In this document: positions 1 through 64,000 of the stretch, one piece after another
How positions within the stretch are numbered: position 1 is the stretch's first letter
Layout of the letters: every line of letters starts with the position of its first letter
Source: Pseudomonadota bacterium
Lineage (GTDB): Bacteria; Pseudomonadota; Alphaproteobacteria; Caulobacterales; Hyphomonadaceae
Direction of reading: 5' to 3'
DNA: 64,000 nucleotides
NCBI GenBank assembly: GCA_039815485.1
Contig: JBCBZD010000002.1
Span: forward strand, 269,933 to 333,932
Notes under the pieces: generated by a model
Told to the model about the DNA's origin: nothing
Seen by the model: the letters and a program-made list of their open reading frames with translations, nothing else
Database searches by the model: none
Program-made: the position numbers and the translations under genes

Positions 1-1020
1 TTGGCAATCGATCCGGACTTCGCTCCCGCCATCCATCTCTACATTCATATCACTGAGTCTTCGGTCGACCCCTATCGCGCAGAAGCCTATGCAGACAGCC
101 TGCTGGAGCAAGGGCTCGGGGTCGGTCATCTCGTCCACATGCCGTCTCATATCTATCTGCGGCTTGGACAGTGGAAGAAATCGCATACGTCAAACATTGC
201 TGCGATTGAGGCAGACGAGGCCTATATCGCTGAAAGCGATAATGCCGCTGTCTATGGCAGCGTCTATTATCCGCACAATGTCCATTTCGTCGTGGCGAGT
301 TCGCAGTTTGCGGGCGATGCTGCCACCGCGCTGGAAATGGCAGACAAGCTAGAAAACATCGCCGCGCTTGACCCGTCTGCTCCGGCGCCATTGTCAGAGC
401 ATATTGCGGCCTCGCCGATCTTTACCGATCTCTTATTCTCGACCGGTGACACCGTGCTTGCCATACCGGAGCCCGCGGCGGCACATCTCTATATGCGAAA
501 CGCCTGGCATTATGCGCGCGGCACCGTCTTCGCGCGTCAGGGCGATCTTGCGGCGGCCGAAGCTGAGTTTGAAAAATTGAGCGCGCTCACAAGCGCCGAA
601 GGGTTCAGTGACTATGACACGCTCTATTTCGCGCCGCTCTCTGGGATCCAGACGGTTGCAAGTCTAACGCTCGAAGGCCGCATACTGGCGGCGAAAGGCG
701 ATCTCAAAGGCGCGATTGACCGGCTGGAGGCAGCCGCGGCCGCAGAAGCGGAACTGCCCTATTTCGAGCCGACCTGGTGGTATTATCCAACGCGCCAGAC
801 CCTCGGTCTCTACCTGCTTCAGGATGGACAATATGACCGGGCCGAGCGGGAGTTTTTCCGCACGCTGATCAAAGCACCAAACAATGCCTACGCGTTGTTT
901 GGCCTTGCTGAAACGTTCCGCGCCAAAGGCGACAAACGCGCCGAAGCCTATGCGCGGGCCCTCTTCGAAGACGCCTGGATGGGCCGCGAAGGCACCGTGC
1001 CCCAGCTGACGGATTTATAA
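1..1020 (+). CDS. TPR-repeat protein, 5'-truncated by the window edge
   Basis: Open frame from base 1 to TAA 1018-1020. Repeated helical TPR-like units (e.g. LGLYLLQDGQYDRAEREF...PNNAYALFGLAETFRAKG). Confidence 0.75.
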   Translation: MAIDPDFAPAIHLYIHITESSVDPYRAEAYADSLLEQGLGVGHLVHMPSHIYLRLGQWKKSHTSNIAAIEADEAYIAESDNAAVYGSVYYPHNVHFVVASSQFAGDAATALEMADKLENIAALDPSAPAPLSEHIAASPIFTDLLFSTGDTVLAIPEPAAAHLYMRNAWHYARGTVFARQGDLAAAEAEFEKLSALTSAEGFSDYDTLYFAPLSGIQTVASLTLEGRILAAKGDLKGAIDRLEAAAAAEAELPYFEPTWWYYPTRQTLGLYLLQDGQYDRAEREFFRTLIKAPNNAYALFGLAETFRAKGDKRAEAYARALFEDAWMGREGTVPQLTDL

Positions 1021-1024
1021 GAAA

Positions 1025-1052
1025 CAGACGGCGGCCTTTCGGTCGCCGTCTG
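1025..1052. terminator. Hairpin between the convergent TPR gene and rtcB, probable bidirectional terminator
   Basis: CAGACGGCGGCC-tttc-GGTCGCCGTCTG: 12-bp stem with one G-U pair. Confidence 0.7.
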
Positions 1053-1055
1053 CAG

Positions 1056-2267
1056 TTAACCTTTTACGCATACGACCTGACGCAGCGTGTGAACGATATC
1101 CACGAGATCAGACTGCGCTGCCATGACCGCGTCGATATCTTTATACGCCATAGGCGTCTCATCAACGACGCCCTGGTCTTTCCGGCACTCGACATGCGCA
1201 GTTGCTGCAACATGATCAGCGACGGTGAACCGACGCTTTGCCTCCGTCCGCGACATGGCTCGGCCTGCGCCGTGAGAGCATGAGCAAAACGAGTCCGCAT
1301 GTCCCTTTCCGCGCACAATGAACGACTTGGCGCCCATTGAACCCGGAATAATACCAAGTTCGCCATCGCCTGCCCGGACCGCGCCTTTCCGCGTGACCCA
1401 GATATCCGCGCCGAAATGCCGTTCCCGCTCCACGTAATTGTGGTGACAGTTCACCGCTGATTTCTCCAGAGTGAAAGCAGGTAGTTCGTCTCGGCAGGCC
1501 TGCAGAACCCGGTCCATCATGGCTTCCCGATTGAGCCGGGCATAGTCCTGTGCCCAGAGCACTGCCTGAGTGTAGTCGTCAAACAACGGCTCACCCTCGA
1601 CAAAGAAGGCCAGATCCCGGTCCGGAATGTGATAGCCAAGGACCCGTTTTTCCAAAGCGGCGCGTGCCTCTTGAATAAAGTAAGTCCCAATCCGGTTACC
1701 GGTACCCCGCGACCCAGTGTGCAACATGATCCACACCCGATCCACCTCATCGAGACAAATTTCGATAAAGTGGTTGCCGCCACCTAATGTGCCGAGCTGA
1801 GTTGAAAATTTGCCTGGGGTGATTTTCGGATGCTTCCCGACAATCACGTCCAGCTTTTCTACCAGGCCGGAGCGCTTGAGTCGGGTTGCAACTGAAGCAG
1901 GTGCGTCGCGGTGGTTGCCGCGTGGCCCGTTGCCGACCGGGACTTTGCGTTCAATTTCAGACCGCAACGCCCTCAGATTGTCTGGCAGATCAGATGCCGA
2001 CAGAGACGTTCGCATCGCCATCATACCACAGCCGATATCAACACCGACGGCGGCTGGAATGATCGCACCCTTGGTCGGGATCACTGAACCAACCGTAGCA
2101 CCGCGGCCAAAATGAACGTCAGGCATGACGGCGATGTGGCTGTGCACAAACGGCAAGCCGGCGACATTCTCCAATTGCGTGCGGGCTGCGGGTTCCAAAG
2201 GAACACCTTTGACCCACGCTTTGATCGTTCCGCCTTTGGCCGCTTCGATCACTTCAAAATTATTCAT
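1056..2267 (-). CDS. rtcB: RNA 3'-phosphate/5'-OH ligase RtcB
   Basis: 403 aa. Motifs MPDVH, AVGVDIGCG, GTLGGGNHFIE, HHNY, RKGA and HGAGR; closely resembles E. coli RtcB. Confidence 0.95.
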   Translation of the reverse strand: MNNFEVIEAAKGGTIKAWVKGVPLEPAARTQLENVAGLPFVHSHIAVMPDVHFGRGATVGSVIPTKGAIIPAAVGVDIGCGMMAMRTSLSASDLPDNLRALRSEIERKVPVGNGPRGNHRDAPASVATRLKRSGLVEKLDVIVGKHPKITPGKFSTQLGTLGGGNHFIEICLDEVDRVWIMLHTGSRGTGNRIGTYFIQEARAALEKRVLGYHIPDRDLAFFVEGEPLFDDYTQAVLWAQDYARLNREAMMDRVLQACRDELPAFTLEKSAVNCHHNYVERERHFGADIWVTRKGAVRAGDGELGIIPGSMGAKSFIVRGKGHADSFCSCSHGAGRAMSRTEAKRRFTVADHVAATAHVECRKDQGVVDETPMAYKDIDAVMAAQSDLVDIVHTLRQVVCVKG

Positions 2268-2335
2268 CGGTCTATAGCTCGCTTTGAGCTCCTTTCGTCG
2301 CCGATACCCTCCATGCGGCAGACCAACCGGGCAAG

Positions 2336-2369
2336 AAAAAACCCTCCCGGCCTGAAGCGCATGGAGGGT
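2336..2369 (-). terminator. Intrinsic terminator inside the rtcB 5' leader (attenuator)
   Basis: Minus strand reads ACCCUCC-N15-GGAGGGU then UUUUUCUUG, ending about 70 nt upstream of the rtcB ATG. Confidence 0.6.
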
Positions 2370-2410
2370 GCGTGAAACCGGCTTTCACCGGTGGGCTGAT
2401 GATCAGCCCG

Positions 2411-2497
2411 TCATCCAACATCCTCCATAAGGCATGAGCCGCTGCGCTCATCCCGCGCACCGCTAAAGCCTTTTTGATTTTGGGGCCGATAGGTCAT
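2411..2497 (-). CDS. Putative 28-aa leader peptide (uORF) MTYRPQNQKGFSGARDERSGSCLMEDVG
   Basis: GGAGG (2507-2503) lies 5 nt before the ATG. The ORF sits between the promoter and the leader terminator. Confidence 0.5.
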   Translation of the reverse strand: MTYRPQNQKGFSGARDERSGSCLMEDVG

Positions 2498-2527
2498 CGG
2501 ATCCTCCGGAATGTTGAATGGACGCGG

Positions 2528-2556
2528 CATATGCGCGATGATCGACGTAACGTCAA
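2528..2556 (-). promoter_or_regulatory. Sigma70-type promoter of the rtcB leader
   Basis: TTGACG-N17-CATATG on the minus strand. Confidence 0.55.
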
Positions 2557-2596
2557 GAAGAATTTGGGCGATCGCTTTGCAACACGACAGTAAATA

Positions 2597-2625
2597 GCCC
2601 ACAGGCCCTTTTCAGGCCTGCGGGC
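2597..2625 (-). terminator. Terminator of the DUF305/LVIVD gene
   Basis: GCCCGCAGGCC-N7-GGCCUGUGGGC followed by UAUUU. Confidence 0.65.
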
Positions 2626-2646
2626 ATCTACTGTTTCCGCCTCGAG

Positions 2647-5208
2647 CTAGCCGACCCGATCTGCGATTGAGGTGAGTGCGTCCTGCAACGCGACCATACG
2701 GGCCGCGATCACCGCGCTCGTCTCATCGATATCAAGATCGCGGGCCAGATTGTTAAGCGTGCGTTCCAGTCTGCGGTTGCGGTCTTCGCTCTCAATCGCT
2801 GCAGCAGCTGAGGCCAGCGCCTCGGTAAGGGCCGTAACCTCTATCTCAGACAGGGCCGCATCGCGCTCCAGCTGATCGACATAAGCCAGCGCGACTGTCG
2901 GCTCAGCATTCGGCCAGGTGACTGCAAACTGCTGTTGTGGATTGAACAGCTCGCCTTGATCGGCAAGCGCGGCCGCAGCGATCTCATTCTCGCTCATATA
3001 GGCGCTCGGTTCGAGCTCGAACACGTCCAGCCCGCGAACAATTTCCGTGCCATAGACTTTGCCGTCATACCAATAGGTCGACCAGTAACCGCCAAGCACC
3101 AAACGCTCCTCATGGATCGGTCCACGGTCGAAATAAGCGATCTCAACCGGATTGGAGCTGTCGGTAAAGTCAATCACCGACATGCCACCCTGATACCAGG
3201 CCTGAACGAACAAATCGCGGCCCGGAACCGGCAGGACAGAGCCATTGTGAGCGACACAATTCTCTTGTTCGCTTTGCGGCGCGGGCAGTTTGAAATAGCC
3301 TTGGAATTCAAGCTTTCCGTCGACAATGTCATAAATCGCATTGGCGCCCCAATCCATCGGATCGGATGGACGACAGCGCGGCCGACTGCCACCACCCCAT
3401 TCATCCGTGAACAGGACTTTTGTTCCGTCATTATTGAACGTTGCAGAGTGCCAATAGGCAAACTTCTGATCCACGACGTCGTCAATACGTTTCGGATTAT
3501 AGGGGTCTGAAATATCAAAGATCACGCCATTGCCAGAACAGGCACCCGCAGCAATCTGCAACTCCGGGAAGGCTGTGATGTCATGGCAATGATCGGTCCG
3601 CCAGGTGCGTTGGGTGTCATCGCCATGGTCGCCGCCGCGCCAAAGCCCGGCCATCTGACCGGTCTCTTCATCCATGAAGACCGCCGGGCTATCAACGATA
3701 CGGGCTTGCATTGGGTCGTCGACCGGAATCTCAATCACATCAATGCGGAACAGGGCCGTGCGGTCATCGCCGGGAACCGGGCCAATACAGCCGGGCAGCT
3801 CCTCTTCCTCGCGGATGAAAGCGGTGCCGGAATTATAGACGATGATCTTGCCATCTTCATCTGGGCCGGACACGACCGAATGGGTGTGAGAGCCGCGGCA
3901 GGTCTGCACCTGTCCAACCTGACGTGGCAGGGTTGGATCAGAGATATCGAAAATTCTGAGGCCGCGGAAACGCTCTTCGCTCACATCCTCAGAGACGCCC
4001 TGACGCCCGCAGTCTACGCGCCCGCGCGCTTGCTCTACAGACATGATTAGCAAATCACCAACAATCGAGACATCGCCTTGTCCACCGGGGCAGACAACCG
4101 AACTGATCAGCTCTGGCACGTCACTTTCGGCCAGGCTGTAGATATTGAAACCGTGATAGTTGCCAACGATCAGCATATCGCCCGAGAAGGCCATATCTGT
4201 GTTGGAGAAACTGAGCAGCGGCGAGCGCTCGCCCCAATTTGTGCCTTCATTGGACTGCTCGTCTTCAGTCTCAGTTTCTTCAGACGCAACTTCGGTTTCG
4301 GCGGGCATGGCGTCATCGTGACCCGCATGTCCCTCATGGCCATCATGCCCGGCATGATCGTGGGTTTCGGCTTCGGTGTCAGAGGCTTCTTCCTCTTCAT
4401 CGTCAGGAACGATCGGTGGCAGGTCAGACGGGTTTTCCGGGTCAAAGAACCCATCCGGCCGTGGCAGAGACGCAATCAGGGTCAGGTTGGAAATCGCCCG
4501 GCCGGCATCCTGAAAGCCTGCAGCCAGTCCGGCCCGTGGGTCACTCGACAGCCCAGCCAGCAATTCGTTCATGCGCTCGATTTCAGAGGTCTGGTCGTTG
4601 ACAATGTCATTGACGAACTCAAACAGCACTGGATCATAGGCCGTGCCGCGTTTGTCCAGCAAGTCCTCAACCATGGTCACAGCGCCTTCATGGTGCCTGA
4701 TCATCAGGGTCAGGAACAGCTGATCAAATGAGACCCCGTCAGAGGCCGCCAGCAGTGCCATTTGTTCCGGCGTCGCCATCCCCATCATGTCATGCGACAT
4801 GTGCGTGCCATGATGATCATGCCCACCTGGCGCATCTTCGCCGCGCTGGGCCAGCCAGTCTTGCATAAACGCGATTTCATCAGCCTGGGAGGCATCGATC
4901 CGCCCGGAAATATCGACGATATCATCCGTATTGGTGCGATCAGCCACCAAAGAGGCCATCTCGACGGCTTGCTGATGATGCGGGATCATGTCCTGCATAA
5001 AGCGGACATCATCGATGGAGTAACTCGTATCAGCGATGGTCGCCGCTTCTTCAGCGCTAAGCGTTATTGCCGTTTCCCCCGGCGCGCCAGGCTGAATAAT
5101 CACAACGTCTTCTGCGCTCGCGAGACCACTTGCAATGGACAAGGCCACAATACTTGTCGCCGCCTTCGTAATCCATTGTCGCTGTTTGGTCCGTCCAATC
5201 GTGCTCAT
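2647..5208 (-). CDS. Secreted DUF305 (CopM-like) domain + LVIVD-repeat beta-propeller protein
   Basis: Signal peptide. DUF305 helices (FMQDMIPHHQQAVEMA, LMIRHHEGAVTM). His/Met-rich linkers. LVIVD-like repeats (GLRIFDISDP, VIDFTDSSNP). Confidence 0.8.
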   Translation of the reverse strand: MSTIGRTKQRQWITKAATSIVALSIASGLASAEDVVIIQPGAPGETAITLSAEEAATIADTSYSIDDVRFMQDMIPHHQQAVEMASLVADRTNTDDIVDISGRIDASQADEIAFMQDWLAQRGEDAPGGHDHHGTHMSHDMMGMATPEQMALLAASDGVSFDQLFLTLMIRHHEGAVTMVEDLLDKRGTAYDPVLFEFVNDIVNDQTSEIERMNELLAGLSSDPRAGLAAGFQDAGRAISNLTLIASLPRPDGFFDPENPSDLPPIVPDDEEEEASDTEAETHDHAGHDGHEGHAGHDDAMPAETEVASEETETEDEQSNEGTNWGERSPLLSFSNTDMAFSGDMLIVGNYHGFNIYSLAESDVPELISSVVCPGGQGDVSIVGDLLIMSVEQARGRVDCGRQGVSEDVSEERFRGLRIFDISDPTLPRQVGQVQTCRGSHTHSVVSGPDEDGKIIVYNSGTAFIREEEELPGCIGPVPGDDRTALFRIDVIEIPVDDPMQARIVDSPAVFMDEETGQMAGLWRGGDHGDDTQRTWRTDHCHDITAFPELQIAAGACSGNGVIFDISDPYNPKRIDDVVDQKFAYWHSATFNNDGTKVLFTDEWGGGSRPRCRPSDPMDWGANAIYDIVDGKLEFQGYFKLPAPQSEQENCVAHNGSVLPVPGRDLFVQAWYQGGMSVIDFTDSSNPVEIAYFDRGPIHEERLVLGGYWSTYWYDGKVYGTEIVRGLDVFELEPSAYMSENEIAAAALADQGELFNPQQQFAVTWPNAEPTVALAYVDQLERDAALSEIEVTALTEALASAAAAIESEDRNRRLERTLNNLARDLDIDETSAVIAARMVALQDALTSIADRVG

Positions 5209-5345
5209 CGCTGCCGCTCTCCATCTTACAAAACCGTTAACCCTTATGGCACACGGGTTCGAGAGCGCAATCGCAAACCGGGTTGCGCGTTAATGCGCGC
5301 TAAGAATGCTCGCGGTTTATAGTGGATGCCGAAGCGCTGCGCTGG

Positions 5346-6227
5346 TTAGGCTTGCGGAATAAGGCCTGCGGTTTCCGGGTCACCGACCATAACGGTCAGG
5401 GCCTTGCGCAGTTTGCCAAGCGCCTGATGCTCAATCTGGCGAACCCGTTCCTTGGAAATCCCAAGCCGTTTGCCAAGCACTTCCAGCGTCACGCCATCAT
5501 CGGTCAGGCGGCGCTCCATGATGATCAGCGTCTCGCGCTCATTCAGTGCTTTTAAGGCTTCGGCAATCCACTCCTTGCGGCGTTCGCTGTCATGCTGCTC
5601 CATCACCTGAACGTCCGGTGTGGCCGCATGATCTGGCAGAAGGTCCTGCCATTCAGCTTCTCCGTCAGCCGTCATGGGGGCGTTGAGAGAGCGATCAGCA
5701 GCTGACAGGCGCGAGGCCATGGAGGCAACATCCCGCTCTGGCACACCAAGGTGTTCAGAGACCCATTTGCGGTTCTCATCGGTCATAATGCCATCGCCGG
5801 TATCATCAATCTTGGCGCGCAACCGGCGCAGGTTGAAGAATAGCGATTTCTGCGCTGCTGTCGTCCCGGTGCGAACAATCGACCAGTTGCGCAAGACATA
5901 ATCCTGAATGGAAGACCGGATCCACCATGAGGCATAGGTCGAAAAGCGCACTTCGCGGCCCGGATCAAATCGCGCGGCCGCTTGCATCAGGCCGACATTG
6001 CCTTCCTGAACAAGGTCGGCGAGCGGCAGGCCATAGTGGCGAAACTTCGAAGCCATCGCGATCACCAGACGCATATAGGCCGTCGTCAACTCATGCAGGG
6101 CGCGTTCATCTTCATGGTCTCGCCAACGCGTTGCCAGATGGATCTCATGATCGGCCTCCAGCATCGGGGCCTTCATGGCTTTCCGAACGAATCTGCGATC
6201 AGCGGGTCCTGCTTGCTGTGACGCCAT
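5346..6227 (-). CDS. rpoH2: RNA polymerase sigma-32 family factor, RpoH2 type
   Basis: Region 2 DLVQEGNVGLMQAAARFDP...FSTYASWW, RpoH box QKSLFFNLRR, region 4 TLEVLGKRLGISKERVRQIE. Located next to carD as in other alphaproteobacteria. Confidence 0.88.
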   Translation of the reverse strand: MASQQAGPADRRFVRKAMKAPMLEADHEIHLATRWRDHEDERALHELTTAYMRLVIAMASKFRHYGLPLADLVQEGNVGLMQAAARFDPGREVRFSTYASWWIRSSIQDYVLRNWSIVRTGTTAAQKSLFFNLRRLRAKIDDTGDGIMTDENRKWVSEHLGVPERDVASMASRLSAADRSLNAPMTADGEAEWQDLLPDHAATPDVQVMEQHDSERRKEWIAEALKALNERETLIIMERRLTDDGVTLEVLGKRLGISKERVRQIEHQALGKLRKALTVMVGDPETAGLIPQA

Positions 6228-6252
6228 AGGCTGCCTCCACGTGTTTATATAT

Positions 6253-6281
6253 TCTTACGCCGTGTCAGCAGGTTCGGATCA
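6253..6281 (-). promoter_or_regulatory. RpoE (ChrR-controlled ECF) promoter of rpoH2
   Basis: TGATCC-N18-TAAGA, matching the Rhodobacter/Caulobacter sigmaE consensus. rpoH2 is an established sigmaE target in Rhodobacter sphaeroides. Confidence 0.78.
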
Positions 6282-6339
6282 CATCAGACTTGATTTATTT
6301 TGGATCGAACTAAAAAGCGAATCCAATGGGGTTGGAATG

Positions 6340-6369
6340 AAAAAAGCCCCGCCAGATCGGCGAGGCTTT
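6340..6369 (-). terminator. carD terminator
   Basis: AAAGCCUCGCC-gaucu-GGCGGGGCUUUUUU. Confidence 0.8.
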
Positions 6370-6403
6370 AAAGACATTACTCGTCGTCTTCGACGTCGCC
6401 CTT

Positions 6404-6925
6404 TCAGGCAGCTTTCTTCTTTGCCAGTGACTTGGCCAGACGATCCATGGCCATGTCATGGTCAATGCTTTCAACCGCTGCAAGTTCACGTGCCATACGG
6501 TCAAGCGCGCTCTCGTAGAGCTGGCGTTCGGAATAGGACTGTTCAGGCTGATCTTCCAGACGGTGCAGATCACGAACAACTTCCGCGATGGAGATCAGGT
6601 CGCCAGAATTGATCTTGGCTTCATATTCCTGCGCGCGGCGCGACCACATGGTCCGCTTGATCCGGGCCTTGCCGCCAAGTGTGCGCAGTGCATCGTCGAC
6701 CAGTTTTGAACCTGCCAGCGCACGCATGCCAGAGGCAATGGCGCGATTGGTTGGAACACGCAGGATCATCTTGTCCTGATCAAAAGAGACAACATAGACT
6801 TCGAGCGTCATGCCCGCGACTTGCTGCTGATCAATGCTGGTGACAGTACCAACACCGTGAGCGGGGTAGACAATCTTTTGTCCAGCCTCGAAGTCGAGCT
6901 TTGTTGCCGCATCTGATTTTGCCAT
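6404..6925 (-). CDS. carD: CarD/CdnL family transcription factor
   Basis: IVYPAHGVG and IKRTMWSRRAQEYEAKINSG motifs. Start moved to MAKSDA (6925); the longer ORF-track extension overlaps the promoter. Confidence 0.92.
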   Translation of the reverse strand: MAKSDAATKLDFEAGQKIVYPAHGVGTVTSIDQQQVAGMTLEVYVVSFDQDKMILRVPTNRAIASGMRALAGSKLVDDALRTLGGKARIKRTMWSRRAQEYEAKINSGDLISIAEVVRDLHRLEDQPEQSYSERQLYESALDRMARELAAVESIDHDMAMDRLAKSLAKKKAA

Positions 6926-7022
6926 GTGGGAGACCTCATTTTCTACGCAAACGAGCCATGTCACCGGTGAAAGAAGGTCCACCGACAATGTGCATGGCTC
7001 GCAAGTCTTGTTGTGACAGATA

Positions 7023-7051
7023 TGTATAGCAGAAAACCGTCCTATTCTCAA
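7023..7051 (-). promoter_or_regulatory. Sigma70-type promoter of carD
   Basis: TTGAGA-N17-TATACA. Confidence 0.55.
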
Positions 7052-7085
7052 CAGGCGGGTTTAATTCTCATTAATTCAATTGCAG

Positions 7086-7427
7086 TTAGTCGCCCGTGCC
7101 CGGTTTGTCGCTGAAATATTTTGCCAGTTTTCCGGTTTCTTGCGCGAACTCTTCGCGGTCGGCCGGCGGATCTTTCATGATCGTGATGTTCGGCCAGACC
7201 TTGGCATAATCGGTATTGAGTTTCAGCCACTTGGCATCCGGCTCGTCCTCGGTGTCTGGTTTAATCGCTTCAACCGGACATTCCGGTTCACAAACGCCGC
7301 AATCGATACACTCATCGGGGTGGATGACGAGCATATTCTCGCCTTCGTAAAAGCAGTCGACCGGACAGACTTCGACGCAATCCATATATTTGCATCGAAT
7401 GCAGGCATCCATAACAATATAGGTCAT
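7086..7427 (-). CDS. fdxA: 7Fe ferredoxin FdxA
   Basis: [14 protein letters not shown] and [12 protein letters not shown] motifs. Confidence 0.95.
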
Positions 7428-7500
7428 TCACTGGCCCTGTAATTCAAGTTTCAGCTGCGCAAATGGCGGCGGCTGGCGCGCAAGTCAATGTAGCGGGCTG

Positions 7501-7941
7501 TCACTGTGTGTTTAGTCCAGCTCTTTTGCGCGCGTGTGCCCGTGTTACGTCATCAATGTGCAACAGGCTGGCAACATGCCGGATATACGCTTCTTCGAAC
7601 TTGCAGGCCTCACCATCGGCAAATGAAACCCGATAAAGGCTTTCGATAATCGCTGTCCGCTCACGCTCTGGCAGCTTTTTGACATGCCGGGTTAAAGCGT
7701 GTGCGTCGGTCGCATTCTCTGCCAGTTCCTCGCCGCGTTTGAGGACCTCATCGGCGCGGGTCGCATCCATGTTGAAACTCGTGACCAGAAGTTCAGCGAC
7801 CATGTCGCTCTCAAGGTTTGCGTAGATGCCATCGACCAGAGCTGCCTCAACCATCAGGGCTGCCGCCGCTTCATAGGGGTCGAGGTCGCGAATCGGAGCT
7901 TCACGCTCGCCACCGAACAATCTGGAGAAAAAACCACTCAT
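7501..7941 (-). CDS. TerB-family (tellurite-resistance-like) protein
   Basis: ALMVEAALVDG and SLYRVSFADG...EEAYIRHVASLLHI. Start placed at MSGFFSR. Confidence 0.8.
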   Translation of the reverse strand: MSGFFSRLFGGEREAPIRDLDPYEAAAALMVEAALVDGIYANLESDMVAELLVTSFNMDATRADEVLKRGEELAENATDAHALTRHVKKLPERERTAIIESLYRVSFADGEACKFEEAYIRHVASLLHIDDVTRAHARKRAGLNTQ

Positions 7942-7948
7942 ACGGGCC

Positions 7949-8242
7949 TTATGTGTCTTGCGTGAGGGTTCTGTAAAGGGTTGCTGCTTCAGCGGCGGGT
8001 CCACGCCGCGTGCCGGCATCCAGCATTTCGACCGTCTGAACCTCGCGCATTCGGTAAAATGTCAGAACGTCCCCGGGCAGAATTCGCGTGCCCGGCTTGT
8101 CGGTTTTCCGGGTCTGCCCATGCCGTGTCAGCCGCACACCCTTGCGACTGATATAGTCTGTAGCCAAAGCCCGGGTTCGGAAAAACCGCGCGCGCCACAG
8201 CCAGATATCCAGACGAATGTCTTCGGCCTGTTGATCAGGCAT
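7949..8242 (-). CDS. S4-domain RNA-binding protein (Hsp15/HslR-like)
   Basis: RLDIWLWRARFFRTRALA. The start overlaps the helicase stop (ATGCCTGA). Confidence 0.85.
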   Translation of the reverse strand: MPDQQAEDIRLDIWLWRARFFRTRALATDYISRKGVRLTRHGQTRKTDKPGTRILPGDVLTFYRMREVQTVEMLDAGTRRGPAAEAATLYRTLTQDT

Positions 8243-11033
8243 CTGATTTGGGGGCCTCGGGCGCCGGTACGGGATCAGGTGCGGGCGCTGTATCTGGGGT
8301 TGGCTTACCCGCTGTCTCCGCATTTGCGGCAGTACCTACAGAGGGGTCAGCCGCGTTCGCTGCAGCGGGCTTTTTCTTTTTGGGCTTACGTTTCTTTTTC
8401 GGCTTTGGCGGTTCAGGCGGCAGCAGCACTGCCAGCGCCGCGAATGGGCTATCCGGATCCGCCTTCTTCTCCACGGGGCGAGATCGCGGCCTTTGACCTG
8501 ATTTTCCGTTTTGAGGGCGATTGCCGCCCTTGCCTTTGAATTTGCCAGCCGGGCGCTGGCCCTCAGCGCGGGGTTTTCGCGGTGGGCGACTTTCGCGCCG
8601 CTTGCGCTGTTCTTCCTGAAATGCGCGCGACTGGAACCGCCACAGGGTGACCGCGCCGGTCTCCTTGTCTTTCTCGGCTGGCACCACGCCAAAGCCCTTA
8701 AGAACCGCGTGAAAATCATCCAGCGGGCAGGACACAATCGAAGCAAGCTCTGGTGGCACTTCAAAGGTCGCCTTGCCCGCTTCCTTGCGCCGTTTTGAAA
8801 GCTCCCACCCTAGGCGTTCGGCGAGATCGGCGCGGACCGCGCGCTTGCCAAAGCGCAGATATCCCTGCGCTGTCAGATCTTCGTCCAGCCACTCGCCATC
8901 CAGCTCGAAAGAGCCTGCGCCTTCCGGGGCGACGCGGCGGGTTCGGTCATCTGAGAGCGTTTGCAAAATTGCGATCAGGCGCTGCGCTGCGGGCTTCTGT
9001 GCATCCGGGATGTAGGCGGCAATTCGACCTGAGCGGATACCCGCCTCTTTCAGTTTTCCGCGCTCTTCTGGCCCGGGTTGCAGCGAACGATCTTCGTTGC
9101 GCAAATCTGCTGCCGCGCCGCCTTCCAGAAGCCGGAAGGCGAGCCCCCGTGCCAGCCCGTCCAGTCCGGCCTCATCCGGGCTGAACTTCAGCTTGAAATG
9201 CGTCGGCAGGCGTTTTTCAATCTCGGTGCCTAGCCATTCATTCAGCCGTGTTGTGGCCGCCTCTTGCTGATGCTGTTCGGCATTCTCGCCGCCAATCAGG
9301 CTGGCGCTTGGGGCCAGCCAATGCGGGCCTTGCGACAGGCGCGCGACGGCCATCCCGTTCCAGACAACCTGACCCTCACTATTGATATCAAGCGCGGCTT
9401 CAGGGGCCCCGGCAATCGCTTTCAAGCGTTCTGCAATAATCGGTTCAAGTGCCGTCATCGCGGCGCTGCGCAGCGTCCGCCCTTCAAGGGTTGAAGCATT
9501 GGTCTCTGGGGCAAAGGACAAGCCGACAAGCTTGCCGACCACATGGCCTTCAATCGTCACCTCGCCCGCTTCGGAAACTTCCGTCGTCAAAATATCTTCC
9601 CTTTTCAACCCTGCGATCAGGGCCGTCGTCCGTCGATCAACGAACCGCAAAGTCAGCGCCTCATGCAGTGCATCTGACAATCGATCCTCAATTGCCCGCG
9701 TTGTTTCGCGCCAAAGCTCGGGATTTTCAAGCCAGTCAGGCCTAAAAGCTGCGTAAGTCCAGGTTCGGATCATCGCGAGACGCTGTTGCAACAGGCCGAT
9801 ATCACCGATTGTATTGTCGAGCGCGGCAAGCCGCAGCGACATGGCATCATCGCCAAGTCTGGCATCCGGATCAGCCAGTGTGTCCGCTAGCCCCAGTACC
9901 AGACGCCCGTGCCCTTCATGACCTGATTTCCTGAAATCCGGCAGCCGGGCGAGATCCCACAGGCGCCTGATCTTGCGATGGCCGCGCACTTCCGGGCCGA
10001 TCCGGTCCTCCTCAGCCATGCGCCGCAGGATCCATTCATCAAGGCCATGCGGGTTCTGGCGCAAGACAGGCAAAGGCGATTTCCGCGCAAGACTCGCAAT
10101 CAGCGTTTTTATCGAGCGGTAATCGAGATCAGAGTTGCGCCACTGCAAATCGGCAACTTGCTCATAGCGGTGTTCTTCGATGGCGTGGATCAGGTCTTCT
10201 TCAAAGGGCGGGCAGTCATTGGTCTCGCCAAATTCACCATCATCGCGAAACCGTCCAGCCCGGCCGGCAATCTGTCCGCATTCGGAGGCACTCAGCCAGC
10301 GATGCCGGCGCCCGTCAAACTTCGCCCGCCCGGCAAAGGCAATGCGGTCCACATCCAGATTAAGGCCCATGCCGATCGCGTCTGTCGCAACCAGATAGTC
10401 GACCTCGCCGGACTGATAGAGCTCAACCTGCGCGTTGCGCGTGCGCGGGCTGAGGCCCCCCATCACCACCGCACTCCCGCCTTTCTGACGGCGCAAGACT
10501 TCAGCAATCGCATAGACCTTGTCTGCGCTGAAGGCGACAATTGCGGTTCGCTTTGGCAGTTTGGTAATCTTCTTTGGCCCGCCATAGCGCAGCTCTGAAA
10601 ACCGCTGGCGTGTGTCGGTCTCAAACTCGAAATCAAGCTCGCGCAGCACCTCGCGCATTGTCTCTGCGCCCAGCAGCAAAGTCTCTTCAGTGCCACGGGC
10701 GTTCAAAATGCGGTCTGTGAAGACATGCCCGCGCTCATCATCTTCGGCGAGTTGGATTTCATCAATCGCCAGAAACGCGACGCGTTGATCGACCGGCATT
10801 GATTCGACGGTACAGATCCAATAGCGCGCCTGATCCGGGACGATCCGTTCTTCGCCGGTGACCAGCGCCACCGCGCGCGGCCCCTTTGCCTTGACCACAC
10901 GGTCATAAACCTCCCGCGCGAGCAGGCGCAGCGGCAGGCCGATCATGCCCGTCGTATGCGCCATCATTCGCTCCAGCGCGTAATGCGTTTTTCCGGTATT
11001 TGTCGGGCCGAGAATGGCCTTCAGGATGGGCAT
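8235..11033 (-). CDS. SF2 helicase, Suv3/MgpS-like
   Basis: Walker A GPTNTGKT, DEIQ, ATDAIGMGLN, QIAGRAGR; basic low-complexity C-terminal tail. Start placed at MPILKA. Confidence 0.88.
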   Translation of the reverse strand: MPILKAILGPTNTGKTHYALERMMAHTTGMIGLPLRLLAREVYDRVVKAKGPRAVALVTGEERIVPDQARYWICTVESMPVDQRVAFLAIDEIQLAEDDERGHVFTDRILNARGTEETLLLGAETMREVLRELDFEFETDTRQRFSELRYGGPKKITKLPKRTAIVAFSADKVYAIAEVLRRQKGGSAVVMGGLSPRTRNAQVELYQSGEVDYLVATDAIGMGLNLDVDRIAFAGRAKFDGRRHRWLSASECGQIAGRAGRFRDDGEFGETNDCPPFEEDLIHAIEEHRYEQVADLQWRNSDLDYRSIKTLIASLARKSPLPVLRQNPHGLDEWILRRMAEEDRIGPEVRGHRKIRRLWDLARLPDFRKSGHEGHGRLVLGLADTLADPDARLGDDAMSLRLAALDNTIGDIGLLQQRLAMIRTWTYAAFRPDWLENPELWRETTRAIEDRLSDALHEALTLRFVDRRTTALIAGLKREDILTTEVSEAGEVTIEGHVVGKLVGLSFAPETNASTLEGRTLRSAAMTALEPIIAERLKAIAGAPEAALDINSEGQVVWNGMAVARLSQGPHWLAPSASLIGGENAEQHQQEAATTRLNEWLGTEIEKRLPTHFKLKFSPDEAGLDGLARGLAFRLLEGGAAADLRNEDRSLQPGPEERGKLKEAGIRSGRIAAYIPDAQKPAAQRLIAILQTLSDDRTRRVAPEGAGSFELDGEWLDEDLTAQGYLRFGKRAVRADLAERLGWELSKRRKEAGKATFEVPPELASIVSCPLDDFHAVLKGFGVVPAEKDKETGAVTLWRFQSRAFQEEQRKRRESRPPRKPRAEGQRPAGKFKGKGGNRPQNGKSGQRPRSRPVEKKADPDSPFAALAVLLPPEPPKPKKKRKPKKKKPAAANAADPSVGTAANAETAGKPTPDTAPAPDPVPAPEAPKSDA

Positions 11034-11034
11034 A

Positions 11035-12753
11035 CTACTCCTTTGACGGACACTTTGGCAGTGCGTCGAATTCCTGTCCTTCAAATTGCGTGACCCATTC
11101 GGCTGTCCGCGGCAAGGGGTCATATGTGCTTGCCTGATAGAGACGCAACTCGCGGCGCAGTGGGCAGCCATTGGAGCGCTGACCAAGATCGACCCCCACC
11201 AGACCGACAGGTGACCAGCGCTCGAAATCGGCCTGAATGCGCGGCCGCCGATTGGCGCGGTAGCTTGCTACCAGCACATTGCCGTCAATCTCGTCGGTCA
11301 GCGGTTCGGTCTCCGCAAAGGCCTTTATCCCGTCATTATAGCGCCAGAGAATAAGTGGGGCATCGATCCGATCGCGCAGATAATAGTCGAGCCCGTGCCA
11401 GATCTCCCGCTCATCAACGAGGATTGCAGATGGGCTGACCTTTTCGGCTTCCAGAACCAGCTGATTGGCAAGATCCTGCCAGCCGCGTGTGCGCTTGAAC
11501 GCATTGTCCAGTCCCATACTGGCAATCCAGCTCGGCGGGCCAAGCGCAAGGGTCGCAAAGACCAGAAACAAGATAGAATGGATCGCGATACCTGCCCAGA
11601 ACAGGCCAACGCTGCGCCACGCAAAAAGGGCGCCGAGGCCGAGAATGGTCGCGGCCGTTACAAGTCCAATCCCGAACCGGACAGGGGCGGTAAAGTCCGG
11701 CACGATCTGGATGATGAGTGCTGTAATCGCGGCAATGATCAGCCAGGTGCGCCGTCTCGTATTTAATCGCAGGAAGATACTTGCAATCAGCACGCTGGCG
11801 GCCGGATAGGCTGTTGCCGCCCAATTGGCATGCGCGCGCGATAGAACTGACTGAAACGCGATGATCACCAGAACCGGAACAATGAAACAAGCCAGCCATG
11901 TCTCTCGCGACGCGGCTTCTGACCGGGGTTTCGCGCGCACAAAGATCAACCCGGCGAGCAGCGTCAGGAAGCTCACCGGCCCGAAAATGCCCAACTGATC
12001 CGCCAGAAAATCAGGCAGGTTCTCCAGATTGAACAGATCGCCGCCCAAATTGGCATTGTCGACGGTATGACCAACGGTCTGAAAGCTGTTCGCCGCGTTC
12101 CAGACGAGATGAGGCGCGAGCAAGACAGCAGCCACGCCGATCACGGCCGCCCCTTTCAGGCTCAGCATGGCCTTGCGCGTTGGCGCGTCGAGCAGGGCTG
12201 TCAGCGCAATCCCGATGCCGAAATAAAGCATCGCATACTTTGACAAAAACCCGAGCCCGATTGCAGCGCCCAGCCCGATCACCGAGGCCCAGCCAGCTTG
12301 TCCCTCCCGCAGTCGCCAGAACAGATACAGCGCGGTGCACCAGAACGGAAACAGCACACCATCGGTGGAAATGATCACTGACGACAAGACAATGCCCGGC
12401 ATCACAAGATACGCAACGACAGTGATTAGGCCCGCCTGTGGCCCGAACATCTGGCGCGATAACAGCATCAGCATGGTCGCCGCGATTGTGTGCAGAATCG
12501 GCGCAAACAGCCGGATTGCCCACTCAGAATCGCCAAACATCGCCGTGCTCACATGGACAAGCCAGGCAATCATGGGCGGTTTTGAGTAATAGCCCCATTC
12601 CAGGGTCTCGCCCCATCGCCAGTATTGGGCTTCATCGGCATAAAGCTCGAGCGGTGAAGCGACCACCAAAATGAGCCGAAGCAGCAAGAGTCCTGAAATG
12701 ATTGCCAAAGATAGCCGGGTTGGCCCATCATCTGGCAGGCGAAATTGAATCAT
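11035..12753 (-). CDS. Polyprenyl-phosphate-dependent glycosyltransferase (ArnT/PMT_2-like)
   Basis: DEAQYW, GYYSKPP and FLSKY motifs; many TM segments. Confidence 0.85.
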   Translation of the reverse strand: MIQFRLPDDGPTRLSLAIISGLLLLRLILVVASPLELYADEAQYWRWGETLEWGYYSKPPMIAWLVHVSTAMFGDSEWAIRLFAPILHTIAATMLMLLSRQMFGPQAGLITVVAYLVMPGIVLSSVIISTDGVLFPFWCTALYLFWRLREGQAGWASVIGLGAAIGLGFLSKYAMLYFGIGIALTALLDAPTRKAMLSLKGAAVIGVAAVLLAPHLVWNAANSFQTVGHTVDNANLGGDLFNLENLPDFLADQLGIFGPVSFLTLLAGLIFVRAKPRSEAASRETWLACFIVPVLVIIAFQSVLSRAHANWAATAYPAASVLIASIFLRLNTRRRTWLIIAAITALIIQIVPDFTAPVRFGIGLVTAATILGLGALFAWRSVGLFWAGIAIHSILFLVFATLALGPPSWIASMGLDNAFKRTRGWQDLANQLVLEAEKVSPSAILVDEREIWHGLDYYLRDRIDAPLILWRYNDGIKAFAETEPLTDEIDGNVLVASYRANRRPRIQADFERWSPVGLVGVDLGQRSNGCPLRRELRLYQASTYDPLPRTAEWVTQFEGQEFDALPKCPSKE

Positions 12754-12862
12754 GGTTCAGGCCTTACAAACCAAGTCATGGCGAATAAAGCGTGTGACGC
12801 ATGTGTTGCTTATTTGCAATAACAACTAATCGAATACCGCGTGTCGTCGAACCGTCGCCCAA

Positions 12863-12880
12863 CTGTCACATAACTGTCAT
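12863..12880 (+). promoter_or_regulatory. Pho box (PhoB site) upstream of the TonB-dependent receptor
   Basis: CTGTCAC-ATAA-CTGTCAT with an 11-bp period. A weaker third half-site CCGTCGC lies at 12852. Confidence 0.8.
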
Positions 12881-12962
12881 GATTAACCAATAGACGCCGC
12901 CGCAGTAGTGTCTGGGGCTTTCTGCCCCTCCTGCATTTTATGAGAATTCGAGGGAAAAACTC

Positions 12963-15900
12963 ATGGCTAATTGGAAACTATATGGCGGTGTAGCGGCTGC
13001 GTCTCTGGCCACCGCGGCGCTCATTGCGCCGGCTCAGGCCCAGGTTACAACATCTAGCATTCGCGGTGCCGTTGCGAATGAGGATGGATCGCCGGTTGCA
13101 GGTGCAACAGCGATCATCACGCACACGCCATCTGGCACGGTCTCAACCGCTTTCACTAATGAAAGCGGTATTTTTTCATCACGCGGTCTGCGTGTTGGTG
13201 GCCCTTACACGGTTTCAATCAGCGGCGGTGAGTTTGCACCAAGAGAAATTACTGACATTTACATCGCGCTCGATGAAACCTTCCCTCTGAACATTGTGGT
13301 CCAGGGCGCGCGCACCATGGACACAGTTGTTGTGACCGCGTCTCAGACACAGTCAGGCTTTGCAAGCTCGGGCCTGTCGACAACACTCGGCATTGACGCC
13401 CTGAACGGCGTTGCGTCGATTGACCGCGACATCACAGACGCTGCCCAGCTCGACCCGTTCGCATCAGTCAACGTTCAGTCCGGCGGTTCGAAAGAGCTCT
13501 CGATTGCCGGTGCGAACAATCGCTTCAATTCTCTGACAGTTGATGGTGTTGCGCTGAATGACCGCTTCGGTCTGAACGCAAACGGCTTCCCGACACAGCG
13601 TTCACCGATCTCATTTGACGCGATCGAATCTCTGTCTGTTCAGGCTGCGCCGTTTGACGTTGAATTTAACGGCTTCACTGGCGGTAACGTCAATGCGGTG
13701 ACGAAATCCGGTACCAACGAATTCCATGGCTCAGTTTACTATTTCACAACTGACGATTCCATGGCTGGCGGCGATGGTGAGTTTGAAGAAGAAACCTACG
13801 GCTTCACGCTCGGCGGTCCAATCATCAAGGATAAGCTCTTCTTCTTCGCGTCATACGACAAATTCGAAGAAACTGCGCGTTTGAACACAGGCCCTGTCGG
13901 TTCAGGTGCGACGAACGAAATTGCCGGTTTCACACAAGCCGACGCAGACGAAATTCGCCAGACAGTTCTCGACACTTACGGCTTTGATGTTGGCGGCTTC
14001 GACAAGGCCCCTGTGGAAGACGAAAAAATTCTCGCGAATATCGACTGGAACATCACCAACGATCATCGTGCGAAGTTCACTTACCTCAGAACTGACGGTT
14101 CAAGCATTAATGAGCAGAACGGTAACAACTTTGTTCAGGGTGCTGATGTTGCCTTCTCATCATCATGGTATGAGCGTTCGGAAACCATTGAATCTTACAT
14201 TGGTCACTTGTTCTCAGACTGGACACCTAATTTCTCAACTGAGTTCAAAATTGCTTTCACTGAGCAGGCGACCGGCCAGAACAGCTTGAACGGCGCCGAA
14301 TTCTTCCTCGGTTCAGTACCAACTACAAGTAGCGGCGAGATCGTCGCCTTTGGTCCAGACCGCTTCCGTCACGGGAACGAGCTTGATCAGGAATTCTTCG
14401 ACCTGAAATTCAAGGCTGAATACATCGTAGGCGACCATACTCTGAAAGCAGGTTATGAGCGTCAGGAAATCGACGTAAACAACCTGTTTGCGCAGAACTC
14501 TGAAGGCACGTTCGGCTTCAGAAGTGTCGAAGAGCTTGGCAATGCACTCGCGTTTGAGATTGACTACGACAACGCGATCACCAATGACGAGAATGACCTG
14601 CGGGCGATCTGGGGTTTCAACATCAACTCGATCTACCTTCAGGACACATACGAATTCTTGCCGAACCTGACGTTTGACCTCGGTCTGCGCTATGACTGGT
14701 ACGAAACCGAAGGGGACATTCGTCAGAATGATAACTTCCAGGAGCGTAATGGCTTCTCCAACACTGGCGACGTCGATGGGCTGGATGTTATCTTGCCGCG
14801 CTTCTCATTCGATTATCAGGCAACCGATGATATTACAGTCCGCGGTGGATTTGGCCGCTTCTCCGGTGGTTCACCAGGTGTCTGGGTTTCAAACAACTAC
14901 TCGAATGACGGTGTGATCAATGATGACGCCGATGCTGAGTGGGATGGTTCCGATCCGGCAACTCTGCTTGCCGTTCCGACCACGCCAGACCCAGTAACCG
15001 GTCAGTGGGTTCCACAGGCGCAGCTTGATGCTCTGGCCAACACGGCGCCAAACGGTTCTGTGAACGCCCTCGACCCGGATTTCGACATTCCAACAACCTG
15101 GAAAGCGAACCTGGGTGTCGCGGTAAATGCCGACGTGCCGTATCTTGGCGATGACTGGTTGTTCAGCGCAGACGTGCTCTACAATAAGTTGGAAAATGCC
15201 AATTACTGGTATCTCGCTTCATGTGAGGATCCGGTTGATGTCGCGCCGGATGGCCGCGGTGTCTATGATTGTGGCTTCCCTGAAGATCTCGTCCTCGGCA
15301 GCGTCGATAAAGGACACTCGCTCCTTTGGGCTGTCTCCGCGAACAAAGAATGGGAAACAGGGTTTGGTGATTTCGACCTGTTCACCAGCTATACCTATGC
15401 TGACGTTGAGGATATCGGCTACGGCACGTCTTCAACAGCGACCTCAAACTACTCTGACTCTGCACGGTTTGATCTGCAGCAGCCACGGACCGGCACGTCG
15501 AACTTCCAGGTTGAGCATCTCTTCAAGCTCCGTCTGGACTGGGAAAAGGCCTTCTTCGGCGACTACGCAACACGGGCAACTCTGTTCGGTGAGCGTCGCA
15601 CAGGACAGCCATACAGCTACACCTTCTCAGAGAACAACGCATGTGTGTTCGATGTTGGCGGCGGTCGCTGTGCCCGTGAGAGCCGTGTCGATGATGCCGG
15701 TCACCTGCTTTACGTTCCATCAGGTCCAAACGATCCGCTATTCTCAGCTGACTCATTCGGCGGCGATGCGGCTGAACAGCAGGCTTTCTTCGACTATATC
15801 AACAGTTCTGAGCTGTCTCAGTATGCAGGCGGTATCGCAGAGCGCAATGGCGACAACTCACGCTGGTCAACAGTTGTAGATCTGCGTCTGCAGCAGGAAT

Positions 15901-16151
15901 TGCCAGGCTTCCTTGAGAGCCACCGGACCTTCCTGTTCGTCGACGTTGAGAACCTGGGCAACCTGATCGACGAAGACTGGGGCCGTGTCGAGCGGACCCG
16001 CTACGAGTATGAGCGCGATGTTGTTTCTGCGGAAATCGTTGACGGCCAGTTCGTCTATGACAACCTGCAGGACCCGGACAGCATCAACAATATCGAAGTT
16101 CTGAACCAGTCTTTCTGGCAGATCCAGCTCGGTGTTAAGTACGAATTCTAA
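12963..16151 (+). CDS. TonB-dependent receptor with N-terminal carboxypeptidase-regulatory-like domain (Oar type)
   Basis: Signal peptide, plug motifs (NSLTVDG, NAVTKSGTN), C-terminal QLGVKYEF. Confidence 0.93.
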   Translation: MANWKLYGGVAAASLATAALIAPAQAQVTTSSIRGAVANEDGSPVAGATAIITHTPSGTVSTAFTNESGIFSSRGLRVGGPYTVSISGGEFAPREITDIYIALDETFPLNIVVQGARTMDTVVVTASQTQSGFASSGLSTTLGIDALNGVASIDRDITDAAQLDPFASVNVQSGGSKELSIAGANNRFNSLTVDGVALNDRFGLNANGFPTQRSPISFDAIESLSVQAAPFDVEFNGFTGGNVNAVTKSGTNEFHGSVYYFTTDDSMAGGDGEFEEETYGFTLGGPIIKDKLFFFASYDKFEETARLNTGPVGSGATNEIAGFTQADADEIRQTVLDTYGFDVGGFDKAPVEDEKILANIDWNITNDHRAKFTYLRTDGSSINEQNGNNFVQGADVAFSSSWYERSETIESYIGHLFSDWTPNFSTEFKIAFTEQATGQNSLNGAEFFLGSVPTTSSGEIVAFGPDRFRHGNELDQEFFDLKFKAEYIVGDHTLKAGYERQEIDVNNLFAQNSEGTFGFRSVEELGNALAFEIDYDNAITNDENDLRAIWGFNINSIYLQDTYEFLPNLTFDLGLRYDWYETEGDIRQNDNFQERNGFSNTGDVDGLDVILPRFSFDYQATDDITVRGGFGRFSGGSPGVWVSNNYSNDGVINDDADAEWDGSDPATLLAVPTTPDPVTGQWVPQAQLDALANTAPNGSVNALDPDFDIPTTWKANLGVAVNADVPYLGDDWLFSADVLYNKLENANYWYLASCEDPVDVAPDGRGVYDCGFPEDLVLGSVDKGHSLLWAVSANKEWETGFGDFDLFTSYTYADVEDIGYGTSSTATSNYSDSARFDLQQPRTGTSNFQVEHLFKLRLDWEKAFFGDYATRATLFGERRTGQPYSYTFSENNACVFDVGGGRCARESRVDDAGHLLYVPSGPNDPLFSADSFGGDAAEQQAFFDYINSSELSQYAGGIAERNGDNSRWSTVVDLRLQQELPGFLESHRTFLFVDVENLGNLIDEDWGRVERTRYEYERDVVSAEIVDGQFVYDNLQDPDSINNIEVLNQSFWQIQLGVKYEF

Positions 16152-16172
16152 GCGATTTAGACTTCTGTTTCG

Positions 16173-16204
16173 AAAGGGCGGCTCAGATTGGGCCGCCCTT
16201 TTTT
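16173..16204 (+). terminator. Intrinsic terminator of the TBDR gene
   Basis: AAAGGGCGGCUC-agauu-GGGCCGCCCUUUUUU. Confidence 0.9.
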
Positions 16205-16241
16205 ATTGGTCTTCGGGCCGGTATGTGGCATGGGCCGCGCG

Positions 16242-17255
16242 ATGACCGCCCCGCTGATCACTGTGCCACCGGAATGGACAGAGCAAGCCGCCCTATGGGT
16301 TGGCTGGCCGCACCTGCGCGAGGAATGGGGCAACGCGTTCGAAGCCGCGCGCGCGGAGATCGCGGTGTTCATCGAAACAGTCAGCAAAGCGGTTCCGGTC
16401 AAGGTCGCCTGCGGTTCAGACGAGGCTTCTGCGAGCGCCGAACGCGCCTTGCGAGATTGCCAGGACCGCGCCGTCTTACACCGCATCCCAACCGGCGATA
16501 TCTGGCTGCGCGATACCGGTCCTGTCTTTGTTGAAATAGGCACAGGCCGGTCAGCGCTCTGTTTTCAGTTCAATGGCTGGGGTGGTAAATTTGTCATGCC
16601 GGGTGATACCGAAACCGCGTCTGCAATCGCCGCAGCTGAACAGGTGAAAGCCACTCGCCATGACGTCATCCTCGAAGGCGGCGCGGTCGATTTCGATGGC
16701 GCAGGCCAGGTGCTCACAACCCGTCAATGCCTGCTCAACCCGAACCGAAATCCCCGATGGACCGAAGCCATTGCCGAGGCCGCCTTGCAAAGGGCTTTCG
16801 GCGTCTCGCAGGTGATCTGGCTTGATCAGGGGCTGCGCGGCGATCACACCGATGGTCATGTCGACAATCTCGCTCGCTTAATTGCACCAGGCCAAGTAGT
16901 TTGTCAGATGGCGTCCGGCACGGATGACCCAAACAAAGAGCGATACGACGCGTGCTATGACAGCCTGCTCAAGGCCGGGCTCGCCGTGACACGCATTCCG
17001 TCGCCTGGCCGGATTGAAGATGCAGACGGCCAGGTCGCAGCGGCCAGCCATATGAATTTTGTTATCACCAATGGCCTGGTGATCCTGCCCACCTATGAGG
17101 ATGTGTTCAGCCTCCGCGCGGTCGAGGCGCTTGAGCCACTCTTCCCAGCGCATGAGATTGTCCCGCTTCCCGCCCGCGCAATTCTTGCCGGCGGCGGCAG
17201 TTTTCATTGTATGACCCGAGAGGTTCCAAAGTTTCCAACCCGGAGAACGGCATGA
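16242..17255 (+). CDS. aguA: Agmatine deiminase
   Basis: DIWLRDTGP, EGG, DHTDGHVD and GGGSFHCMT motifs. Start placed at MTAPL. Confidence 0.9.
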   Translation: MTAPLITVPPEWTEQAALWVGWPHLREEWGNAFEAARAEIAVFIETVSKAVPVKVACGSDEASASAERALRDCQDRAVLHRIPTGDIWLRDTGPVFVEIGTGRSALCFQFNGWGGKFVMPGDTETASAIAAAEQVKATRHDVILEGGAVDFDGAGQVLTTRQCLLNPNRNPRWTEAIAEAALQRAFGVSQVIWLDQGLRGDHTDGHVDNLARLIAPGQVVCQMASGTDDPNKERYDACYDSLLKAGLAVTRIPSPGRIEDADGQVAAASHMNFVITNGLVILPTYEDVFSLRAVEALEPLFPAHEIVPLPARAILAGGGSFHCMTREVPKFPTRRTA

Positions 17256-18094
17256 CCCGACAGATCATAGTTGCTGCCGTGCAGCTCGCCTTCGAGGACG
17301 ATATGCAGGCCAATATCGCCTCTGTGGCACTTCGTATTGCAGAAGCAGCCGCGAAAGGCGCAGGCATCGCTGTGCTGCCTGAACTCTTCTGCGCGCCCTA
17401 TTTCTGCAAGACGCAGGATGAGCGCCATTTTACCACCGCATATCCGGCCGCAGAACATCCGGCGGTCACAGCGCTTGCACCGCTCGCGGCCAAGTATGAC
17501 ATCGTCATTCCAGTCTCGATCTTCGAGAAGGACGGCCCGCATTACTATAATAGCGTCGTCATGCTGGATGCAGATGGCACGATCCTCGGCACCTATCGCA
17601 AAAGCCACATCCCGGATGGGCCAGGTTATCAGGAGAAATTCTACTTCCGGCCCGGTAATACCGGCTTCAAGGTCTGGCAGACACTAAAGGGCCGTATCGG
17701 GGTTGGGATCTGCTGGGATCAGTGGTTTCCAGAGGCCGCGCGCGCCATGGCGCTTCAGGGGGCGGACCTGCTGCTTTATCCAACCGCGATCGGCGCAGAG
17801 CCTCAAGATCCGGGCCTTGATACTGCCGCGCGTTGGCGCCGTGCGATGCAGGGCCACGCGGTGAGCAATGTCATCCCCGTCGCGGCGGCCAATCGTATTG
17901 GCGATGAGGCGGGACAGATCTTCTATGGTACCAGTTTTATTGCTGATCATACCGGGGAGGTTGCAGCAGAGCTTGGCCGAACGGAGCAGGGTGTCATCAC
18001 CGCCGCATTCAATCTCGATGACATAGAGCGGGACCGCGCAGCATGGGGCTTCTTTCGCGATCGACGGCCCGACTTATATACAGATCTGACGTAA
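17252..18094 (+). CDS. aguB: N-carbamoylputrescine amidase
   Basis: Nitrilase fold: LPELF, YRKSHIPDGPGYQEK, ICWDQWFPE. ATGA overlap with aguA. Confidence 0.93.
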   Translation: MTRQIIVAAVQLAFEDDMQANIASVALRIAEAAAKGAGIAVLPELFCAPYFCKTQDERHFTTAYPAAEHPAVTALAPLAAKYDIVIPVSIFEKDGPHYYNSVVMLDADGTILGTYRKSHIPDGPGYQEKFYFRPGNTGFKVWQTLKGRIGVGICWDQWFPEAARAMALQGADLLLYPTAIGAEPQDPGLDTAARWRRAMQGHAVSNVIPVAAANRIGDEAGQIFYGTSFIADHTGEVAAELGRTEQGVITAAFNLDDIERDRAAWGFFRDRRPDLYTDLT

Positions 18095-18152
18095 CCGCAC
18101 CTGCGGTGAAAAATCAGGTGCATAGATTTGACGATTGGGTTAGCGACACATC

Positions 18153-18779
18153 ATGTTTGAACTCTCTGGACTGTCCGCTTACCCGGCGACTGTATTGCTG
18201 ATCGCCGCGAATATCGCGGCCAGCTTCTATGCCTTCTCGAACCCGGCCTTCATGAACAAGAACCTGTTTCACGTCGGTCCGATCCTGCAGGGGCGGGAAT
18301 GGTCCCGTGTGTTCACCAGCGGGTTTCTGCATGGCGGCATGCTTCACCTGTTTGTGAACATGTACGTGCTCTGGGGCTTTGGCCGGGCGATCGAGAGCTT
18401 GCTCGGGTCGCCGCGCTATCTCATCATCTATTTCGCCTCGCTTGCTGGCGGCAGCTTATGGTCACTGTTGGAAAACAAGGACAAGCCGGACTATCGCGCG
18501 CTTGGGGCATCCGGTGCAACTTCCGGCATCATTCTCAGTGTCTGTCTGTTCTTGCCCTTCACCATGCTCGGCTTCTTCTTCATTCCGATGCCTGCAGTTG
18601 TTTTCGCAATCCTGTTCATTGTCGTCAGCGCGGTTCTGGCGCAGCGTGAGAACAAGGTGATTGCGCACGAAGCCCATCTCGGCGGCGCATTGGCCGGTAT
18701 TCTCGCGACCATCGCGGTGGAGCCACGTGCGCTTCAAGCCTTCTCGACACAAGTCTCACAAGCGCTTGGGGGCGGTTAA
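18153..18779 (+). CDS. Rhomboid intramembrane serine protease
   Basis: HLFVNM, GASG (catalytic Ser) and AHLGG motifs. Confidence 0.9.
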   Translation: MFELSGLSAYPATVLLIAANIAASFYAFSNPAFMNKNLFHVGPILQGREWSRVFTSGFLHGGMLHLFVNMYVLWGFGRAIESLLGSPRYLIIYFASLAGGSLWSLLENKDKPDYRALGASGATSGIILSVCLFLPFTMLGFFFIPMPAVVFAILFIVVSAVLAQRENKVIAHEAHLGGALAGILATIAVEPRALQAFSTQVSQALGGG

Positions 18780-18782
18780 GGC

Positions 18783-19862
18783 TTGGGCAGCGTCACTGAT
18801 ACTCTCAAGGCACGCATTTCTGAGGGGCTGCTGTCTCACGACCCGGCTCAGTTCGGCGCGGCAGGTGCGCTCGATCAGGTTCTGGCGCAGTTACAAGCCA
18901 GTACCAAAAAGTCATGGTTCAGCCGGTCGAAGCCTGCGCGCGGGCTCTATATGTGGGGCGGTGTCGGGCGTGGAAAATCGATGCTGATGGACCTTTTCCA
19001 TGAGGTGGCCCCTGTGCCGTCCCGGCGGGTTCATTTTCATGAGTTTATGGGACGCGTGCATGAGCGTCTCGGCAGGGCGCGCGCCCGCCGCGATGTCAGC
19101 GATCCAATCCCCCCAGTGGCGAAAGAATTCGCCTCAGAGGCGAAATTGCTCTGTTTTGACGAGTTTCAGGTCACCCAGATCGCGGACGCGATGATCCTGT
19201 CGCGCCTGTTTGAGCATATGTTCGAAGACGGCGTGTGCGTGGTGGCAACATCTAACCGCCATCCGGATGATCTGTATAAGAACGGATTGAACCGCCACTT
19301 ATTCCTGCCCTTTATCGATCTTCTGAAGGGCACGTGCGATGTGTTTGAACTCGCCTCGGCGCGGGACTACCGGCTGGAGAGGCTGACCGAAGCGCCGGTC
19401 TGGTATGTTGCATCTGACCGTACAATTCTTGATCACGCATTTGACCGGCTGACGCTCGGGGCAGCGCCGCATGCCTGCGAGCTCTCGGTCCAGGGGCGCA
19501 AGGTTCCGGTGGCGCGGCAGGCGGCTGGTGTTGCCCGATTCAGCTTTGAGGAACTCTGCGCCCGCCCGCTTGGTGCGCAGGACTATCTCACCATAGCCGC
19601 GACGTTTCATACCGTCCTGCTGGACGATATTCCGACGCTCTCTCCGGCAAACCGTAACGAAGCTGCCCGCTTCGTAGCGCTGATCGACGCGCTGTATGAG
19701 GCGAAGGTCAAACTCGTCGCCAGTGCGGCGGCTGATCCTGATGACCTTTACCCCGAAGGCGATGGCAGCTTTGAGTTTCAGCGCACGGCCAGCCGCCTGC
19801 ATGAAATGCGGTCGCTTGAATACATGTCTGAAGAGCACCGTATTCCCGAGAGCGCTCAATAA
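18783..19862 (+). CDS. zapE: AFG1/ZapE family ATPase
   Basis: GGVGRGKS, CFDEFQV and RTASRLHEM motifs; TTG start. Confidence 0.92.
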   Translation: MGSVTDTLKARISEGLLSHDPAQFGAAGALDQVLAQLQASTKKSWFSRSKPARGLYMWGGVGRGKSMLMDLFHEVAPVPSRRVHFHEFMGRVHERLGRARARRDVSDPIPPVAKEFASEAKLLCFDEFQVTQIADAMILSRLFEHMFEDGVCVVATSNRHPDDLYKNGLNRHLFLPFIDLLKGTCDVFELASARDYRLERLTEAPVWYVASDRTILDHAFDRLTLGAAPHACELSVQGRKVPVARQAAGVARFSFEELCARPLGAQDYLTIAATFHTVLLDDIPTLSPANRNEAARFVALIDALYEAKVKLVASAAADPDDLYPEGDGSFEFQRTASRLHEMRSLEYMSEEHRIPESAQ

Positions 19863-19946
19863 AAAATGTGCGCCGAGGCTGAGTAAGCCCAAAAGTTGGG
19901 GGGAGGAAACTTTGGAGCAGCCCCGGCGCCACGAGTTGAGGTCGTG
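19861..19946 (-). ncRNA. Candidate sigmaE-dependent small RNA with anti-SD loops
   Basis: Own promoter, 5' hairpin CACGA-CCUCAAC-UCGUG, long hairpin with loop UCCUCCCCCC, terminal U6, no AUG ORF. Confidence 0.7.
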
Positions 19947-19952
19947 TACCCT

Positions 19953-19981
19953 ATGTACGGGACGTCTTGCGGACTGGATCA
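19953..19981 (-). promoter_or_regulatory. RpoE(ChrR)-type promoter driving the sRNA
   Basis: TGATCC-N16-CGTACAT, same spacing as the rpoH2 promoter (TGATCC-N16-CGTAAGA). Confidence 0.7.
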
Positions 19982-20068
19982 AATTATTTTTGATTGCAAC
20001 TAAATCGCCTTTCCGACGAGCCGTTGAGAGGCCATACTCAAGCTTCAGACACTCAGAGGTGAAATGGA

Positions 20069-21058
20069 ATGCAATCTGCAAATATGGCGCTTGGCGCGCT
20101 TCTTCTGATCGGTCTTACCGCCTGCAGTCAGGTTGAGTCGACGCCGTCTGAGACCCTTTACGAGCCGACGCGGTTCAGCGGCGACTATCTCCTCGATCTG
20201 GCAGAGGCGCTGAGTTCTGATGACCTGCAGGGGCGCGCGCCGGGGACTGAAGAGAGCATGCGCGCGCGCCAAATGATTATAGACCGTTTCGAAGCGCTCG
20301 GGGTTCAGCCTGTGAACGGTTCGTTTGAACATCCTTTCCTCTATGGCCCCTTCACCAATCCTGAAACGGGCGAGGACGCGGTCCCGGACAAACCCGGCAC
20401 GAATGTCATGGGCCTGATTGAGGGCAGTGGTGAGAGTGATCTGACCATGGTTCTGACCGCGCACTTTGATCATCTCGGTGTGCGCGAGGGCGAAATTTTC
20501 AACGGAATGGATGACAATGCGTCCGGCGTCACCGGCATACTAGCGGCGGCGGAATACTTTTCCGAAAACACGCCTCTGCACAATGTTCTGATCGTTGCGC
20601 TCGATGCAGAGGAAGATGGTCTCAGCGGCGCGCGGGACTTCGTCACCAATCCACCGATCCCGCTGGAGACCATCGCCTTCAATCTGAACCTTGATATGGT
20701 CTCGCGCGGCGACAATGGTCTGCTCTGGGCCTCGGGCGCCGCGCATTGGCCAGCTCTCGAGCCAATGATTGTGACGGTCGCCAGCACGGCACCGGTTGAG
20801 GTTCGCATGGGCTTTGACACTGGCGAGGGGCGCGACGACTGGACGCTCCTGTCAGATCATGGCGTCTTCTTCCGCGCTGGCATCCCGCACCTCTATCTCG
20901 GCGTGGAGGATCACCCGGATTATCACCGCCCGAGCGATGATTTCGAAAACGTCGATAAAGACTGGTACCTGCGTTCGATCGAAACGGTTGTGATGATGGC
21001 CGACGCGGCGGATGCGATCCTGGTCGAGATTGACGGCATGAAGAGCGTTGAAGAGTAG
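20069..21058 (+). CDS. M28-family metallopeptidase lipoprotein
   Basis: Lipobox LTAC; AHFDHLG, DDNASG, AEEDGL, NLDMV and YHRPSD motifs. Confidence 0.9.
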   Translation: MQSANMALGALLLIGLTACSQVESTPSETLYEPTRFSGDYLLDLAEALSSDDLQGRAPGTEESMRARQMIIDRFEALGVQPVNGSFEHPFLYGPFTNPETGEDAVPDKPGTNVMGLIEGSGESDLTMVLTAHFDHLGVREGEIFNGMDDNASGVTGILAAAEYFSENTPLHNVLIVALDAEEDGLSGARDFVTNPPIPLETIAFNLNLDMVSRGDNGLLWASGAAHWPALEPMIVTVASTAPVEVRMGFDTGEGRDDWTLLSDHGVFFRAGIPHLYLGVEDHPDYHRPSDDFENVDKDWYLRSIETVVMMADAADAILVEIDGMKSVEE

Positions 21059-21061
21059 GGC

Positions 21062-21628
21062 TTAGTCCCAGGGCCGTTTGGGCGGTGCGCGATAGGCCGG
21101 GGCCTGTTCAGCGAACAAGTCGGAGGTCCGGTCATCACCTGAGGGTCGGTTCCAGCGTTGCATCCACGGCGCGGGAGCGCAGACCTCGCCGCCCGCCTGC
21201 CACTCGAAATACCCGCGCGCGCCTTCAGCGGCGATGGGCTCAATCCCGACCGTATCGGCGACCACCAGACCGCGCATGTCAGCGCTTCGGCGAGACATCC
21301 ACGGCGAGTCCGTCTCGTCCGGGCGGATGATCGCTGTGACCGTTATAACGCCGATAATCGCGCCGCGGGTCAGCGCGTCCGGGCGCGGAACCTCACACCC
21401 AATCGCCGCAAATTTGTAGGCGGCATATTCATACTCGGCCTGCGTCATGCCCTTTGCGGCATGCAGCGCAATCCGCCCTGGCTCCATGCCGCCAGCTTTC
21501 ACAGAGAAAGCGGTTCGGTTCTCAATATCCTTCCCGCCTTCAAGCAGGGCCCAAGCCGAGGGCTGCCGCACACTCAGCGCGATATCAGGCACGGTGGTCA
21601 TGGCGTTAGACTGCGACCAATCCTTCAT
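21062..21628 (-). CDS. ASCH-domain protein
   Basis: ALSVRQPSAWALLEGGKDIENR and IALHA motifs. The start may be 21601. Confidence 0.75.
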   Translation of the reverse strand: MKDWSQSNAMTTVPDIALSVRQPSAWALLEGGKDIENRTAFSVKAGGMEPGRIALHAAKGMTQAEYEYAAYKFAAIGCEVPRPDALTRGAIIGVITVTAIIRPDETDSPWMSRRSADMRGLVVADTVGIEPIAAEGARGYFEWQAGGEVCAPAPWMQRWNRPSGDDRTSDLFAEQAPAYRAPPKRPWD

Positions 21629-21905
21629 ACAAGTCCAGCCAATCGGGATTATCTGCCTCGATTAAGTTGCGTTTCCAGTCACGCCGCCAGCGTTTGATCC
21701 GTTTCTCACGGGCGATCGCAGAATTAATGTCTGTATGCGGCTCAAACCAGACCAGAGTGCGGACATTATATTTGGATGTGAAGCCTTTTACGTAACCTTC
21801 CTTATGCTCCCAGACACGGCGCACCAGATCATTGGTCAGCCCGGTATAAAGCGTCCCGTTTCGTTTGGACGCTAGCATGTAGACGAAATACTTATGGTCT
21901 CTCAT
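21606..21905 (-). CDS. Stand-alone GIY-YIG nuclease (YhbQ/UPF0213-like)
   Basis: YFVYMLASKRNGTLYTGLTNDLVRRVWEHK and AIAREKRIKRW. Start placed at MRDHK. Confidence 0.9.
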   Translation of the reverse strand: MRDHKYFVYMLASKRNGTLYTGLTNDLVRRVWEHKEGYVKGFTSKYNVRTLVWFEPHTDINSAIAREKRIKRWRRDWKRNLIEADNPDWLDLYEGLVAV

Positions 21906-21936
21906 GGCAGGAACAATACAAGAACATAATACACTT

Positions 21937-22105
21937 GTCATCCCGGAATTTTCGCCAGAAAATATCCGGGACCCAGTGTCGTAGCCTGTGATCTCGCCAA
22001 TTCTGGGTCCCGGATAAGCTCTTCAAGCTTTCCGGGATGACAAAGAGAGGGTGTGCTGAGCTTTAACTGTCATCCCGGGCGAACGCAGTGAGACCCGGGA
22101 CCCAG
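21937..22105. repeat. Three REP-like palindromes (one inverted pair plus one monomer)
   Basis: GTCATCCCGG-N-CCGGGACCCAG at 21937-21976 (+), 22003-22041 (-) and 22069-22105 (+). Confidence 0.85.
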
Positions 22106-24388
22106 CTAATCCACACCGTCCATATAAGCAGGCAGCCAGCCCTCATTCGCCTCGCGCAGGCGGGAGAGGGGGAGGCGCACCGATCCATCTCTTTCGCTAT
22201 CGACTTGGCTAACGATTTCATCGCTGTCAAAGTTGCCAAGGGCCGTGACGCCCACTCCGGTTTTCTCCGCAATGTTCCCTACCGCGTCCATGAAAGTGGC
22301 GCTCGCGTTGACCGCTAAGAGATATCGACCCTGGTCTTCACCGAACAGGAATTCCGGCAAGGACTCTTCACCCTGAAAGCCGAACTCAAACCCTAGGTTG
22401 CTTACAAGGCTCAACTCCAAGGCCGAGCAAAGCACTCCACCATCGCTGACATCATGCACAGCGTTGACCAGCCCCTGCTCAATCAAGCTTCGAACAAAAT
22501 CCGCATTCCGCTTCTCGACTTCCAAGTCTACTGGCGGCGGCGGCCCGGCGTCTTCTCCATCAAGACCCCAGATTTCCCGCGCATAAAGCGAGGCGCCGAG
22601 ATGCCCTTTGGTCTCCCCAATCAGGATCAGAGCATCCCCCGGCTGCGCGCCCTTCAGAGTCGAGATCTTGGAGACATCCTCGATCAAGCCAACACCGCCG
22701 CAGACCGGCGTCGGCGGAATGGCGATGCCGTCGGTCTCATTATAGAGGCTGACATTGCCCGACACGACCGGGAAATCGAGCTCCCGGCACGCCTCGGCCA
22801 TGCCTTCAATCGCCTTGACGATATAGCCCATCGTCTCTGGCTTCTCCGGGTTCCCAAAATTCAGATTATCGGTGATCGCAATCGGTTTCGCGCCCACTGC
22901 AGACAAGTTGCGATAGGCCTCCGCTACGGCCTGCTTACCGCCCTCATAAGGATCAGCGGCGACGTAGCGCGGCGTGCAATCAGACGTAATCGCCAGCGCT
23001 TTATTGGTGCCGTGAATACGCACGATGGCTGCATTGCCCATACTCTGTGAGCTATCAACCGTGTCGCCCATCACATGGCGATCATACTGCTCCCAGATCC
23101 AGCGCTTGGATGCCATGTCAGGGCAAGACATGAGCTTTAAGAGCACTTCGCCATAATCTTCCGGCTCGGGATATTTGGAGATGTCCAGCGGCGCGCGCTT
23201 TGGCGGCTCGACCCAAGGCCGATCATAGTTCGGCGCATCTTCGGCGAGCGGTGCCACCGGAATATCGCAAACTGTCTCGCCGTGTTGGAGCAGCTGCAGA
23301 TGGCCGGTATCGGTTGTCTCACCAATCACTTCCGCGTCGAGATCATACTTGTCAAAAATCTGTTTCGCGAGGTCGATCTTGTCCGGGTAGAGCACCATGA
23401 GCATGCGTTCTTGCGACTCCGACAACATGATCTCATAGGCGGTCATGCCGGTCTCGCGCTGGGGCACTTTGTCCAGATCCATGCGTACGCCGATTCCTTC
23501 GCCATTCGCGCCGCCGCTATCGGCCATCTCAACCGAAGACGAGGTGAGGCCTGCCGCGCCCATATCCTGAATGGCCTGGATCGCATCGGTCGCCATCAGT
23601 TCCAAACAGGCTTCGATGAGCAGTTTCTCAGTGAACGGATCGCCGACCTGAACCGTCGGGCGTTTTTCCTCGTCGCCTTCACTAAACTCGGCGGAGGCCA
23701 TGGTCGCGCCATGAATGCCATCGCGCCCGGTCTTGGAGCCGACATAGAAGATCGGATTGCCCGGCGTCGCCCCGCGCGCATAAAAAATCTTGTCCTGATC
23801 GGCGAGGCCAACGGCCATCGCATTGACCAGAATATTGCCATTATAGCCTTTGTGGAACTCGGTCTCGCCCGCTACAGTTGGGACGCCCACACAGTTTCCA
23901 TACCCGCCAATCCCGGCAACGACACCGGCGACGAGACTACGTGTCTTCTCATGGGCAGGGTCCCCGAAACGCAGCGCATTGACCAGCGCAATTGGGCGCG
24001 CGCCCATCGTAAAAACATCGCGCAGGATGCCCCCGACGCCGGTCGCAGCGCCTTGATATGGCTCAATGTAAGACGGGTGGTTGTGGCTCTCCATTTTGAA
24101 GATTGCCGCCTGCCCGTCGCCAATATCAATCACGCCCGCATTTTCGCCAGGGCCCTGGATGACACGGTCATTCTTGGTGGGGAATTTGGACAGATGCCGA
24201 CGCGACGATTTGTACGAGCAATGCTCCGACCACATCACCGAATAGATGCCAAGCTCGACCAGATTGGGATCACGCCCAAGCCGGGTCACCAGCCGCTCCC
24301 ACTCCTCGGTATTGATGCCGTGTTCAGCGGCATCTCGCTCAGTTTGCAGGGCCTGCATGGCGGCGATGATGTCAGATGCGTTGGTCAT
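22106..24388 (-). CDS. purL: Phosphoribosylformylglycinamidine synthase subunit PurL
   Basis: [23 protein letters not shown] and DMGAAG motifs. Confidence 0.97.
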
Positions 24389-24467
24389 GTGAGGCGCTTA
24401 GCGCGGGAAAGAGGGATTCGCTAGAAAATACTGCGCGCCGACTTTTATGAACGGAAATTGCCCAGAT

Positions 24468-24476
24468 TTATCCACA
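24468..24476 (+). promoter_or_regulatory. DnaA box in the purL/hicA divergent intergenic region
   Basis: Perfect TTATCCACA; function unproven. Confidence 0.4.
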
Positions 24477-24588
24477 GGATAATTGCTAGTTGTGAACTGC
24501 TTCGAACCTAACAAGAACACAAGTAAGTCAACACTAATGTTCCACCCTAGTTTGTATATTTATTGATTTGAGCAACAAGGTTCGGAAG

Positions 24589-24777
24589 ATGAAAAGCCGT
24601 GATGTAATCAAGCTGATAGAAGCCGACGGCTGGTTGCATGTCCGAACCAGGGGAAGTCATCATCATTTCAAGCATCCCCAGAAATCTGGCATCGTGACCG
24701 TCCCTCACCCGAAGAAAGACCTGACACTGAAGACAATTCTCAGTATAGAAGCTCAAAGCGGTGTAAAACTGAGGTGA
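24589..24777 (+). CDS. hicA: HicA-family toxin (mRNA interferase)
   Basis: GW...RGSHHHFKHP...VTVPHP motif, 62 aa. Confidence 0.9.
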   Translation: MKSRDVIKLIEADGWLHVRTRGSHHHFKHPQKSGIVTVPHPKKDLTLKTILSIEAQSGVKLR

Positions 24778-24780
24778 TCC

Positions 24781-25062
24781 TTGAGCGTCTATGTCTTTCC
24801 GGCTGTGGTCCACAAAGATGGTGATACATATGGCGTTGTATTCCCAGATTTGCCCGGCTGCGTGAGTGTCGGCGACAGCCAGCAAGAGATTGCTCTTAAC
24901 GCTGCAGAAGCTCTCAGCGGACATTTGGAAGTCATGCTGGATCACGATCAGCGCATCCCTGACGCAACAGCCCTAGAAGCCATTCAACTTGACAACAGCG
25001 GCGGAGATATTGGTACGATACTGGTAACAGCTTACGCCGTTAAATCCAAAACAGCTGCTTAG
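24781..25062 (+). CDS. hicB: Short HicB-family antitoxin
   Basis: YGVVFPDLPGCVSVGD...AAEAL; TTG start; 93 aa with no C-terminal DNA-binding domain. Confidence 0.85.
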   Translation: MSVYVFPAVVHKDGDTYGVVFPDLPGCVSVGDSQQEIALNAAEALSGHLEVMLDHDQRIPDATALEAIQLDNSGGDIGTILVTAYAVKSKTAA

Positions 25063-25074
25063 CCGCTGTTTTGG
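25046..25074 (+). terminator. Hairpin spanning the hicB stop codon
   Basis: CCAAAACAGC-N9-GCTGTTTTGG, 10-bp stem. Confidence 0.4.
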
Positions 25075-25200
25075 CCTGACCAATAAGTTTTTGCGTAGTC
25101 GTCTTTGATGTCTTCGTCGACACTCGCTCTCTATCGCCAGGCTTCGGCCGGTCCGACTGCGTAAGAGCTACGCAAACGACAGGATTGTCATTTTCCGGTT

Positions 25201-25220
25201 GTAAGACACTTGCATCTTAC
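25201..25220. promoter_or_regulatory. Operator-like inverted repeat upstream of the oxidase gene
   Basis: GTAAGA-N8-TCTTAC. Confidence 0.35.
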
Positions 25221-25271
25221 GGCATGTCCCCACACGGTGCGTAGGCTGAGTGCGGATCCAAAGGAACAAGC

Positions 25272-26423
25272 ATGCGCAGACGAGATGTATTGCTTGGCGG
25301 CGCTGCCGCTTTATCGGCGACCAGCCTGTCGGGTTGCGCATCTACCACAGCGACATCTCTGGCTGCAGCGCCTATTCCGGGAAATGGCGCTATTCAACCA
25401 ATTGGCTCGCCACTGGCCCCGATCCGTTCGTCAATGGACCGGGTCACCCGCTCGATTGTCGGCCTACGCCCGTTTCGGAAAACCGGCCCTCGGCTCGAAG
25501 CGGCCACGCTTGGTGGAAAAGACATTGTCCACAATTACGGCCATGGCGGCGGCGGCGTTTCGATCTCATGGGGCATCGCTGAGATGGCGGCCTCTATGAT
25601 CAAGGCGAGTGGCCAGCCTGAGATTGCGGTGCTCGGCTCGGGTGCGATCGGGCTCTCCACGGCGCTGGAGCTGCAACGCGCGGGCTTTGAGGTCACGATC
25701 TACGCGCAGGACTTCCCGCCCTACACCACATCCAATATTGCAGGCGCGATGTGGCATCCGGTGACGCTATTTGAACGCGATCTGATCTCGCCTGAAACGC
25801 TGTCCATGCTGCACAAGGCGTCGCGCATCGCATTCTATCGCTTTGTCCATTACGCCAACGATCCGCGCTATGGGGTCTACTGGATCCGCCAGCATTCGCT
25901 CAGCAGCACGCCGATGAGCACGCTATATCCCTATATGGGCGGCGATGACCTCTATCCGGGTCTGGTGCGTAACCAGCAGGGCGATGGCCCGTTCGGGGCG
26001 CCGTATTGGGATGGCTATTATACCCTGATGATCGACCCCGACATTTACTTGCGCGCGCTTGTGAATGATTTCATGGGGGCTGGCGGACGCATGGTTGAGA
26101 CGTCTTTTGAGGCCAAAGCGGACGTGACTGCGTTGCCACAAGATGCAATCGTCAACTGCCTTGGGCTCGGCGCGCGCGGTGTATTTGGCGACGAAGACCT
26201 GATCCCGGCGCGCGGTCAGCTAAGTTTCTTGCTGCCGCAATCCGATATTGACTATGGCTATGCAGGCGGCTTCGGCGGGCATGGCTTGCTCTACTCTTTT
26301 CCAAGAAAAGGCGGGATCGTGCTTGGCGGCTCTGTTGGTAAGGGCAATTGGGACACCGAGGTTGACCAAAGCGAAGTCGAGCGAATGGTCAAAGGCCACG
26401 CCATGCTTGCGACACGGGTTTAG
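25272..26423 (+). CDS. FAD-dependent D-amino-acid-oxidase family protein, Tat-exported lipoprotein, circularly permuted
   Basis: MRRRDVLL...LSGC signal. GLRP and HNYGHGGGG precede the GSGAIG Rossmann motif. Confidence 0.85.
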   Translation: MRRRDVLLGGAAALSATSLSGCASTTATSLAAAPIPGNGAIQPIGSPLAPIRSSMDRVTRSIVGLRPFRKTGPRLEAATLGGKDIVHNYGHGGGGVSISWGIAEMAASMIKASGQPEIAVLGSGAIGLSTALELQRAGFEVTIYAQDFPPYTTSNIAGAMWHPVTLFERDLISPETLSMLHKASRIAFYRFVHYANDPRYGVYWIRQHSLSSTPMSTLYPYMGGDDLYPGLVRNQQGDGPFGAPYWDGYYTLMIDPDIYLRALVNDFMGAGGRMVETSFEAKADVTALPQDAIVNCLGLGARGVFGDEDLIPARGQLSFLLPQSDIDYGYAGGFGGHGLLYSFPRKGGIVLGGSVGKGNWDTEVDQSEVERMVKGHAMLATRV

Positions 26424-26572
26424 ATCGCTCTGAGATCAATGTAATAAGTCAAGTTAAAATACTCGTCTAAATATTATTTATGATTTTAAATAAATAATCT
26501 GTATTTATCGCGGAATAGAGATCTATGTTAAATAGAAAGCGCTGGGGAATTTTAATCATAAGGATCGGAATT

Positions 26573-26899
26573 ATGAAAAAATTGTCTTTGCTTACAGCCG
26601 GGTGCTTGCTTTTGACTGTGGGAGCAGTCGCCAGCCCAGCACCGACAGACACGTTCGAGGCGGACGAGGCCGCTACATTGTCAGAGACCCTGACGGAGCT
26701 TGGCTATGCTGACATTGCTGCTGAGAACATGTTTGACCGGGAAGCGCTTATCACACCGGCCGTTGAGGGAGCCGATACGGTGATGAAGCTTCAACGCGTT
26801 GATGGAATCCCGGGTAATTGCAACATTGTTTGGCCTGACCCCTGCGTCATGGTATGCACGCCCGGAGGGCTTCAACTCTGCGAGGACCCTGACGGTTGA
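26573..26899 (+). CDS. Small secreted protein with a Cys-rich C-terminus, function unknown
   Basis: AAGGA before ATG 26573, Sec signal MKKLSLLTAGCLLLTVGAVA, four Cys in the last 26 aa. Confidence 0.6.
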   Translation: MKKLSLLTAGCLLLTVGAVASPAPTDTFEADEAATLSETLTELGYADIAAENMFDREALITPAVEGADTVMKLQRVDGIPGNCNIVWPDPCVMVCTPGGLQLCEDPDG

Positions 26900-26934
26900 T
26901 CTTCCAACTGGATCGGAGTGTTTGATCAATCAAA

Positions 26935-27597
26935 TTAGGCGGCGCTGATGAGGCTCTCAAACATAGGGAGCCCGTCAGTGCCGCCTTCATGACCACCAAT
27001 CGCGCGTTCGGGATGCGGCATCATCCCCAGTACTCGGCCATTCTCGCTGACAATCCCGGCAATATCGCGCGAGGCGCCATTCGGATTGCCGACATACCGG
27101 AAGACGACGCGGCCCTCACGCTCGAGCTGATCCAGCGTCTCTTCGTCGGCGACATAATTGCCATCATGATGAGCAATTGGAATGGAAATTTCAGGCGTTC
27201 CGGCATAGGCGCTGGTGAAAGACGTATTGGCATTTTCCACTTTTAGCGCCTGCGGCTTGCAGACAAACTCCAGGCCGGCATTGCGGATCAGCGCGCCAGG
27301 CAACAGCCCGGTCTCGCACAGGATCTGAAACCCGTTACAAACGCCAAGGACATATCCGCCGCGCGCGGCATGGTCCTGCAATTGCGCAATTACGGGTGAA
27401 TTCCCGGCAATCGCACCGCAGCGCAAATAGTCACCATAGGAAAACCCACCCGGCACCATGACGAGGTCTGTCCCCTCCGGGATGGTGCCATCCTTGTGCC
27501 AGACCATGGCAGGTTCGCTGCCTGTTGCCTGACGCAAAGCGACCTGGGCGTCGCGGTCACAATTAGAGCCGGGGAAAACGATAATAGCGGTTTTCAT
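26935..27597 (-). CDS. purQ: FGAM synthase glutaminase subunit PurQ
   Basis: [24 protein letters not shown] and MPHPER motifs. Confidence 0.97.
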
Positions 27598-27705
27598 GTT
27601 CGATCCTTTGCTGGCCCCCTTTAGCAGGGAGTCGCGGTAAAGGGGAATACACTTGTGTGGATGTCTGCGCGGTGGGATACAGACAGATGACATCAGGAGG
27701 CGGAC

Positions 27706-27975
27706 ATGCGCTCAACACTTCTTATCGTCATGCTGCTGGGCAGCGTTTCAGCCTGCGCAACGGTTGACGGCGTCGGCCGCGATATTCAGGCGCTAGGCGG
27801 CGGGGTCTCACATCTTGCCAATGAGGCGCGCGACGAACTCTTCGCCTCTGCCTCCACATCCAGATATCGGGCTGAGGCGGGTCAGGCCTGTGACCCGTAT
27901 GCTGACGAATTGTCAGGCGGCAGCCTGCCGCCATGCCGCACACCTGCGCCGCCGCCCACACCCAGACAGAACTAA
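27706..27975 (+). CDS. Entericidin-like lipoprotein with C-terminal extension
   Basis: AGGAGG RBS; lipobox VSAC followed by [11 protein letters not shown]. Confidence 0.7.
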
Positions 27976-28038
27976 CCTCATGGCTTGTCAGCACGCCGTG
28001 CAAGCCCCATCTTGTGCCCCACTTAAGGAGACACACCT

Positions 28039-28170
28039 ATGAAAGCTCTGATCGCTGCTTTGATCGCTCTTCCGCTTCTCGCCGCCTGCAACACCGTTGC
28101 CGGTGTTGGGGAAGACGTTGAAACCGTTGGCAAGGTGCTGAAAGACAGCGCCAATGAGGCCAAGAACTAG
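28039..28170 (+). CDS. Entericidin A/B family lipoprotein, 43 aa (absent from the ORF track)
   Basis: AAGGAG RBS; MKALIAALIALPLLAACNTVAGVGEDVETVGKVLKDSANEAKN. Confidence 0.85.
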   Translation: MKALIAALIALPLLAACNTVAGVGEDVETVGKVLKDSANEAKN

Positions 28171-28177
28171 CGCCGCG

Positions 28178-28606
28178 CTAGACCGGCAGCTTTTGCAGGT
28201 CAGGACCGACCCAGCGCCGTCGCGCGGCCACTGAAAACAGAACCGGTTTGCTCCAATAGGTCAGCAACCAGCCAGAATGTCCGAGCGGGCCATCCATCAG
28301 CGTCGACAAGACGTGGCCAAGCCTCGCCGCCTCGCAATGGGTTCGCAGATGCCGCTCAGCCATGCGTAGTGAAGCCAGTGTGATCGTCTCGTGATAGCCT
28401 TCGCGGTCTGTATTTGGAACGCCAGTGGCTTCATTGTAAGCAAGAATAGTGCTCGGCATTTCGCGTTCCGCATCTCGCTCAGGGTGCCGGATAAACCAGA
28501 GCGCAGCAGCAAAGTGTGCCTCATGGGTCCAGTCTGTTTTGGGCAGCGTGCAGCCGATAAGCGCGTGAGCAAGCGCCTCAAAATCTGTATCTTCTGTATA
28601 AGTCAT
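28178..28606 (-). CDS. Conserved hypothetical protein
   Basis: Coherent 142-aa ORF with WTHEAH and YHETIT motifs; family not named with certainty. Confidence 0.65.
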   Translation of the reverse strand: MTYTEDTDFEALAHALIGCTLPKTDWTHEAHFAAALWFIRHPERDAEREMPSTILAYNEATGVPNTDREGYHETITLASLRMAERHLRTHCEAARLGHVLSTLMDGPLGHSGWLLTYWSKPVLFSVAARRRWVGPDLQKLPV

Positions 28607-28880
28607 GGAACGGTCCTGAAGTGATCAATGCGGGCCGTTAAAACAGGAACACCCGCGTCTGGTTTGCGGGTGAAGGATTGGCGAGTTCGGCTTAGTTGTT
28701 GGGCAAAGCCTGCCACATGCACCCGGTCAAAAACGTATGATTCCAGCAAATCTGCTGTTTTGCGGCGAGGGTCATCACGAGGTGCATACTATGTCGCTAA
28801 GTCCAGACGATTAAAAAATCAAGCTTGAAACTTATCGAGGACAAAAATATACATATCATGTTATATAGATAGGTATAGAT

Positions 28881-29831
28881 ATGCCGGATATCCTCAAAGA
28901 CCTTGGTCACCTCGCGCTTGGCAGTCGCTTGAAACGTCTGGCAGAACGGATGCAGGCTGATGCCCTGAAAATCCACGAACAGGCCGGGCTTAAGACCCAA
29001 CCCAGCCATTTCCCCATGCTTGCGGCGCTGGACCGCTATGGCGATCTCACAGTGAATGAAGCGGTCGATGCGCTCGGGATCAGTCAGCCAGCTGTGACAC
29101 GCTGTCTGAACAGTTTGATTGATCTTGGGCTGGTCACCACCACCGCCTTGAAGAAAGATCGGCGTCAGAAGACGATTTCCCTGTCCAAAGCCGGGCGTGA
29201 AGCGGTCGCCACAATGAAACGCGACGTCTTTCCGGGGGTAGAGCAGGCTGCTGCGGCCCTCTGCGAGGGCCCACCGACCGATTTCCTGGATCATTTGAAG
29301 AGGATTGAAGCTGCCATGGACCAACAATCATTGCTGTCTCGCGCGACACAGAACCTGAAAATCGTCGGTTTTGCCGATCACCTCGCGCCGCTCTTCTATT
29401 CGATCAATGAGGAGTGGGTTAGTGACATGTTCCGCATGGAAGACACCGATGAGCAGGTTCTGTCCGATCCGCGATCCTACATTATCGACAGGGGCGGCGA
29501 TGTCCTCTTCGTTGAAGCGGGGCCTCTCGGTATTGTCGGCACGTGTGCCCTGATGCCCATAGAACCGGGTGTCTTCGAACTCACAAAAATGGGCGTACTG
29601 GCTTCGGCGCGTGGCCGCAAAGCCGGGGAGTTTTTACTCGCAAAAGTACTGGACCGGGCCCGCGAAATGCAGATGGACGAGCTGTTCCTGCTCACCAACA
29701 AGAAGTGCGCCGCTGCTATTCATCTCTATGAAAAGCTGGGCTTCATACATAGCGCTGACATCATGCAGCGCTACGGCAGTCGCTATGAACGCTGCGACGT
29801 CGCCATGTCCTATGATCTGCAAGGCAGCTAA
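28881..29831 (+). CDS. MarR-type HTH / GNAT acetyltransferase fusion
   Basis: N-terminal LGISQPAVTR wHTH; C-terminal ELTKMGV...RGRKAG and AIHLYEKLGF. Confidence 0.9.
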   Translation: MPDILKDLGHLALGSRLKRLAERMQADALKIHEQAGLKTQPSHFPMLAALDRYGDLTVNEAVDALGISQPAVTRCLNSLIDLGLVTTTALKKDRRQKTISLSKAGREAVATMKRDVFPGVEQAAAALCEGPPTDFLDHLKRIEAAMDQQSLLSRATQNLKIVGFADHLAPLFYSINEEWVSDMFRMEDTDEQVLSDPRSYIIDRGGDVLFVEAGPLGIVGTCALMPIEPGVFELTKMGVLASARGRKAGEFLLAKVLDRAREMQMDELFLLTNKKCAAAIHLYEKLGFIHSADIMQRYGSRYERCDVAMSYDLQGS

Positions 29832-29872
29832 AAGGCATTGACGCCGAACGCTGCGCCGCCCAAACCCCGCCC

Positions 29873-30832
29873 ATGGCAGTCTCTCACACCTATAAGGGCA
29901 ATGCGCCGGTTCGCCTGAACAAGTGGATGGCCGAACTTGGTCTCTGCTCGCGCCGCGAAGCTGAGGCCCTGATCGTGGCGGGCGGCGTTGCCGTTGATGA
30001 AATTCAGGTCGAACAGCCCGGGCACAAGATTGAACCCGGGCAAACTCTGACCCTGACGCAGGCTGCAGAAAGATCGATTGAGGGCAAGTTCACCGCCGTT
30101 CTAAACAAGCCGGTGGACTATGTGTCGGCTCAGCCAGAAGGCAACCAGATACCCGCCGCGCGCTTGCTGACCGCAAAAAACGCTGCAGATCAGACCGCCG
30201 CGCCCGGCCGGAATGCGCGTCTTGCACCGCTCGGACGGCTGGATCAGGATTCGCGCGGTCTGTTGCTCCTCTCAGAGGATGGCGTGCTCGCCAAGGCCAT
30301 TATCGGGCCGCAACATACGCTTGAAAAAGAATATCTGGTGACGGTGAAAGGCGAGATTACCGAAGGCCGTCTCATGCTGCTGCGCAATGGGCTCGAGCTT
30401 GATAAACGCAAGCTCAAGACCGCCAAAGTCACCGTCGAACAGGGGCAGACCCTGCGCTTTATCCTGCGTGAAGGGCGCAAGCGCCAGATCCGCCGGATGT
30501 GCGATCTGGTTGGACTTAAAGTGATAGACCTCCTGCGTATCAGGATCGGTCCACTCTCTTTGGGCGACCTGCCCGAAGGCCAATGGCGCGCCCTGACCGC
30601 GAAAGAACGTGCAGCCTTGATCACGGCCTCTCTTCCTGACCGGCCCGCACGGCTTCGCGATGCAGAGGGAAAGCTGATGCGCAAGGGCCGCAGCTTTGTC
30701 GGCAAAGGCGGCGCAAAACCCAACCGCGAACCAAAACACCACCGCAAGGACAGGCCGCGCGGCGAGGGCAATGGCTATAAAGGCAAGGGAACCGGACGCC
30801 CGCCCCGTGCCAAACCGAGGCCGGATCGCTAG
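29873..30832 (+). CDS. S4-domain pseudouridine synthase (RsuA/RluB/E/F family)
   Basis: RLNKWMA...SRREA, GRLDQDSRGL and EGRKRQIRRM motifs. Confidence 0.9.
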   Translation: MAVSHTYKGNAPVRLNKWMAELGLCSRREAEALIVAGGVAVDEIQVEQPGHKIEPGQTLTLTQAAERSIEGKFTAVLNKPVDYVSAQPEGNQIPAARLLTAKNAADQTAAPGRNARLAPLGRLDQDSRGLLLLSEDGVLAKAIIGPQHTLEKEYLVTVKGEITEGRLMLLRNGLELDKRKLKTAKVTVEQGQTLRFILREGRKRQIRRMCDLVGLKVIDLLRIRIGPLSLGDLPEGQWRALTAKERAALITASLPDRPARLRDAEGKLMRKGRSFVGKGGAKPNREPKHHRKDRPRGEGNGYKGKGTGRPPRAKPRPDR

Positions 30833-30835
30833 CGT

Positions 30836-31723
30836 TTACTCGTCAGGTGCGCCAGCCAGAAACCCGGCCGTTGCGTCTTCGTCGCCCGGAATGAACGCGC
30901 TGTCTTCAACTGAATAGCCGAACTCACCATATCCCGGGTCTGTCCAGTTCTTGCGCCGCTTCAGCGTCGGCGGTGTCGGCAAGGCGTCAACCGGCCGCGC
31001 TTCAACCGGTGAGCCCTTAGTCACAGGTGGCACAAAGGTGACGGGCGCAATGCGTGGGGCGGGCGGCGCGGGCCGCGTAATCACCGGTGCATAGATCGTC
31101 TCACGAGGCGCGACTGTGCCCGTCGCGCGGGTGACGGTCTCTGCCGCAGGCGGTTGAGGTGCCGATGGGTCCCGCATAACTTGCGGCAGTGCCGTTTCGG
31201 GCTTCGACTTAATTGCAGGCACATCGCCTAGAGGCGTACGCTGCGCTTCAGGAATATCATAGGGCGACGGCCAGTTTTCAGACCCCGGATATGGCGCAAG
31301 ACTTGCGCGCGGATAGATCACCGCATCGGCGGGCACGACTGGTTGCGGCCGCGGTTGCCCGTTCGGATAGTACCGCACAGATACCCCGGACACCGCGCCG
31401 AGATGATAAATGCTGGGATCAATCGTGCGTTTCAGTTCGCATTTCGGACCGGTTTGCAAGTTTGCCGGAACATAGGCCCAGGAGGCACAATTTTCATCGC
31501 CGTTGCAGACCATCTGACAATGGGTTGCGGTGGAGCCGCGCATTGATACGTAAGGCTGGCCGGTGCGATAGACACTATACTCCTGGCCGGGCAGCTCCTC
31601 GCTCGCCCCTCCTTTTATCGCCGCATCGCCGAAACTTGCCGGTGCTGCAAGCGCCAGACCCGCCAGAACGATTGAGGTGAAACGCATTGGAACGTGGCGC
31701 ATCACAGCACTCCATCTATTCAA
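30836..31723 (-). CDS. Secreted PAN/Apple-domain protein with Pro-rich tail
   Basis: Signal peptide, CQMVCNGDENCASWAY...CELK. Start uncertain. Confidence 0.65.
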   Translation of the reverse strand: MNRWSAVMRHVPMRFTSIVLAGLALAAPASFGDAAIKGGASEELPGQEYSVYRTGQPYVSMRGSTATHCQMVCNGDENCASWAYVPANLQTGPKCELKRTIDPSIYHLGAVSGVSVRYYPNGQPRPQPVVPADAVIYPRASLAPYPGSENWPSPYDIPEAQRTPLGDVPAIKSKPETALPQVMRDPSAPQPPAAETVTRATGTVAPRETIYAPVITRPAPPAPRIAPVTFVPPVTKGSPVEARPVDALPTPPTLKRRKNWTDPGYGEFGYSVEDSAFIPGDEDATAGFLAGAPDE

Positions 31724-31768
31724 CTCCTGGTGTCAAATTAGACGGCGTGCGTTAAATAAGCGTTCGGC

Positions 31769-33364
31769 CTAGTCGCAGATCGATTGCTCGGTCGCAAAGG
31801 ACGGGTCGAACACCGATCGCGGGTCCAGAACCCAGTGCGGGTGTCCCGTTGTCAGTCGCTTGAACTGTCCGGAGCGTTCGTGCGGCAAGGAATACGGATG
31901 ATCGAACAGGCAACGAATATCATTGGTGATCGAAACCGACTGGGCATAGGTTGTGTGCTTGACCTTGAAGAAGAAACTCTTCGGGGCCGCTTTCGTTACA
32001 TCGATCGTTTTTACAAACTGACGGCCGAGATAATCGGGCATATCAAACACCGCCGGACCACCGCCTTTGTAGAAACCGATCCGGCTCTTGACGTCGGAAT
32101 CCTTGTTGGAGCCAAAGAAGTTCATACGGCTCGACAGGTTGCGCAATGCGCCGCTGAACCCCACAGCAGCATCGCTTTGTGAGGTATAGATCGTGACACC
32201 GTCATAGATCGGTGCAGCTGCGCCCATCCATTCTGCAAACAGGTTGGAGTCGAGATCTCCCGCCGCAAAGATCACATGACCAAACTTCTTCTCGCGGCTG
32301 AAATCGCTCAACCGCGCCAGCGCCTGAGCGGTCACCCGCGTCCCCATGGAGTGGGCGATAATATGCAATTTCATGGGGCGGTCTGCGGTGCTGACGGTCT
32401 CATGTGTCAGGCGTAGAAACCGCGCCAATGCGTCGACACTCAGATCAGCATCTTCCTGATCGTTCAGATAATCCAGCAGGTTGCCATTCGAGGGCCATGA
32501 GAAAAAGAACGCCGGGCCATCCACCTCCATGTCATATTTTAACTGCGCTGTACGGAACGCGGCGTTTCGGAACGGAACATTGAACCCGTGGATGAATACA
32601 AAAGCATGTTCGGAGTCCGGATCGGAGGTCGCGATGACTTCATGGATGCGGTTTGCAAACCCTTCCGGATCGCGGTCATAGGACCAGTGATCCAGCAGCG
32701 CGAAATACTTCTTCAGGTCCCGGTCGCGCAATGTGGCGCCGCTGCTGGCCGCCTTGAACGCGCCGCCGCCTTTGGCCAGTTTTTCTCGCCTTGAATCCGG
32801 TATGCTGACCATCACTTCGCCCAGGTGACAGACCCGCGTACTGGACGCAGTTTGGGAATAATCATACGGGCTGGGCTCGCAATTCGCGCGCGGTTCGGGG
32901 CGAATACTGAACAGATCGCCTTTGTCGGTGACCCGGCCTCTCTCTATCGTTTTGGAATTGATCGCATCTGCCTCGCCTTCGATGGCGGTCCGGTTGGTGC
33001 CGTAAAAAACAGAGACACATGTAATCCACTCATCCCCGCTGCGCGCGCCTTCCGCAGCAATACGCTCACACTCGCTTGCCTCGCGTACCGGAAGCTCCAT
33101 CGCCATAACCTCAACCGGGACGGGTGCGGGTGCCGGCATACTGAGGCTACGGGTGGGCGGTGGCGGAGGGGCATCCTCCGCCATCGGTTCTGGCGGTGGG
33201 GGCGGCGGAGGCGGAGGAGGAGGTGGTGGTGGCGGCTCGGGCGGTGTCTCAGATTGCTCTATGACAACCGGCTCCGGCTGTGTTTCATCGCCCACAGGTT
33301 CGTCTGTCACTGTCGCACAGCTGACCAATATTGAGGCCAGAATAATAGTCGAAAATCTACGCAT
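31769..33364 (-). CDS. DUF900-type alpha/beta-hydrolase lipoprotein
   Basis: Lipobox LVSC; VFYGTNR, FIHGFN, FSWPS and nucleophile elbow AHSMG. Start placed at MRRFS. Confidence 0.8.
   Translation of the reverse strand: MRRFSTIILASILVSCATVTDEPVGDETQPEPVVIEQSETPPEPPPPPPPPPPPPPPPEPMAEDAPPPPPTRSLSMPAPAPVPVEVMAMELPVREASECERIAAEGARSGDEWITCVSVFYGTNRTAIEGEADAINSKTIERGRVTDKGDLFSIRPEPRANCEPSPYDYSQTASSTRVCHLGEVMVSIPDSRREKLAKGGGAFKAASSGATLRDRDLKKYFALLDHWSYDRDPEGFANRIHEVIATSDPDSEHAFVFIHGFNVPFRNAAFRTAQLKYDMEVDGPAFFFSWPSNGNLLDYLNDQEDADLSVDALARFLRLTHETVSTADRPMKLHIIAHSMGTRVTAQALARLSDFSREKKFGHVIFAAGDLDSNLFAEWMGAAAPIYDGVTIYTSQSDAAVGFSGALRNLSSRMNFFGSNKDSDVKSRIGFYKGGGPAVFDMPDYLGRQFVKTIDVTKAAPKSFFFKVKHTTYAQSVSITNDIRCLFDHPYSLPHERSGQFKRLTTGHPHWVLDPRSVFDPSFATEQSICD
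33191..33235 (-). repeat. 15 consecutive proline codons
   Basis: ccg cca cca cca cct cct cct ccg cct ccg ccg ccc cca ccg cca. Confidence 0.9.
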
Positions 33365-33420
33365 GGATGTCCCTCCAAAGCCGACGTTTCTCGCAGCTTT
33401 CAAGGACCGTAGCAGGAAAC

Positions 33421-33436
33421 CTAAGCCAAGGTTAAC
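33421..33436 (+). promoter_or_regulatory. Possible CtrA site upstream of the hydrolase gene
   Basis: CTAA-N7-TTAAC, one mismatch to TTAA-N7-TTAA. Confidence 0.3.
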
Positions 33437-33478
33437 AAAATCTAACCGGGATCGGTTAAATTTGCACGATTGATGTGA

Positions 33479-35278
33479 CTATCCTGCAAGCGCCTCTTTC
33501 TTGGCCTCAATCTCCATCCAGTCTTCCTCGGCCTGTTCCAGATCGCTGCGTGCCTGTTCCAGCTGCTGGTTGATCTTGTTGAAGCCATCCGGGTCATCGG
33601 TGAACAGATTTGGGTCCGATAGCGCCTGCTCCAACCGCTCAATCTCGGCGCTGAGGCGCGGCATCGCGGCCTCCACTTCCTTCAGGCGATGTTGGTCCTT
33701 GAAGGAGAGTTTTGCTGCCTTCTTCGGGGCGTCCGGCTTTGGCGCGGCCTTGGCTTTCGGTTTGGATGATTTGGTCTGTGCCTCAGGCTGGATTTGCGAC
33801 TGCGCATCGCTCCACCCGCCTGCGGTTTGCACCCAGTTTCCGTCCCCCACCGGGACCAGACAGGACGTCACCGTCGCATCCAGAAACGCCCGGTCATGAC
33901 TGACCAGCAGCAGCGTCCCGGTAAAGTTCAGCAGCATGTCTTCCAGCAGCTCCAGCGTCTGCATATCAAGATCGTTGGTCGGCTCATCCAGCACCAGAAG
34001 ATCGGTTGCCTTGGCGAGCGAAATCGCAAGGGTCAGGCGATTGCGTTCACCGCCCGACAGCGCGTGAACCGGCTGGCGGAGCTGTTCGGGTTTGAACAGG
34101 AAGTCCTTGGCATAGCCAGCGACATGACGCGGGCGGCCCTGCACCATGATGCTGTCACCGCCAGAAGGGGTCAGCGCTTCCCACAACGTATCGGTAGGCG
34201 TCAGCGTATCGCGGCTCTGATCGAGATACGTCACGGTTAGCGATGGGTTTAGTTTTACGCTACCCGTGTCGGGTGCGAGCTCCCCCAATAACAGTTTAAC
34301 CAGTGTCGACTTACCCGCGCCGTTCGGGCCAATCAGGCCGATCCGGTCGCCGCGCAGGATTTTCAGGCTAAGATCGCGAACCAGATTCAAGTCGCCATAC
34401 GCCTTGCTGAGGCCGCGCGCTTCCAGAACCTTGCGGCTTTGATTGTCACCAGCCTGCGCGCTGATCCCGGCGGTCGACTTGCCTGCATTAACAGAGGTGC
34501 GCAGCGCCGATTGCTCTGCCCGCATCGCCTGCAATTTCCGCAACCGGCCCATATTGCGCGCCCGCCGGCCGGTCACACCGCGTGCGAGCCAGCGGTTCTC
34601 GGCTTTCATCTGCGTCTTCATCTTGGCGAGCTGTTTTTCTTCAGCCGCCTCAACCTCAGCGGCCCAGTCGTCGAAATAGGCATAGCCGCGCGGGCTCTTG
34701 CGCACGACGCCATCTCTCAGCCACAGCGTATTGGTTGTCACATTTTCCATGAAGGTTCGGTCGTGGCTGACCAGCAGGACCGCGCCTGTATAGGCTTTCA
34801 GCCGCGCCTCCAGCGTCTCGATCATCGGCACGTCCAGATGGTTGGTCGGCTCGTCCAGCAACAGGACATCCGGGTCACGGGCAAAGGCGCGGGCCAGCGC
34901 CGCGCGGCGTTTCTGCCCGCCCGATAGCGTGTTCGGCTCCGCGCCTGGGTCCACCCCGAAATGCCCCAGCTCCGCCTCGGCCATCCAGGTCTGTTCCAGG
35001 CCTTCAGCAGCAAAGTCCAGCACGGTTGCAAAGGTCGACAGGTCCGGCTCCTGTTCGACCGCAACGATCTCAGTGCCCGGGTTGATCCACAGCTCACCAC
35101 TGTCTGGGGCGAAGCGACCTGTCAGCAGGTGCATCAGGGTCGACTTGCCGGCTCCGTTCCGGCCCACAAGCGCCGCCCGCTCGCCCTTGGCGAGGGTAAA
35201 CGTCACGCCCTCAAACAGCGGTTTGCCGCCAAAAGACAGGCGAACATCAGTCATCTTTAGGATCGGAAGCTGGGCCAT
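33479..35278 (-). CDS. uup: ABC-F ATPase, Uup-like
   Basis: Two ABC domains (GRNGAGKS, LSGGQ, GPNGAGKS, LSGGE), no TM segments, coiled-coil C-terminus. Confidence 0.88.
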   Translation of the reverse strand: MAQLPILKMTDVRLSFGGKPLFEGVTFTLAKGERAALVGRNGAGKSTLMHLLTGRFAPDSGELWINPGTEIVAVEQEPDLSTFATVLDFAAEGLEQTWMAEAELGHFGVDPGAEPNTLSGGQKRRAALARAFARDPDVLLLDEPTNHLDVPMIETLEARLKAYTGAVLLVSHDRTFMENVTTNTLWLRDGVVRKSPRGYAYFDDWAAEVEAAEEKQLAKMKTQMKAENRWLARGVTGRRARNMGRLRKLQAMRAEQSALRTSVNAGKSTAGISAQAGDNQSRKVLEARGLSKAYGDLNLVRDLSLKILRGDRIGLIGPNGAGKSTLVKLLLGELAPDTGSVKLNPSLTVTYLDQSRDTLTPTDTLWEALTPSGGDSIMVQGRPRHVAGYAKDFLFKPEQLRQPVHALSGGERNRLTLAISLAKATDLLVLDEPTNDLDMQTLELLEDMLLNFTGTLLLVSHDRAFLDATVTSCLVPVGDGNWVQTAGGWSDAQSQIQPEAQTKSSKPKAKAAPKPDAPKKAAKLSFKDQHRLKEVEAAMPRLSAEIERLEQALSDPNLFTDDPDGFNKINQQLEQARSDLEQAEEDWMEIEAKKEALAG

Positions 35279-35287
35279 CGAAGCGGC

Positions 35288-36118
35288 TTAACTCTTGAGC
35301 TTATAGCCTGATTTCAGCATCCACCAGACCCCCGCAGACGTCGCCAGTGCGCACAGCCCGGTCACGATATAGCCGGTCATCAGGTCTGAATTGGCCGCGC
35401 CAAGAAAGCCATAGCGGAACCCATCGATCAGATAGAAGATCGGATCAAAATGAGCGAGCGTGATAAACGGCTCGACCAGAACATTGATGTCGTAGAACGT
35501 GCCCGACAGGAAGGTTAGGGGCACGATCACAAAATTACTTACCGCTGCCAGATGATCAAACTTGTCCGCCCAGATGCCGCCCATCGCGCCAATCGCGGCG
35601 AGTGAGATCGTCGCCATCAGGCCAAACCATATCACCGGGAAAAGATGATCCACGCTCAGGCTGGCAAGCCCGCTGAAATGAATGCCGATGGCGGAGATCG
35701 CGCCAACCATCAGCCCGCGCGTCACCGCTCCAAAGATAAAGCCGGTCGCAAGCTCAACCGCGGACAAAGGCGGCATTAGAAAATCCACCTGACTGCCCTG
35801 AACTTTCGCAATCGTCAGAGAGCTGGACGAGTTCTGGAACGCGTTTTGTAGCATCGCCATCACGATCAGGCCGGGCGCAAGGAAGTCATTATAGTTGAGG
35901 CCGTTAAAGTCGCCGGTCAGCTCCCCGCGATTGCCAAAGGCCAGTTTGAACACGGTCATGAAGAGCAGGGTTGAAACCACCGGCGCAAGCAGCGTCTGCA
36001 TCCAGACCTTCAGGAACCGGCCAACCTCACGCTTGTACAACGTCCAGAGGCCCAGCCAGTTAAAGGCGCCATAGCTGCGGGGTTTCGGGGGCGAGAGCTG
36101 CGTCGATGTATCAGGCAT
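35288..36118 (-). CDS. ABC-2 type transporter permease (YadH-like)
   Basis: LYKREVGRF, FLAPGLI and PLTFLSGTFY motifs. Confidence 0.9.
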   Translation of the reverse strand: MPDTSTQLSPPKPRSYGAFNWLGLWTLYKREVGRFLKVWMQTLLAPVVSTLLFMTVFKLAFGNRGELTGDFNGLNYNDFLAPGLIVMAMLQNAFQNSSSSLTIAKVQGSQVDFLMPPLSAVELATGFIFGAVTRGLMVGAISAIGIHFSGLASLSVDHLFPVIWFGLMATISLAAIGAMGGIWADKFDHLAAVSNFVIVPLTFLSGTFYDINVLVEPFITLAHFDPIFYLIDGFRYGFLGAANSDLMTGYIVTGLCALATSAGVWWMLKSGYKLKS

Positions 36119-36165
36119 AACCGGCCTTGTAGGCCCAGATTCACCGTTTGGCGATAGGCCTTACT

Positions 36166-36174
36166 TTATCCACA
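36166..36174 (+). promoter_or_regulatory. DnaA box upstream of gcrA
   Basis: Perfect TTATCCACA. DnaA activation of gcrA is established in Caulobacter. Confidence 0.7.
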
Positions 36175-36178
36175 GTTC

Positions 36179-36299
36179 CTACTATATATTGATTGCTTGT
36201 GGATTGCCGGTATCAGCATCTTGTGCTTCATTTCGTTGCTGATACGATATATAGCGTTAGAGCGGGGCTGATGGGCATTCCTGCATCAAGATATAGGGG
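36179..36299. promoter_or_regulatory. Four NrdR-box-like palindromes upstream of gcrA
   Basis: Cores CTATATATTG (36182), CAGCATCTTG (36214), CGATATATAG (36245) and CAAGATATAG (36287); spacings 32, 31 and 42 bp. Confidence 0.6.
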
Positions 36300-36322
36300 C
36301 TGCTATAAAGCAGTGGATATGT

Positions 36323-36847
36323 ATGGCTTGGACAGAAGATCGCGTCGAGGTTTTGAAAAAACTTTGGGCTGAAGGGCATTCAGCCAGTCAGATCGCAAAA
36401 GAACTCGGCGGCGTCACACGCAACGCCGTGATTGGTAAAGTACATCGCCTTGGTCTGTCAGGCCGGGCAACACCTTCACGTCCTGTCAAGCGGCCACCGC
36501 GGCTGGCCCGGCCAAAGCCACGGGTGCAACCAGATGGCAGTGTCGTCACGCCGCGTCCAGCGGCGCCCACGGTCGATGCGCAAGTGAAAAAAGTCGAGAA
36601 GGCGGTGATGGCCACCTTGCCACCTCAGCCGCTGGCTGATGGTGAGGCTGCCACCATTCTCACGCTGCGCGACAGCATGTGCAAATGGCCAATCGGTGAC
36701 CCGGCTGATCCAAAATTCGCTTTTTGTGGCCGTAAGGCTACGTGCGGTCCTTACTGCGCTGAGCATGCCAAGGTTGCGTTCCAGCCAACCAAGAAGCGCG
36801 AGCGCAAGAAGTCTGAATACGACTATGTCCGCAAGATTGCGGGCTAG
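36323..36847 (+). CDS. gcrA: Cell-cycle regulator GcrA
   Basis: MAWTEDRVEVLKKLWAEGHSASQIA...TRNAVIGKVHRLGL; CKWPIGDP and YCAEH motifs. Confidence 0.96.
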   Translation: MAWTEDRVEVLKKLWAEGHSASQIAKELGGVTRNAVIGKVHRLGLSGRATPSRPVKRPPRLARPKPRVQPDGSVVTPRPAAPTVDAQVKKVEKAVMATLPPQPLADGEAATILTLRDSMCKWPIGDPADPKFAFCGRKATCGPYCAEHAKVAFQPTKKRERKKSEYDYVRKIAG

Positions 36848-36858
36848 GTAAAGGCGGC

Positions 36859-45879: not shown

Positions 45880-46200
45880 CTAGTTTGGCTGGGGGTCGGA
45901 CAAAACGCCGACGATTTCATCGAGGGAACGGCCGGTTTCGCGCGCCCACATGCCGCAAAGCTCACGCAGCAGGTCTGCACGATCTGATTGCGCGAGCGGT
46001 GCGTTCGCCCGGACTGAGATAATCGACGACGTGCTCGGTTTGGCAGCCGTAAATCCGCTACCTTCAGGTATTGCGGTCCAGTTGATTTCAGCAGGTTCGC
46101 CAAAGCTTCGTTGTGTGAAATCGTTCAGGTTGGCGCGCAAGACAGCCTCGGTTTCAGCTGAGACCTGTCCGGCCTGAACAATACAATTGCAGGGGATCAT
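45880..46200 (-). CDS. Hypothetical protein, possibly a tautomerase-fold partner
   Basis: 106-aa ORF in operon spacing (9 nt before the next gene, 3 nt after the regulator). Confidence 0.7.
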   Translation of the reverse strand: MIPCNCIVQAGQVSAETEAVLRANLNDFTQRSFGEPAEINWTAIPEGSGFTAAKPSTSSIISVRANAPLAQSDRADLLRELCGMWARETGRSLDEIVGVLSDPQPN

Positions 46201-46203
46201 CCT

Positions 46204-46689
46204 TTACTCCTCTTCTTCAGTCCAAATCTTCGGGGGCGCGCCATTGGCACGGCGCATGCCGACAGCCCGAAGCGCCATCACCTCCCCATCCTCATCGCGT
46301 GGCCAGATACGCGGCAGTTGTTCGCCGGACGCCTTGACCGTAATAACGGTGGATGGGCCTTTTTCATGGGCAACCCACTTATCGCCCCACTGTGCGAGTG
46401 CGATAATCACCGGAGCGAGCTCTCGACCCCGTTCGGTAAGCGCATATTCCTCGTATGTCAGACCGCTGCCTGCGGGTACTTTCTCCAGAATGCCGCCTTC
46501 AACCAGATCGTTCAGACGACTGGTCAGGGTGTTCTTGGCGATGCCGAGATTCTCCTGAAAGTGCTTGAACCGCCGCGCGCCCATCATCGCATCGCGAATA
46601 ATCAGCAAAGACCACCATGACCCGACATGATCGAGTGTCCGGGCAATTGAGCATTGCATATTTGAGAAGGACTTCGTTTTCATCGCCAT
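46204..46689 (-). CDS. HxlR-family winged-helix regulator
   Basis: CSIARTLDHVGSWWSLLIIR and EYALTERGRELAP motifs. Confidence 0.9.
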   Translation of the reverse strand: MAMKTKSFSNMQCSIARTLDHVGSWWSLLIIRDAMMGARRFKHFQENLGIAKNTLTSRLNDLVEGGILEKVPAGSGLTYEEYALTERGRELAPVIIALAQWGDKWVAHEKGPSTVITVKASGEQLPRIWPRDEDGEVMALRAVGMRRANGAPPKIWTEEEE

Positions 46690-46694
46690 GCTTG

Positions 46695-46745
46695 TTGGTT
46701 GCAATATAGGACCGTGTAGCCTAAGTGGTCTTATATTGCAACCAA
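46695..46745. promoter_or_regulatory. Paired operator between the divergent HxlR and GST genes
   Basis: 19-bp inverted repeat TTGGTTGCAATATA(G/A)GACC with 1 mismatch and a 13-bp spacer; each arm is itself GGT-N11-ACC. Confidence 0.75.
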
Positions 46746-46798
46746 GAAATTTTCGCCCTCCCGTTTGTCGCAATCGTTTTCCCGGAAAGGAATGAAAC

Positions 46799-47473
46799 AT
46801 GCAGCTCAAAGTTCACGGAACGATCTTGTCGCCCTGGGTCCGCCGATTGGTGGTGTTTATCGAGGAAAAGGAGCTTCCCTACGAGATTATCAACGTCGTC
46901 CCGCTTGGCGATCCAGATCCAGACTTTCTAAAGATCAGCCCACTTGGCAAAGTGCCTGTGCTCGAGTTCAACGGTCGCTTTTTACCGGACTCGCTCGCAG
47001 CGTGCACGCTTTTGGAGGCTGAGGTTCAGGATCCAGCACTGTTTCCTAAACGGGGTTGGGATCAAGGATGGATGCTTTGGCTTTGCGACTATCTCGCCAC
47101 GGCATTCTTCTCAAAAGTTGAAGCGCCGTTGTTTATTCAGCGTTTTATTAATCCGAACTTTCGCAAGACTGAGCCGGATCAAACGATCGTGGATCAAGCC
47201 CTGGCGATTATGCCTCAGGTTTTTGATTATCTGGAATCACAGCTCTTGAATGGACGGCCATACTTGCTTGGGGATCAGGTTACGCTTGCGGATCTCACTG
47301 CGGGCAGCATCTTCGTGAATTTCCTCCATGCTGGCGAAACCGTCGATGCTAACCGCTGGCCCAATCTTGCCGACTATGTTGCGCGGATGCTTGTCCGTCC
47401 GTCATTTGAAAACGTTCTGGAGAGGGAACGCGAAGCGGTCGGGTCCGTCTCACCGCTGTTTGCGGGTGTCTAA
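46799..47473 (+). CDS. Glutathione S-transferase family protein
   Basis: SPWVRR, SPLGKVP, DS and YLLGDQVTLADL motifs. Confidence 0.92.
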   Translation: MQLKVHGTILSPWVRRLVVFIEEKELPYEIINVVPLGDPDPDFLKISPLGKVPVLEFNGRFLPDSLAACTLLEAEVQDPALFPKRGWDQGWMLWLCDYLATAFFSKVEAPLFIQRFINPNFRKTEPDQTIVDQALAIMPQVFDYLESQLLNGRPYLLGDQVTLADLTAGSIFVNFLHAGETVDANRWPNLADYVARMLVRPSFENVLEREREAVGSVSPLFAGV

Positions 47474-47520
47474 ACGCCTTAGACGAGTATCTGCTTCACA
47501 GGATTTGATTTTTCTGACTG

Positions 47521-47553
47521 AATACTAACTCACGTCATGACTTACCTAGTATT
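47521..47553. promoter_or_regulatory. Palindrome upstream of the desaturase gene
   Basis: AATACTA-N6-GTCATGAC-N5-TAGTATT. Confidence 0.35.
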
Positions 47554-47562
47554 GGATTTTCG

Positions 47563-48486
47563 ATGGCTGCACTTGAGATCGATGAAAAAGCCGAAGCGCG
47601 GGCGTTGACCCCGAAAGTCGCGGTCCCAACGCTGCTCTATGTGCCGTTCATCTGGGCAGTACATGGCAGTATGCTTTACGCAGCGCTTTCTGGTATTGGC
47701 AGCTACTGGATGTGGACCATCCCGCTCGGCTATATCGCCTTCTGCCACTATACCTATGTGCATGAGGCAATTCATGGAAACATATTGCCGAACGGGCGCT
47801 TCAATCGATTGTTCCAGGAGGGGCTCGGGTGGATCGGCGCGGTGACCCTGTTTGCTAATTGGCCGCTATTGAGCCGCACGCATAAAGGCCATCACAGCCA
47901 TACCAATACAGATCAGGATCCGGATGTGTTTGTGCAGAAGGCGCTTTGGCGGCTGCTTTTGCGAAACGCGATAACAACATCACTGCTGCTGGTTCCGATC
48001 CCGGTTCTGAAATTGCTGGTGCGCGATCGGTCGCCAGCTATGGGCTATTTCAACGCCGATATTGCCATGACATCGGCAGAGCGGCGCGGGCATTATATCG
48101 CAAATGCGATTATGGTCGGCGCAGTCTGGGGCCTCGTCTTTAGCGGTTTTGCGGCAGAGGTTTTCCTGCTATATTTCATTCCCGCCATGCTTGGATATAG
48201 CTTCCTGGCGGTGGTCTTCATCTGGTTGCCGCACCATCCGTTTGAGCGGGGGGATCGTTATCACACGACCCGCAATCTGGGGCATCGCTGGCTCAATCCG
48301 ATCCTGCAGCAGCAGAACTGGCATCTGATGCACCATCTCTGGCCCTCTGTGCCGTTCTATAATTATGAGAAACTTTATCATCGGCTGAAGCCCGTGCTGA
48401 TCGAGAAAGGCGCGCGTTACAATGATGGAATTGTGCCGAAGGAACCAAGGGCGACAGGTGATTCTGCCTCTGTGCCTGCCGAATAG
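47563..48486 (+). CDS. Membrane fatty-acid desaturase/hydroxylase superfamily protein
   Basis: His boxes HEAIH, HKGHH and HLMHH. Confidence 0.88.
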   Translation: MAALEIDEKAEARALTPKVAVPTLLYVPFIWAVHGSMLYAALSGIGSYWMWTIPLGYIAFCHYTYVHEAIHGNILPNGRFNRLFQEGLGWIGAVTLFANWPLLSRTHKGHHSHTNTDQDPDVFVQKALWRLLLRNAITTSLLLVPIPVLKLLVRDRSPAMGYFNADIAMTSAERRGHYIANAIMVGAVWGLVFSGFAAEVFLLYFIPAMLGYSFLAVVFIWLPHHPFERGDRYHTTRNLGHRWLNPILQQQNWHLMHHLWPSVPFYNYEKLYHRLKPVLIEKGARYNDGIVPKEPRATGDSASVPAE

Positions 48487-48661
48487 GCAGTGTGCGGTAG
48501 AAAATTAAAAAATCAGCAAATCGGACAAGTTTTTTCAACCTCCGTAGCGATATAGTTAACAGACTGTAAAAATTGGACTTTCTGACGTTTTGTACACTCA
48601 GGCAGGCCTTTGTTCCGAATAATTCCCTATTTGTATTCACTTTGTTTTTGCGCGCTGTGGT

Positions 48662-48770
48662 TGTGGATAATCCGAATCGCTTGAATCACCCATTTGAATC
48701 CAATCATTCCCATGTTATCCCATAATCTAACAAGCTGAGCCCAAATGGGTTCTGCCGGGGCATGATGGGA
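48662..48770. promoter_or_regulatory. dcw promoter: DnaA box, three GANTC sites and MraZ repeat arrays
   Basis: TGTGGATAA at 48662-48670; GAATC at 48674, 48683 and 48696; TGG(G/A)N at 10-bp period four times on minus (48688-48722) and three times on plus (48746-48770). Confidence 0.7.
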
Positions 48771-48778
48771 GTTGGCGC

Positions 48779-49273
48779 GTGTTTGTCTCGACGCATGAGA
48801 CATCGTTGGATTCGAAAGGTCGGGTATCTGTCCCGGCCTCGTTTCGTCATGCCTTGGGCGGCGGGACGCGCATCTTCCTGTGGCCTGCATCCGATGGCTC
48901 GCCTTGTCTTGAGGGCGGCGGTGAAGCGTTGATGGCGACCTATCGTCAGACGCTGGCCCGGATGAGCCCGAATGACCCGGCGCGGCGCGCCTTCATGCAC
49001 GCCATCTTCACCCGCTCGGCGGATTTGAAGATGGACGATACGGGCCGGATTTCGATCCCCAAGCCGCTGCTGGCGGCGGCGGGCATCACCAAGGAAATGA
49101 TTTTTGCCGGTTCGCTCGACCGTTTCCATGTCTGGGAGCCGTCGCGTTTTGCGGCTTTCGATATGGATATGGCTGAACAGCTTGAGACCCATCAGTCTGC
49201 TATTGAGGCCCCGTTTCAGGCTGCGCTTGCGGCAGGCGGGATCCTCGGCGTTGTCGGCGGGGAGGAGAGCTGA
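48779..49273 (+). CDS. mraZ: Division/cell-wall cluster repressor MraZ
   Basis: LDSKGRVSVPASFR and MDDTGRISIP motifs; GTG start. Confidence 0.95.
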   Translation: MFVSTHETSLDSKGRVSVPASFRHALGGGTRIFLWPASDGSPCLEGGGEALMATYRQTLARMSPNDPARRAFMHAIFTRSADLKMDDTGRISIPKPLLAAAGITKEMIFAGSLDRFHVWEPSRFAAFDMDMAEQLETHQSAIEAPFQAALAAGGILGVVGGEES

Positions 49274-50265
49274 TGGCGCATATCCCGGTCCTGCTGCCCG
49301 AAGTGATCGAGGCGCTTCAGCCCACGGATGGCGAAACCTATGTTGACGGTACGTTTGGCGGCGGCGGTTATGCGCTGCGTGTCCTCGCCGCCGCAGACTG
49401 CACATTGTACGGGATAGACCGCGATCTCGACGCGATTGAGCGGGCAGAGATGATCGCTGCCGATCAGCCGCGATTGATCCCGCTCATGGGTCGCTTTGGC
49501 GACCTGGAGCCGCTGTTGCTGAACGCCGGCATCCGCTCGGTTGACGGTGTGATGCTCGATATTGGCGTGTCCTCTTTCCAGATCGACGAAGGCGTGCGCG
49601 GGTTCTCTTTTATGCGCGACGGACCGCTCGATATGCGCATGGGCCAGGCCGGTCCAAGCGCGGCGGATGTCGTCAATACACTGCCCGAGTCCGAGCTCGC
49701 CGCGATCATTCGCCAGCTCGGGGAAGAACGCCAGGCACGCCGGATCGCGAAAACGCTGGTTGAGCGTAGAGTTTCGCAACCTTTTTCGACGACGCTCGAC
49801 CTTGCAGAGACAATCGAACAGGCGGTTGGCGGTCGGCGCGGCAAGAAAACCCATCCGGCAACGCTGACCTTTCAGGCGGTGCGTATGTTTGTAAATGATG
49901 AGCTTGGGGAACTGGCGCGGGGGCTGGCAGCAGCAGAGCGGATGCTCTCACCCGGCGGCCGCCTGGTCGTGGTGACCTTCCATTCGCTGGAGGACCGTCT
50001 GGTCAAACGCTTCATGCGGGATCGGTCCGGCGAAACCGCGGGTGGCTCGCGCTATCTGCCGGAACGCGAAAAAGGCCCGGACCCGACTTTCCTGCTGCCA
50101 CAGCGCAAGGCGATTGAGCCAGGCGAGGCTGAGGTGCGCGCCAATCCACGGGCCCGTTCTGCGCGCCTGCGCGTCGGGGCGCGGACCGAAGCGCCGATCT
50201 GGGACAAGCCGGTGGAGACCGGAATGCGCCTGCCAAGTCTTGCAGATGTGGAGGTCGCAGCATGA
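49273..50265 (+). CDS. rsmH: 16S rRNA m4C1402 methyltransferase
   Basis: HIPVLL, DGTFGGGGY, DIGVSSFQ, GPLDMRM and FHSLEDR motifs. Confidence 0.96.
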   Translation: MAHIPVLLPEVIEALQPTDGETYVDGTFGGGGYALRVLAAADCTLYGIDRDLDAIERAEMIAADQPRLIPLMGRFGDLEPLLLNAGIRSVDGVMLDIGVSSFQIDEGVRGFSFMRDGPLDMRMGQAGPSAADVVNTLPESELAAIIRQLGEERQARRIAKTLVERRVSQPFSTTLDLAETIEQAVGGRRGKKTHPATLTFQAVRMFVNDELGELARGLAAAERMLSPGGRLVVVTFHSLEDRLVKRFMRDRSGETAGGSRYLPEREKGPDPTFLLPQRKAIEPGEAEVRANPRARSARLRVGARTEAPIWDKPVETGMRLPSLADVEVAA

Positions 50266-50600
50266 GTAAGCGCGCGTTCTTCTTTGGACTGGCCGTGATC
50301 GCGGTGCTGATCTTCAGTCTCTATCGGGCCAAATTTGGCGCGCGGGAAACCGTGCAAGAGATCGCCAAGGTCGAGGCAGAGATCGAAACCGCTTTGGCTG
50401 AGCAAGCTGATCTTCTGGCTGAGTTCAGTCACCGCTCCCGTCAGGAATGGATTGAAGACTATGCCCGCACACAGCTTGGCATGGTCCCGGCGCGCGCGGA
50501 ACAGTTCGTGAAGCCCGGTGATCTTGATGCTTTGACCGGTCCGCCGCTCGTGTCGGAGCAGCCGCGCCCTTCGCAAGGGGAGGCGCCTGATGCGCAATAG
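50262..50600 (+). CDS. ftsL: Cell division protein FtsL-like
   Basis: Single TM plus coiled coil, located between rsmH and ftsI. Confidence 0.75.
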   Translation: MSKRAFFFGLAVIAVLIFSLYRAKFGARETVQEIAKVEAEIETALAEQADLLAEFSHRSRQEWIEDYARTQLGMVPARAEQFVKPGDLDALTGPPLVSEQPRPSQGEAPDAQ

Positions 50601-52245
50601 TCAGGATTCTGCGGCGACCATGCGCGGCGGTGATATGCGCTCGCGGCTGGTTTCGATCTGCATGCTGGCCCTGTTTGCCGTAATTGCGATCAAGGGTGCG
50701 ACCGTCGCGCTGAACGCAGAGCGGGCGTCAGGCGGTGTCGCAACTGCGTTTGAAGCGCCGATCAAGCGAGCGGACATTGTTGATCGCAATGGCGACCTGC
50801 TTGCAACCTCGGTCACCGTCTACTCGCTGTTTGCTGATCCGCGCGCGATGATGGATGGGGATCTTGTCGCGCAAGAGCTCTCGCGGGTTCTGCCTGATCT
50901 TGATGTCGAGCGCATTTCTGCGCGCCTCGCCAATAAAGAGCGGGCCTTCGTCTGGATCCGGCGCGGTTTGACCCCGCGCGAGCGTCAGGCAGTGTTTGCG
51001 CTTGGGCTCGAGGGGCTCGGCTTTCGCGAGGAAACCCGCCGGGCTTATCCGCGCGGGACGCTGGCTGGCCATGTGCTTGGCTATGCGGGCGCTGACGGGC
51101 AGGGGCTAGGCGGGGTTGAATACGCGCTTGATGACCGTCTGGCCAAGGGCGGTGATCCCCTCGCGCTGACCATCAATTCCAATATCCAGTTCAGCCTTGA
51201 GGCAGAGCTTGCGGCTGCCGTCGGCGAATATGATGCAGAGGCGGCTGCAGGTATTGTCATGGCCGCCCAATCTGGCGAGGTCCTTGGGCTGGCAAGCTGG
51301 CCGCCGCTTGATCCCAATCAGGCGACCCGGCTCAGCCGTGATGACCCGACCCTGCTTAATCGGGCGACCGGCGCGGTCTATGAACTTGGATCGGTGTTCA
51401 AGCCCCTCACCATCGCTGGCGCGATTGATGCGGGCGCAGTGCGCCCCAGCGACAAGTTCGATGTGCGCGACCCACTGATCATTCGTGGCATGGAAATCAG
51501 CGACACACACCCAATCGCTGCGCGCGCGACACCTGCTGAGATCGTCTCGGAGAGCTCGAACATCGGCACGGTTAAAGTCGCCTGGCAGATGGGCGTGCGC
51601 CGCCAGCAGGAGTTCATGTCCTCCCTCGGCCTGTTCGAGCGTGCCCCGATTGAGCTGGCGGGCAGCGCCGCGCCGCTTCTACCAGAACAGTTTGATGACC
51701 TCTCCAGCGCCACAGCCAGCTACGGCCATGGCATCGCGGTCTCGCCGATGGCCTTTGCGGCTGCCTTCTCGTCGCTCGCCAATGCCGGTGAAACCGTCAC
51801 GCCAACCTTGGTGCGTGACCCGGATCGCAAGCCCCGCCGCAAGCGCGTGCTGTCTGCGCCAACCGCGGCGCTCGTCACCCAGATGATGCGGCGTGCGGTC
51901 TTGTCCGGCACCGGCACACGCGCCGAGGTTGCAGGTTACCGCGTTGCGGGTAAAACCGGCACAGCTGAGAAGCCGATTGCTGGCGGATATTCCGAAACCG
52001 AGAATATTTGCAGCTTTGCCGCTCTGTTTCCCGCAGATAGCCCTGAATATGTCGTATTGATCGTGCTGGACTCTCCTAAGGCGGGTGCGGATCGCGGTCG
52101 GACAGCATCCTGGAATGCTGCCCCGACGGCTGGCCGGGTTATCGATCGGATTGCACCCATGCTGGGTGTTGAGCCGCGCTTCGATGATCTGAACCGGTCG
52201 GGTCCGCAGGTTCGCTCCGTCTCAGAGAGAAGGAGTTCGCTTTGA
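50590..52245 (+). CDS. ftsI: Penicillin-binding protein 3
   Basis: RADIVDRNG, SVFK (SxxK), SSN and KTG motifs. Confidence 0.93.
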   Translation: MRNSQDSAATMRGGDMRSRLVSICMLALFAVIAIKGATVALNAERASGGVATAFEAPIKRADIVDRNGDLLATSVTVYSLFADPRAMMDGDLVAQELSRVLPDLDVERISARLANKERAFVWIRRGLTPRERQAVFALGLEGLGFREETRRAYPRGTLAGHVLGYAGADGQGLGGVEYALDDRLAKGGDPLALTINSNIQFSLEAELAAAVGEYDAEAAAGIVMAAQSGEVLGLASWPPLDPNQATRLSRDDPTLLNRATGAVYELGSVFKPLTIAGAIDAGAVRPSDKFDVRDPLIIRGMEISDTHPIAARATPAEIVSESSNIGTVKVAWQMGVRRQQEFMSSLGLFERAPIELAGSAAPLLPEQFDDLSSATASYGHGIAVSPMAFAAAFSSLANAGETVTPTLVRDPDRKPRRKRVLSAPTAALVTQMMRRAVLSGTGTRAEVAGYRVAGKTGTAEKPIAGGYSETENICSFAALFPADSPEYVVLIVLDSPKAGADRGRTASWNAAPTAGRVIDRIAPMLGVEPRFDDLNRSGPQVRSVSERRSSL

Positions 52246-53681
52246 TATTACGAGATCTGTTTCCAGGCTTAACTGGCGAGGCAGGCCATGCCCCGGTTCG
52301 CGGCCTCACCGCCGACAGCCGCAAGGTTGAGCCCGGCTTTGTTTTTGCCGCGCTGCAAGGCGTTGTTGCCGACGGGCGGGCTTACATTCCCCAGGCGATT
52401 GCGGCGGGCGCCACTGCGGTGCTCGGCAAGGACTTACCAGCGATGGACGCGGCCGCAATAGAGGCTGATGAGCCGCGTCTTGCGCTCGCCCAGGCGTCCG
52501 CCCGGTTCTATCCGCAGCAGCCTGAAACGATTGTTGCGATTACCGGAACCAACGGGAAAAGTTCAACTGTGGACTTCCTACGTCAGATCTGGGCCAGCAG
52601 CGGCCTGAAAGCGGCGTCCATGGGAACGCTTGGAGCGATTGGTCCAAGCGGGCATATCGACCTTGGCCACACCACCCCGGACCCAGTCGCGATCCACGCC
52701 ACGCTCCAGGCCCTTGCGGCAGAGGGCGTGCAGCATGCCGCGATGGAGGCCTCCTCGCATGGTCTTGCCCAATACAGACTGGACGCGGTGAAACTCGGCG
52801 CCGTCGCCTTCACCAATCTGACGCAAGACCATCTCGACTATCACGGCACGATGGAGGAGTACCGGGCCGCCAAGACCCGTCTCTTCTCTGAACTTGCGCC
52901 AAAGGGCGTTCCGGCGATCGTCAATGCTGACAGTGACCAGCGCCTGTTCTTTGAACAAGCCGCCCTCGATGCAGGCCTCGCAGTTGTTTCCGTTGGCTGG
53001 CGCGGTGAAGACCTCAAGATTGAGGAATTGATGCCGAAAGCCACCGGGCAGCGCCTCTTTGTCAGCTGGCGCGGGGCCAAAGCAGCAATTGATCTCCCCC
53101 TGATCGGGGAGTTTCAGGCCCTCAACGCGCTCACCGCCGCCGGTCTGGCGCTGGCTGGCGGTATGGAGCTGCAAGCTGTCGCTGATGGTCTCGCGGCGCT
53201 CAAACCCGTCAAAGGTCGTCTCGAATATGTCGGCGAAACAGGTCAGGGCGCGGGTGTTTTTGTTGACTATGCCCACACGCCTGCCGGCCTGGACGTTCTG
53301 ATCCGCGCCGCGCGTCCGCATACGGCTGGGCGTCTCGTTGTCGTCTTAGGCGCAGGCGGCGACCGCGACAAGGGCAAGCGCCCGCAAATGGGCGCGATTG
53401 CTGCCAAGCATGCTGATCTGGTGATTGTCACAGACGACAATCCCCGCTCTGAAGATCCGGCCACAATCCGCGCTGAGATCATGACTACTGTGCCGAACGG
53501 TATTGAGATTGGGGATCGCGGCGAGGCCATCGCTCAGGCCATCGCGGGTCTCAAGAAAGGCGACACGCTGCTCATCGCCGGCAAGGGCCACGAGACCGGC
53601 CAGATTGTCGGTGACACAGTCATTCCCTTCTCAGACCAAGAGACAGCGCTCGCTGCCCTTAACGAGGTGGCCAATGCCTGA
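52242..53681 (+). CDS. murE: UDP-MurNAc-tripeptide synthetase
   Basis: TGTNGKS, MEASSHG, DYAHTP, GGDRD and DNPR motifs; TTG start. Confidence 0.96.
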   Translation: MILRDLFPGLTGEAGHAPVRGLTADSRKVEPGFVFAALQGVVADGRAYIPQAIAAGATAVLGKDLPAMDAAAIEADEPRLALAQASARFYPQQPETIVAITGTNGKSSTVDFLRQIWASSGLKAASMGTLGAIGPSGHIDLGHTTPDPVAIHATLQALAAEGVQHAAMEASSHGLAQYRLDAVKLGAVAFTNLTQDHLDYHGTMEEYRAAKTRLFSELAPKGVPAIVNADSDQRLFFEQAALDAGLAVVSVGWRGEDLKIEELMPKATGQRLFVSWRGAKAAIDLPLIGEFQALNALTAAGLALAGGMELQAVADGLAALKPVKGRLEYVGETGQGAGVFVDYAHTPAGLDVLIRAARPHTAGRLVVVLGAGGDRDKGKRPQMGAIAAKHADLVIVTDDNPRSEDPATIRAEIMTTVPNGIEIGDRGEAIAQAIAGLKKGDTLLIAGKGHETGQIVGDTVIPFSDQETALAALNEVANA

Positions 53682-55125
53682 TCCGCTCTGGACCTCCGCA
53701 GAAATCGCAACGGCAACACGAGGCACCGTAACGGCTGACTTCGACGTGACCGGTCTTTCGATCGACACGCGCAGCCTGGAGCCGGGCGATCTGTTCGTGG
53801 CCCTGAAAGACGTGCGCGACGGACATGAGTTTGCCAGCAACGCCTTCAAAGCCGGGGCCAGCGGCGCGCTGGTCAGCCGCGAGGTTGAGGGCAGCCCGGT
53901 TGTGCAGGTTGATGACGTGCTTCCGGCGCTTGAGGCGATGGGGCTGAACGCCCGGGACCGGGCAGAGGACTGCTACCGCGTCGCGGTCACAGGCTCTGTT
54001 GGAAAAACCAGCGTGAAGGAAATGATGGCGCGGATGTTTCGCGCCCTTGGCCCGGCGCACTGGAACGTCAAAAGCTTCAACAATCACTGGGGTGTGCCAC
54101 TGACGCTGGCTCGCATGCCGCGCGAGACGAAACGCGCTGTGTTCGAAATTGGCATGAACACCCCCGGCGAGATCGCCCCGCGCAGCGCTATGGTTCAGCC
54201 GCATGCCGCTATGGTCACCAAGATTGCCCCAGCCCACCTCGAAGGGCTTGGCAGCATTGAGGGCGTCGCCCGCGAGAAAGCAGACATTTTTACTGGTCTG
54301 CAACCGGGTGGGGCGGCCATTCTCCCGCTGGATGACGATTTTGCCCCGCTTTTGTCAGACCGTGCGAAGGCGCTGCAGCCGGACTGCCGTATTCTGACCT
54401 TCGGGGTTGGCCCGGGCCCGGATGCTTCTGTGGTTGAAACCAGCAGCAATGGCCGAACGACAACCTGTCTCATCAGCGTGCACGGACGCGAGGTCTCGTT
54501 CACTTTGAACGCGGTTGGCGACCACTGGGCGCTCAATGCGGCGGCTGCACTGCTTGCGGTCTGCCCGGACGGCCCAGAGCACGTTGGCGCTGCAGCGAAC
54601 GCGCTCGACGGCTATGCGCCGCCCCCGGGACGCGGCACGACCGAAACACTGGCGCTACCCGGCGGCGGAGAGATCACGCTGATCGATGACGCCTATAATG
54701 CCAATCCGGAAAGCATGCGCGCGGCGCTCTCTGGCTTTGCGACCCGGCCCTGTACAGGACGCCGGATTGTTGCCCTTGGTGAGATGCTGGAAGTTGGGCC
54801 AACCTCCGAGGCCGAGCACGCTGCCCTTGCGGAACCGATTCTGTCTGCCGGGGCGGATATCGTCTTCCTTGCAGGGCAGGGTATGCAGCCTCTTGTGGAT
54901 AAGCTCCGTGAACGAACAGAGTCCAAATGGGCCGTCAAGGCGCAAGAGCTGGAATCTGAGCTAAAATTCACGGTTAAAAGCGGTGATGTCCTGTTGCTAA
55001 AAGGGTCGAATGCCTCCGGAATGGGACAGCTCGCAGACCGCCTGCGCCAATGGAGTGCAGCGGCAGACGAGACACTGATGGCAAGCGGTGCAGAACGCGC
55101 TGCGAGGGGTAAAAATGTTGTATGA
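53674..55125 (+). CDS. murF: UDP-MurNAc-pentapeptide synthetase
   Basis: [22 protein letters not shown] and KGS motifs. Start placed at MPDPLW. Confidence 0.95.
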
Positions 55126-56308
55126 ATGGCTCGCCGCTGATGACGGCGTCTTTCGACTATTAAATTACCTGACCTTCCGGACAGGGGCCGCCCTTATGAC
55201 GGCTTTTCTGTTCACGGTGCTGACCGGTGGCTGGTTGATCGACACATTGCGCGCGCGCCAGGGCAAGGGACAGCCTATCCGCGATCTGTCACTCGAGGCG
55301 CAAATGGCCAAGCAGGGCACGCCAACAATGGGCGGTTTCCTGATCTGGATCGGCCTGCTGCTCGGCACCTTGCTCTTCGCGGATCTGAAAAACCCTTACA
55401 TCTGGGTGGTTTTGTTCGTCTCGCTGTCATTCGCGGTACTCGGTTTCCTCGATGATTATGCCAAGGTCACAAAGCAGAGCACGGACGGCGTCTCGGCACG
55501 CGTGCGCCTGCTGACAGAGTTTATTGTTGCCGCCCTTGCCGGGGCCTTCATCATGGGGCTTCACGGCGCGCATACACCGCTTGGTCATGCCGACTGGGGC
55601 GCGATGACGCCGCTTGCAGAATGGATTGCCAGCGTCGCCCCTGAAACCTCGGTTGAACGCAATGAGGCGAGCTTTTCCGGCGGCGTGGCTGTGCCTTTTG
55701 TAAATGACTATTTCCTACCCCTTGGCGGTCTGTTCGTCATCTTCGCCTCGATTGTGATTGTCGGCTTTGCCAATGCGGTGAACTTCACCGATGGCCTCGA
55801 CGGTCTGGCGATTGTGCCGATGATGTTCTCGGCGGGTGCTTATGCGATGATTGCCTACCTGACCGGCAACTTCGTCTTCTCTGACTATTTGGGCATCCAG
55901 TTCACGCCCGGCGCCGGTGAACTGGCCGTTCTGCTCGGTGCGATGATGGGCGCGGGCATGGGCTTTCTCTGGTACAATGCCTATCCCGCCAAAGTCTTTA
56001 TGGGCGATACCGGCTCGCTTGGTCTTGGCGGCATGATCGGCGTTGTCGCGGTCGCGATTAAGCACGAGTTCGCGCTGGTAGTGATTGGCGGTCTGTTCGT
56101 GATCGAAGTGCTATCTGTCGTCATGCAGATCAGCTGGTTCAAGATCACCCGCAAACTGACCGGCGAGGGCAAGCGCATCTTCCTGATGGCGCCCCTGCAT
56201 CATCACTTTCAGAAGAAGCAATGGCCCGAAACCCGGGTCGTGGTTCGCTTCTGGATTGTCTCTGTTCTCTTCGCCCTTGCGGGCCTTGCAACCCTGAAGC
56301 TGAGGTAA
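55115..56308 (+). CDS. mraY: Phospho-MurNAc-pentapeptide transferase
   Basis: [31 protein letters not shown] and APLHHHF motifs. Confidence 0.97.
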
Positions 56309-56320
56309 CCGGCGCACGCG

Positions 56321-57745
56321 ATGATCCCGATCACCGAATATGCTGGGCGCGAAGTCGCCGTCTACGGTCTGGGACGGACCGGCCTGTCAGCGGCGAAAGC
56401 GCTGGCGGCGGGCGGCGCGCGCGTGCATGCCTGGGATGACGGGGAAGCCGCTCGGGACCGGGCCGAGGCTGAAGGCGTCAACGTCTCAGACATCAACAAG
56501 CGCGATTGGCAACGCTTCGCCGCGCTGGTTCTGTCACCTGGTATCCCCTATCGGTTCCCACAGCCGCACCGCCTTGTTCGGCTTGCAGAAATGACCGGCG
56601 TGCCTGTCGTAGGCGATATGGAGCTGTTTGCCCGCGCGGTGCAGACATTGCCAGAAAAGGCGCGTCCTAAAATCGTCGGCATTACCGGCACGAATGGCAA
56701 GTCGACAACCACCGCCCTGATCGGACACATCCTGAAAGAGGCGGGCCGCGATGCTCGGATCGGCGGCAATATCGGGACTGGTGTCCTCGACATGGCCTCG
56801 CTGCATGCCAATGCGGTCTACGTGCTTGAGCTGTCTTCCTATCAGCTCGATCTGGTTGAAAGCCTGCATTGTGATGTTTCTGTCTTCCTCAACATTTCGC
56901 CCGATCACCTCGATCGTCATGGCGGGATGGAAGGCTACGTCGCCGCCAAGAAACGTATCTTCCAGAACCAGCGCTCAAGAGATGTCGCGGTGATTGGGAT
57001 TGATGATGCGGTCACCCAGTCCATTGCCATGGGGCGCTCGCGTCCGGGTGCGGCCCGGGTTGTCCCCATCTCGGCTGAGTTTGGGCTCGCCGGCGGCGTC
57101 AGCGCGGTCGATGGCCATCTCTATGACAGTACCGGTGGTCAGGCCATCAAGGTTGGAGATCTCGCCGAAGCTGAATCGCTTCCGGGGCAGCATAATTACC
57201 AAAATGCGGCGGCCGCCTATGCCACCTGCCTCGCGCTTGGCGTGGCCCCCGGCCGGATCATGGCGGGCCTGCGCAGTTTTGGCGGCCTGCCGCATCGTAT
57301 GGAGCGGGTTGGCGAGATTGAGGGTGTCCGCTTCATCAATGACAGCAAGGCGACGAACGCACAGGCGGCTGAACAGGCGCTCAAGACCTGGCCAAAAGTC
57401 CACTGGATTGCGGGCGGTGTGCCCAAGGCGGAAGGCATTGAGCCGCTCACGCCCTGGTTTGACCGGCTCGCGGGCGCTTATCTGATTGGCGAAAGTCAGG
57501 ATGCATTTGCAAAAACGCTTGGAAGCGACAGGCCGGTGACCAAATGCGGCACGCTGGAGGTCGCTGTGCAGGCTGCCTTTGACGCGGCCAAAGCCTCCGG
57601 CGATCCGAACCCGATTGTGCTCCTATCACCAGCTTGCGCCAGCTTCGATCAGTATACGGATTTCGAGGCGCGGGGGGATGCCTTCCGGGCCTGTGTTCAA
57701 CGTCTGGCTGACCGGGTCGCTGCCCCGACAGCTGAGGCGGTATAA
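56321..57745 (+). CDS. murD: UDP-MurNAc-Ala:D-Glu ligase
   Basis: GLGRTG, TGTNGKST, ELSSYQL, NDSKATN and LSPACASFDQ motifs. Confidence 0.96.
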   Translation: MIPITEYAGREVAVYGLGRTGLSAAKALAAGGARVHAWDDGEAARDRAEAEGVNVSDINKRDWQRFAALVLSPGIPYRFPQPHRLVRLAEMTGVPVVGDMELFARAVQTLPEKARPKIVGITGTNGKSTTTALIGHILKEAGRDARIGGNIGTGVLDMASLHANAVYVLELSSYQLDLVESLHCDVSVFLNISPDHLDRHGGMEGYVAAKKRIFQNQRSRDVAVIGIDDAVTQSIAMGRSRPGAARVVPISAEFGLAGGVSAVDGHLYDSTGGQAIKVGDLAEAESLPGQHNYQNAAAAYATCLALGVAPGRIMAGLRSFGGLPHRMERVGEIEGVRFINDSKATNAQAAEQALKTWPKVHWIAGGVPKAEGIEPLTPWFDRLAGAYLIGESQDAFAKTLGSDRPVTKCGTLEVAVQAAFDAAKASGDPNPIVLLSPACASFDQYTDFEARGDAFRACVQRLADRVAAPTAEAV

Positions 57746-57756
57746 GGGCGATCGCG

Positions 57757-58881
57757 ATGGTCGAGGTTGCCCTTCGTCCACGCTCTTCGAGAGCTTTTCT
57801 GCTGGAATGGCGCCGCGGTCTGGACTGGCCTGTTCTGATTGCCGCAACCGTTTTGCTTGGCGTCGGCTTGATGCTCTCGCTGGCAGCGGGGCCATCAGCC
57901 GCCATGCGGATCGGCTATGACGACCCCTACCATTTTGTGAAGCGGCACGTGATTTTCAGCGGGGCTGCGGTGATTATCCTGTTTGCGATGTCGACGCTGG
58001 ACCGCGCCTGGGTCAGGCGGCTTGCGGCGCTGGTCTTTATTGTTTCGCTTGCGATGATGGCCTTCATTCTGGTCTCAGGGCATGAGGCGAAAGGCGCACG
58101 GCGCTGGATCAGGATCGCGGGATCAACGCTCCAGCCCTCCGAATTCATCAAGCCTGCGCTGATTATTCTAACCGGCTGGCTGCTCGCCCAGCGCCAGCTT
58201 TATCCAAACGGGCCGTGGGCCGCGATTACGCTGGTATTCTTCGTTGTGACGCTCGGCTTCCTGCTGCTACAGCCGGATGTCGGGCAATCGGCGCTCTTGT
58301 CAGCGGCGTTCATCATCACCTTCTTTGTCTCCGGCTTGCCCATGCGGCTTGCGGCGGGGTTTGCCGGGGTTGGCGCGGCGCTTTCGACGGTTCTCTTCCT
58401 GACCTTGCCGCACGTGCAGGCGCGGGTGATGAGCTTCATCAACCCGACCGCGTATGACACCTATCAGATCGACAAGGCGAGCGAGGCGATCGCGCGCGGC
58501 GGCCTGTTTGGCGTTGGTCCTGGTGAAGGCAAGATCAAGACGGCGCTGCCAGATGCGCATACGGATTTTATCTATGCGGTGATGGGCGAGGAGTTCGGAT
58601 ATCTCGCGGCGGTCGCGGTGATCTTCATATTCGGGTTCATCGTCTGGCGCGGCCTGAAACGCGCAGCGCGCCTGAATGACCCTTATCCGCGGGCCGCAGC
58701 GACCGGATTATTTGCCCTTTTTGGCCTTCAGGCCGCCATAAACATCGCGGTAAATGTCAGTCTGATCCCGCCCAAGGGCATGACGCTTCCCTTCATCTCA
58801 TCCGGCGGATCATCAATGCTGGGAACCGCGCTAACACTCGGGTTGGCGCTGGCCCTCACCCGGCGTGGATCTTGGAGTTGA
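57757..58881 (+). CDS. ftsW: SEDS family peptidoglycan polymerase FtsW
   Basis: GARRWI, QPSEFIK, QPDVG, PDAHTDF and PFISSGGSS motifs. Confidence 0.95.
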
Positions 58882-58882
58882 T

Positions 58883-59974
58883 ATGGGTGAAAAACCTCTC
58901 GTTGTGATTGGCGCAGGCGGCACGGGCGGGCACATGTTTCCCGCTGCCGCCTTTGCTGAAGAGATGGCTTCGCGCGGCTGGGCGGTTGGCCTGATCAGCG
59001 ATGATCGCGGCCTGCGTTATGGCAAGACCTTTCCCGCTGACTGGAAGCTGGAGGTCAAAGCCGCGAGCCCGAACCTGCGTAAGCCCTGGACGCTGCCTGG
59101 CACCTTCCTGAAACTGCGCGCTGGCGTCGGCACGGCGAAACAGAAATTCAAAGCCCAGCGCCCGGCACTCGTTGCGGGCTTTGGCGGTTATCCGGCGTAT
59201 CCGGCGCTCAGCGCAGGCAGTGCGATGGGCGTCCCGCTGCTCATCCATGAACAAAACGCCGTGCTGGGCCGCGTGAACCGCCAGTTTGCCAAAAAGGCGG
59301 CTGTGGTCGCCTCCGGGTTTGAGCGGCTGGACCGCCTGCCTGCTGGGGCCAATCATGCTCCGCTCGGGAATCCCGTCCGCACGCCAATTATCGAGGCCTC
59401 CGGCGCGCCATACCCGCCAACCGATGACGACCTCACCGTGTTCATCACAGGTGGCTCTCAGGGCGCCCGCATCCTTGGTGAGGCTATCCCGCTCGCCATC
59501 GCCAATCATCTCAGCCCCCCGATCCGCGCACGCATCAAAGTCGTTCAGCAAGTCCGCGAAGAACAGCTTGAGCAAGTCGCCGCGATCTATGACAAGGCGA
59601 TGATCCGCGCAGAGCTGCGCCCCTTTTTCGACGACATGCCAAGCCAGCTCAGCAAGGCGCACCTCGTCATCGCCCGCTCTGGAGCCGGTACTGTCAGTGA
59701 GATTGCGGTGATGGGCCGTCCCAGCATTCTGGTGCCGCTCAAGATCGCGATGGACGACCACCAGAACGCCAATGCGGAGGGCCTTGCCGAAGCGGGCGCT
59801 GCCGATGTGATGCTGGAGGATAATCTCTATCCGAACCTGCTCGGCGAACTGCTCTCGGTTCGTCTCGGCGATGGCGAAGACCTGCGCACTCGTGCCGCCG
59901 CCGCCAAATCAAAAGGCAACACGCGCGCCGCGAAAGACCTCGCGGATTTAGCGGAGGGGGTGGCGTCAGAATGA
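58883..59974 (+). CDS. murG: Lipid II GlcNAc transferase
   Basis: GGTGGH, HEQN, GGSQGA and RSGAGT motifs. Confidence 0.96.
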
Positions 59975-60363
59975 TCCGCATATCCGCCATTCTCGCGCTC
60001 GCCTTTGGCGGTTTCCTGTTCGTTGCGGAGATCGTTCGAAACTGGGGCGATTGGCAATGGTGGCCCTTTTGGGTCGTCGACTATATCGCTGCCGGTTTGT
60101 TGATCTTTGGCGGTCAGCGCGCATTGAACACCGGCACCGTTCGCTGGCTGACTGGTGGATGGGGATTTACCGCTGCCATGTTCTGGATGTCATTCTTTTC
60201 TCACATCGATCAGCTGCGCCGGGAGGCCGATGAGCATAACGGTCCGGTGGATGAAACCGTTTTAACGACCATTATTGGCGTGATGCTGGTTGTAGCTCTC
60301 GTCGGATTCCTGGGGTCTTTGTTAGGGGATCGCAAACCCGGACGTGCGACTGGGGAACCCTAG
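59971..60363 (+). CDS. Hypothetical four-TM membrane protein inserted in the dcw operon
   Basis: ATGA overlap with the murG stop; Trp-rich hydrophobic helices. Confidence 0.75.
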
Positions 60364-60379
60364 AACTTGGACTCATGAT

Positions 60380-61810
60380 ATGACGATCAGACCTTCCCCC
60401 ACCCCGTTTCCCCTTGGCCCGGCGCATTTGGTCGGTATTGGCGGCATTGGCATGTCCGGCATTGCCGAAATCATGATGAACCTTGGCTATAGTGTGCAGG
60501 GCAGCGATATTCGCGAGAGCGCCAATGTCATCCGGTTGCGGGAAAAAGGCGCGGTTGTGCATGTCGGCCACAAGGGCGAGAACGTTGCCGGGGCAGGCGC
60601 GGTGATCATTTCCAGCGCGATCAAGGATGATAATGTCGAGGTTATGGCCGCCCGCGCATCCGGCATCCCCGTGGTGCGCCGCGCCGATATGCTGGCGGAG
60701 ATTATTCGCCTGAAATGGACCGTCGCGATTGCCGGAACCCATGGCAAGACCACCACGACGACCATGATGGCAGCCCTGCTCGACGGGGCCGGGATTGATC
60801 CGACCGTGATCAATGGCGGCATCATCAATGCCTATGACAGCAATGCCAAAGTCGGCACGGGTGAGTGGATCGTGCTCGAGGCTGATGAGAGCGATGGCAC
60901 GTTCATGAAGATTCGCCCGACGATCGCGGTCGTGACCAATATGGACGCCGAACATATGGAGCATTACGGTACCATGGACGCGCTGCGGGCCGCCTTTGAC
61001 ACCTATGTCGGGAATATTCCCTTTTACGGCTTTGGGGTCCTCTGCACCGATCACCCCGAGGTCGCGGCCATGGTCGCGCGTGTGTCAGACCGGCGGATCA
61101 TCACCTATGGCTATAATCGCCAGGCCGATATCCGCGCGGTGAACCTGCAACCCTCCGCGGACGGCGTGAAGTTCGACGTCATGATCCGCGCGCGCCTTAA
61201 TGCGGGCGAGCGGGTGATTGAGGGCGTCTTCCTGCCCATGGCGGGGGAACACAATGTCTCCAACGCACTTGCTGCGATTACTGTTGCGGTCGAGCTTGGC
61301 GCGACGAATGACCAAATCCGTGACAGTCTCGGCAAGTTTGGCGGGGTCAAACGTCGCTTCACCGCCGTTGGCGAATGGACCCCGGTGGCGGGCCAGCCGC
61401 CCGTCCGCTTCATTGACGACTATGCCCACCACCCGGTTGAGATCGAAGCCTGCCTGCAGGCCGCACGCGCCATTCAGGGCCAGAACCGCGTCATCGCCAT
61501 TTCACAGCCGCACCGCTATTCCCGGCTCGGCGATCTCTTCGAAGAGTTCGCGCAATGCTATCGCGAGGCCGATATTGCTGTCATCACGCCGGTCTATGCG
61601 GCCGGTGAGGAGGCGGTCGATGGCGTGGACAGCCGGGCCCTCGTCACCAGTATGAAAGGCCATGGCCACAAACAGGCACTGGAGCTTGCGGAACTGGACG
61701 GCTTACCTGCGCTGGTCGCAAAACTGGCAAGGCCCGGTGATATGGTCGTCTGCATGGGCGCAGGCAGCATCTCCGCCCACGCCAACAAACTGGCTGAGAG
61801 CTTGGCCTAG
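60380..61810 (+). CDS. murC: UDP-MurNAc:L-Ala ligase
   Basis: GIGGIGMSG, GTHGKTTT, EADESD and DDYAHHP motifs. Confidence 0.96.
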   Translation: MTIRPSPTPFPLGPAHLVGIGGIGMSGIAEIMMNLGYSVQGSDIRESANVIRLREKGAVVHVGHKGENVAGAGAVIISSAIKDDNVEVMAARASGIPVVRRADMLAEIIRLKWTVAIAGTHGKTTTTTMMAALLDGAGIDPTVINGGIINAYDSNAKVGTGEWIVLEADESDGTFMKIRPTIAVVTNMDAEHMEHYGTMDALRAAFDTYVGNIPFYGFGVLCTDHPEVAAMVARVSDRRIITYGYNRQADIRAVNLQPSADGVKFDVMIRARLNAGERVIEGVFLPMAGEHNVSNALAAITVAVELGATNDQIRDSLGKFGGVKRRFTAVGEWTPVAGQPPVRFIDDYAHHPVEIEACLQAARAIQGQNRVIAISQPHRYSRLGDLFEEFAQCYREADIAVITPVYAAGEEAVDGVDSRALVTSMKGHGHKQALELAELDGLPALVAKLARPGDMVVCMGAGSISAHANKLAESLA

Positions 61811-62484
61811 TGAATAATCGTCGCCGCCGTGGTTTCGGCCATCGTGTTGGCGGCGCGGATGGCGGTTTTTACCGCTTTCACAACCGCTTCAGAAGCGTTT
61901 GAGACCAGGCATTCGCCCGCCGAAATCGCCGCAATCCGCTCAGCATGCGCGGCCAGTTTGGCCGTATCGAAATTATGCTCCAACAGGCCGACCGCTCTGG
62001 CCAGTGTAATCGTCAGGCAGACCCGTTCACTGACCGGGCCGCTGACCGCAAACATCGCGCTTGCCATCTCTTCCTTGAGCTTGGTTTCCATCGCCGGGGA
62101 CGCCTCTGGCCATATCGTCCGTTCAAACGGGCCGAACACTTTGGTCTTTTCTTTCGAGAGGGCCCCAAGGTGAACCAGCTCATCGGCCAGCGTGGTGATG
62201 AATCCCTTTTGATTGGCCAGCCGTGAGACCCAGAAGGCGAGATCACGCGGCTTCGGCGCAGCGCCGATCTCGGCATCGCACATGCGCAGGAACGCTCCAA
62301 GCGGCAAGTTATGGCGCAGGGCAATCACGCCCTCTGGCTCAAGGTCCAGCTCGATCGCCTCTTGCAGGAACAGATCAGCCAGGGCAGCTCCGGCGAGCGC
62401 AGGTTGATAATAGCCGTCTTCGGTCTTGCCGGTTTCGTCATTCAGGGAGAGGAGGAGGATGGCTTGCGGGAGCGTGATGTCCAT
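61807..62484 (-). CDS. GPP34/GOLPH3-family protein
   Basis: LLLSLNDETG and LAGAALADL motifs. The stop overlaps the murC stop (CTAG). Confidence 0.8.
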   Translation of the reverse strand: MDITLPQAILLLSLNDETGKTEDGYYQPALAGAALADLFLQEAIELDLEPEGVIALRHNLPLGAFLRMCDAEIGAAPKPRDLAFWVSRLANQKGFITTLADELVHLGALSKEKTKVFGPFERTIWPEASPAMETKLKEEMASAMFAVSGPVSERVCLTITLARAVGLLEHNFDTAKLAAHAERIAAISAGECLVSNASEAVVKAVKTAIRAANTMAETTAATIIH

Positions 62485-62780
62485 GGAAACACTCTAGGTT
62501 TGATCTCTGCTTTCTCTACTCTGGGTGTTCACCCTTTTCGCACAAGGTTTTGCGCTAAATATGGCAAGCATATTCCGGCCTCTGCTCAGGGTTCAATCAG
62601 TCGCATTGGCCCACAATACATCAGGTCCTGCCGCGCATTTTTGAAATATGGTGAACAGAGCCTCTTCACGCAGGCCCAAATTCCACTGGCTTTCGTAGCG
62701 TCGATAAAAGGAGTTTCCTGTAAAGTTACTGACAAATTGCCAAACGGTTGAGAGACGGTTGAGAGTAGGGACGAGGTGGT

Positions 62781-63365
62781 ATGCTTTTCCGGTGTCTGAT
62801 GAGTGGCTTTGTGAGCGTGGCTGCAATGGCCGTTCCATCTTATGCTGGCTTCGAAAAAAGCCATCTGTCAGTCATCGAGCATCGCGAACACATTCTTCCG
62901 CAGCCAGCTGCCAAACCGTTAAACCTTCGCCCCAGATTGCCATTTTCGTGACCCGGCCCAGGCTCCACGGGGCCCGCGACCGTGACTATGACAAAAGTAA
63001 AGATTGGCAATGTCGCCTCACTCTCGAAACTACCCGTCCTGACCAAGGGCACACATATTGCGGCAGGTGTGGTACGCGATACCGAGCAGATCGACCGTCA
63101 GATCGACGCTGCAATCGGGCAGCTTAAACTCGACCCGAATGCCAATGGCTTTGGTCATAACCGCACGGCCTTTATCGGGGTCGGTTATGATGTTGGGGAT
63201 CCGGCAAAAGCCGGGCTTAGTTTTCATATGGTCGCCGGGGCAAGCCTGGTCGATCATTCACTGCGCGGTCGGCTGACCTATTCAGGTGCTGACATTCGCG
63301 GCGATCTGATGGGGCGCTACGATGTTAAACCAAGCTTGAATATTGCGGCGAAGTACCGGTTTTAG
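62781..63365 (+). pseudogene. Exported outer-membrane beta-barrel-like ORF interrupted by one in-frame TGA (62949-62951)
   Basis: GAGG before ATG, signal peptide, same frame on both sides of the TGA, ends in LNIAAKYRF. Confidence 0.6.
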
Positions 63366-63416
63366 GCCGCAGTCCTTCCTCTTTCCCTGCAGCGCCATAG
63401 CAAGTAGAGCTAGGCG

Positions 63417-64000
63417 ATGGCTTTTGACCTCTCTTTCCTGCCTGAAACTCGCGGCAAACTGATCAAGAATGCATCATTGGCCCCTTATACCTGGTTTCGG
63501 GTCGGCGGCGCTGCAGATGTCTTGTTTCTCCCGGCTGATGAGGAAGATCTTGCAGGTTTCCTGAAAGTCCTACCTGCCGACATCCCGGTCACTGTGCTCG
63601 GGGTCGGCTCAAACACAATTGTCCGCGATGGCGGTGTTGCGGGCGTCGTGATCCGCCTGATGGGGAAGTATTGGGGCGAGGTCCGACCGCTCAATGCCAC
63701 CAGTCTCGAAGCGCGCGCCGGGGCGCTCGATCTGTCGATCGCAAAGGCAGCGGCAGAGAATGGCACGTCTGGTCTGTCATTTCTGTCCGGCATTCCCGGA
63801 ACGATTGGCGGCGCGCTGCGCACCAATGCAGGCTGCTATGGCCGGGAGCTAAAGGACGTCCTGAACGTCTTGTACGGGGTCACACGGCAAGGCGAACGCG
63901 TGACTTATGAGGGCGACATGATCGACCATGGCCATCCGCAAATCCACTTTGGGTATCGCCATAGCGACCTGCCAGAAGACCTGATTGTCACGCGTGTCTG
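63417..64000 (+). CDS. murB: UDP-N-acetylenolpyruvoylglucosamine reductase, 3'-truncated (absent from the ORF track)
   Basis: [31 protein letters not shown] and FGYRHS motifs. Confidence 0.95.

Follow-up and report, generated by a model that had tools for sequence, protein, structure and literature searches.

A conserved leader with a short reading frame and competing helices probably controls rtcB by ribosome-dependent attenuation in Hyphomonadaceae and their relatives

How is the RNA-repair ligase gene rtcB controlled where its known activator is missing? RtcR and sigma-54 control rtcBA in E. coli and rsr-yrlBA-rtcBA in Salmonella (PMC12606134). The rtcB locus considered here lies on a 64-kb stretch of DNA from a member of the Hyphomonadaceae (the window). 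A preliminary description of this DNA had noted neither rtcR nor rtcA beside the gene, and the follow-up agrees: rtcA is absent from the locus, the GAFTGA/ESELFG motif of RtcR is absent from all frames of the window, and a TGGCA-N5-TTGC sigma-54 promoter is absent upstream of rtcB. Among the related loci sampled, RtcR-like ORFs with GAFTGA occur only in seven that do not carry the leader described below; RtcR and leader are thus mutually exclusive in this sample. We conclude that the ~290 bases before rtcB most likely switch the repair gene on when ribosomes get stuck, and that this leader is probably a ribosome-dependent (leader-peptide) transcription attenuator. The features on which this reading is built are collected in Table 1.

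Table 1. Features of the rtcB locus and its leader, in window coordinates
Feature	Position	Strand	Remarks
Promoter-like TTGACG (2556-2551), 17-nt spacer, CATATG (2533-2528)	2528..2556	-	read from sequence
5' box CAUUCAACAUUC (segment 1, anti-antiterminator)	2509..2520	-	5' strand of closing helix P1
uORF Shine-Dalgarno (SD) GGAGG	2503..2507	-	SD-like sequence also precedes the uORF start in related leaders
P2, start-codon hairpin CCGAUG-ACC-UAUCGG	2486..2500	-	AUG paired with codon 3
uORF, 28 codons + UGA, peptide MTYRPQNQKGFSGARDERSGSCLMEDVG*	2411..2497	-	ATG at 2497
P3, mid-uORF hairpin UGCGC-GGGAUGA-GCGCA	2443..2459	-
Segment 2: A box AUGGAGGAUG (2428-2419) and 3' box to the stop codon	2412..2428	-
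H1 hairpin GGGCUGA-UCA-UCAGCCC	2393..2409	-	directly 3' of the uORF stop
H2 hairpin ACCGG-UGAAAG-CCGGU	2377..2392	-
Intrinsic terminator: T5' ACCCUCC(AUGCG), T3' GGAGGGU, U6 tract (segments 3 and 4)	2336..2369	-	predicted
D box CGCAUGGAGGGU (segment 5)	2306..2317	-	perfect 12-nt complement of T5' (2369-2358)
rtcB SD AAGGAG	2294-2289	-	split ribosome-binding site
SD-AUG hairpin AGCUC-AAAGC-GAGCU	2290-2276	-	8 nt to the rtcB AUG
rtcB, RNA 3'-phosphate/5'-OH ligase, 403 aa	1056..2267	-	Pfam RtcB E=1.5e-127

The RtcB of the window is matched by RtcB chains in the PDB (E=1e-31 to 1e-24) and stays below the cut-offs of the models for PrfH-linked homologs (139 bits for TIGR03073, cut-off 271.8; 172 for PRK09588, cut-off 407). 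On its 3' side, rtcB is followed by its own terminator and then by a convergent TPR gene, with no prfH. The neighbours in the window (a DUF305/LVIVD protein, RpoH and the TPR protein) are found near rtcB in none of the 80 related loci. Promoter, SD-led uORF and terminator travel with rtcB as a conserved unit even where the genes around them differ: the leader architecture precedes rtcB in about 45 of these loci, from four or more families (Hyphomonadaceae, Caulobacter/Brevundimonas, Maricaulis and Micropepsaceae), and in Micropepsaceae it stands before an rsr(Ro60)-rtcB operon. Culturable carriers include Hyphomonas sp. CY54-11-8 (L006), H. pacifica (L007), Ponticaulis koreensis DSM 19734 (L008), H. 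johnsonii MHS-2 (L009), H. chukchiensis (L011), Caulobacter sp. UNC279MFTsu5.1 (L046) and Brevundimonas sp. Root1279 (L074). A search of metagenomes seeded with the leader only returned 120 hits, 66 of which have rtcB 43-171 nt downstream and one a TROVE gene; the remaining hits that were read are unrelated terminators, and some contigs ended early. One further hit (L111) is leader-like and has no rtcB match. The window sequence itself was found in public runs only in three marine DNA metagenomes.

The leader matches no described family. Against Rfam 15, the window leader gave Magnesium-II as its best hit (18.2 bits vs 40 needed, E=0.49) and CC3664 on the wrong strand (E=2.5), and the leaders of eight relatives produced sub-threshold chance matches only, sR16 among them. 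In the literature searched, nothing specific turned up on a leader, uORF or attenuator of rtcB, or on the gene in Caulobacter. Judged from these sequence and literature searches, the leader is a previously undescribed regulatory element of an already known type, leader-peptide attenuation.

Promoter, uORF SD and 28-codon uORF lie exactly where the preliminary description had placed them. In the alignment of Hyphomonadaceae leaders, TTGAC and CATAnG are kept at equal spacing; a sigma-70 scan did not call this promoter because its -10 hexamer does not end in T6. A sigma-32 promoter, considered since rpoH is nearby, was rejected, as the hexamers do not fit. Transcription probably starts near 2522.

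The uORF is retained well beyond the window. A script recovered, in 39 of 41 loci, an ORF of 25-35 codons that has an SD and stops 27-47 nt short of the terminator, and in the other two an SD-led uORF was found by eye; in the controls, such openness was seen in 12.8% of shuffles and in none of the 39 reverse complements. Metagenome leaders carry the uORF as well, UUG starts included. Start and stop codon types vary among leaders, and the peptide sequence shows no conservation. These comparisons indicate that the uORF is maintained as a reading frame across clades, far above chance, despite the turnover of its sequence. One metagenome-assembled genome (L015) has a uORF without its 5' half. An overlapping AUGA stop-start at the uORF end was discarded as a feature, since it is not conserved and many relatives have UAG. 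There is no regulatory codon run in the uORF, and the peptides vary among leaders. A codon-specific sensor, with early Tyr/His-Arg codons as targets of anticodon nucleases, was also considered, since M-x-[Y/H]-R recurs at the N-terminus of the peptide; we rejected it, as this motif is explained by hairpin P2, which pairs the AUG with codon 3.

Promoter, uORF and terminator make up a self-contained transcription unit and could be an independent small gene, for a small protein or a trans-acting sRNA, whose proximity to rtcB reflects co-function. Trans-acting attenuator RNAs and leader peptides are documented (PMC7298713, PMC7968998), and such a role might also exist alongside attenuation, as for rnTrpL/peTrpL in Sinorhizobium. 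We regard a separate small gene as very unlikely, though, given that the peptide is unconserved, that rtcB or rsr-rtcB always follows the unit immediately and in the same orientation, that no promoter is evident in the ~70 nt from the U tract to rtcB, and that this interval contains the conserved D box and an SD.

Attenuation would require a terminator and a competing antiterminator, and the leader offers candidates for both. ACCCUCC (2369-2363) pairs with GGAGGGU (2347-2341) in a G+C-rich stem of 7-9 bp, followed by U's to 2336, which is the canonical form of an intrinsic terminator and agrees with its original assignment to 2369-2336. The pattern occurs once in the 64 kb, with 0.00 occurrences expected, and recurs at the equivalent position before rtcB in 42 of the 80 relatives; CCCUCC and GGAGGG are invariant across families, and the terminator alone was recovered by RNAalifold on the raw MAFFT alignment. 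The resemblance between the uORF end (AUGGAGGAUG, 2428-2419) and the terminator 5' arm (CACCCUCCAU, 2370-2361), reported earlier as nine of ten positions, was reproduced. Segment 2 has two alternative partners, either the 5' box (P1) or T5' (antiterminator). In every leader the A box has a GGAGG core that can pair with the CCUCC of T5'; the core lies 2-17 nt from the uORF stop, so that a terminating ribosome would cover it. The best partner for T5' on its upstream side likewise maps to the uORF end: its centre lies a median of 12 nt before the stop, and between -30 and +3 of it in 36 of 38 loci. The A:T5' helix combines an invariant core with little covariation in its flanks, and its cognate pairs are only 0.5 kcal/mol better than non-cognate ones in a duplex test. 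This test supports T5':D and T5':T3'; it lends no support to the A:T5' flanks, nor to pairing of the 5' box with the A box across all clades.

The pairing scheme of the preliminary description did not include P1, a helix that joins the 5' end of the transcript to the end of the uORF. In the minimum free energy (MFE) structure, the 5' box (2520-2509) pairs with 2423-2412. On the MAFFT alignment A2, 77.8% of the cells are paired, compared to 27-50% in slid controls, and within the clade of the window P1 shows 14 double-sided changes, a number reached by none of 500 shuffles. The MFE structures of other clades join the A/stop region to the uORF start or to its early codons. The leader as a whole folds with z = -4.28, and none of 200 shuffles folds as well. 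The start-codon hairpin P2 covaries (CCGAU/AUCGG to CCUAUG/CAUAGG to ACCAU/AUGGU). Each relative also has a hairpin at the place of P3 with a different sequence; since P3 is out of register in the MAFFT alignments, its conservation was judged from hairpin position. An inverted repeat proposed at 2434-2451 is present and competes with the conserved P3. H1 was correctly located from the start (2393-2409) and has compensatory variants in two relatives (GGGUGG..CCACCC in L004, GUGCAU..AUGCAC in L008), whereas H2, originally drawn at 2372-2388, exists ~4 nt away from there; it varies as AUGGCC..GGUCAU in L006 and GACGG..CCGUC in L008. Taken together, the pairings are conserved in orthologous leaders, which had been named as a check on the idea: P1, P2 and T5':D covary and the A:T5' flanks do so weakly.

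A closed, covarying multi-helix 5' domain is also what one would expect of a ligand-, RNA- or protein-binding element in which the uORF is not the sensor. Such an element could detect damaged RNA ends or tRNA fragments in the manner of a riboswitch, or could serve autoregulation by RtcB or another protein, with the fold of the P1-P2-P3 junction, H1 and H2 deciding between terminator and antiterminator. The unconserved peptide, some conserved single-stranded stretches (the AAUCA/AAAGG linker) and the conserved hairpins H1 and H2, which have no part in the attenuator model, would fit this explanation. We nevertheless consider it unlikely: frame, SD, start and stop are maintained across clades far above chance, no Rfam family matches, and the distance from A box to stop fits masking by a ribosome.

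We therefore favour an attenuator in which five segments compete: the 5' box (1), the A box (2), the terminator arms (3 and 4) and the D box (5), of which the first four would follow a trp-like logic (1:2, 2:3, 3:4). A constitutive sigma-70-type promoter would start the ~190-nt leader. Without a ribosome, 1:2 (P1) would form, followed by 3:4, and transcription would stop at ~2336. A ribosome translating the uORF to its stop would cover segment 2, again allowing 3:4 to form and transcription to stop. A ribosome held at the start or early codons, however, would mask segment 1 and leave segment 2 free, so that 2:3 could pair ahead of the synthesis of segment 4, and polymerase would read on into rtcB. 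In sum, the leader would make production of the RNA-repair ligase depend on impaired translation, with no need for RtcR. What it senses is presumably impairment of translation in general.

Transcripts truncated ahead of T3' and folded under a 30-nt mask that stands for the ribosome are consistent with this scheme. A:T5' is lost in every locus when the P site lies in the last 8-10 codons, and in the window its probability is 0.01 without a ribosome and ~1.0 with a ribosome at codons 0-4. Masking of the antiterminator by a ribosome at the uORF stop (OFF), as proposed at the outset, is compatible with A-box position and mask folding; covariation in the flanks is weak. The further proposal that stalled ribosomes give the ON state holds in the model for ribosomes at the start or early codons, and damaged ribosomes and cleaved tRNA, the other triggers put forward, are speculative candidates. 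Absence of translation is probably OFF rather than ON, because P1 is predicted to sequester the antiterminator of the window leader in ribosome-free RNA. For several relatives, the models form A:T5' even without a ribosome, and the no-translation state may differ between clades. With T3' present, the terminator wins at equilibrium wherever the ribosome sits, and the switch would therefore have to be kinetic.

A related idea is that Shine-Dalgarno mimicry lets the leader sense whether ribosomes are intact. In T5', the invariant CCCUCC copies the anti-SD core of 16S rRNA, and A box, T3' and D box are all SD-like GGAGG sequences; since ~8 nt lie between the end of the A box and the stop, the anti-SD of a ribosome at the last codon could hold the box. 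The A box would then be contested by the mRNA's anti-SD mimic and the 3' end of 16S rRNA in the translating ribosome, ribosomes with a damaged or missing 16S 3' region would fail to hold it, rtcB would be turned on, and D box and T3' could be standby sites for the remaining ribosomes. 16S rRNA cleavage of the colicin E3 or MazF type is reported to be repaired by RtcB-family ligases. We rate this refinement as highly improbable.

The D box adds a feature that the classical attenuator model does not contain. The preliminary description had listed it as a third, mutually exclusive partner of the terminator 5' arm; it is indeed a perfect complement, and it covaries, but an antiterminator role is not compatible with its place after the U tract, from where it cannot prevent termination. 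On alignment A1, 87.8% of the T5':D cells are paired vs 37-60% in slid controls; there are 14 double-sided changes, which none of 500 shuffles reach, several pair types at positions -2, +5, +6 and +9 across clades, and cognate pairs beat non-cognate ones (rank 0-5 of 37). By these measures T5':D shows the strongest covariation and is the best-supported long-range helix of the leader. The D box is thus conserved, yet outside the classical model. In read-through RNA, segment 5 would take the place of segment 4 as the partner of segment 3, which may lock the terminator open, may prevent the CCUCC arm from reaching the ribosome-binding site of rtcB, or may act on mRNA fate.

The ribosome-binding site of rtcB is unusual as well. 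In the window, the SD lies ~22 nt from the AUG, and the hairpin between them is predicted to restore normal spacing. Among the ten closest relatives (L002-L011), nine have 18-28 nt from the end of the SD core to the AUG, with the gap occupied by a hairpin of varying sequence; for L007 the script also picked up a late AGGA, 3 nt from the AUG. Other clades have normal spacing (7-11 nt), and the split SD is confined to the marine Hyphomonadaceae clade. A comparable arrangement is known from phage T4 gene 38, where a hairpin bridges a split ribosome-binding site.

Both features would suit a leader of opposite or otherwise different sense, in which the terminator is mainly a pause or processing site, T5':D and the split, hairpin-dependent ribosome-binding site govern translation or mRNA stability, and the uORF merely keeps the leader unfolded. 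RNA-derived contigs from relatives of a Caulobacter locus (L046) span the terminator, at a shallow depth of 3-10 that carries no 3'-end information. Such post-transcriptional control is quite unlikely to be the main function, considering that the terminator is canonical and invariant, that group-2 leaders lack the T5':D pairing yet keep uORF, A box and terminator, and that the split SD is limited to one clade. For the leader as an attenuator, the presence, conservation and covariation of its parts are seen directly; that it terminates transcription, in which direction it switches and what naturally triggers it we infer from them.

The notion that translation failure feeds an RtcB-family gene through a leader is not without precedent. 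In P. aeruginosa, the PA5471.1 leader peptide, from a constitutively transcribed leader ORF, attenuates the RtcB-like armZ (PA5471)-PA5470 (prfH) genes: complete translation lets a 3:4 terminator form, while drugs that target the ribosome, as well as suhB or cca defects, stall ribosomes, so that the RNA is restructured and read-through results, cca encoding the tRNA CCA-adding enzyme, so that its deletion is a tRNA 3'-end repair defect (PMC12057347; PMC13041342). Both systems place a short leader ORF upstream of an RtcB-family gene. However, PA5471.1 has 13 codons whereas the rtcB uORFs have 25-35, no sequence similarity was noticed between the unaligned leaders, and the rtcB leader stands apart by its start-codon hairpin, the helix that closes its 5' end and its fifth conserved segment. 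The target differs too: ArmZ belongs to the PrfH-linked RtcB2/ArmZ type, unlike the RtcB of the window with its scores below the PrfH-model cut-offs and no prfH after it.

As modelled, the rtcB leader shares the 1:2/2:3/3:4 logic, with a terminating ribosome over segment 2 and predicted termination when the leader is untranslated, with amino-acid operon attenuators such as trp, his, leu, thr and pheA. Unlike these, it has neither a regulatory codon run nor a link to an amino-acid pathway, and in the clade of the window segment 1 lies upstream of the uORF SD, outside the ORF. Leaders such as B. subtilis bmrB-bmrCD (PMC4191407) and mef/mel (PMC4335068) similarly use a short ORF to sense slowed or arrested translation. 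These control resistance or efflux genes, often by drug-specific arrest peptides, whereas the target here is an RNA-repair ligase and no conserved arrest motif is present. With RtcR systems, the leader has in common its target genes (rtcB, or rsr-rtcB in Micropepsaceae) and presumably induction upon damage to the translation apparatus (PMC12606134). In contrast to RtcR, a CARF-domain activator, the leader is predicted to act in cis, by RNA and ribosome.

Control of rtcB has so far been understood only for enterobacterial RtcR/sigma-54 and, indirectly, for the ArmZ paralog of Pseudomonas. If our reading is true, a whole alphaproteobacterial order and some of its neighbours use a cis-acting RNA to link canonical rtcB directly to ribosome state during translation, and some rsr(Ro60)-rtcB operons are tied to it in the same manner. 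Two lineages would then have come to one solution by leaders that seem unrelated. The catalogue of attenuators would gain an unannotated family of structured leaders whose fifth segment is unusual, and the leader would provide a compact, genetically tractable sensor for which insults call for RNA repair, with tRNA cleavage, rRNA cleavage and translation inhibitors as candidates.

The leader upstream of rtcB is real and conserved. With RtcB as the query protein, a scan limited to a single genome for each species yielded 80 rtcB loci, the best match being 87% identical; the window itself comes from a marine Hyphomonadaceae member. Inspection of the 300 nt before each rtcB, combined with pattern searches, revealed the leader architecture in about 45 of the 80 loci (table). 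In the window, the promoter, upstream open reading frame (uORF), terminator, A box at the uORF end (matching the 5' terminator arm, T5', at 9 of 10 positions) and 12-nt complement of T5' further downstream (D box) named in the preliminary description were all found on the minus strand; of its additional hairpins, 2393-2409 is exact, while the one placed at 2372-2388 lies at 2377-2392. The 276-nt leader has a folding energy of -121.7 kcal/mol, which gives z = -4.28 when compared with dinucleotide shuffles, and the terminator pattern occurs once in 64 kb versus 0.00 expected. Since the preceding gene ends in its own, strong terminator, the leader belongs to rtcB. That gene encodes an 853-aa protein with DUF305/CopM-like (copper metallochaperone-like), LVIVD-repeat and choice-of-anchor B domains, and the RpoH gene lies two genes upstream of rtcB, a neighbourhood that is not kept in relatives.

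Coordinates of leader elements and genes in the window, and related loci carrying the leader
Feature	Position or loci	Strand	Basis or remark
Promoter-like TTGACG, 17-nt spacer, CATATG	2556-2551, 2533-2528	minus	sequence reading of 700-3300
5' box (P1, 5' strand)	2520-2509	minus	pairs with 2423-2412 (uORF end)
uORF, 28 codons: GGAGG, ATG, TGA	2507-2503, 2497, 2413-2411	minus	sequence reading
A box AUGGAGGAUG	2428-2419	minus	matches CACCCUCCAU, 2370-2361
Terminator hairpin ACCCUCC/GGAGGGU (T5'/T3')	2369-2363 / 2347-2341, then U's to 2336	minus	sequence reading
D box CGCAUGGAGGGU	2317-2306	minus	perfect complement of 2369-2358
rtcB	1056-2267	minus	Pfam RtcB, E=1.5e-127
DUF305/LVIVD protein gene	2647-5208	minus	5' of leader; own terminator 2625-2597
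RpoH (sigma-32) gene	5346-6227	minus	NCBIfam PRK07500, E=2.9e-126
Leader, Hyphomonadaceae	L001-L012, L015-L018
Leader, second group (Vitreimonas/Terricaulis-like)	L013, L014, L019-L023, L041
Leader, Maricaulis	L024, L025
Leader, Caulobacter and Brevundimonas	L045, L046, L049-L052, L057-L059, L062, L065, L074, L079
Leader, other loci	L035, L048, L053
Leader, Micropepsaceae/Rhizomicrobium	L044:250-590, L047:1280-1620, L077:1280-1620		2.5-3.5 kb upstream of rtcB

A Shine-Dalgarno (SD)-led ORF of 25-35 codons, with its stop 27-47 nt before T5', was found by script in 39 of 41 loci and by eye in the other two, compared with 12.8% of shuffled regions and none of 39 reverse complements. The frame is open in 50 distinct metagenome leaders, which use AUG, GUG or UUG starts and UGA, UAG or UAA stops, and the peptide sequence is not conserved across related leaders, as would be expected of a leader whose translation, rather than its product, matters. 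The recurrent M-x-[Y/H]-R motif arises because the start-codon hairpin (P2) pairs AUG with codon 3; P2 itself covaries, from CCGAUG/UAUCGG through CCUAUG/CAUAGG to ACCAU/AUGGU. One Hyphomonadaceae MAG (L015:3800-4003) carries a natural deletion that removes the 5' half of the uORF together with its SD and start, and leaves the promoter, the A and D boxes, the terminator and the mid hairpin in place; this leader could be constitutive or dead.

Comparative analysis points to T5':D as the best-supported long-range helix: 87.8% of alignment cells are paired versus 37-60% in slid registers, 14 cells changed on both sides (0 of 500 shuffles reach 14), and when set against non-cognate partners, the cognate pairs come out at rank 0-5 of 37. 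Its extension varies by clade (CAUGCG/CGCAUG to CGCGCG, CUGGC/GCCAG and CCGG), and the second group lacks T5':D, its downstream box pairing with the terminator loop and 3' arm (T3') instead. The pairing scheme first proposed had omitted P1, a helix between the 5' box of the transcript and the uORF end; its 3' strand runs from the final G's of the A box to the second base of the stop codon. P1 and P2 jointly show 77.8% of cells paired (27-50% when slid) and 14 double changes, again reached by 0 of 500 shuffles. In minimum-free-energy folds of other clades, the SD, start or early codons pair with the A/stop region, giving a long rod with the mid-uORF hairpin (P3) at its tip. The terminator core CCCUCC/GGAGGG is invariant across leaders and its outer pairs vary compatibly. 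Likewise invariant is the core of the proposed antiterminator, A:T5' (GGAGG:CCUCC), and the distance from its end to the stop is 2-17 nt, or 8 nt for most members of the window's clade. When the entire leader was searched in an unbiased sliding scan, the best T5' partner had its centre a median of 12 nt before the stop, and within -30 to +3 of it in 36 of 38 loci. The A:T5' flanks show little covariation, cognate pairs being only 0.5 kcal/mol better than non-cognate ones. Because four segments share one common core, core covariation is hardly possible, and this may explain the invariance of the A:T5' core.

Equilibrium folding with the whole terminator present gave the terminator in every case, so any switch must be kinetic, as in classical attenuators. 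We folded transcripts ending just short of T3' while a 30-nt ribosome footprint was moved along the uORF codon by codon. With the P site in the last 8-10 codons, A:T5' was abolished in every locus. In the window leader, P1 captures the A box when no ribosome is present, and the probability of A:T5' is accordingly 0.01; a ribosome at codons 0-4 covers the 3' portion of the 5' box and raises this probability to about 1.0. From this folding picture, the logic of the switch would most likely be trp-like: an untranslated leader would terminate before rtcB (OFF), as would one translated through to the stop, while delay of a ribosome on the start codon or the early codons would permit read-through (ON). 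The earlier interpretation would thus need correcting on the no-translation state, for which the window leader is predicted to be OFF. For several relatives, the folds predict A:T5' even when no ribosome is present, and clades may therefore differ in what happens without translation. The role of the downstream partner of T5', counted among three mutually exclusive pairings in the preliminary description, also needs correction: the D box lies at least 18 nt beyond the U tract and cannot affect termination. In read-through RNA it would replace T3' as the partner of T5', and might lock the terminator open, shield the rtcB SD from the CCUCC arm, or control mRNA fate. RNA-derived contigs from relatives of Caulobacter L046 (depth 3-10) span uORF and terminator and reach 30-50 nt into rtcB. 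They show that transcription includes this leader and in some RNA continues beyond the terminator, and this alone; the window sequence itself matched marine DNA metagenomes only.

In marine Hyphomonadaceae (L002-L011, last 48 nt before rtcB), the sole rtcB SD ends 18-28 nt before the AUG in 9 of these 10 closest relatives, L007 having an extra late AGGA 3 nt before it. A 4-7 bp hairpin directly follows this distant SD (window 2276-2294, minus strand) and differs in sequence by species (AGCUC/GAGCU, GGUC/GACC, AGUCUGC/GCAGACU, GGUCUG/CAGACC), pointing to a split ribosome-binding site bridged by a hairpin. In the other clades, the spacing is normal (7-11 nt).

The leader travels with rtcB. None of the window's neighbour genes recurs near rtcB in any other locus of the 80-locus set. 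In the Micropepsaceae/Rhizomicrobium group, a TROVE/Ro60-vWA gene directly precedes rtcB (L047:2656-3888) and the leader lies far upstream, hence it precedes an rsr-rtcB operon; a second copy of its terminator stem closes this operon (L047:6407-6434, L043:5493-5519). A metagenome-contig search seeded on A box and terminator, without protein, gave 120 matches, 66 with an rtcB start 43-171 nt downstream (mostly 67-87 nt) and one with a TROVE gene. One match (L111) is leader-like and has no rtcB match; the others that were read are unrelated terminators, mostly from AT-rich genomes, some contigs being too short to tell. Among AT-rich contigs without rtcB, L107/L108/L130, L152/L178 and L195 have in common a sequence of about 170 nt ending ..AUGGAGGGUU..CCCUCC..GGAGGGUUUU, with a tRNA-like sequence after it in one case; this shared stretch resembles the 3' end of some unrelated gene for a structured RNA. 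Insertions between leader and rtcB also occur: L013, L022 and L041 have a conserved ORF of about 80 aa (..RGTERTVAWIDARGAKVGARVELKTLDDLGPWIVEAVYDAPL..) in a terminator-to-rtcB gap of about 300 nt, and the Vitreimonas MAG L020 has a tRNA-Gly(GCC) gene (3904-3978) there, with five more tRNA genes (Tyr, Met, Pro, Glu, Arg) directly after rtcB (5346-5906), placing the ligase inside a tRNA array.

In keeping with the preliminary remark that no rtcR or rtcA flanks this rtcB, all reading frames of the 64 kb are free of sigma-54 activator motifs, and rtcB has no -24/-12 promoter in front of it. Downstream of rtcB lie its terminator and a convergently oriented TPR gene, leaving no rtcA or prfH there. 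GAFTGA proteins occur in 7 of 80 loci, all without the leader. Three leaderless loci from other taxa (L032, L060, L070) have tRNA-like sequences just upstream (240 nt before rtcB; for example GGUUCGAAUCCC..CCA, then GCUCAGU..GAGCAG), reminiscent of the Y-RNA/tRNA-like elements of rsr-rtcB loci; L060 and L070 also have GAFTGA activators.

The preliminary description also needs correction on novelty, as the literature offers one close functional parallel. RtcB-like armZ of P. aeruginosa (with prfH, PA5470) is under transcription attenuation by PA5471.1, a leader of 13 codons: full translation allows the 3:4 terminator to form, and stalling by ribosome-targeting drugs, or suhB or cca defects, causes read-through (PMC12057347; PMC13041342). 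The window RtcB falls outside the PrfH-linked subfamily (TIGR03073, 139 bits versus a cut-off of 271.8), leader lengths differ greatly, and, short of an alignment, no sequence likeness between the leaders was noticed. The rtcB leader appears to have solved the same problem independently. Rfam gave no match for the leaders of the window and eight related loci, and our literature search on rtcB leaders, uORFs or attenuators, or on rtcB in Caulobacter, found nothing beyond this precedent; to our knowledge, the family is undescribed. The original proposal of a ribosome-coupled attenuator was right in kind, and we consider ribosome-dependent attenuation of rtcB by this leader likely; which way it switches, and in response to which natural trigger, is inferred. 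Together, these leaders would constitute a family of leader-peptide transcription attenuators preceding rtcB and rsr-rtcB in Caulobacterales and their neighbours.

What the first reader, a model, noticed from the sequence alone, without database searches (positions are those of the whole stretch)
19861..19981. Unannotated sigmaE(ChrR)-type sRNA with an anti-Shine-Dalgarno loop, sharing its promoter with rpoH2
Seen: the minus strand between zapE and the M28 gene has TGATCC-N16-CGTACAT, the same architecture as the rpoH2 promoter 13.7 kb away (TGATCC-N16-CGTAAGA). It is followed by an ~86-nt transcript with no AUG: a 5' hairpin CACGA-CCUCAAC-UCGUG, then a 12-bp outer stem (one G-U) and a ~9-bp inner stem closing the loop UCCUCCCCCC, then U6. 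Known: TGATCC/TAAGA is the singlet-oxygen RpoE-ChrR promoter, and CCUCC-loop sRNAs (cuckoo/CcsR, AbcR types) pair with ribosome-binding sites. Inference: this is a photo-oxidative-stress translational repressor arm running in parallel with the RpoE-to-RpoH2 cascade. I do not recognise it as a named family.
Basis: partly seen in the sequence, partly recalled or inferred. Interest (0 to 1): 0.85.

Follow-up and report, generated by a model that had tools for sequence, protein, structure and literature searches.

The report
Conserved stress-promoter small RNA beside zapE
Between two protein genes lies a short non-coding RNA gene, kept across a group of marine Hyphomonadaceae, that carries a singlet-oxygen stress promoter and a loop able to pair with ribosome-binding sites; it looks like a new family of an already familiar kind of regulator.

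Summary
On the minus strand, TGATCC-N16-CGTA (19981-19956) precedes an RNA of about 88 nt (about 19949-19861). It has a 5' hairpin, then a long bipartite hairpin with GUUUCCUCCC in its apical loop, then U6. It runs against both neighbours (zapE and M28, both on the plus strand), so it is neither a leader nor a plus-strand terminator.

- **Conservation:** 53 homologous loci (49 distinct sequences) were found, always at the 3' end of zapE.
- **Unbiased sample:** in loci fetched through ZapE alone, 22 of 24 loci with ZapE at 70% identity or more carry it. Among the 17 distinct sequences, CGTA, the 16-nt spacer and UUCCUCCC are invariant while the spacer sequence varies.
- **Structure:** the stems covary (21 of 25 pairs with double changes; 0 of 500 shuffles reach this). 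G-U pairs outnumber A-C 138 to 12, which fixes the minus strand.
- **Coding:** there is no conserved ORF.
- **Known families:** there is no Rfam match.
- **Promoter:** it equals the published RpoE/ChrR (ECF11) consensus and the rpoH-paralogue promoter in the window.

Not shown: transcription, induction, targets, or rpoE-chrR in this genome. Most likely it is a sigmaE-driven, trans-acting anti-Shine-Dalgarno sRNA: a new family of a known kind, of moderate interest.

The parts
19976..19981 (-). -35 box TGATCC of an ECF11 (RpoE/ChrR)-type promoter, preceded by an A/T-rich tract
   Evidence: In the unbiased ZapE-anchored set it is TGATCC in 14 of 17 distinct sequences, and AGATCC, TAATCC or TGAACC once each. 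The consensus is given in PMC5507510.
19953..19959 (-). -10 box CGTA(CAT), 16 nt after the -35 box
   Evidence: CGTA and the 16-nt spacing are invariant in 17 of 17 unbiased sequences, while the spacer sequence carries little information.
19861..19949 (-). Predicted small non-coding RNA, about 85-89 nt. The TSS is inferred at about 19948 +/- 3 and the 3' end at the U-tract.
   Evidence: The covariance model R1 hits 19861-19949 at 39 bits, E = 2e-7. There is no conserved ORF, and family lengths of 83-102 nt fall in all frames.
19930..19946 (-). SL1: a 5-bp hairpin, CACGA-CCUCAAC-UCGUG
   Evidence: In relatives the equivalent stem is AGAGAG/CUCUCU. Helix 1 is 91.5% paired, and 4 of its 6 pairs show double changes.
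19870..19929 (-). SL2: a long bipartite hairpin with a 12-bp outer stem and an inner stem. It also serves as the terminator stem.
   Evidence: In helices 3 and 4, 16 of 18 pairs have compensatory changes. The same result holds on the alignment that was not fitted to the structure.
19898..19910 (-). Apical loop motif GUUUCCUCCCCCC, the proposed anti-Shine-Dalgarno seed
   Evidence: UUCCUCCC is present in 17 of 17 distinct unbiased sequences. Its columns are invariant in the 49-sequence alignment.
19861..19866 (-). U6 tail of the intrinsic terminator. It abuts and overlaps the zapE stop codon TAA (19860-19862 on the plus strand).
   Evidence: In relatives the tail is UUACUUCUGGU or UCACUUUUGGU, which is the antisense of the last zapE codons.
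6256..6281 (-). Reference promoter of the same type, TGATCC-N16-CGTAAGA, upstream of the sigma-32 paralogue (5346-6227, minus strand)

Best explanation
This is a free-standing gene for a small non-coding RNA of about 88 nt.

Shown by comparative evidence:
- It has its own promoter of the RpoE/ChrR (ECF11, singlet-oxygen/organic-peroxide) type.
- The RNA folds into a short 5' hairpin and a long bipartite hairpin.
- The apical loop of the long hairpin displays an invariant C-rich sequence, GUUUCCUCCC.
- The long hairpin plus a U-rich tail ends the transcript at the zapE stop codon.

Inferred mechanism:
- When the anti-sigma factor ChrR releases sigmaE, the RNA accumulates alongside the sigma-32 paralogue, which carries the same promoter.
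- Its exposed CCUCC loop then pairs with G-rich Shine-Dalgarno regions of trans-encoded mRNAs, blocking ribosome binding and/or changing mRNA stability.

The targets are unknown.
For: - **Orientation:** it runs against both flanking genes, and there is no downstream minus-strand gene.
- **Promoter match:** it equals the published consensus TGATCCn16CGTA and the Pos19 promoter TGATCC(N15)GCGTA.
- **Promoter type confirmed in passing:** the same motif drives an ECF-sigma/ChrR operon that the pattern scan picked up by accident (L035).
- **Distribution:** there are 53 homologous loci, all at the 3' end of zapE.
- **Unbiased sample:** among ZapE-anchored loci, 22 of 24 with ZapE at 70% identity or more carry it. 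CGTA, the spacing and UUCCUCCC are invariant, TGATCC is nearly so, and the spacer varies.
- **Motif specificity:** the exact motif occurs nowhere else in 742 kb of related DNA apart from rpoH2.
- **Covariation on the fitted alignment:** 89% of cells are paired, 21 of 25 pairs have double changes, 0 of 500 shuffles reach this, and slid controls give 42-53%.
- **Covariation on the sequence-only alignment:** 85% paired and 17 of 25 pairs with double changes.
- **Strand:** 138 G-U cells against 12 A-C cells.
- **Loop versus stems:** an invariant loop with variable stems is the signature of a base-pairing seed. A purely cis-antisense RNA would not need it.
- **Coding:** there is no conserved ORF on either strand.
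Against: - No transcript evidence was found. The RNA-run searches returned nothing, or only contigs of unknown kind that were uninformative.
- rpoE-chrR was not found in the 64-kb window, so the cognate sigma factor of this genome is inferred from the rpoH2 promoter and the literature.
- No target with extended complementarity to GGGAGGAAAC exists in the window.
- The best duplex partner, the rsmH SD at -24 kcal/mol, is only a lead, because any strong SD pairs with CCUCC.
- In most relatives the U-tract is interrupted, so termination efficiency, and therefore RNA length, is uncertain.
- The strict linkage to zapE could reflect a cis role.
Confidence: 0.6

Rival explanations
1. It is a cis-antisense regulator. 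The sigmaE-driven transcript acts on the plus-strand zapE mRNA, or on a zapE-M28/DUF1993 read-through transcript. It could do this by perfect pairing across the zapE 3' end and intergenic region, giving RNase III cleavage or 3'-end destabilisation. Alternatively it could act by transcriptional interference when its weak terminator is read through into zapE. Either way, cell division would be coupled to photo-oxidative stress.
For: - In all 53 loci the element sits at the zapE 3' end, whereas the other neighbour varies between M28 and DUF1993.
- Its tail overlaps the zapE stop codon or last codons.
- The U-tract is imperfect in most relatives.
- No plus-strand terminator follows zapE, so zapE transcripts probably run through the complementary region.
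Against: - A cis-antisense RNA is complementary whatever its sequence, so this model does not explain an invariant GUUUCCUCCC loop combined with covarying stems.
- A strong GC-rich terminator stem is conserved.
- Synteny can simply be inheritance within a narrow clade.
- The two roles are not mutually exclusive.
Confidence: 0.17
2. It is a structured RNA that works by binding a protein or another RNA rather than mRNA ribosome-binding sites. Examples would be a sponge or decoy, or an RNA that titrates a C-rich-binding factor. It would still be transcribed from the sigmaE-type promoter.
For: - The conserved loop is longer than an anti-SD needs: GUUUCCUCCCYCC, about 13 nt.
- No specific target was found.
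Against: - The C-rich CCUCC loops of alphaproteobacterial sRNAs described so far are interpreted as anti-SD seeds (cuckoo/CcsR, ar14/NfeR1; PMC4615179).
- No candidate partner protein is encoded next to it.
Confidence: 0.12
3. It is not a gene. The hairpin is merely the zapE (or a bidirectional) terminator, and the TGATCC-N16-CGTA upstream is fortuitous. Alternatively, the plus-strand GGGAGGAA is the SD of a small plus-strand ORF.
For: - The hairpin immediately follows the zapE stop codon.
- In the window, a TTG sits 5 nt after the plus-strand GGGAGG and opens a 74-codon frame.
Against: - The U-run is on the minus-strand side only; on the plus strand the hairpin is followed by no T-run.
- G-U pairs outnumber A-C 138 to 12, and 89% of cells pair against 79% on the opposite strand.
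- The promoter boxes are conserved with a variable spacer, and the motif is absent elsewhere in 742 kb.
- SL1 is also conserved, and a terminator does not need it.
- The plus-strand start codon is missing in most relatives (35 of 46 loci), and promoter-to-loop lengths differ by 1-2 nt between close relatives.
Confidence: 0.04

Closest known systems
Pos19 (RSs0019) of Rhodobacter sphaeroides, the one characterised RpoE/ChrR-dependent sRNA (PMC5036791)
   Same: - It has an orphan promoter of the same type, TGATCC(N15)GCGTA, which is TGATCC-N16-CGTA.
- It is a free-standing intergenic gene ending in a stem-loop terminator with an atypical U-tail.
- It belongs to the singlet-oxygen/peroxide regulon.
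   Different: - Pos19 is 219 nt long, carries a translated small ORF, and is reported only in R. sphaeroides strains.
- The present RNA is about 88 nt with no conserved ORF.
- The present RNA has a CCUCC apical loop and is confined to a Henriciella/Hyphomonas-like clade.
- No homology between the two is implied. The sequences were not compared directly, because no Pos19 sequence was at hand.
Cuckoo / CcsR1-4 (RSs0680a-d) and ar14/NfeR1 sRNAs of Rhodobacterales and Rhizobiales (PMC4615179)
   Same: - They have hairpin loops displaying a C-rich anti-Shine-Dalgarno motif (CCUCCUCCC), with variable stems.
- They are induced by oxidative or other stresses.
- Their presumed mode of action is pairing with ribosome-binding sites.
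   Different: - Cuckoo RNAs have 2-4 adjacent hairpins, each carrying the motif. Here only SL2 carries it in most members, and the motif is GUUUCCUCCCYCC. Only the L006/L022/L105 lineage also has UUCCUCCC in SL1.
[quoted passage not shown] Here the RNA has its own ECF11 promoter.
- No Rfam family matches at E <= 10.
ECF-sigma-dependent sRNA arms in other bacteria: E. coli sigmaE with MicA/RybB/MicL, and Caulobacter sigmaT with GsrN (from my own knowledge)
   Same: - The regulatory logic is the same: an ECF sigma factor drives a small RNA that adds a repressing, post-transcriptional arm to an otherwise activating regulon.
- GsrN also uses an exposed C-rich loop.
   Different: - The sigma factor group and promoter differ. 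E. coli RpoE and EcfG/sigmaT recognise other motifs; here it is TGATCC-N16-CGTA.
- The sequences and structures are unrelated, and the targets here are unknown.
The rpoHII promoter of the RpoE-to-RpoHII cascade (PMC6852236)
   Same: - A sigma-32 paralogue in the window carries the same TGATCC-N16-CGTA promoter.
- This mirrors the R. sphaeroides cascade, in which rpoHII transcription depends on sigmaE.
   Different: That promoter drives a protein-coding sigma factor gene; here the same promoter type drives a non-coding RNA.

Membership tests
RpoE/ChrR (ECF11) regulon member | Promoter TGATCC-N16-CGTA in front of the transcription unit | tested here: met
   There is an exact match at 19981-19956. 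The consensus comes from PMC5507510 and PMC5036791.
RpoE/ChrR (ECF11) regulon member | Promoter conserved in orthologous positions across species (the criterion used for the core regulon) | tested here: met
   In the unbiased ZapE-anchored set, CGTA is present in 17 of 17 sequences, the 16-nt spacer in 17 of 17, and TGATCC in 14 of 17 with single-base variants in the other three. Spacer information content is low.
RpoE/ChrR (ECF11) regulon member | The genome encodes the ECF11 sigma factor and its ChrR anti-sigma factor | not testable with these tools
   The pair is not in the 64-kb window. It is only inferred, from the rpoH-paralogue promoter. The motif does drive a sigma/ChrR operon in unrelated MAGs (L035).
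RpoE/ChrR (ECF11) regulon member | Transcription depends on sigmaE and is induced by singlet oxygen or organic peroxide | not testable with these tools
   No RNA runs were usable.
Trans-acting base-pairing sRNA | Independent transcription unit: its own promoter and terminator, non-coding, with a conserved secondary structure | tested here: met
Trans-acting base-pairing sRNA | Conserved single-stranded seed and demonstrable mRNA targets | tested here: inconclusive
   The seed criterion is met: the loop is invariant. The targets are not identified. The window has no extended match, and the rsmH SD is only the best generic duplex.
Cuckoo / CcsR (RSs0680) family | 2-4 adjacent hairpins, each with CCUCCUCCC in the loop | tested here: not met
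   Only SL2 carries a C-rich motif in the window and in most relatives, and that motif is GUUUCCUCCCYCC. The definition is from PMC4615179.
Cuckoo / CcsR (RSs0680) family | RpoHI/HII promoter and co-transcription with an upstream small protein gene | tested here: not met
   The RNA has its own ECF11-type promoter, and no ORF lies between the promoter and the RNA.
Any Rfam 15 family | Covariance-model match | tested here: not met
   There is no relevant hit at E <= 10 for the window, L013 or L006 versions.
Pos19 | An RNA of about 219 nt with a translated small ORF and its SD | tested here: not met
   Family members are 83-102 nt, with lengths in all three frames and no conserved start codon.
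Intrinsic (Rho-independent) terminator | GC-rich stem followed directly by a U-run on the transcribed strand | tested here: met
   In the window a 12-bp GC-rich outer stem is followed by ACA and then U6. In most relatives the run is interrupted as UUACUUCUGGU, so it is weaker there. The simple scanner missed it because its loop limit is 3-8 nt.

The most novel reading that the evidence does not exclude
ECF11 sigmaE regulons in Alphaproteobacteria may generally include a CCUCC-loop RNA made directly from a sigmaE promoter.

Three forms were seen here:
- A free-standing gene beside zapE in the Henriciella-like clade.
- A possible 5'-leader-derived hairpin RNA of rpoE-chrR itself in Acetobacteraceae-like MAGs (L035, L038, L044, L056, L077). 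Its apical loop is the same, CGUUUCCUCCCCCG, and its inner stem shows a compensatory change.
- An orphan unit in another MAG (L054).

Such RNAs would mimic the 16S rRNA anti-SD and damp translation of strong-SD mRNAs during singlet-oxygen stress. That would be a so far unrecognised, recurrent non-coding arm of this stress response.
Probability: 0.15. Interest if true: 0.7.

Novelty: new member of a known kind. Interest (0 to 1): 0.5.

Why it matters
The RpoE/ChrR response to singlet oxygen and organic peroxides has been described almost entirely as a transcriptional cascade (sigmaE to RpoHII). Its only known RNA member, Pos19, is restricted to one species and encodes a peptide.

A conserved, purely non-coding, anti-SD-type RNA under the same promoter would give the regulon a repressing post-transcriptional arm in non-phototrophic marine Hyphomonadaceae. 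It would also offer a compact, testable model: one promoter, one seed loop. At least one carrier is a cultured strain with a complete genome (Hyphomonas sp. Mor2, L005).

The practical gain is a new covariance model for annotating these genomes. The conceptual gain is moderate, because ECF-sigma-driven sRNAs and CCUCC-loop sRNAs are both well known.

Tried and rejected
- **Rfam:** gathering and E <= 10 searches on the window and on two divergent family members found nothing relevant.
- **Terminator scanner:** it did not flag the hairpin because its loop limit is 3-8 nt, so this is not evidence against a terminator.
- **RNA evidence:** three searches for RNA runs and two read-laying runs gave only contigs of unknown library type. 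A depth spike in run X12 lies on the conserved last 50 nt of zapE, not on the sRNA. It is best explained by several strains collapsing onto a conserved stretch.
- **RNAalifold on a plain MAFFT alignment:** it gave a weak, mis-registered consensus. I therefore imposed a structure derived from the single-sequence folds, built a covariance model, and checked the pair counts on both the fitted and the unfitted alignments.
- **M28 as synteny anchor:** rejected, because M28 is not always next to zapE (L009 and L011). ZapE is the constant neighbour.
- **Plus-strand small ORF behind GGGAGGAA:** rejected.
- **Minus-strand GUG ORF (19932-19708):** rejected, because it is not conserved.
- **Target search in the window:** there is no extended complement of the seed. 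The duplex ranking is dominated by generic G-rich SDs.
- **About half of the 72 genome pattern hits** are chance matches in unrelated phyla, roughly the number I had expected by chance when designing the pattern. They do not score with the model.
- **Protein-database search for RpoE/ChrR in the clade:** not run, because the top-hit list would have been filled by relatives of the only available query (L035).
Full report
**What is in the sequence.**

- TGATCC at 19981-19976, a 16-nt spacer, and CGTACAT at 19959-19953.
- A 5-bp hairpin, CACGA/CCUCAAC/UCGUG, at 19946-19930.
- A 12-bp outer stem, 19929-19918 paired with 19881-19870, with one G-U.
- An inner stem closing the loop UCCUCCCCCC at 19907-19898.
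- ACA followed by U6 at 19866-19861.

As RNA the 90-nt stretch folds at -35.1 kcal/mol, z = -4.98, and none of 200 shuffles folds as well. The opposite strand folds less well, at -32.4 kcal/mol and z = -2.13.

The only other exact TGATCC-N16-CGTA in the window is at 6281-6256. It lies 28 nt upstream of a 293-aa sigma-32 paralogue (NF005693, 420 bits), 13.7 kb away as stated.

**Context.**

zapE (18783-19862; NF040713, 415 bits) and an M28 peptidase gene (20069-21058) are both on the plus strand. The element is therefore convergent with zapE and divergent from M28.
- No minus-strand gene lies downstream of it.
- Its U-run abuts the zapE stop codon TAA at 19860-19862.
- On the plus strand the hairpin is preceded by an A-run and followed by no T-run.

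It therefore has the form of a terminator for a minus-strand transcript only.

**Relatives.**

The organism is an uncultured marine member of the Hyphomonadaceae. The nearest named M28 homologue, at 79% identity, is from a Henriciella MAG, and the DNA is found only in marine metagenomes.

Four syntenic loci fetched through M28 homologues already showed four things:
- The same -35 and -10 boxes.
- A 5' hairpin with a different sequence.
- The invariant GUUUCCUCCC.
- A second hairpin.

A pattern scan of one genome per species (promoter boxes plus GTTTCCTCCC) returned 72 loci. About half are Henriciella, Hyphomonas, Hyphomonadaceae or unnamed Pseudomonadota MAGs with the same element beside zapE. 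The rest are chance matches in unrelated phyla and do not score with the model.

That scan required the promoter and the loop, so I drew a second, unbiased sample: 80 metagenome loci found through the ZapE protein alone. A covariance model of the RNA (R1) gave these results:
- It hits directly downstream of zapE in 22 of the 24 loci whose ZapE is at least 70% identical and which have downstream sequence.
- It hits none of the roughly 55 loci at 68% identity or less, apart from one contig from a MAG labelled Parvularcula.

The family is thus confined to a narrow clade and is always attached to the zapE 3' end. The other neighbour can be M28 or an inserted DUF1993 gene.

**Promoter.**

In the 17 distinct unbiased sequences:
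- CGTA and the 16-nt spacing are invariant.
- The -35 box is TGATCC in 14, and AGATCC, TAATCC or TGAACC in one each.
- The spacer sequence carries almost no information.
- An A/T-rich tract precedes the -35 box.

This is the conservation pattern of a promoter.

The boxes equal the published consensus for RpoE/ChrR-type sigma factors, TGATCCnnnnnnnnnnnnnnnnCGTA (PMC5507510). They also equal the promoter of the RpoE-dependent sRNA Pos19, TGATCC(N15)GCGTA (PMC5036791).

Two further results support the assignment:
- In 742 kb of related loci, both strands, the exact motif occurs only in front of this RNA and in front of the rpoH paralogue.
- Five of the accidental pattern hits turned out to be the promoter of an ECF sigma plus ChrR operon (zf-HC2 plus ChrR cupin domains).

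What is missing is the sigma factor gene of this genome: rpoE-chrR is not in the window. A sigma-32 paralogue behind the same motif reproduces the R. sphaeroides sigmaE-to-RpoHII cascade (PMC6852236), and that is the best available indication that the factor is present.

**Structure and strand.**

I aligned 53 matches (49 distinct sequences) to the model and counted pairs:
- 89.1% of 1202 pair cells form standard pairs.
- 21 of 25 pairs show changes on both sides.
- There are 125 compensatory cells, against 41 +/- 5 in shuffles; 0 of 500 shuffles reach the observed value on any measure.
- Sliding the 3' partners by 1-3 columns drops pairing to 42-53%.

The same structure on the plain MAFFT alignment, which was not fitted to it, still gives 85.3% pairing and 17 of 25 pairs with double changes. 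No more than 3 of 500 shuffles reach the observed value on any measure.

The outer stem of SL2 is the most variable, with examples such as CGCAUUG/CAAUGCG, CGUGCAU/AUGCACG, UCGCUGAGG/CCUCGGCGG and GCGCCGGGGCUG/CAGCCUCGGCGC.

G-U cells outnumber A-C cells 138 to 12. Read on the opposite strand, only 78.6% of cells would pair. Selection therefore acts on the minus-strand RNA.

Against this variable background the loop columns UUUCCUCCC are invariant, including in the unbiased sequences. One of those has CUUCCUCCC.

**Not coding.**

- Family members are 83-102 nt long, in all three length classes modulo 3.
- Only 28 of 49 contain any AUG, and then mostly inside the 3' arm of SL2.
- The GUG frame in the window (19932-19708) is therefore not conserved.
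- On the plus strand, GGGAGGAA followed by TTG could open a small ORF in the window. However, 35 of 46 relatives have no start codon at SD distance.
- Promoter-to-loop distances differ by 1-2 nt among close relatives.

**The 3' end.**

The window, L001 and the L006 lineage have clean U-runs. Most relatives have UUACUUCUGGU or UCACUUUUGGU, because the tail is the antisense of the last zapE codons (...CAG AAG TAA). Termination may therefore be less efficient there. Pos19 is likewise reported to lack a typical poly-U tail.

**Mechanism.**

Shown by comparative evidence: an independently evolving, structured, non-coding minus-strand RNA with a conserved ECF11-type promoter and a conserved C-rich apical loop.

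Inferred:
- It is induced when ChrR releases sigmaE.
- The loop pairs with G-rich ribosome-binding sites in trans.

The main argument for trans action is that a cis-antisense RNA needs no particular sequence, whereas here a 9-13-nt loop is frozen while the stems drift.

The main alternative is a cis role on zapE or on zapE-M28 read-through transcripts. It is suggested by three things:
- The unbroken linkage to zapE.
- The overlap with its stop codon.
- The lack of a plus-strand terminator.

The two roles could coexist.

The 'terminator only' and 'small ORF' readings are contradicted by the strand asymmetry, the promoter conservation and the lack of a conserved frame.

Targets could not be addressed. 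The window has no extended complement of the seed. The best duplex is the SD of rsmH, the first gene of the division/cell-wall cluster, at -24 kcal/mol. It is a generic strong SD and only a lead.

**Comparison with known systems.**

- **Pos19:** it shares the promoter type and the regulon, but is 219 nt long, encodes a peptide, and is confined to R. sphaeroides.
- **Cuckoo/CcsR and ar14/NfeR1:** they share the C-rich anti-SD loop idea. They are defined by 2-4 hairpins each carrying CCUCCUCCC, and CcsR is made from an RpoHI/HII promoter together with a small gene. Here only one hairpin carries the motif in most members, the motif differs, and the promoter is ECF11.
- **Rfam 15:** it has no match for three divergent members.
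- **Literature:** full-text searches found no sigmaE/ChrR-dependent sRNA other than Pos19, and nothing for Hyphomonadaceae.

I therefore file it as a new family of a known kind: a regulatory sRNA dependent on an ECF sigma factor, with an anti-SD loop.

**Limits.**

- There is no expression data of any kind.
- There is no whole genome for target prediction or for finding rpoE-chrR.
- The window's own copy is an outlier of the family (39 bits against 65-102 bits for most members), although its fold is the same.
- Covariation counts include related sequences, so the shuffle control overstates independence. The slid-partner control and the unfitted alignment address this.

Noticed in passing
L035:3885-4040 (minus strand); also L038, L044, L056, L077: In uncultured Alphaproteobacteria and Acetobacteraceae MAGs, TGATCC-N16-CGTA drives an ECF-sigma plus ChrR operon. 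Its leader of about 100 nt folds into a long bipartite hairpin with the apical loop CGUUUCCUCCCCCG. The inner stem is GGAUG/CAUCC in L035 and CCGGC/GCCGG in L044, which is a compensatory change. A second hairpin covers the rpoE SD. This may be a leader-derived counterpart of the sRNA, or a translational control of rpoE.
   Followed up: partly
L054:3555-3690 (minus strand): An orphan TTTGATCC-N16-CGTA is followed by two small hairpins, a single-stranded GUUUCCUCCC and a canonical terminator (GCCCCAGCUUUCGAGCUGGGGC plus U6). It is convergent with a histidine-kinase gene in an unrelated alphaproteobacterial MAG. It is a possible analogous sigmaE-type sRNA, but there is only one instance, so chance is not excluded.
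   Followed up: partly
L006:3184-3285, L022:2307-2408, L105:3583-3684: One lineage of the family has an enlarged SL1 loop, ACAAUUCCUCCCAGA. Both hairpins therefore carry a CCUCCC motif, giving a two-module architecture closer to cuckoo/CcsR RNAs.
   Followed up: no
window 6256-6281 (minus strand) and 5346-6227 (minus strand): A sigma-32 paralogue (NF005693) sits behind an exact TGATCC-N16-CGTAAGA. This is the RpoE-to-RpoHII cascade architecture known from R. sphaeroides. A CarD-family regulator gene (6404-7051) with its own terminator-like hairpin (GGC-rich stem followed by a T-run, about 6330-6365) lies just upstream.
   Followed up: partly
L087:2544-3000: This is one locus with ZapE 73% identical that lacks the sRNA. 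A minus-strand ORF abuts zapE, and only a remnant resembling the 3' arm and tail (…CCUCACUUCUGGUC) remains. It looks like a natural loss or replacement.
   Followed up: no
L005:3437-3940, L006:3391-3894: In some relatives a DUF1993 gene lies between the sRNA promoter and M28. The divergent neighbour therefore varies, while zapE stays constant.
   Followed up: partly
window 49245-49275 (plus strand): rsmH, the first gene of the dcw division/cell-wall cluster, has an unusually G-rich SD, GGCGGGGAGGAGAG. It gives the best meaningful duplex with the sRNA loop in the window (-24.0 kcal/mol; the mean over 559 start regions is -6.7). This is a lead only.
   Followed up: partly
window 16188-19862 (plus strand): The same-strand cluster agmatine deiminase, N-carbamoylputrescine amidase, rhomboid protease, zapE is kept in the relatives, downstream of a TonB-dependent receptor gene.
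   Followed up: no
L094:3512-3575 in run X12: The last 50 nt or so of zapE show about a ten-fold depth spike (very short contigs at depths of 19-52, against about 5 on the flanks). The most likely cause is several strains sharing this highly conserved stretch. It is not on the sRNA and is not evidence of expression.
   Followed up: partly

What the first reader, a model, noticed from the sequence alone, without database searches (positions are those of the whole stretch)
36166..36299. Helically phased NrdR-box array plus a DnaA box upstream of gcrA: possible dNTP-pool control of the S-phase regulator
Seen: four 10-bp cores at 36182 (CTATATATTG), 36214 (CAGCATCTTG), 36245 (CGATATATAG) and 36287 (CAAGATATAG), spaced 32, 31 and 42 bp, with a perfect DnaA box just upstream. 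Known: the NrdR box consensus is acaCwAtATaTwGtgt, tandem boxes sit an integer number of helical turns apart, and NrdR is the ATP/dATP-sensing repressor of ribonucleotide reductase genes. Caulobacter gcrA is known to be controlled by DnaA and CtrA. Inference: NrdR may gate gcrA (or the divergent ABC permease), linking nucleotide supply to cell-cycle entry. I am not aware of this link being described. The second core is degenerate (3 mismatches).
Basis: partly seen in the sequence, partly recalled or inferred. Interest (0 to 1): 0.75.

Follow-up and report, generated by a model that had tools for sequence, protein, structure and literature searches.

The report
NrdR operator array on gcrA promoter
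The promoter of the cell-cycle regulator gene gcrA carries four helically phased binding boxes for NrdR, the dATP/ATP-sensing repressor of ribonucleotide reductase, interleaved with DnaA boxes and conserved across many alphaproteobacteria, which suggests an undescribed link between DNA-precursor supply and the bacterial cell cycle.

Summary
A weight matrix built only from ten experimentally validated E. coli and Streptomyces NrdR boxes ranks boxes 1, 3 and 4 first, second and fifth of 63,985 window positions. The three best box pairs at NrdR-compatible spacings all lie here.

All four boxes meet the published binding rules: C4 and G13 are 8 bp apart, AT content between them is at least 63%, and the linkers are 16, 15 and 26 bp. 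Box 2 has G instead of A6.

In 80 species-level gcrA loci, 51 carry a qualifying box pair within 300 bp upstream of gcrA. None occurs in the other 462 kb. Spacings cluster at 31/32, 41/42, 62 and 104 bp.

Among nine Hyphomonadaceae, the invariant columns in boxes 1, 3 and 4 are exactly the NrdR-critical positions.

By homology to the mapped Caulobacter gcrA start site, box 2 carries the -35, box 3 the -10 and start site, and box 4 lies in the 5' UTR. Box 1 sits between two DnaA boxes.

The most likely reading is NrdR repression of gcrA when dATP is high. No binding or expression data exist, and this genome's own nrdR and nrd promoters could not be retrieved. I found no published NrdR-gcrA link.

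The parts
36166..36174 (+). Perfect DnaA box TTATCCACA, 4 bp upstream of box 1
   Evidence: Sequence; one of four perfect 9-mers in the window. Conserved as (T/C)TATCCACA or NTCCACA in the close Hyphomonadaceae relatives, but not across the wider set (7 of 43 arrays).
36179..36194 (.). NrdR box 1, CTACTATATATTGATT. Has C4, A6, A8, T9, T11 and G13; 100% AT between C4 and G13.
   Evidence: 13.6 bits, rank 1 of 63,985; 16.0 bits, rank 1 with the alphaproteobacterial nrdJ matrix. A3, C4, A6, A8, T9, T11 and G13 are invariant in 9 Hyphomonadaceae.
36198..36206 (-). Inverted DnaA-like box (TGTGGATTG on the + strand; 7 of 9 matches to the reverse complement of TTATCCACA), 3 bp after box 1
   Evidence: TGTGGA is invariant in 9 relatives. 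TGTGGA lies 1-4 bp after the distal box in 30 of 43 arrays, against a background of 0.26 per kb. It is homologous in position to the DnaA motif GTCCACA at -53 of the C. crescentus gcrA start site.
36211..36226 (.). NrdR box 2, TATCAGCATCTTGTGC. Weak: G at position 6, 63% AT between C4 and G13. Its right half doubles as the -35.
   Evidence: 4.1 bits, rank 106. It sits 32 bp from box 1 and 31 bp from box 3. C4, A8, T9, T11, T12, G13, T14 and G15 are invariant in 9 relatives. Published mutagenesis shows A6G in both boxes of a pair lowers affinity 4-10 fold but does not abolish binding.
36221..36226 (+). Inferred -35 hexamer TTGTGC
   Evidence: Homologous TTGTGT lies at -35..-30 of the mapped C. 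crescentus-type promoter. TTGTG is invariant in relatives. A 16-bp spacer separates it from TACGAT. Inferred by homology, not mapped in this organism.
36242..36257 (.). NrdR box 3, ATACGATATATAGCGT. All six critical positions present; 88% AT between C4 and G13. Covers the inferred -10 and transcription start.
   Evidence: 13.3 bits, rank 2. GATACGA-AT-TAG is invariant in 9 relatives. The homologous box spans -14..+2 of the C. crescentus-type promoter.
36243..36248 (+). Inferred -10 hexamer TACGAT; predicted transcription start near 36256
   Evidence: In C. crescentus the CtrA half-site motif TTAACGCATTCTTTA ends at -12 of the mapped start site 2470342. In the collinear Caulobacter loci this places TACGAT at -13..-8. 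Inferred for the window. The E. coli-type consensus scan found no sigma-70 promoter.
36284..36299 (.). NrdR box 4, CATCAAGATATAGGGG. All six critical positions present; 88% AT between C4 and G13. Lies in the inferred 5' UTR, about +29..+44.
   Evidence: 10.6 bits, rank 5; 12.9 bits, rank 4 with the nrdJ matrix. It is 42 bp from box 3 (26-bp linker), and this is the best pair in the window at 23.9 bits. C-A-AT-T-GGG is invariant in 9 relatives.
36323..36847 (+). gcrA coding sequence (174 aa), the regulated gene
   Evidence: Pfam PF07750 GcrA, 166.7 bits, E = 6.7e-49. 87-89% identical to GcrA of Henriciella-like genomes.
35288..36118 (-). Divergent ABC-2 type permease gene. A syntenic neighbour, probably not the target.
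   Evidence: Pfam ABC2_membrane, 95.2 bits. Divergent neighbour in 57 of 80 loci. The boxes persist without it, and their distance to it is more variable. In C. crescentus its start site lies 128 bp upstream of the gcrA start site and is not cell-cycle regulated.

Best explanation
The 204-bp gcrA promoter region carries a four-box operator for NrdR, the zinc-ribbon/ATP-cone repressor of ribonucleotide reductase genes, interleaved with DnaA boxes.

**Shown here.** All four 16-bp boxes obey the experimentally defined NrdR rules. They are separated by linkers of 16, 15 and 26 bp, which are the two linker classes NrdR tolerates. The array is conserved upstream of gcrA, in register, in dozens of alphaproteobacterial species, and the NrdR-critical bases are the ones that stay invariant.

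**Inferred by homology to the mapped Caulobacter gcrA start site.** Box 2 contains the -35 (TTGTGC). Box 3 contains the -10 (TACGAT) and the start site. Box 4 lies at about +29..+44. Box 1 is sandwiched between two DnaA boxes.

**Inferred mechanism.** When dATP is high relative to ATP, NrdR tetramers bind box pairs. Each tetramer bridges two boxes; the strongest pair is 3+4, and 1+2 and/or 2+3 are also possible. Binding kinks the DNA, occludes RNA polymerase at the -35, -10 and start site, and probably hinders the activator DnaA at the flanking boxes, so gcrA stays off. When the dATP pool falls, as when replication starts to consume dNTPs, NrdR shifts to non-binding oligomers and DnaA-activated transcription of gcrA proceeds.

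gcrA is thus wired like an RNR gene and would be co-induced with RNR at S-phase entry.
For: **Motif identity**
- The matrix from 10 validated boxes ranks boxes 1, 3 and 4 at 1, 2 and 5 of 63,985 positions.
- The matrix from 28 alphaproteobacterial nrdJ-promoter boxes ranks them 1, 3 and 4, with scores above the training median.
- Published rules are met: C4 and G13 critical and 8 bp apart; A6 and T11 important; at least 63% AT between C4 and G13; two boxes required; linker 15-16 or 24-27 bp.
- NrdR proteins and boxes are interchangeable between phyla, so a universal matrix is legitimate.

**Conservation**
- Sites of at least 7 bits occur at 8.4 per kb in the 300 bp upstream of gcrA, against 0.32 per kb elsewhere.
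- 78, 58, 42 and 17 of 80 loci have at least 1, 2, 3 and 4 sites.
- Adjacent spacings peak at 31 (29 cases), 32 (12), 41 (9), 42 (23), 62 (12) and 104 (7).
- The bare pattern C.A.AT.T.G occurs at 6.8 against 0.17 per kb, with the same distance peaks.
- 51 of 80 loci have a qualifying pair upstream of gcrA; none occurs in the other 462 kb.
- A MAFFT alignment of 9 Hyphomonadaceae leaves C4, A6, A8, T9, T11 and G13 invariant in boxes 1, 3 and 4, while positions 5, 7, 10 and 12 vary.

**Promoter overlap**
- The C. crescentus gcrA start site, CtrA half-site (-26..-12) and DnaA motifs (-53, -75) come and are aligned to the Caulobacter loci.

**Precedents**
- Multi-box arrays and long linkers exist at RNR promoters, and boxes there overlap the RNA-polymerase site.
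- The E. coli nrdAB promoter has DnaA boxes followed by three boxes spaced 32 and 31 bp and is DnaA-activated and NrdR-repressed.
- NrdR binds DNA as a tetramer with dATP plus ATP, and not with ATP alone (abstracts).

**Positive control**
- The best box pairs upstream of alphaproteobacterial nrdJ genes are mostly 31 bp apart (12 of 25).

**Consistent but not specific**
- C. crescentus has nrdR (CC_1358), and its deletion gives a cell-cycle-related motility phenotype.
- C. crescentus nrdB and gcrA start sites both peak in early S phase and both carry DnaA motifs.
Against: - There is no binding, ChIP or expression evidence for NrdR at gcrA in any organism.
- nrdR and the nrd genes of this organism are not in the window. 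Its other contigs could not be reached, so neither the presence of NrdR nor this genome's own nrd-promoter motif was checked.
- The transcription start is inferred from Caulobacter, not mapped here. No RNA runs exist for this organism, and the E. coli-type promoter scan finds nothing.
- Part of the conservation of boxes 2 and 3 is explained by their being the -35 and -10.
- Box 2 is weak (4.1 bits), and in Caulobacteraceae its left half is degenerate.
- RegPrecise-based reconstructions of the NrdR regulon in 50 alphaproteobacteria did not report gcrA.
- The C. crescentus nrdR deletion mutant is viable with a mild phenotype. The nrdR fssC double mutant is additive, so the dNTP effect on G1-S entry is not exerted through NrdR alone.
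Confidence: 0.72

Rival explanations
1. The boxes are a real, conserved operator but are bound by a different, so far unassigned alphaproteobacterial regulator or nucleoid protein whose specificity resembles the NrdR box.
For: No protein-DNA data exist. The C. crescentus promoter literature assigns only DnaA and CtrA to gcrA. Regulon reconstructions did not call gcrA an NrdR target. Some distal boxes in Caulobacteraceae (AATCAA-N4-TTG) also fit the IHF consensus, recalled from my own knowledge, against the sequences.
Against: The conserved positions are exactly the six NrdR-critical ones. The spacings are exactly the two linker classes measured for NrdR. None of the motifs I know for alphaproteobacterial cell-cycle or stress regulators (CtrA, SciP, DnaA, GcrA/GANTC, LexA, Fur/Irr, MraZ) fits; this rests on my own knowledge. 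The IHF-like match holds only for a minority of boxes.
Confidence: 0.12
2. The AT-rich cores are only core-promoter and DNA-bending elements of gcrA (-35, -10, start-site region, possibly a second promoter), and their likeness to NrdR boxes is incidental.
For: Box 2 contains the inferred -35, and box 3 the inferred -10 and start site. Box 3 (TACGATATCT-GT-G) is the most widely conserved element, present even where only one box is seen.
Against: Box 1 (-76..-61 in Caulobacter coordinates) and box 4 (about +28..+43) are not at any mapped start site. C. crescentus has a single gcrA start site, and the divergent permease start site lies 52-67 bp away from box 1. C4 of box 2 and T11 and G13 of box 3 are invariant although they lie outside the hexamers. 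The same C-A-AT-T-G pattern recurs three to four times in helical phase.
Confidence: 0.08
3. The array regulates the divergent ABC-2 permease / ABC-F ATPase operon rather than gcrA.
For: The permease is the divergent neighbour in 57 of 80 loci, including C. crescentus, so the intergenic region is shared.
Against: At least two strong boxes remain upstream of gcrA in 9 of 22 loci without that neighbour, including Asticcacaulis with 3-4 boxes. The proximal box keeps a tight distance to the gcrA start codon (interquartile range 38-58 bp), whereas the distance from the distal box to the permease start is looser (104-172 bp). The boxes overlap the gcrA core promoter, not the permease one, and the permease start site is not cell-cycle regulated in C. 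crescentus.
Confidence: 0.05
4. Chance clustering of AT-rich decamers in an AT-rich intergenic region.
For: The region is 46% GC against about 58% for the window, which raises the chance rate of AT-rich motifs.
Against: Simulations with the region's own composition give P of about 2e-4 to 3e-4. The array is conserved in register in 51 of 80 species, with no pair elsewhere in 462 kb.
Confidence: 0.01

Closest known systems
E. coli nrdAB promoter (DnaA boxes plus NrdR boxes)
   Same: DnaA 9-mers (TTATCCACA, TTATGCACT) lie immediately upstream of three NrdR-type boxes spaced 32 and 31 bp, one of which covers the -10 and start site. The promoter is DnaA-activated and NrdR-repressed. The window has the same 32/31 spacing for boxes 1-2-3 and the same DnaA-box adjacency.
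   Different: The regulated gene is a transcription regulator (gcrA), not an RNR. There is a fourth box one extra helical turn away. Box 1 is bracketed by two inverted DnaA boxes. In E. coli the box over the -10 (box 0) does not bind NrdR because it has C at position 6, whereas box 3 here is a full-consensus box.
Multi-box NrdR operators at RNR promoters (L. monocytogenes nrdAB, four boxes; S. pneumoniae nrdHEF, three boxes with 24-26 bp linkers; T. maritima nrdJ, three boxes)
   Same: They have more than two boxes, linkers of 15-16 or 24-27 bp, and boxes overlapping the RNA-polymerase site.
   Different: All are upstream of RNR operons. None is combined with DnaA boxes in the descriptions I read. 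Here both short and long linkers occur in one array.
P. aeruginosa topA, the one experimentally supported non-RNR NrdR target
   Same: It is a replication-related gene outside the RNR family carrying an NrdR box; mutation of the box and nrdR deletion change its expression.
   Different: topA has a single box and NrdR acts as an activator there. gcrA has a 3-4 box array in a repressor-like position over the core promoter, and it is conserved across families rather than in one genus.
C. crescentus gcrA promoter as described (DnaA-activated, CtrA-repressed)
   Same: The promoter is homologous. The conserved TGTGGA after box 1 corresponds to the DnaA motif at -53. The start site, -10 and -35 are collinear.
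   Different: The published description contains no NrdR input. The window lacks the CtrA half-site TTAAC in the spacer and has an extra perfect DnaA box upstream.

Membership tests
NrdR-box operator | 16-bp partly palindromic box with C4 and G13 exactly 8 bp apart (critical for binding) | tested here: met
   All four boxes have C4 and G13 with 8 bp between them. Criterion from the mutagenesis.
NrdR-box operator | A6 and T11 present; A8 and T9 usual | tested here: met
   Boxes 1, 3 and 4 have all four. Box 2 has G6 but T11, A8 and T9. A6G in both boxes of a pair lowers affinity 4-10 fold without abolishing binding.
NrdR-box operator | At least 63% A+T between C4 and G13 (needed for the DNA kink) | tested here: met
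   100%, 63%, 88% and 88% for boxes 1-4, counted. Threshold.
NrdR-box operator | At least two boxes, with a linker of 15-16 bp or 24-27 bp (centres an integer number of helical turns apart) | tested here: met
   Linkers are 16, 15 and 26 bp. Rule. The same spacings dominate in 80 gcrA loci.
NrdR-box operator | Boxes overlap or adjoin the RNA-polymerase binding site | tested here: met
   Met by homology only. The mapped C. crescentus start site, aligned to Caulobacter loci and the window, puts box 2 on the -35 and box 3 on the -10 and start site. Not mapped in this organism.
NrdR-box operator | The same motif and spacing stand upstream of nrd genes in the same lineage | tested here: inconclusive
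   Met for alphaproteobacterial (Rhodobacterales-like) nrdJ loci from metagenomes: 12 of 25 best pairs are 31 bp apart, and the matrix from them ranks the window boxes 1, 3 and 4. The nrd promoters of this genome, or of any Caulobacterales or Hyphomonadaceae, could not be fetched.
NrdR-box operator | An nrdR gene is present in the genome | not testable with these tools
   No NrdR-like ORF (N-terminal M.CP.C motif scan) and no NrdA/NrdB/NrdR tblastn hit in the 64-kb window. The rest of the genome is not available. From the literature, nrdR exists in C. crescentus (CC_1358), in all 50 alphaproteobacteria of the regulon study and in 77% of bacterial genomes.
NrdR-box operator | Specific binding of NrdR loaded with dATP plus ATP | not testable with these tools
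   Needs EMSA, MST or ChIP.
Canonical NrdR regulon (RNR operons) | The regulated operon encodes a ribonucleotide reductase or an accessory protein | tested here: not met
   The downstream gene is gcrA (Pfam PF07750). No nrd gene is in the window or in the 80 gcrA loci. So this is not filed as a canonical regulon member but as a new target; topA in Pseudomonas is the precedent.
DnaA box | 9-mer TTATCCACA or a close variant, conserved in position | tested here: met
   Perfect box at 36166-36174. Inverted 7-of-9 box at 36198-36206, whose TGTGGA core is invariant in relatives and adjacent to the distal box in 30 of 43 arrays. It corresponds to the annotated C. crescentus DnaA motif at -53.

The most novel reading that the evidence does not exclude
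NrdR is an ancient, unrecognised input to the alphaproteobacterial cell-cycle circuit. dATP/ATP-loaded NrdR and the activator DnaA act antagonistically at interdigitated sites on the gcrA promoter. The S-phase master regulator is then made only once replication has started to drain the dNTP pool, or when precursors are limiting. This would be a metabolic checkpoint conserved from Hyphomonadaceae to Caulobacter and, in reduced form, to Hyphomicrobiales.
Probability: 0.45. Interest if true: 0.85.

Novelty: new member of a known kind. Interest (0 to 1): 0.74.

Why it matters
The Caulobacter-type cell cycle is driven by DnaA, GcrA, CtrA, SciP and CcrM. How the state of the DNA-precursor pool feeds into that circuit is open. 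A recent study shows that elevated dNTPs delay the swarmer-to-stalked transition and that an nrdR deletion has a related phenotype, without a transcriptional link.

A conserved NrdR operator sitting on the core promoter of gcrA would provide such a link. It would also make gcrA only the second non-RNR gene with strong evidence of NrdR control, and the first that is a global regulator.

The idea is directly testable in C. crescentus. The nrdR deletion strain, gcrA promoter-lacZ fusions and synchronisable cultures already exist.

It also changes how decades of gcrA promoter data should be read. The weak 'DnaA motif' ATCAACA at -75 in C. crescentus lies inside the distal NrdR-type box.

Tried and rejected
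- **De novo EM motif discovery** on the 79 upstream regions converged from arbitrary seeds on ACACAATATATAGTG-like motifs. It blended registers because of the ATATAT periodicity, so I did not use its matrix.
- **Reference nrd promoters.** No nrd or nrdR gene is in the window or the 80 gcrA loci. tblastn of E. coli NrdA on plasmids gave no usable alphaproteobacterial class I genes. A Cupriavidus NrdJ seed led to plasmid or chromid nrdJ genes of Rhodobacterales, Azospirillum and Novosphingobium, only some of which have boxes. The metagenome scan with their alignment returned 80 mostly Rhodobacterales-like nrdJ loci, about a third with clear box pairs. No Caulobacterales or Hyphomonadaceae nrd locus was obtained. 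I ran no further search on a lookup that could not be aimed at a taxon.
- **Start-site evidence for this organism.** Only marine metagenome DNA runs hold the sequence, and there is no RNA.
- **Promoter scan.** The E. coli-type sigma-70 scan found no promoter; the alphaproteobacterial -35/-10 were assigned by homology instead.
- **Other features.** Rfam has no RNA family in the region. The 9-nt inverted repeat 36210-18 / 36237-45 is not conserved.
- **Literature not held.** McGrath 2007 and Torrents 2007 were unavailable. Rodionov & Gelfand 2005 is not open access, so I could not check whether its text mentions an alphaproteobacterial non-RNR target.
- **Hydroxyurea plus gcrA** search found nothing relevant.
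Full report
**What is there.** The window comes from a Henriciella-like member of the Hyphomonadaceae. Its GcrA is 87-89% identical to GcrA of Henriciella-like metagenome genomes, and only marine metagenome runs hold the sequence. gcrA (36323..36847, +; Pfam GcrA 166.7 bits) is divergent from an ABC-2 permease gene (35288..36118, -).

These are four 10-bp cores at 36182, 36214, 36245 and 36287, spaced 32, 31 and 42 bp, and a perfect DnaA box at 36166-36174. Extended to 16 bp the boxes are:

| Box | Coordinates | Sequence |
|---|---|---|
| 1 | 36179-36194 | CTACTATATATTGATT |
| 2 | 36211-36226 | TATCAGCATCTTGTGC |
| 3 | 36242-36257 | ATACGATATATAGCGT |
| 4 | 36284-36299 | CATCAAGATATAGGGG |

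**More than chance.**
- The degenerate core with at most one mismatch occurs three times in 64 kb, all here.
- I built a weight matrix only from the ten E. coli and S. coelicolor boxes whose binding was measured (Table 1 of PMC13584703). Boxes 1, 3 and 4 rank 1st, 2nd and 5th of 63,985 positions; box 2 ranks 106th.
- The three best pair scores in the window at spacings of 30-33 or 40-43 bp are the pairs 3+4, 1+2 and 2+3. The next best unrelated pair scores less than half of the top one.
- Simulating the region with its own first-order composition gives P of about 3e-4 for three sites of at least 10 bits, and about 2e-4 for the best pair.

**Do the boxes meet what is known to be required for NrdR?** Recent mutagenesis defines the rules:
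- A6 and T11 are important.
- A8 and T9 are usual but dispensable if at least 63% of the bases between C4 and G13 are A or T.
- One box alone does not bind.
- The linker must be 15-16 bp (14-18 tolerated) or one helical turn more (24-27 bp).
- NrdR proteins from different phyla bind each other's sites.

All four boxes have C4 and G13 at the right distance. Boxes 1, 3 and 4 have all six conserved positions, and box 2 has G at position 6. AT contents between C4 and G13 are 100, 63, 88 and 88%. The linkers are 16, 15 and 26 bp.

**Comparative evidence.** A scan of one genome per species returned 80 gcrA loci from Hyphomonadaceae, Maricaulaceae, Caulobacteraceae, Parvibaculaceae, Parvularculaceae and some Hyphomicrobiales.
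- With the literature matrix, sites of at least 7 bits occur at 8.4 per kb in the 300 bp upstream of gcrA and 0.32 per kb elsewhere in the same loci.
- 78 loci have at least one site, 58 at least two, 42 at least three and 17 four or more.
- Distances between neighbouring sites pile up at 31, 32, 41, 42, 62 and 104 bp. Without any matrix, the bare pattern C.A.AT.T.G gives the same picture.
- A qualifying pair (both at least 5 bits, sum at least 17, spacing 31/32/41/42) is present upstream of gcrA in 51 of 80 loci and nowhere in the remaining 462 kb.
- In a MAFFT alignment of the window with eight Hyphomonadaceae relatives, the invariant columns inside boxes 1, 3 and 4 are C4, A6, A8, T9, T11 and G13, plus A3 or flanking G. 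Positions 5, 7, 10 and 12 vary. In box 2, C4, A8, T9, T11, T12, G13, T14 and G15 are invariant. That is the known NrdR fingerprint.

**Positive control in the class.** I could not reach the nrd genes of this genome. Alphaproteobacterial nrdJ genes found on chromids seeded a metagenome scan that returned 80 mostly Rhodobacterales-like nrdJ loci. Where these have good box pairs, the spacing is predominantly 31 bp (12 of 25). A matrix made from 28 of those boxes ranks the window's boxes 1, 3 and 4 at 1st, 3rd and 4th, above the median of its own training sites. Box 2 equals the weakest training site.

**Position relative to the promoter.** For C. crescentus the gcrA start site is mapped at 2470342, with identical results by 5' RACE-seq and biochemically. 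A repressing CtrA half-site motif TTAACGCATTCTTTA ends at -12. DnaA motifs lie at -53 (GTCCACA, minus strand) and -75 (ATCAACA).

The Caulobacter loci in my set are collinear with these motifs. This puts TACGAT at -13..-8 and TTGTGT at -35..-30 with a 16-bp spacer. The third box then spans -14..+2, the degenerate second box ends at -30, the distal box spans -76..-61 (and contains the 'ATCAACA' motif), and the proximal box lies at about +28..+43.

The window has the same TTGTGC-N16-TACGAT (36221-26 and 36243-48), so the start is predicted near 36256. This step is inference by homology. No RNA data exist for the organism, and the E. coli-type scan sees no promoter.

Box 2 is therefore 'degenerate' because it doubles as the -35. 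The authors of the mutagenesis study invoke the same kind of compromise for RNR promoters.

**DnaA boxes.** The perfect box at 36166 is shared with the closest relatives only. The widely conserved element is an inverted TGTGGA 1-4 bp downstream of the distal box, found in 30 of 43 arrays and invariant. It lies at 36198-36203 here and is the homologue of the C. crescentus -53 DnaA motif. Box 1 is thus bracketed by DnaA sites.

**Which gene is controlled?** The permease is the divergent neighbour in 57 of 80 loci, and also in C. crescentus. The arrays persist where it is absent, for example in Asticcacaulis. The proximal box keeps a tighter distance to the gcrA start than the distal box does to the permease start. 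The boxes overlap the gcrA core promoter, and the C. crescentus permease start site is 128 bp away and not cell-cycle regulated. gcrA is the target.

**Mechanism proposed.** NrdR binds DNA as a tetramer bridging two boxes when loaded with dATP plus ATP, and forms non-binding oligomers with ATP alone. On this promoter, occupancy of boxes 3+4, and of 1+2 or 2+3, would block RNA polymerase and probably DnaA. A fall in dATP would release it.

gcrA would then be co-regulated with RNR genes by the same two factors, DnaA and NrdR, as at the E. coli nrdAB promoter. There DnaA boxes are followed by three boxes spaced 32 and 31 bp. C. crescentus nrdB and gcrA start sites both peak in early S phase and both carry DnaA motifs; this is consistent but not specific.

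**Novelty.**
- Only two papers in the library contain both 'NrdR' and 'GcrA', and neither connects them.
- The regulon tables for 186 proteobacterial NrdR regulons, which include 50 alphaproteobacteria and 4 Caulobacterales, list RNR genes, yfaE, trxA, topA and a few hypothetical genes, but not gcrA.
- The Caulobacter start-site atlas does not mention NrdR.
- A 2015 paper states that all genes then described as NrdR-regulated encoded RNRs, until topA.
- I could not read Rodionov & Gelfand 2005 or RegPrecise itself, so an earlier passing mention cannot be excluded.

**Limits.** Everything is sequence-based. The presence of nrdR in this genome, binding, and any effect on expression are untested. 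The start site is inferred. Part of the conservation of boxes 2 and 3 is owed to the promoter hexamers. The mild, additive phenotype of the C. crescentus nrdR deletion shows that any control of gcrA by NrdR is modulatory rather than essential.

Noticed in passing
window 13045-13060: A single strong NrdR-type box, TTACAACATCTAGCAT (12.9 bits, third best in the window), about 80 bp inside the 5' end of the 1062-aa ORF 12963..16151, which looks like a TonB-dependent receptor from its N-terminal sequence (not family-tested). It has no partner box at NrdR spacings.
   Followed up: partly
window 24468-24476, 48662-48670 (-), 54894-54902 (-): Three more perfect DnaA 9-mers, making four in 64 kb. With at most one mismatch there are 13 against 7.0 expected. 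The one at 24468 lies about 80 bp upstream of the ORF 22106..24388 on the - strand, which looks like a purine-synthesis (purL-type) gene from its N-terminal sequence (not family-tested). The one at 48662 lies just upstream of what looks, from ORF N-termini (not family-tested), like a cell-wall/division (dcw-type) gene cluster.
   Followed up: no
window 36210-36218 and 36237-36245: A perfect 9-nt inverted repeat, GTATCAGCA / TGCTGATAC, bridging the left parts of boxes 2 and 3. It is not conserved in relatives, so it is probably lineage-specific or chance.
   Followed up: partly
L035 and L040, about -168 from the gcrA ATG: In Caulobacter species the distal box is preceded by G, so a CcrM methylation site (GAATC or GATTC) overlaps C4 of the box. 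Methylation state could influence binding there. The window has no such overlap; its only GANTC in the region is at 36138.
   Followed up: no
L052, L058, L070 (Hyphomicrobiales/Rhizobium-like gcrA loci): Only two boxes, 51-52 bp apart (five helical turns, 35-36 bp linker), the proximal one being the TACGATATCT-GT-G element. Linkers of this length were not tested in the published binding series (12-27 bp).
   Followed up: no
window 36297-36299 and homologous positions in L001-L009: The GGG directly after G13 of box 4 is invariant in nine Hyphomonadaceae. NrdR does not need it: T14G changes nothing in vitro. Unexplained; it may be a 5' UTR feature.
   Followed up: no
window 33150-33300: A long proline run (PPPPPPPPPPPPPP) near the N-terminus of the 544-aa ORF 31769..33403 (-), which may be a lipoprotein (not tested). 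It is mirrored by a glycine-rich spurious ORF on the opposite strand.
   Followed up: no
window 36367-36385 (- strand): A terminator-like hairpin on the minus strand inside the 5' part of the gcrA coding sequence; 0.3 expected by chance in the region.
   Followed up: no
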